Shown: positions 1 to 15,488 of the stretch, piece by piece
Position numbering within the stretch: position 1 is the stretch's first letter
Layout of the letters: every line of letters starts with the position of its first letter
DNA from: a candidate division WOR-3 bacterium
GTDB lineage: Bacteria > Hydrothermota > Tepidihabitantia > Tepidihabitantales > Tepidihabitantaceae
NCBI GenBank assembly: GCA_039801225.1
Contig: JBDRUH010000036.1
Location: 1-15,488 of the forward strand
Length of the DNA: 15,488 nt
Direction of reading: 5' to 3'
Translations under genes and position numbers: made by a program
Notes under the pieces: generated by a model
Seen by the model: the letters and a program-made list of their open reading frames with translations, nothing else
The model's database searches: none
Told to the model about the DNA's origin: nothing

Positions 1-141
1 TTTGTCGTTCCGCTCTATGCGTTCAGCAGACAGAAACTTGAAGAAAAAGCAAAAGAAGAAAACATCGGACTGGAACAGGCGCTGAACAAAACCATTGAAG
101 AGTTAATTGTTGAACCGCTTAATAACTTATTAGGACTTTAG
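1..141 (+). CDS. 3' end of an unidentified CDS (partial, runs off the window)
   Basis: Frame 1 is open from base 1 to TAG at 139-141: FVVPLYAFSRQKLEEKAKEENIGLEQALNKTIEELIVEPLNNLLGL*. Protein-like helical composition; converges on the next gene. Confidence 0.65.
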   Translation, partial: FVVPLYAFSRQKLEEKAKEENIGLEQALNKTIEELIVEPLNNLLGL

Positions 142-160
142 TCCAACCAGGAGCCATTTC

Positions 161-991
161 TCAGTGCATCTTAATGCCCAGAGAGAAGGAAAGGGCGCTG
201 AACCAGTTTGAGGTGTAGCCGCTGGCATCGGGATTTTCCGGGTTTTTCTGCTGACCTTCGGCACCGCCGCCGAGATAGCGCAGGTTGACAAACCCGTCCA
301 GAAACCGGCTGAACCGGGCACCGAGCCGGACCGAGGCATCAAGGATCGCACCCTTGAAGGAGCTTTCCACATTGGCGGAACCGGTGATCCCTGAACCCTG
401 GGCATAAAAGCCATCTATCTCAGAACCGAGCCAGACCGACCGGTTGAGCGGCAGTTGCAGTCGTGCCTTGAGAATCGGCACCGGTCCCAGGTTCTGATAT
501 ACCCGTTGATTTGCACCATCCAATGAGGCGAAGATAATGCTGGCATTGCGCAGTTGCAGTGAAAGTCCGAATCCCAACTCCTTTTCCGGACTGGACCAGA
601 GGTCGTAGAGCCAGGAGAGACGGTAGAAATCAAAGCCGTAGCGCAGGCTCATCGGTGTACCGGCATTAAAGGTGTCGGTGTCCACAATTAGCCTTTCGGT
701 TAAGGTTGTCACGGTGCGCAAATCCAGCGGTTGATAAAGGGCGATGAGTGTATGGCGGGGTTTGAGGTGCAGTTCAAATGAATACCTTTCAAACGGAAAC
801 AGGATATTCTGCCTGCCATATTTTACATAATCAAAGACTGTGCCGTCAGGTCCGAATTTGATCTTGTGGTTGCGGAATCCGAATGCACCCGCTTCAATTA
901 CCCCCTGCAACTCATAGTTGTGGTTTGGGTCGTTTATCTGGGCTGAGGTGATAAGAAATAAAATTACGAACATCATAATTGTTTTTTTCAT
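161..991 (-). CDS. Exported hypothetical protein, probable outer-membrane beta-barrel
   Basis: ATG at 991 follows AAGGAG by 6 nt, so it is preferred over TTG at 997. Signal peptide MKKTIMMFVILFLITSA. Alternating aromatic/hydrophobic strands (YGFDFYRLSWLYDL, LGFGLSLQL) and a terminal strand ALSFSLGIKMH. Confidence 0.75.
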   Translation of the reverse strand: MKKTIMMFVILFLITSAQINDPNHNYELQGVIEAGAFGFRNHKIKFGPDGTVFDYVKYGRQNILFPFERYSFELHLKPRHTLIALYQPLDLRTVTTLTERLIVDTDTFNAGTPMSLRYGFDFYRLSWLYDLWSSPEKELGFGLSLQLRNASIIFASLDGANQRVYQNLGPVPILKARLQLPLNRSVWLGSEIDGFYAQGSGITGSANVESSFKGAILDASVRLGARFSRFLDGFVNLRYLGGGAEGQQKNPENPDASGYTSNWFSALSFSLGIKMH

Positions 992-1045
992 TTTCAACTC
1001 CTTATGATTTTTGGTGTTACTTAGTTGTCAATTTTGACCACCCTG

Positions 1046-1073
1046 AATATAAAAGGTCAGAGGCAAGTGTCAA
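1046..1073 (-). promoter_or_regulatory. sigma70-like promoter for the beta-barrel gene
   Basis: Minus strand TTGACA (1073-1068), N16, TATATT (1051-1046). Bracketed by the inverted repeat ACCACCCT/AGGGTGGT (1037-1044/1074-1081). Confidence 0.55.
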
Positions 1074-1081
1074 AGGGTGGT

Positions 1082-2134
1082 TTAGAATCGCAGAAGAACC
1101 CCGCCCCAGGTGAGTCCGGCGCCAAAGGCGACCATTATTACCCGGTCGTTGGGCTGAATTCTTCCTTCCCGTCGGGCTTCATCCAGAGCGATGATGGTTG
1201 AGGCAGAGGAGGTATTGGCGTATTTCTGGATATTGACATAGACCCGGTCCATCGGGAATTTCAAAAGTTTCGCCATCGCCTCAATAATTCTTAGATTCGC
1301 TTGATGGGGAATGACAAGTTTAATGTCCTCTGCTCTTAGTCGGGCGTGCTCAATCAGCCTCTTGACCACATCCGCCATTGAACGCACCGCCACTTTGAAT
1401 ATGGCATGGCCGTTCATCTTCAGGTAGTGCAGGCGCTGTTGCACCGATTCTATTGAAGCGGGAATGCGTGAACCGCCTGCCGGCATATACAAATCTGAAC
1501 CGTGGCTTCCATCAGCGGCAAGGTAAGTGGCGATGATTCCCTGACCGCGATTAACCGTTGCCTTGAGCACGGCGGCACCAGCGCCATCAGCAAGAAGTAC
1601 CGCGGTGCTGCGGTCGGTCCAGTCGGTTATTTTGGAAAGGACCTCAACGCCAACAACTAAAACAGTTTTATAGGTGCCGGTGGCGATGAACTGGCGGGCG
1701 GTAGCCAGGGCATAGATAAAGCCGGAACAGCCGGCACTTAAATCCATTGCCGCGGCATTGCGGGCACCCAATTTATCTTGCAGGATACAGGCGGTTGATG
1801 GAAAGGGCATATCACCGGTAACGGTGGCAACAATAATCAGGTCAATCTCTTCCGGTTTGACACCGGCATCAATCAGCGCCCGGCGCGAGGCACGCAGGGC
1901 AAAATCGGATGCGGCTTCATCTGGCGAGGCGATGCGGCGTTCTTTCATACCGGTGCGTTCGGTAATCCATTCATCAGAGGTGTCAAGGATTTTCTCCAGA
2001 TCATCGTTGGTAACTACTCTTTCCGGCACAGCAAAACCGGTGCCGGCGATGACCGCACTATATGAAACCTTTGGTGATGCGGCATCATTCTTTAACTCCA
2101 CCTCAGGCTGGGAAACAGAACTAAAATAATTCAC
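1082..2134 (-). CDS. fabH: 3-oxoacyl-ACP synthase III (FabH); start uncertain (GTG 2134 or GTG 2101)
   Basis: Motifs DTSDEWITERTG, AGCSGF (catalytic Cys), IPHQAN (His), ANTSSAS (Asn) and the C-terminal FGAGLTWG. Confidence 0.95.
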   Translation of the reverse strand: MNYFSSVSQPEVELKNDAASPKVSYSAVIAGTGFAVPERVVTNDDLEKILDTSDEWITERTGMKERRIASPDEAASDFALRASRRALIDAGVKPEEIDLIIVATVTGDMPFPSTACILQDKLGARNAAAMDLSAGCSGFIYALATARQFIATGTYKTVLVVGVEVLSKITDWTDRSTAVLLADGAGAAVLKATVNRGQGIIATYLAADGSHGSDLYMPAGGSRIPASIESVQQRLHYLKMNGHAIFKVAVRSMADVVKRLIEHARLRAEDIKLVIPHQANLRIIEAMAKLLKFPMDRVYVNIQKYANTSSASTIIALDEARREGRIQPNDRVIMVAFGAGLTWGGVLLRF

Positions 2135-2141
2135 AGTGTTA

Positions 2142-2169
2142 ATTTTATCTTAACATCATCAAAAGTCAA
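2142..2169 (-). promoter_or_regulatory. sigma70-like promoter for fabH
   Basis: Minus strand TTGACT (2169-2164), N16, TAAAAT (2147-2142). Confidence 0.6.
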
Positions 2170-2326
2170 CAAAAGGCGATAGGGTAATCCTAAACCGGCG
2201 TCCAAACAATAAACCCTGCCTTTATCCGGTGAAATTTGAGCGGGTTCATATGCTTGCCATCTGCTGGGATTTGAGGGTAGGTGTTTTAAGAAAGAGGTCC
2301 TTTTGGCGGTTTTTAGCATCCAAAAA

Positions 2327-2344
2327 TTCTACCTATAGGTAGAA
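2327..2344. repeat. Perfect 18-bp palindrome TTCTACCTATAGGTAGAA
   Basis: Reads identically on both strands, with no loop. Confidence 0.9.
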
Positions 2345-2381
2345 AAATTTTAGGGTAATTTTAAAGGGTTATTTCCTTAAT

Positions 2382-2394
2382 TTTCAAATGGTTA
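2382..2394 (+). promoter_or_regulatory. IHF-like binding site in an AT-rich segment
   Basis: TTTCAAATGGTTA matches the E. coli IHF consensus WATCAANNNNTTR with one mismatch and has an A/T-rich stretch upstream. Confidence 0.35.
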
Positions 2395-2428
2395 GCAATA
2401 AATTATAAAATTTTAGACCCCAGCCCCT

Positions 2429-2620
2429 ATACTGCTCCCTTAATTATTTTTCATATTGCCTTTCAAGTTACAGGAAAGATACCTTTAAAGGGTGCATAAA
2501 AGGTTATGACGATGAGAGTTTTTCAGGTCACTTTTTGTGTTGCAACAGAGGTCGCATTGCAGGTTGAATAAGGGCTCAGATAAAAGGTCATTTTAAAGTT
2601 TGCCAAGAATGTTATCTTTC
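2429..2620. repeat. Degenerate non-coding tandem array of ~16 x 12-bp units, consensus AGRTYRYNTNNN
   Basis: AGGTY occurs at 2501, 2525, 2549, 2561 and 2585, all in one 12-bp register. Column counts over 16 units: pos1 A 12, pos2 G 10, pos3 R 14, pos4 T 13, pos5 Y 14, pos6 R 15, pos7 Y 14, pos9 T 11. Confidence 0.75.
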
Positions 2621-2706
2621 AATTGGGGGTTAAGAGGAACACAGTTGAAGTTGGGGTTTGGATTGAAGGGTAAAGCCGGCAAGGGTTTTGGTTTCGGGTT
2701 GAGTAA

Positions 2707-3810
<1,104 letters not shown>

Positions 3811-3818
3811 AGAAGGGT

Positions 3819-4997
3819 ATGGCGAAGGTCTCAGTTCGGGAACTGCCGGTTGAAGGCAAACGGGTTTTTGTCCGGGTTGATTTTAATGTTCCTTTAGACG
3901 AGAATGGTAGAATAACTGATGACTTCCGGATAAGGATGGCAATGCCCACGATTCGGCTGCTGTTAGAAAGAAGGGCAACGGTGGTTTTGGGTTCTCATTT
4001 AGGCAAACCTAAAGGCAAGCCCGACCCTAAATTAAGTCTCAAGCCGGTGGCAGAGCGTCTGGAAATCCTTTTAGGAGAAAAGGTATTTTTTGCTCCGGAT
4101 TGTGTCGGTCCTGAAGTGGTAAGGTTTTTAAACGATGTGCCTCGGGGTGCGGTGGTGCTTTTGGAAAATTTACGGTTCCATTCCGGTGAGGAGAAAAACG
4201 AACCGGATTTTGCCAAGGCTTTGGCGACCTTAGTGGATTTATATGTTAACGATGCGTTTAGCGCCGCCCATCGGGCACATTCATCAATTGTCGGAATGAC
4301 GAGGTTTTTTGCTCAGCCGGCAGCGGGTCTTTTGATGGAAAAGGAGTTAAAATACCTTACTAAGGTTACTGAGAGACCGGAAAGACCATTTGTGGTTATA
4401 ATTGGTGGGGCGAAGATTTCCGATAAGGCGGGAGTGATAACAAACTTACTCTCAAAGGTTGACTATCTACTCATCGGTGGTGGCGTGGCGTTTAACTTTA
4501 TCAAGGCAAGGGGTTATTCCATCGGCAAGTCGCTATATGAGCCGGAACTGGCAAAAATGGCAGAGGATTTGCAGGATGAGCCAAAAATTGTTCTACCGGT
4601 TGATGTGGTGGTGGCGCCAGGTGGTGATGGGGATGAAGGGAAAACTGTTAGGAGCGAGGCGATCCCGGATGATATGATGGGTCTGGACATCGGTCCTGAG
4701 ACGGTGAATTTGTTTGGGGAAATAATCGGCAAGGCAAAAACAGTTGTCTGGGCAGGTCCAATGGGCGTTTTTGAGCGCGAGCCTTTTAGTAAAGGGACAA
4801 AGGCGGTTGCCCAAAAAGTTGCCGAGGTGACCCAGAACCAGGGGTTGACTGTTGTTGGTGGTGGTGATACTGCTGCGGCTTTGGCAAAGTTTGGCTATGG
4901 GGAAAAGGTAAGTCATATTTCCACTGGCGGCGGCGCGACATTGGAGTTTCTTAGCGGAAAGGCTTTGCCGGGTGTTAAAGTTTTAGCGGAGGTGTAA
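3819..4997 (+). CDS. pgk: Phosphoglycerate kinase
   Basis: RVDFNVP, SHLGKP, LLENLRF, YVNDAF..AHRAH, GGAKISDK, GLDIGP, GGGDT, ISTGGGA. Confidence 0.97.
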   Translation: MAKVSVRELPVEGKRVFVRVDFNVPLDENGRITDDFRIRMAMPTIRLLLERRATVVLGSHLGKPKGKPDPKLSLKPVAERLEILLGEKVFFAPDCVGPEVVRFLNDVPRGAVVLLENLRFHSGEEKNEPDFAKALATLVDLYVNDAFSAAHRAHSSIVGMTRFFAQPAAGLLMEKELKYLTKVTERPERPFVVIIGGAKISDKAGVITNLLSKVDYLLIGGGVAFNFIKARGYSIGKSLYEPELAKMAEDLQDEPKIVLPVDVVVAPGGDGDEGKTVRSEAIPDDMMGLDIGPETVNLFGEIIGKAKTVVWAGPMGVFEREPFSKGTKAVAQKVAEVTQNQGLTVVGGGDTAAALAKFGYGEKVSHISTGGGATLEFLSGKALPGVKVLAEV

Positions 4998-4999
4998 AA

Positions 5000-5752
5000 A
5001 TGGGTAAAATTTTACCATTGATTGCCGGAAACTGGAAGATGCACAAGGGACCCAAAGAGGCGGGAGGGTTTGCTCAAGAGCTAAAAAAGAGAGTTGCTGG
5101 TTTAACTGGGAGAGAGGTGGTGGTTTTCCCCTCTTTTGTTTCGCTACCGGTAGTTGCCGAGGTTTTAAGAGGGAGTAATATCTCTTATGGTGCCCAGAAT
5201 GTATTCTATGAGCTTAAGGGGGCATTTACTGGTGAGGTCTCGCCAGCATTTTTAGCCGAAATAGGCTGCGGTTATGTGATAATTGGACATTCGGAGCGGC
5301 GCAATTTATTGGGCGAGACGAATGAGATGTGTGCCAAAAAGATTAGGGCGGCGTTAAGTTGTGGTATCAGACCGATACTTTGTTGTGGCGAAACGCTTGA
5401 AGAGCGGAATCGGGGAGAGACTTTTGCAGTAGTGGAACGGCAGCTGGCGGGAAGTCTGAGCGGGGTTGCCGATGAGGCGATATTGGATATTGCCTATGAG
5501 CCGGTGTGGGCGATAGGCACCGGTCATAATGCCACTCCCGAAGAGGCGGGAAGGGTTCACGCCTGGATAAGACAGTGGCTAATGGCGCATCGCCCCAATA
5601 CTGCGGGGGAAATGAGGATAATCTACGGTGGCAGCGTCAATCCGGTCAATATAGACGGATTGATGCAACAGGAGGAAATCAATGGTGTCTTGGTCGGAGG
5701 TGCCAGTCTGGATGTTGACTCATTTGTCCGGATTGTCAATTATCAGGGGTAA
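5000..5752 (+). CDS. tpiA: Triosephosphate isomerase
   Basis: AGNWKM, IGHSERR, AYEPVWAIGTG, YGGSV, LVGGASL. Confidence 0.97.
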   Translation: MGKILPLIAGNWKMHKGPKEAGGFAQELKKRVAGLTGREVVVFPSFVSLPVVAEVLRGSNISYGAQNVFYELKGAFTGEVSPAFLAEIGCGYVIIGHSERRNLLGETNEMCAKKIRAALSCGIRPILCCGETLEERNRGETFAVVERQLAGSLSGVADEAILDIAYEPVWAIGTGHNATPEEAGRVHAWIRQWLMAHRPNTAGEMRIIYGGSVNPVNIDGLMQQEEINGVLVGGASLDVDSFVRIVNYQG

Positions 5753-5772
5753 AAGGAAAAAGCAATCAACTC

Positions 5773-5800
5773 TTGACTTTTTCCTAAAATCTGTTAACCT
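5773..5800 (+). promoter_or_regulatory. sigma70-like promoter for secG-rplU
   Basis: TTGACT (5773-5778), N16, TAACCT (5795-5800) with a TGn extension. RBS AAGGAG precedes ATG 5824. Confidence 0.55.
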
Positions 5801-5823
5801 TTATCTATGTTAAGGAGAAAAAT

Positions 5824-6165
5824 ATGTATGCGGTTTTAATATTCCTTCATCTGCTGGTAGCCATACTCTTGGTGTTGGTGGTTTTGATTCAGCAGCCCCA
5901 GAAAGGAGGGCTGGGGACAATATTTGGTGGCGGCGAGTCAATATTTGGCGGCGGCGGTGCAGCGCCGTTTATGGCAAAGGTTACCTCGGCGCTGGCTATC
6001 GCCTTTATGATCACTTCACTGGGACTGGTGCTTTTGTCGGCTCGCCGGGTAAGGACAACACCCAGCGGTGCCTTCTTATATGAGTCAAAAAGAGTAAATA
6101 TAGTTCAACTGGAGAGGGATAATGTACGCAGTAACGAAAATTGCCGGTTTTCAATACCTGGTTAA
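5824..6165 (+). CDS. secG: Preprotein translocase subunit SecG
   Basis: Two hydrophobic helices flanking VLIQQPQKGGLGTIFGGG..IFG; canonical position after tpiA. Confidence 0.9.
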   Translation: MYAVLIFLHLLVAILLVLVVLIQQPQKGGLGTIFGGGESIFGGGGAAPFMAKVTSALAIAFMITSLGLVLLSARRVRTTPSGAFLYESKRVNIVQLERDNVRSNENCRFSIPG

Positions 6166-6457
6166 GCCGGGAGAGGTTATCACCGTCCCCCGAGTTGCCG
6201 GAGAAGTGGGAAGTTTGGTTCGGTTTGATGATGTCCTTTTTTTGCGCACCGATGATGAGGTGATTATTGGACGACCGACAGTTGCTAATGCCTATGTAAT
6301 GGGGAAGATTGTTGAGCACTTCCGCGGCGAAAAGGTTACGGTATATAAATTTATTCGCCGGGAAAATTATCGGCGCAAGCGCGGTCATCGGCAACTTCTT
6401 ACGCGGCTGGAGATAACCGAAATTGGTTATGGAAAGAATCCTAACTCGGGTAGTTAA
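6122..6457 (+). CDS. rplU: 50S ribosomal protein L21
   Basis: MYAV..IAGFQYLV..G at the N-terminus and KVTVYKF..RENYRRKRGHRQ near the C-terminus; GGAGAGG RBS. Confidence 0.95.
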   Translation: MYAVTKIAGFQYLVKPGEVITVPRVAGEVGSLVRFDDVLFLRTDDEVIIGRPTVANAYVMGKIVEHFRGEKVTVYKFIRRENYRRKRGHRQLLTRLEITEIGYGKNPNSGS

Positions 6458-6558
6458 GGCGTTGTCTTAAGATTCGGCGATGAGTAGCCGAGGAAAAGAA
6501 AATATATTAACAAAGGCAAGAGAAATAAGAACCTTTAAGACATAAGAGAGGAGAGAAA

Positions 6559-6906
6559 ATGAAAGAGATAAAACCAAAGGAAAAAACTCCAGGATTGACT
6601 GCCCTACAGAGAATAGAGAAACTTGGCAAAGCGGTAGCCAATATGACCCAGGCAGAATTGGCCCGGGCGGTAGGGGTCTCGCGGGAACGAATTCGTCAAC
6701 TTGTGCCCCGATTGAAAATTAAACCCGGAAGGCGGATAATCGCTTGGCACCGAACCCTATCCAACTCCCAACTTGAGGCGATTGCGAAAATGTATGAGGA
6801 GGGAACTCCGTTACCCGCCATTGCGAAAAAATACAAAGTGAGCGAGTATCATGTCCGTGAAGCGCTCAAGTTGGTGAGAAGGAAAAAGCGAGCGCAAAGA
6901 AAATAG
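6559..6906 (+). CDS. Small basic protein with two helix-turn-helix motifs
   Basis: GAGGAG RBS. HTH1 TQAELARAVGVSRERIRQL (sigma region 4.2-like). HTH2 LEAIAKMYEEGTPLPAIAKKYKVSEYHVREAL. Confidence 0.8.
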   Translation: MKEIKPKEKTPGLTALQRIEKLGKAVANMTQAELARAVGVSRERIRQLVPRLKIKPGRRIIAWHRTLSNSQLEAIAKMYEEGTPLPAIAKKYKVSEYHVREALKLVRRKKRAQRK

Positions 6907-6940
6907 CGGTTAACCCAAAGCGGCTTCTAGAAGACAAAAA

Positions 6941-7014
6941 TGGGCGATACCCGGATTGAACGGGTGACCTCTGGTATGTGAGACCAGCGCTCTAGCCAGC
7001 TGAGCTAATCGCCC
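6941..7014 (-). tRNA. tRNA-Val(CAC), CCA not encoded
   Basis: Acceptor stem GGGCGAT/ATCGCCC plus discriminator A; D-arm GCTC..GAGC; anticodon arm CTGGT-CTCACAT-ACCAG; T-arm ACCCG-TTCAATC-CGGGT. Confidence 0.96.
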
Positions 7015-7020
7015 TGATAA

Positions 7021-7048
7021 ATAATAGCAAAATTGCCGAGAAAGTCAA
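7021..7048 (-). promoter_or_regulatory. sigma70-like promoter for tRNA-Val
   Basis: Minus strand TTGACT (7048-7043), N16, TATTAT (7026-7021) with a TGn extension. Confidence 0.65.
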
Positions 7049-7890
7049 GAGTTGTCCTTTCTATTACCGAACTATGGTTAATAATAGCGGTGAGTTTTTT
7101 GTTTTTACTTTCTCAATGCCGCGGGACTTATAGATTACTTCCACCAAAGGTTGAGTCATCATTGGAACTTTTGTCCACAATAGTAACCGAGGGAGATGTT
7201 GTTGATATATGTGTGGATGGGGAAAAGGTGTTGTTGCTTGAGGGAAATGGCGCAAGAGTCGTTGTCTTAAATAGCGAATTTGCTATAGCGGAGACGATCC
7301 CATTAGAGAAGAGGCTAGTTTCGGCGCGAGGGATAACTGCGGACCGGTATTATATATATTTATACGACGACAACACCCTTTATCGGCTGGCAAAGGACAA
7401 ACTCAATATGTCAGTTTGGCTCAATAACATATCGGTAGCAGGACTGGCGAGTTATGCCCCAGGAGAAATGCTGGTGAGTGACCGGAGACGACGGATTGTC
7501 TGGTTTAAAACTCTTTTTGGTGAAAGTCGGTCCTTTCTTGAGCCGGTTGAGGTAGGTCAACCAGGGGAAATGGCAGTTTTTCCCGAGGGGATTTTTGCTG
7601 TTTTGGCAGCACCAAATCGTTTATTGAAGGTAAATCGGGCAGGGATTGTAGTTAGTTCCATTTTGGTTCCGGAAGGGGTTGACCTTCTTACTGCGGATAA
7701 AAAGGGAAGGGCTTTGGTTGCCCGGCGGGGTGAGAAGGTAATCTGGTTAGTAGAAGACGGAAGTGCTAAGGGGTTTGAGTTAACCGAGGCGACAGACATC
7801 CGGGCGATTGCAACCTTAGAGGACAAACTGATTGTCTTGGATGGGGCAAATAAAATTTTAATATTTTTCCTTCCCCACAGGAGTTCTTAG
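7033..7890 (+). CDS. Hypothetical exported or lipoprotein, probable beta-propeller (NHL-like); start uncertain
   Basis: Hydrophobic stretch ending LLSQC (weak lipobox). Recurring ~40-aa blades such as RGITADRYYIYLYD, GLASYAPGEMLVSD, AIATLEDKLIVLD. The TTG start lies inside the tRNA promoter. Confidence 0.7.
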   Translation: MPRKSRVVLSITELWLIIAVSFLFLLSQCRGTYRLLPPKVESSLELLSTIVTEGDVVDICVDGEKVLLLEGNGARVVVLNSEFAIAETIPLEKRLVSARGITADRYYIYLYDDNTLYRLAKDKLNMSVWLNNISVAGLASYAPGEMLVSDRRRRIVWFKTLFGESRSFLEPVEVGQPGEMAVFPEGIFAVLAAPNRLLKVNRAGIVVSSILVPEGVDLLTADKKGRALVARRGEKVIWLVEDGSAKGFELTEATDIRAIATLEDKLIVLDGANKILIFFLPHRSS

Positions 7891-7929
7891 AGTTGTTGAT
7901 GGTAAGAATTTAGTGAGTTTAAAGGGTAG

Positions 7930-10900
7930 ATGGGGGAGGGGTATTTTTTACTTTTTTTCCTTACAGTGGCCATTATACCAGGGGAGCGATTCCAGACATT
8001 TATCCTCACCGACGGTATAAGCACCGAATATCCTCTTTCTCAAACATATAAAAAGGAAGGAATTTTTCCTGTTCTTATTTTAGGAACTGACTCAGTTTTT
8101 GTTGAAGAGAAGCCATTAAACAGAGCGGATTTCTTTTTAGACTTAAGTGGTGACCGGTTAGTGCTTTTAAAGCGATTGCCAAGGTGGTCGGTAGTTAGAG
8201 TTGTTTTTAATTATATCGGCTGCCCGGGGATGAAACAGGAGGGACAAAGGTTAGCCGTTAAGTTAGGTTCATTGAAAGAGGACGAAACATTAACAATTGT
8301 GCAGCGGATTGATACGGCAAAGTTACCAGCGGCTGATGAATGGGGCATTTCCGGTAGTAAGTCATTAGGTTTCTCTCTCGGTAGCGATGAAGGGATAGGG
8401 ATTGAGCAGGCAACGAGGGTTGTTCTTTCCGGGAAGGTTGAGGATGTGGTGGTTGAGGCAGAACTTTCTGATCAGAGTGCGCCGATTCCTCCAGAAGGGA
8501 CGACATTAGAACTGGAGGAGTTAGACCGGATCATAATCAATATGCGCGGAAAGGGATGGGCAGGCTCTTTTGGCGATGTGGAAGTAGGGACAGCGGCGGG
8601 CAGTTTTGGCACTTTAAAGAGAAGGGCGACAGGCGGTGTGGTAAAAGGTGAAAGAGGTATTTTTTCTCTATCAGCAGGTTATGCCCGACCAAGGGGGAAG
8701 TTTGCCCGAGCGAGTTTTTTAGGAACTGATGGCGTTCAAGGACCTTACCCGTTGGCACCTGATGGTAGGTCGGCGCAACTGGTTCCGGGAAGTGAGGTGG
8801 TTTACCTTGATGGTAATAGGCTTGTTCGGGGCTGGGATGCAGACTATACAATTGACTATTCCACCGGAGAACTGATTTTCACCAATCGGCATATAATTGG
8901 TAGTCGTTCCAGGATTGAAGCGGAGTTTCAGTATCTTACCGAGGCTTATGAACGAAGCCAGATGGTTTTTGGTCTGGGAGTGCAACCGGGACCTTTTCAA
9001 TTTGAGTGCAGTTTCTTTCAAGAGGGAGACAACCCGGAAAAGTTTTTAGAGGAGTTGACTACTGAAGAAAAACAGACGCTCGGAGCGATTGGTGATGATA
9101 GTAGTCGTGCTTGGTTGCCGGGGGCGAAGTATGTGGGTTTGGGACAGGGCGATTATGTTCGGGAAGGTGAATATTACCGATTCGTTGGTACTGGAAAAGG
9201 TGATTACCAGGTAAGTTTTACATTGAAGGGCGATTCACTCGGTTCTTATGTTTATGATGACACGTTGGGTGGTTTTCGGTATGTTGGAGTTAATGCCGGT
9301 AACTATATTGATAGTGTCAAAGTTCCTTTGCCCCAAAGGGGTGAAATTATTTATGGTAAGACTGGCTTTGAATTGGCACGGTTTACCACTACCTTAGAAG
9401 GTGCATTTCAGCGTCGGAGTTTAAACCTATTTGCTCAAAATCAGGCAAGAAGGGATGCCGGGGCGCTGGATTTTACTTTGGGCTGGAAAGACTCTTTAGT
9501 GGCGATTAACTATCGGCATCGCAGTTGTGGTAAAGATTTTCTTCTACCAGCGGAAGTTAAAGATGTGGATTTTGCCTATCGTTGGGGTGGGGCAGAAGAA
9601 ATGGACCGGCAAGCAACCGATGAGTTTTTTACCCGGTTAACACCTTGGCAATGGCTGGAGTTGCGTGGAGAGTTAGGGAGACTGGTAAAGTTTAATAACA
9701 ATATTGTTAATCGCTTTGGCGGTGGCTGTCGGTTGGGTTGGTTTTGGGGAGAGTTTTTCCGCGTCAACGAGAGTAATAGAGTAAAAGCGACACTTTCACC
9801 CCGGGTTCTATGGGTTTCACCGAAAGTTGGTTGGGAAATGGAATTGGAAACACAAAAACGAGTTCGTGCCTGGGATATCGGCGGCGATGTCAAACCAATG
9901 GAAAGTTTTAACGGCGGTGCCGAATTCCGTGTGACCGAATATGCCCAACCAGATTCAGAGAGGTGGCAATTGATTAATCAAAGTCAGGTTTTGCAGGTAA
10001 ACTGGAATTGGCTGACTAAGGAGTTGGTAAGAGTTGAAGGCTTGGGTGGGATTCAAAGAATGGACTTTATTACCGTCAATGAGAATAACTGGCGGCAATT
10101 TTTTGGCACACTTATTGCCAGGTGGACTCCAAAGCGGGGTTTAGTATTTTCCACTGCGGCCAATCAATCCTATCGTCAGGTTCAACTGCGTGAGGAGCAA
10201 TTTCGTTATGTTGGAAAGGGAAATGGTTCCTACCGCCGTGATTCAATAACCGGTGGGTATATTTTAGACCCCAAGGGTGACTATGAACGGGTAGTGGTCT
10301 TTTTGGGCAAGTTTACCGCTGCGAAAGAGTTTTCTTATAACGGTGTTGTGGAAATATCAAGTTTTGAGCCGATGGGTTTTTCCGGTTCCTTCAGTTATGA
10401 GCGGATAGGTTCAGATACCGCACTTTTAAGCGAGGCAGGTAGGTTTGATTTAAGAGTTGATGTTTTTGCGTTGGAATCTTTTGTGAGTCCAGTAATTGGA
10501 TTTGCCGGCGACTTGAGTGTTGACCGCACTTCGCCAATGACCGGTAAGAGGACAACTCGGCACCAAGAATTTATTGAACTATTAACCACGAGAATATTAG
10601 ATATTGAGATACGCAATCGCTTGGAATACAACGCCTTTTTCCGTTGGTTAAGTCTTGATGAGATTGATTATGAAGAAAGGGGTTTTCGTTTCTCAGTTAC
10701 TCCAGTTATTGGCACAAGGTGGCGATTGGAGCCGGGTTTTTCTATAGAGCCCAAGGTTATTTCCCAGCCGGTTTCCTATCCAGAATTGGGTCGGTTCCGG
10801 TTGGTGACGCTGGAATCTTGGCTGGCAAATACCAGGGTATTGGGCGAAAAGACCAAATTGAGGGCTCAGGTGGGATTAAAATACCGGTGGGCATCAGTTC

Positions 10901-11079
10901 CTTATCTTCCTTGGGAGGTGGGCTTAAGTCAGCCGTTAGGTTGGACGCCCCAAGCCTCCTTTACATTTGAGCATCTCTTCAATGAAATTTTTCAGGCAAG
11001 CGTTCAATATACCTTTGAAGACCGCCCCGACCGGTCCACTGAGCACCGGTTTTCCTTTCAACTTCGGGCATGCTTCTAA
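7930..11079 (+). CDS. Large outer-membrane protein of an FCB-type conserved hypothetical family, with a SprA-like motif
   Basis: 1049-aa ORF. Motifs LSDQSAPIPPEGTT..L.ELDR, G.DGVQGPY and GSEVVYLDG..L.RG.D.DYTIDYSTGELIF. Amphipathic beta-strands in the C-terminal half; terminal Phe (FSFQLRACF). Confidence 0.75.
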   Translation: MGEGYFLLFFLTVAIIPGERFQTFILTDGISTEYPLSQTYKKEGIFPVLILGTDSVFVEEKPLNRADFFLDLSGDRLVLLKRLPRWSVVRVVFNYIGCPGMKQEGQRLAVKLGSLKEDETLTIVQRIDTAKLPAADEWGISGSKSLGFSLGSDEGIGIEQATRVVLSGKVEDVVVEAELSDQSAPIPPEGTTLELEELDRIIINMRGKGWAGSFGDVEVGTAAGSFGTLKRRATGGVVKGERGIFSLSAGYARPRGKFARASFLGTDGVQGPYPLAPDGRSAQLVPGSEVVYLDGNRLVRGWDADYTIDYSTGELIFTNRHIIGSRSRIEAEFQYLTEAYERSQMVFGLGVQPGPFQFECSFFQEGDNPEKFLEELTTEEKQTLGAIGDDSSRAWLPGAKYVGLGQGDYVREGEYYRFVGTGKGDYQVSFTLKGDSLGSYVYDDTLGGFRYVGVNAGNYIDSVKVPLPQRGEIIYGKTGFELARFTTTLEGAFQRRSLNLFAQNQARRDAGALDFTLGWKDSLVAINYRHRSCGKDFLLPAEVKDVDFAYRWGGAEEMDRQATDEFFTRLTPWQWLELRGELGRLVKFNNNIVNRFGGGCRLGWFWGEFFRVNESNRVKATLSPRVLWVSPKVGWEMELETQKRVRAWDIGGDVKPMESFNGGAEFRVTEYAQPDSERWQLINQSQVLQVNWNWLTKELVRVEGLGGIQRMDFITVNENNWRQFFGTLIARWTPKRGLVFSTAANQSYRQVQLREEQFRYVGKGNGSYRRDSITGGYILDPKGDYERVVVFLGKFTAAKEFSYNGVVEISSFEPMGFSGSFSYERIGSDTALLSEAGRFDLRVDVFALESFVSPVIGFAGDLSVDRTSPMTGKRTTRHQEFIELLTTRILDIEIRNRLEYNAFFRWLSLDEIDYEERGFRFSVTPVIGTRWRLEPGFSIEPKVISQPVSYPELGRFRLVTLESWLANTRVLGEKTKLRAQVGLKYRWASVPYLPWEVGLSQPLGWTPQASFTFEHLFNEIFQASVQYTFEDRPDRSTEHRFSFQLRACF

Positions 11080-11088
11080 ATTTTCTTC

Positions 11089-11118
11089 TTGACAGAGGGT
11101 AGGCAGTTGTGGTAATGT
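11089..11118 (+). promoter_or_regulatory. sigma70-like promoter
   Basis: TTGACA (11089-11094), N18, TAATGT (11113-11118) with a TGn extension. Confidence 0.45.
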
Positions 11119-11191
11119 TTTAGGTGAACTTTAATGGGTTTATGAATGGATTAATCAGAAAATACCTTCAAGAGAACCTAAGGAGGTAAAT

Positions 11192-11788
11192 ATGATGAAG
11201 ATTCAAGGTCCGCCCCGGATGGCTACTTCTAAGAAAGCGGGTAAAAAAGGCGGAATTGCTCAGTTTGCTATTCCAGTTTTGGCATTAGTAGTTGTAGTTG
11301 TGATAATAGTAATTATGGCATCGGGTGGCAAGAAGAAACCAAGGAGTGTGAGAAGAGAAGGTGGTACTCTTACCCAACTGGCGCAAGGGAGAGAGAGGGT
11401 AACCAGAGAAAGGACAGGCTCAGCGCGGGTGCGCGCTCGGGAGAGCCGGGAGGAGAGAAAGAGTGAGCGTCGCGAGGAGCGGCGGCGACTTCGGGAGGAA
11501 AGGAAGGCAAAAAGAAGGGAACGGTCGCGGCGAAAAGGAGAAACTGGCGAGCGGACTACCATCCGGAGTAGCCGAGGTGGATACACCACCAAACAGAGCG
11601 GAGTGCCGGTCCTCAAAGCAATTATCTCCGAGCCAACCGGAGAACGAATGGCGATTGTTGGTGAACGACGGGTAAAAAAGGGTGACCAGATTGAGGGGCG
11701 CCGGATTATTGATGTGGAGCAAGACCGGGTAAAGGTGGAGTATCTTACCAAAAGTTATGAGGTAAAAATAAATCAGCCACTGTATTAA
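11192..11788 (+). CDS. Single-pass membrane protein with Arg/Glu-rich linker and C-terminal GspB/PilP/GspC-HR-like domain
   Basis: AAGGAGGT RBS. TM segment FAIPVLALVVVVVIIVIM, an R/E-rich helix, then LKAII...AIVGERRVKKGDQIEGRRIIDVEQDRVKV. Confidence 0.7.
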   Translation: MMKIQGPPRMATSKKAGKKGGIAQFAIPVLALVVVVVIIVIMASGGKKKPRSVRREGGTLTQLAQGRERVTRERTGSARVRARESREERKSERREERRRLREERKAKRRERSRRKGETGERTTIRSSRGGYTTKQSGVPVLKAIISEPTGERMAIVGERRVKKGDQIEGRRIIDVEQDRVKVEYLTKSYEVKINQPLY

Positions 11789-11813
11789 ATAGTTGCGACA
11801 TAGGGCACGGGAT

Positions 11814-12251
11814 TTAATCTAACGGCACTTCAGCCACATAGGCACACAAAAGTTTGAGGTGGGGTAAGGAGTAAACCAGAGAAACCCGCCAACCAGCAAT
11901 CATTTCGGGTTGATAATTTCGGGCAAAATAGGTAAGGATTAATCGCTGATGGATAGAATCTTTCCCAAGATATTGAAACTTAAACTCCAATGGTGCCTTA
12001 ACCCCAATATTTTCTCGGACCAATTTACGCAATATCGGTTCGTTACTTTCAATGTCTTTTCTTAAATTCGTTGCTTTCTCCATAATTGGGTGATTTGAGG
12101 GCAAAGGACTGATATAGTAAGGGTAAAAACCCACTTCTACCGGCGGAGAATTGGAAGAGAAAAACCGGTTTATTTGTGAACGGTGGGGACAACAGGCAAG
12201 GATTAAAAAAAGTAAGAGAAAGAAATATTTCCGAACCGGTTTTACTGCCAT
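11814..12251 (-). CDS. Hypothetical lipoprotein
   Basis: ATG 12251 gives MAVKPVRKYFFLLLFLILAC (basic N-region, hydrophobic core, lipobox ILAC) and removes the overlap with the upstream gene. Confidence 0.7.
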   Translation of the reverse strand: MAVKPVRKYFFLLLFLILACCPHRSQINRFFSSNSPPVEVGFYPYYISPLPSNHPIMEKATNLRKDIESNEPILRKLVRENIGVKAPLEFKFQYLGKDSIHQRLILTYFARNYQPEMIAGWRVSLVYSLPHLKLLCAYVAEVPLD

Positions 12252-12285
12252 CACGACGAAAATTGTGGCTCTTTCTACTTCTGGA

Positions 12286-15165
12286 TTATTTACCACTCCG
12301 CACCAGTTTTTTTCTGATGCGGTCGGTTTTACCTTTATGCTCATATTCCAAGAGATAGTGATAGGTCCCGGGGGCTACCGGTCTTCCCCGGTTGTTTCTG
12401 CCATCCCAGGGGATGAAATGAATACCAGCGGAGTGAAATTCCTTCTCTGTCACCCGGCAGAGCAGTTCACCAACCCGATTGTAAACTGTGAGGGTAATTC
12501 TGCCATCCTCAGGCAGCCCGATGACGAATGTGGTTTTGTCCTCAAACGGGTTGGGAAAGTTGTGAATTGAAAGTTTGGGTACAAGTTTGATTTTTAGTAT
12601 AGCGCTGTCTTTGACAAGGCTATCCCGGGAGAGAAAGCCGCGGAGATTAAATGTTATAGTGGTTAACGCTCCGGTGTCACCAATTAGGCTTTGAGGTGCC
12701 TCAACCTGCAGGGTGAAATAATAGCGCCGGTAGGGTGAAACATAACCAAGGTCAGGTATGCCATTACCATTGTTGTCAGAAAGGACTTTTCCACCGGCGG
12801 AGTCAAAAAGGACACCAGACCAGTTTGTCGGAACCTGGGGCGGGTGAATCTCAACAAAGCCACCACTATCACTTTTTAATTCGGCATAGAAACTGTATGA
12901 CTTTCTCTCTCCTATTTCCAGGCGGTCCTCTTGGTCCCATTCAATCAAAAGGGTATCCTGATGCTGAGTGCCACCAACGGTAATAGTTCGGGTGAGTTTG
13001 TCATTTTCCGGATGGGCATCAATCACCAGCATCGTTGAACAACTGACAGTATAAACGCCAGGTGTTGCTATCCAGGAAGGAAATGAGACCTGAACCGCCG
13101 AATTGGGCTCAACACTTGAGTTTACCGTGACAATCCGGTCGTAAACTGTGCCGATTCGGAACCGGACATTAAAGTAACGCTCGGTTGAGGTGCCAAAGTT
13201 ACGCACGCTTGCCCGAGGGATAACAGTATCACCGGTGCGAATGGTTCCTACCGGGGCAAGAATCTCAATTGTGCCAACATCGTGCAATACCTCACCCTGA
13301 ACGGCAACAGAGGTTTTTGCGGTGTCATTTGAGTGGTTCTCATCATTAGAAAGACTGGTGAAACAGACAACCGGTAGAGTGCCAACAGGGTGAGCGGTCC
13401 AAGAAGAAAACTTAACCGTAGCTATTTTTCCCGGGTCAAGGCTGAGGCTCTCAGTTTCAGAATAATCTGAGCCGATGAGCATTGTTACTGGGAACTGTGC
13501 CGGCTGAGTGCCATAATTGCGAACAATCGCTTCAGGCACAATTACTACGCCGGAGTCAACTGTGCCAGTAGGTGTAACAACTCTCTGCACGCCAACATCT
13601 AACGCGGCTGATGGACCGTAGTCTATCCTTACTTCATAAAGCATCGGCAGGCAAGCCGGGGTGATGTAACTGAAGATGGCGCGGTATTGGATATAGCGGG
13701 ATGAAAGGGACTCAGGAATAAAACTGCCATTCTCTACAGCGAGCCATTCACTCCAGAAAGAGTCTGGCTCAGGGGTGTTACCGGTCCTGATTGCCATAGT
13801 GATTGAAGAGCCACCTGGAGCGGTATCTTCCCAGGAGATTCTCTGCCAGGTGGTATTCTCGCCCGCATCAAATACCGAGGAGATGTATTCTTCTTTATAA
13901 GAACGATCGTAAACGTTTCCAATATCCCGTTGGGGTCCATGATGGGCTTCTATACATGGAAGTGTATCGCAGCTATTCCAATTTGGTCCCCATAGAACGA
14001 GACTGGACATACTTGTTACCTCTAAGAATACATCAATATAGCCGTCCTGATTAAAATCAGCTACCATTCCACCATGGGAATTTACTGGATAAGGTCCAAT
14101 TTCTTGCGTATTTAAGTCACTGAAGTAAGGTGCTGTTCCACTATTATAATAGATTATCGGAAGTTGAGGCGAACCACCTAAGTGTCCATTCCCACGATAA
14201 TAGATGAGGTCTAGGTCACCATCAGAATCAAAGTCATACGCTGAGGTTCCGCCCACGGAATTTCCAGGATTGACAATTGTGCGGTTTTGGGGGGTGAATC
14301 CGGTTGGCGACCCGAAGTAGATATACGAGCTTGTGATACCATTAAAACCGCTTAAGACGATATCCAGCCAACCGTCATTATTGAAATCAGCGAGGGTATG
14401 TCCATGACCACACCAGTCATGCCAGCCGAGATAATCAAGCCATTCGATCCGGTAAGTGCGATTTGGACCAAAATAGACTATTGGTTGTTGAGTTGTGTCG
14501 GATGCACAACACGCGGTCATATCCAGATAACCGTCACGATTGATATCGGCGATAACGGTCCGATGACCAAGAGCTCGACCGATGTAGATTTCTGTAGAGT
14601 GAGTTGGTGAATATTCCTGCTCACTACCCCAATATATTGTTACTATGGGTGGGGCCTCACCAGGAAATATCAGGTCAAGCCAGCCATCATGGTCAAGGTC
14701 GGCGATTGTTATTGCTTCTGCAGTGTGGGTAGGAAAGAGGGAAGTGTCAGATTTAGAGGGACCTGAATCTGACCCCCAGTAAATGACTCCGAGAGAAGTA
14801 TGCCAGGCGGCGTGAACTACTTCAGCTTTGCTATCAAGATTTAGGTCAGCAATATCATACTCACCGCCTGAGGCGGCTGGAAGTCTCCGACAGCGAGTGA
14901 CTGAAAAGCCTGTTGAGTCACCGAAGTAGACGGTGAAGTTTGGTCCATCCATATCCGGACAGGCAATATCAATCCACCCATCGTTGTTCAAATCAAAACG
15001 GTTAGCAAATTCTATTGTGCCTCCATCACGAAATGAAACATAAATGTGGCTCTCAAAAGTTCCATCGCTAAAGTCTCGGTGAGTCGTCTCGGTCCAGGTT
15101 AGGGCTAGGGTAGAGAGTGGTAAGGTCAGTGCGGTTAAGGCAATAATTAATAGCCTAATGACCAT
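12286..15165 (-). CDS. Secreted surface protein: FG-GAP/VCBS 7-repeat propeller, two CARDB-like Ig domains, C-terminal FlgD-Ig/T9SS-type sorting domain
   Basis: Signal peptide. Seven DxNxDGxxD-type motifs (DLNNDGWID, DLNLDSKAE, DLDHDGWLD, DINRDGYLD, DFNNDGWLD, DFDSDGDLD, DFNQDGYID). Two DVG...P.A.VRN.G repeats (~13602-13295 and ~13284-12970). CTD NFPNPF..T....LP..G...L.VYN..G...WDGRN..G..VAPG.Y.Y...KKLV. Confidence 0.85.
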   Translation of the reverse strand: MVIRLLIIALTALTLPLSTLALTWTETTHRDFSDGTFESHIYVSFRDGGTIEFANRFDLNNDGWIDIACPDMDGPNFTVYFGDSTGFSVTRCRRLPAASGGEYDIADLNLDSKAEVVHAAWHTSLGVIYWGSDSGPSKSDTSLFPTHTAEAITIADLDHDGWLDLIFPGEAPPIVTIYWGSEQEYSPTHSTEIYIGRALGHRTVIADINRDGYLDMTACCASDTTQQPIVYFGPNRTYRIEWLDYLGWHDWCGHGHTLADFNNDGWLDIVLSGFNGITSSYIYFGSPTGFTPQNRTIVNPGNSVGGTSAYDFDSDGDLDLIYYRGNGHLGGSPQLPIIYYNSGTAPYFSDLNTQEIGPYPVNSHGGMVADFNQDGYIDVFLEVTSMSSLVLWGPNWNSCDTLPCIEAHHGPQRDIGNVYDRSYKEEYISSVFDAGENTTWQRISWEDTAPGGSSITMAIRTGNTPEPDSFWSEWLAVENGSFIPESLSSRYIQYRAIFSYITPACLPMLYEVRIDYGPSAALDVGVQRVVTPTGTVDSGVVIVPEAIVRNYGTQPAQFPVTMLIGSDYSETESLSLDPGKIATVKFSSWTAHPVGTLPVVCFTSLSNDENHSNDTAKTSVAVQGEVLHDVGTIEILAPVGTIRTGDTVIPRASVRNFGTSTERYFNVRFRIGTVYDRIVTVNSSVEPNSAVQVSFPSWIATPGVYTVSCSTMLVIDAHPENDKLTRTITVGGTQHQDTLLIEWDQEDRLEIGERKSYSFYAELKSDSGGFVEIHPPQVPTNWSGVLFDSAGGKVLSDNNGNGIPDLGYVSPYRRYYFTLQVEAPQSLIGDTGALTTITFNLRGFLSRDSLVKDSAILKIKLVPKLSIHNFPNPFEDKTTFVIGLPEDGRITLTVYNRVGELLCRVTEKEFHSAGIHFIPWDGRNNRGRPVAPGTYHYLLEYEHKGKTDRIRKKLVRSGK

Positions 15166-15170
15166 AACCA

Positions 15171-15200
15171 ATTATAGAACTTCCTGTTGTGTTGTGTCAA
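15171..15200 (-). promoter_or_regulatory. Consensus sigma70 promoter
   Basis: Minus strand TTGACA (15200-15195), N18, TATAAT (15176-15171). Confidence 0.75.
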
Positions 15201-15277
15201 GTATTTTTTAACATAGTGGTTGCTCAAAGTGCAAGGCTTTACAGGAGGAGGCTATTGTGTTAAGTTTTTTTTCTTTC

Positions 15278-15488
15278 ATGATGAAGCCGACAGTTGGTTT
15301 TGTCAGCGACTTGTCCTGGCATGAGGGCATTGGAAGGTATGGAGTGCAACTTCAGCGGCTATTGCAGGATGAGTTTGATGTAGAACTGGTTTACTTCAAC
15401 TATTCTAAGCGTCAGCTCGAACTAACTAAGGAGGGAGCGACGAAGGTGGTAGCTCGGACGAAGCATTTTCCGGTTGTAGATAACAAAT
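15278..15488 (+). CDS. Probable GT4-family glycosyltransferase, N-terminal part (partial; alternative start GTG 15257)
   Basis: Frame open to the window end: MMKPTVGFVSDLSWHEGIGRYGVQLQRLLQDEFDVELVYF..., a beta strand followed by the GIGRY..L helix typical of GT4 N-termini. Confidence 0.6.
   Translation, partial: MMKPTVGFVSDLSWHEGIGRYGVQLQRLLQDEFDVELVYFNYSKRQLELTKEGATKVVARTKHFPVVDNK

Follow-up and report, generated by a model that had tools for sequence, protein, structure and literature searches.

The closest described counterparts of the locus analyzed here are the capsid proteins of the Adnaviria, including those of SIRV2 (3j9x), SSRV1 (6wq0), AFV1 (3fbz, 3fbl, and 5w7g), SFV1 (6d5f), and PFV2 (6v7b). 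According to the structural reports, these proteins cover 12 bp per dimer in SIRV2, AFV1, SFV1, and PFV2, hold the covered DNA in A-form, and build filaments with 9.3-17.1 units per turn (PMC5517147, PMC6105669, PMC7189273); AFV1 is described as having 12 bp per repeat, as in SIRV (PMC5517147), and SFV1 as having 12 bp per asymmetric unit (PMC6105669). Here we show that a 15,488-nucleotide contig of a candidate division WOR-3 bacterium (JBDRUH010000036.1, hereafter the window) carries a real, non-coding array of degenerate 12-bp units. It forms the final part of a cassette that recurs around the genome and that, at another site, is linked to a gene encoding an XRE-HTH protein. The copy in the window has no such gene, and none of this was recognized in the sequence-only reading that first described the array.

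The cassette and its protein resemble Adnaviria capsids in (i) a predicted helical arm and four-helix bundle, (ii) two paralogous fused domains reminiscent of the viral heterodimer, (iii) an array period equal to the viral step, and (iv) an indirect, profile-level link through free-standing WOR-3 copies. They differ in being located on a bacterial chromosome, with a fusion to an XRE-HTH domain, a short phased track accompanied by an operator, and no viral genes nearby, whereas viral coats cover a whole genome and the five viral contigs checked here have no such track. XRE controllers and repressors (C.AhdI, C.BclI, ClgR, and the N-domain of CapH) match the N-terminal domain with Z up to 11.2 and likewise have a palindrome at the gene start; here, however, the protein has a predicted capsid-fold tail, and its operator recurs with an array at many sites that have no gene. 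In plasmid centromere and adaptor pairs such as TubR-tubC, an autoregulatory DNA-binding protein also lines up on repeats next to the gene that encodes it, whereas the present system has no motor NTPase gene, uses another fold, is dispersed in many copies, and leaves the unit sequence nearly free. REP/BIME, ERIC, and BOX elements and minisatellite-bearing MITEs are likewise scattered between genes, with some copies descending from versions that carried a gene, but here no terminal repeats or target duplications were detected, the head geometry is fixed, and the cognate protein is non-enzymatic.

The sixteen 12-bp units that had been placed at 2429-2620 were reproduced exactly. Mean column identity at period 12 was 0.408, compared to 0.269 in dinucleotide shuffles (z 12.45; reached by 0 of 1000 shuffles), no signal was found at periods 10, 11, and 13 over the same segment, and a 192-bp segment on the array ranked first at period 12 among 62,159 such segments of the genome. 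The check originally suggested, over the whole spacer (2135-2796), gave no signal by the column-identity measure (z 0.9). Stops are present in all six frames as claimed (5, 1, 3, 7, 3, and 3). A constraint of the first seven positions to AGRTYRY had also been proposed; each unit agrees at 4-7 of these positions, but the motif is complete in just 4 of the 16 units, and position 9 is constrained too, with T in 11 of 16. By its leave-one-out score of -4.6, the unit at 2429-2440, which opens the series, groups with the anchor and not with the array. Consistent with the earlier judgement that this is not a CRISPR array, it has no constant repeat and no polarity, and an Rfam scan returned no match to a known RNA family.

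The public runs listed as containing window DNA are hot-spring metagenomes, with no RNA run among those listed. A contig from one public run, possibly the source sample, covers 2432-2864 with 3 differences. The register is broken by two 4-bp insertions, one in the copy on contig C1 (by eye) and one in a contig of run X3, behind 2603. In run X5, a contig of a 97%-identical relative departs from the window at 2176, just past the fabH promoter region, which perhaps marks a cassette boundary or another insertion.

Coordinates of the cassette and its flanks are summarized in Table 1. The palindrome-to-anchor span measures 93 bp throughout, save for one of the 14 copies, which has 92 bp, and the TTA of the IHF-like motif is invariant in all 24 cassette heads. 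The latter motif resembles the IHF consensus; this genome has one HU/IHF-family gene. The palindrome arms vary by genome yet remain palindromic. The flanking genes are presumably fabH-like (a name taken from the sequence-only reading) and gap, and a candidate sigma-70-like pair was noted by eye at 2737-2764, 5' of gap. Elsewhere in the window, an ORF at 6559-6906, downstream of an rplU-like gene, encodes 115 aa and includes two HTH motifs (Sigma70_r4, E 4.8e-10).

Table 1. Features of the fabH-gap spacer and its flanks (window coordinates)
Feature	Position	Strand	Observation
fabH-like gene, flank outside cassette	1082..2134	-	Reads away from cassette head
Perfect 18-bp palindrome, arms around 6-bp centre; putative operator of the XRE-HTH domain	2327..2344	.	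99.6% consensus identity, 13 copies
IHF-like motif, about two inverted half-sites	2369..2395	.	Invariant TTA, fixed distance from palindrome
C-tract anchor with first, anchor-like unit; sets array start	2411..2440	+	96% consensus identity
15 degenerate 12-bp units, purine/pyrimidine core RYnRY; putative lattice for capsid-fold dimers	2441..2620	+	z 12.45
Weak array continuation with 3-base shift (uncertain)	2636..2731	+	Best phase +3: -1.6 bits vs -3.5 to -8.2 in other phases
gap, flank	2797..3810	+	Reads away from array end

Other identities considered for the cassette head were set aside. A sigma-54 promoter with an IHF site was rejected given that no conserved GG-N10-GC was seen by eye in 24 heads, although sigma-54 and three activators exist. 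Two large TPR-rich sigma-54 activators (domains by eye) are encoded at C2:49851-52610 (919 aa), directly after a copy of the window's cassette family, and at C4:47991-53249 (1752 aa), the latter with a kinase-like N-terminus (by eye). CRP/FNR was dismissed as a palindrome binder in that matches to Crp-type HTH domains do not track the cassette, and Rex in that it was not found in this genome.

The flanking anchor, the palindrome, and further arrays, which the sequence-only reading had proposed to seek, were all found in this genome. The window's family (family A) has 14 copies, and a second, parallel family of approximately 26 copies by pattern match is laid out in the same way around a different palindrome. 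One more, diverged member of this second family, at C6:15130-15450 (z 6.3), lies outside the pattern, and a strong further 12-bp array with different units (z 11.9), reading towards lower coordinates at C55:7330-7640, possibly represents a third cassette family. Copies occupy unrelated loci, and the window array keeps its phase with the other 13 at an identity of just 29-43%. Of the scorable family-A copies, 6 of 11 lie in divergent spacers, and in the second family 3 of 15 do so; among cassette-free spacers, 33 of 186 are divergent. Counting the reference, 15 of 26 second-family tails are free of indels; of the 28 indels observed, 7 have a length of 12 or 24 bp, and most of the others are in four worn copies. 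A cassette occupies the same fabH-gap site in another genus (G001), while the corresponding 150-bp spacer of G002 is cassette-free. We count as signs of selection this shared site, the 12- and 24-bp indels, and the consensus identity over 13 copies, which is 99.6% for the palindrome but 68-70% for the spacers, the anchor having 96%. A 12-bp array also lies between fabH and a gyrB-like gene in G022 (L017:2900-3300), where no XRE gene was seen in the locus; it is probably a gene-less cassette in another genus. No tRNA integration site was found in 50 loci.

On contig C45, a 370-aa protein is encoded divergently, with its start codon 8 bp past the end of the palindrome; a 59%-identical relative of this protein is named as candidate division WOR-3. 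The N-terminal domain is an HTH of XRE type (HTH_31 at E 6e-6, with 26.9 bits where the cut-off is 27; 2ofy and 2b5a matched at Z 11.2). Contig C37 contains an internally deleted copy of the gene-bearing cassette. The two distant fused paralogs in this genome, on C42 and C28, both have a palindrome, that of C42 being nearly identical to the palindrome of the second family, and neither has an array, which counts against our model. The C-terminal module was found in 38 of 43 other family genomes, in up to at least 9 copies; of 228 genomes from outside this family, 1 has it.

Homolog loci were sampled as the best locus of each of 30 genomes, drawn from 260 matches, of which two were too short and 28 scorable. 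Period 12 reached z>=3 in a fixed upstream window at 25 of these 28 loci (base-permutation null), and the top period was 12 or 6 at all 28. Further loci from three genomes gave z>=5.8 at period 12 in 16 of 16 cases (from 18 loci, one without a match and one too short). Palindrome and unit sequences are locus-specific across the WOR-3 family. Intact arrays in relatives often have 20-27 units by a rough segment score, and young arrays consist of near-identical units with 24-bp higher-order repeats. After removal of 8 near-orthologous arrays, the remaining 35 gene-linked arrays share a purine/pyrimidine template with core RYnRY, whose coherence was reached by 0 of 150 column-permuted nulls and whose symmetry by 4 of 150. 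The window array fits this template (r 0.81, p 0.0085); two-fold symmetry of single arrays was not significant (p 0.29 for the window array). Module and cassette head were compared in genus g12, where three module-bearing genomes have at least 22-25 head matches, a figure inflated by reverse matches on the palindrome, and two 96%-complete module-free genomes have 1 and 0, these being related genomes and not independent observations. G044, G048, and G050 (75-90% complete) have 2-4 head matches though the module was not found in them, which counts against such a link.

The C-terminal domains of the XRE-HTH protein are predicted to have the SIRV2 capsid fold. The full-length model (pLDDT 91) matches XRE domains, and both of its C-terminal domains match capsid proteins of archaeal filamentous viruses. 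When the C-terminal module was folded alone (pLDDT 92, pTM 0.81), the top five of 48,161 chains were Adnaviria capsid proteins: 6wq0 (Z 10.4, rmsd 2.3, 85 aligned), 3fbz (Z 9.7, rmsd 3.4, 103 aligned), 3f2e (Z 8.7, rmsd 2.0, 76 aligned), 3fbl (Z 8.4, rmsd 1.9, 78 aligned), and 6d5f (Z 8.3, rmsd 2.9, 88 aligned). Such capsids account for 6 of 7 chains at Z>=8, both C-terminal domains being matched, and 5w7g_B aligns over 115 of 126 residues (rmsd 3.2, Z 8.0). The predicted model has the four-helix bundle with an N-terminal helical arm that defines the SIRV2-fold family, at moderate Z; it is important to note that, by the guide for comparing helical bundles, Z below approximately 13 may reflect a common arrangement, and values here are 8.0-10.4. 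Foldseek returned nothing at E<=0.001, the ESM Atlas gave no usable match, and direct searches of Pfam, PHROGs, and PDB sequences with the fused module gave no match to a coat family. Short homologs of the fused protein are predicted to have one capsid-fold domain and the fused chain two.

Sequence profiles identify free-standing WOR-3 genes as SIRV2-type coat homologs. At E<=0.1, PF12193 (SIRV coat) has matches in 62 of the 272 phylum genomes, among them 41 of the 43 in the family, and in none of 14 controls; 24 of the 272 exceed its curated cut-off. Most matches are to free-standing genes of approximately 122 aa, with up to 14 per genome. This genome has two such homologs, at C35:12294-12659(-) and C6:39641-40003(-), located among host-like ORFs (by eye); a free-standing copy scores 23.5 bits, just below the PF12193 cut-off of 25.2. 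A profile of 12 free-standing proteins finds the SIRV2 coat 3j9x (E 3.6e-7) and 6wq0 (E 5.3e-7) as well as fused domain 1 (probability 84%, E 7.9e-6, 74 columns); fused domain 2 matches this profile weakly (14%, E 0.002), as do the two fused domains each other (12%, E 0.0024). A 12-bp array with a similar anchor lies upstream of 4 of 11 free-standing genes, all in one genus and hence not independent, and 7 of 11, including that on C35, have no upstream array. The C6 gene has no clear array, despite an upstream IHF-like motif, palindrome, and G/C anchor. As for a viral setting, an Adnaviria provirus would place the coat gene in a viral block with genes for replication, egress, and glycosyltransferase, whereas the 116 ORFs within approximately 1.5 kb of fused genes, mostly housekeeping or without family, include a single Y1 transposase but neither an integrase nor any viral gene. 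Viral contigs had no match to two single fused proteins, phage records gave one match (E 0.4), and the five viral contigs matched by the free-standing profile, at 26-28% identity, have neither cassette head nor array.

Because viral coats of this fold cover 12 bases per pair, the array is likely a track for SIRV2-fold domains, with one dimer-equivalent per 12 bp, wrapping a short stretch of chromosome. The agreement of footprint and period is an independent check, since the fold came to light only after the period had been determined, though it concerns a single number. The suggestion in the sequence-only reading of a phased polymeric protein-binding scaffold has gained indirect support, in the form of a candidate protein whose relatives have a 12-bp footprint. 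An XRE dimer would bind the palindrome, resulting in autorepression at the gene and docking at gene-less copies; a bend introduced by HU/IHF would carry the tethered capsid-fold domains to the C-tract anchor, where they would nucleate a filament extending some 15-25 steps along the track, possibly with the help of free-standing subunits. The two fused domains of each chain would act as a single-chain pseudo-heterodimer, and the filament would hold approximately 200-290 bp as an A-form solenoid. C/G runs favour A-form. With 9.3-17.1 units per turn in viral filaments, the 15-25 units of an array would therefore make about one to two turns. What such an element does at present is the weakest step of the proposal: we tentatively suggest, at somewhat less than an even chance, that it is a local DNA-wrapping element retained by the host between promoters for insulation or regulation.

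Several other explanations account for part of these observations. It is unlikely, though worth weighing, that the cassette is a selfish non-autonomous repeat (MITE- or REP-like) that is copied passively, with the array as a decayed minisatellite and an ordinary XRE repressor binding the palindrome only. Copies at unrelated loci, the internally deleted gene-bearing cassette on C37, and the young arrays of relatives with their near-identical units and 24-bp higher-order repeats are as such an element would predict; it gives no reason, however, for the dominance of period 12 or, as a harmonic, 6 at 28 of 28 loci despite differing units, or for the shared purine/pyrimidine template of the arrays. 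A rough test on 14 copies, whose ends are undefined, found no excess of flanking repeats (7.5 vs 8.2 bases), the flanking ORFs have a single Y1 transposase and no integrase, and no conserved catalytic residues were seen in the protein alignment. We regard as rather improbable a packaging or transfer signal, by which the cassette would initiate the assembly of filamentous particles; these would shield or transport chromosomal DNA, and the free-standing subunits would make up most of their coat. The abundance of free-standing coat homologs in the family, approximately 40 cassettes in the genome as possible start sites, and a gene found at many loci without an adjoining recombinase favour it, but no other virion, egress, or replication genes adjoin the cassettes, no joints were found among contigs of 4 of the 7 public runs listed, and the arrays are short. 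More doubtful is an antiviral decoy or guard, in which domesticated coat domains and their tracks would tie up or poison the coat protein of a hypothetical filamentous virus of these bacteria. Genomes have numerous diverged paralogs that differ in operator and units, as an arms race might produce, and one gene-bearing cassette lies directly before a DNA methyltransferase-like ORF (L042:3777-4049; named from a motif); against this, no such virus was found, the five matched viral contigs being distant, and neighbouring genes are mostly housekeeping.

The remaining alternatives concern the array itself. Its growth by addition of units at a CRISPR-like leader, which the sequence-only reading had put forward, is very improbable, although an IHF-like site approximately 20 bp before the anchor resembles type I leaders. 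The copies compared were 7 and 6 of the 14 in family A and 19 of the 26 in the second family, the others being omitted for indels or low identity. Homologous copies, 7 from one subfamily and 19 from the second family, correspond one unit to one unit and show no polar gain, which argues against polar addition; divergence is lowest near the anchor, and no integrase is linked. The same reading had offered a decayed tetrapeptide-repeat gene, in keeping with V/I at every fourth codon in one frame and with a stop-poor frame in one subfamily (4 in 525 codons). We consider this exceedingly improbable, because pN/pS was 0.73-1.01 in 18 of 18 frame tests with a flat mod-3 profile and no third-position excess; relatives' arrays encode no common peptide (by eye), and the orthologous site in G001 holds the same kind of cassette. 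A replication origin with non-classical DnaA boxes is hardly credible: an AT-rich stretch adjoins the phased array, and near 2.5 kb there is an increase in raw GC skew, but 14 copies exist, the window contig has no TT[AT]TNCACA box whereas a pair lies beside dnaA on C15, and third-position skew indicates one replichore on both sides.

Taken further, the wrapping-track explanation leads to a proposal that we consider evenly balanced: a bacterial lineage may have taken over the coat of an archaeal filamentous virus as a programmable chromatin or particle system, in which XRE-fused nucleators would read genome-specific operators and 12-bp tracks would seed A-form filaments at dozens of sites, possibly packaged and spread. 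We found no account of bacterial SIRV2-fold proteins or of the cassette in the openly licensed literature; subscription papers or preprint supplements may hold one. One recent preprint treats the SIRV2 fold in archaeal viruses only (bioRxiv 10.1101/2025.08.23.671958), another source uses it as the hallmark of a virus realm (PMC9925010), and in a third we found nothing relevant to bacterial SIRV2-fold proteins or the cassette (PMC12487901). Given that the system is small (one gene and approximately 300 bp), in vitro rebuilding is possible, and the arrays, as naturally occurring substrates selected for their sequence, would help to address what kinds of DNA are prone to A-form wrapping. Chromosomal bacterial homologs with a DNA lattice of their own would give the SIRV2 fold a cellular role, and would bear on the origin of the virus realm that is defined by this fold.
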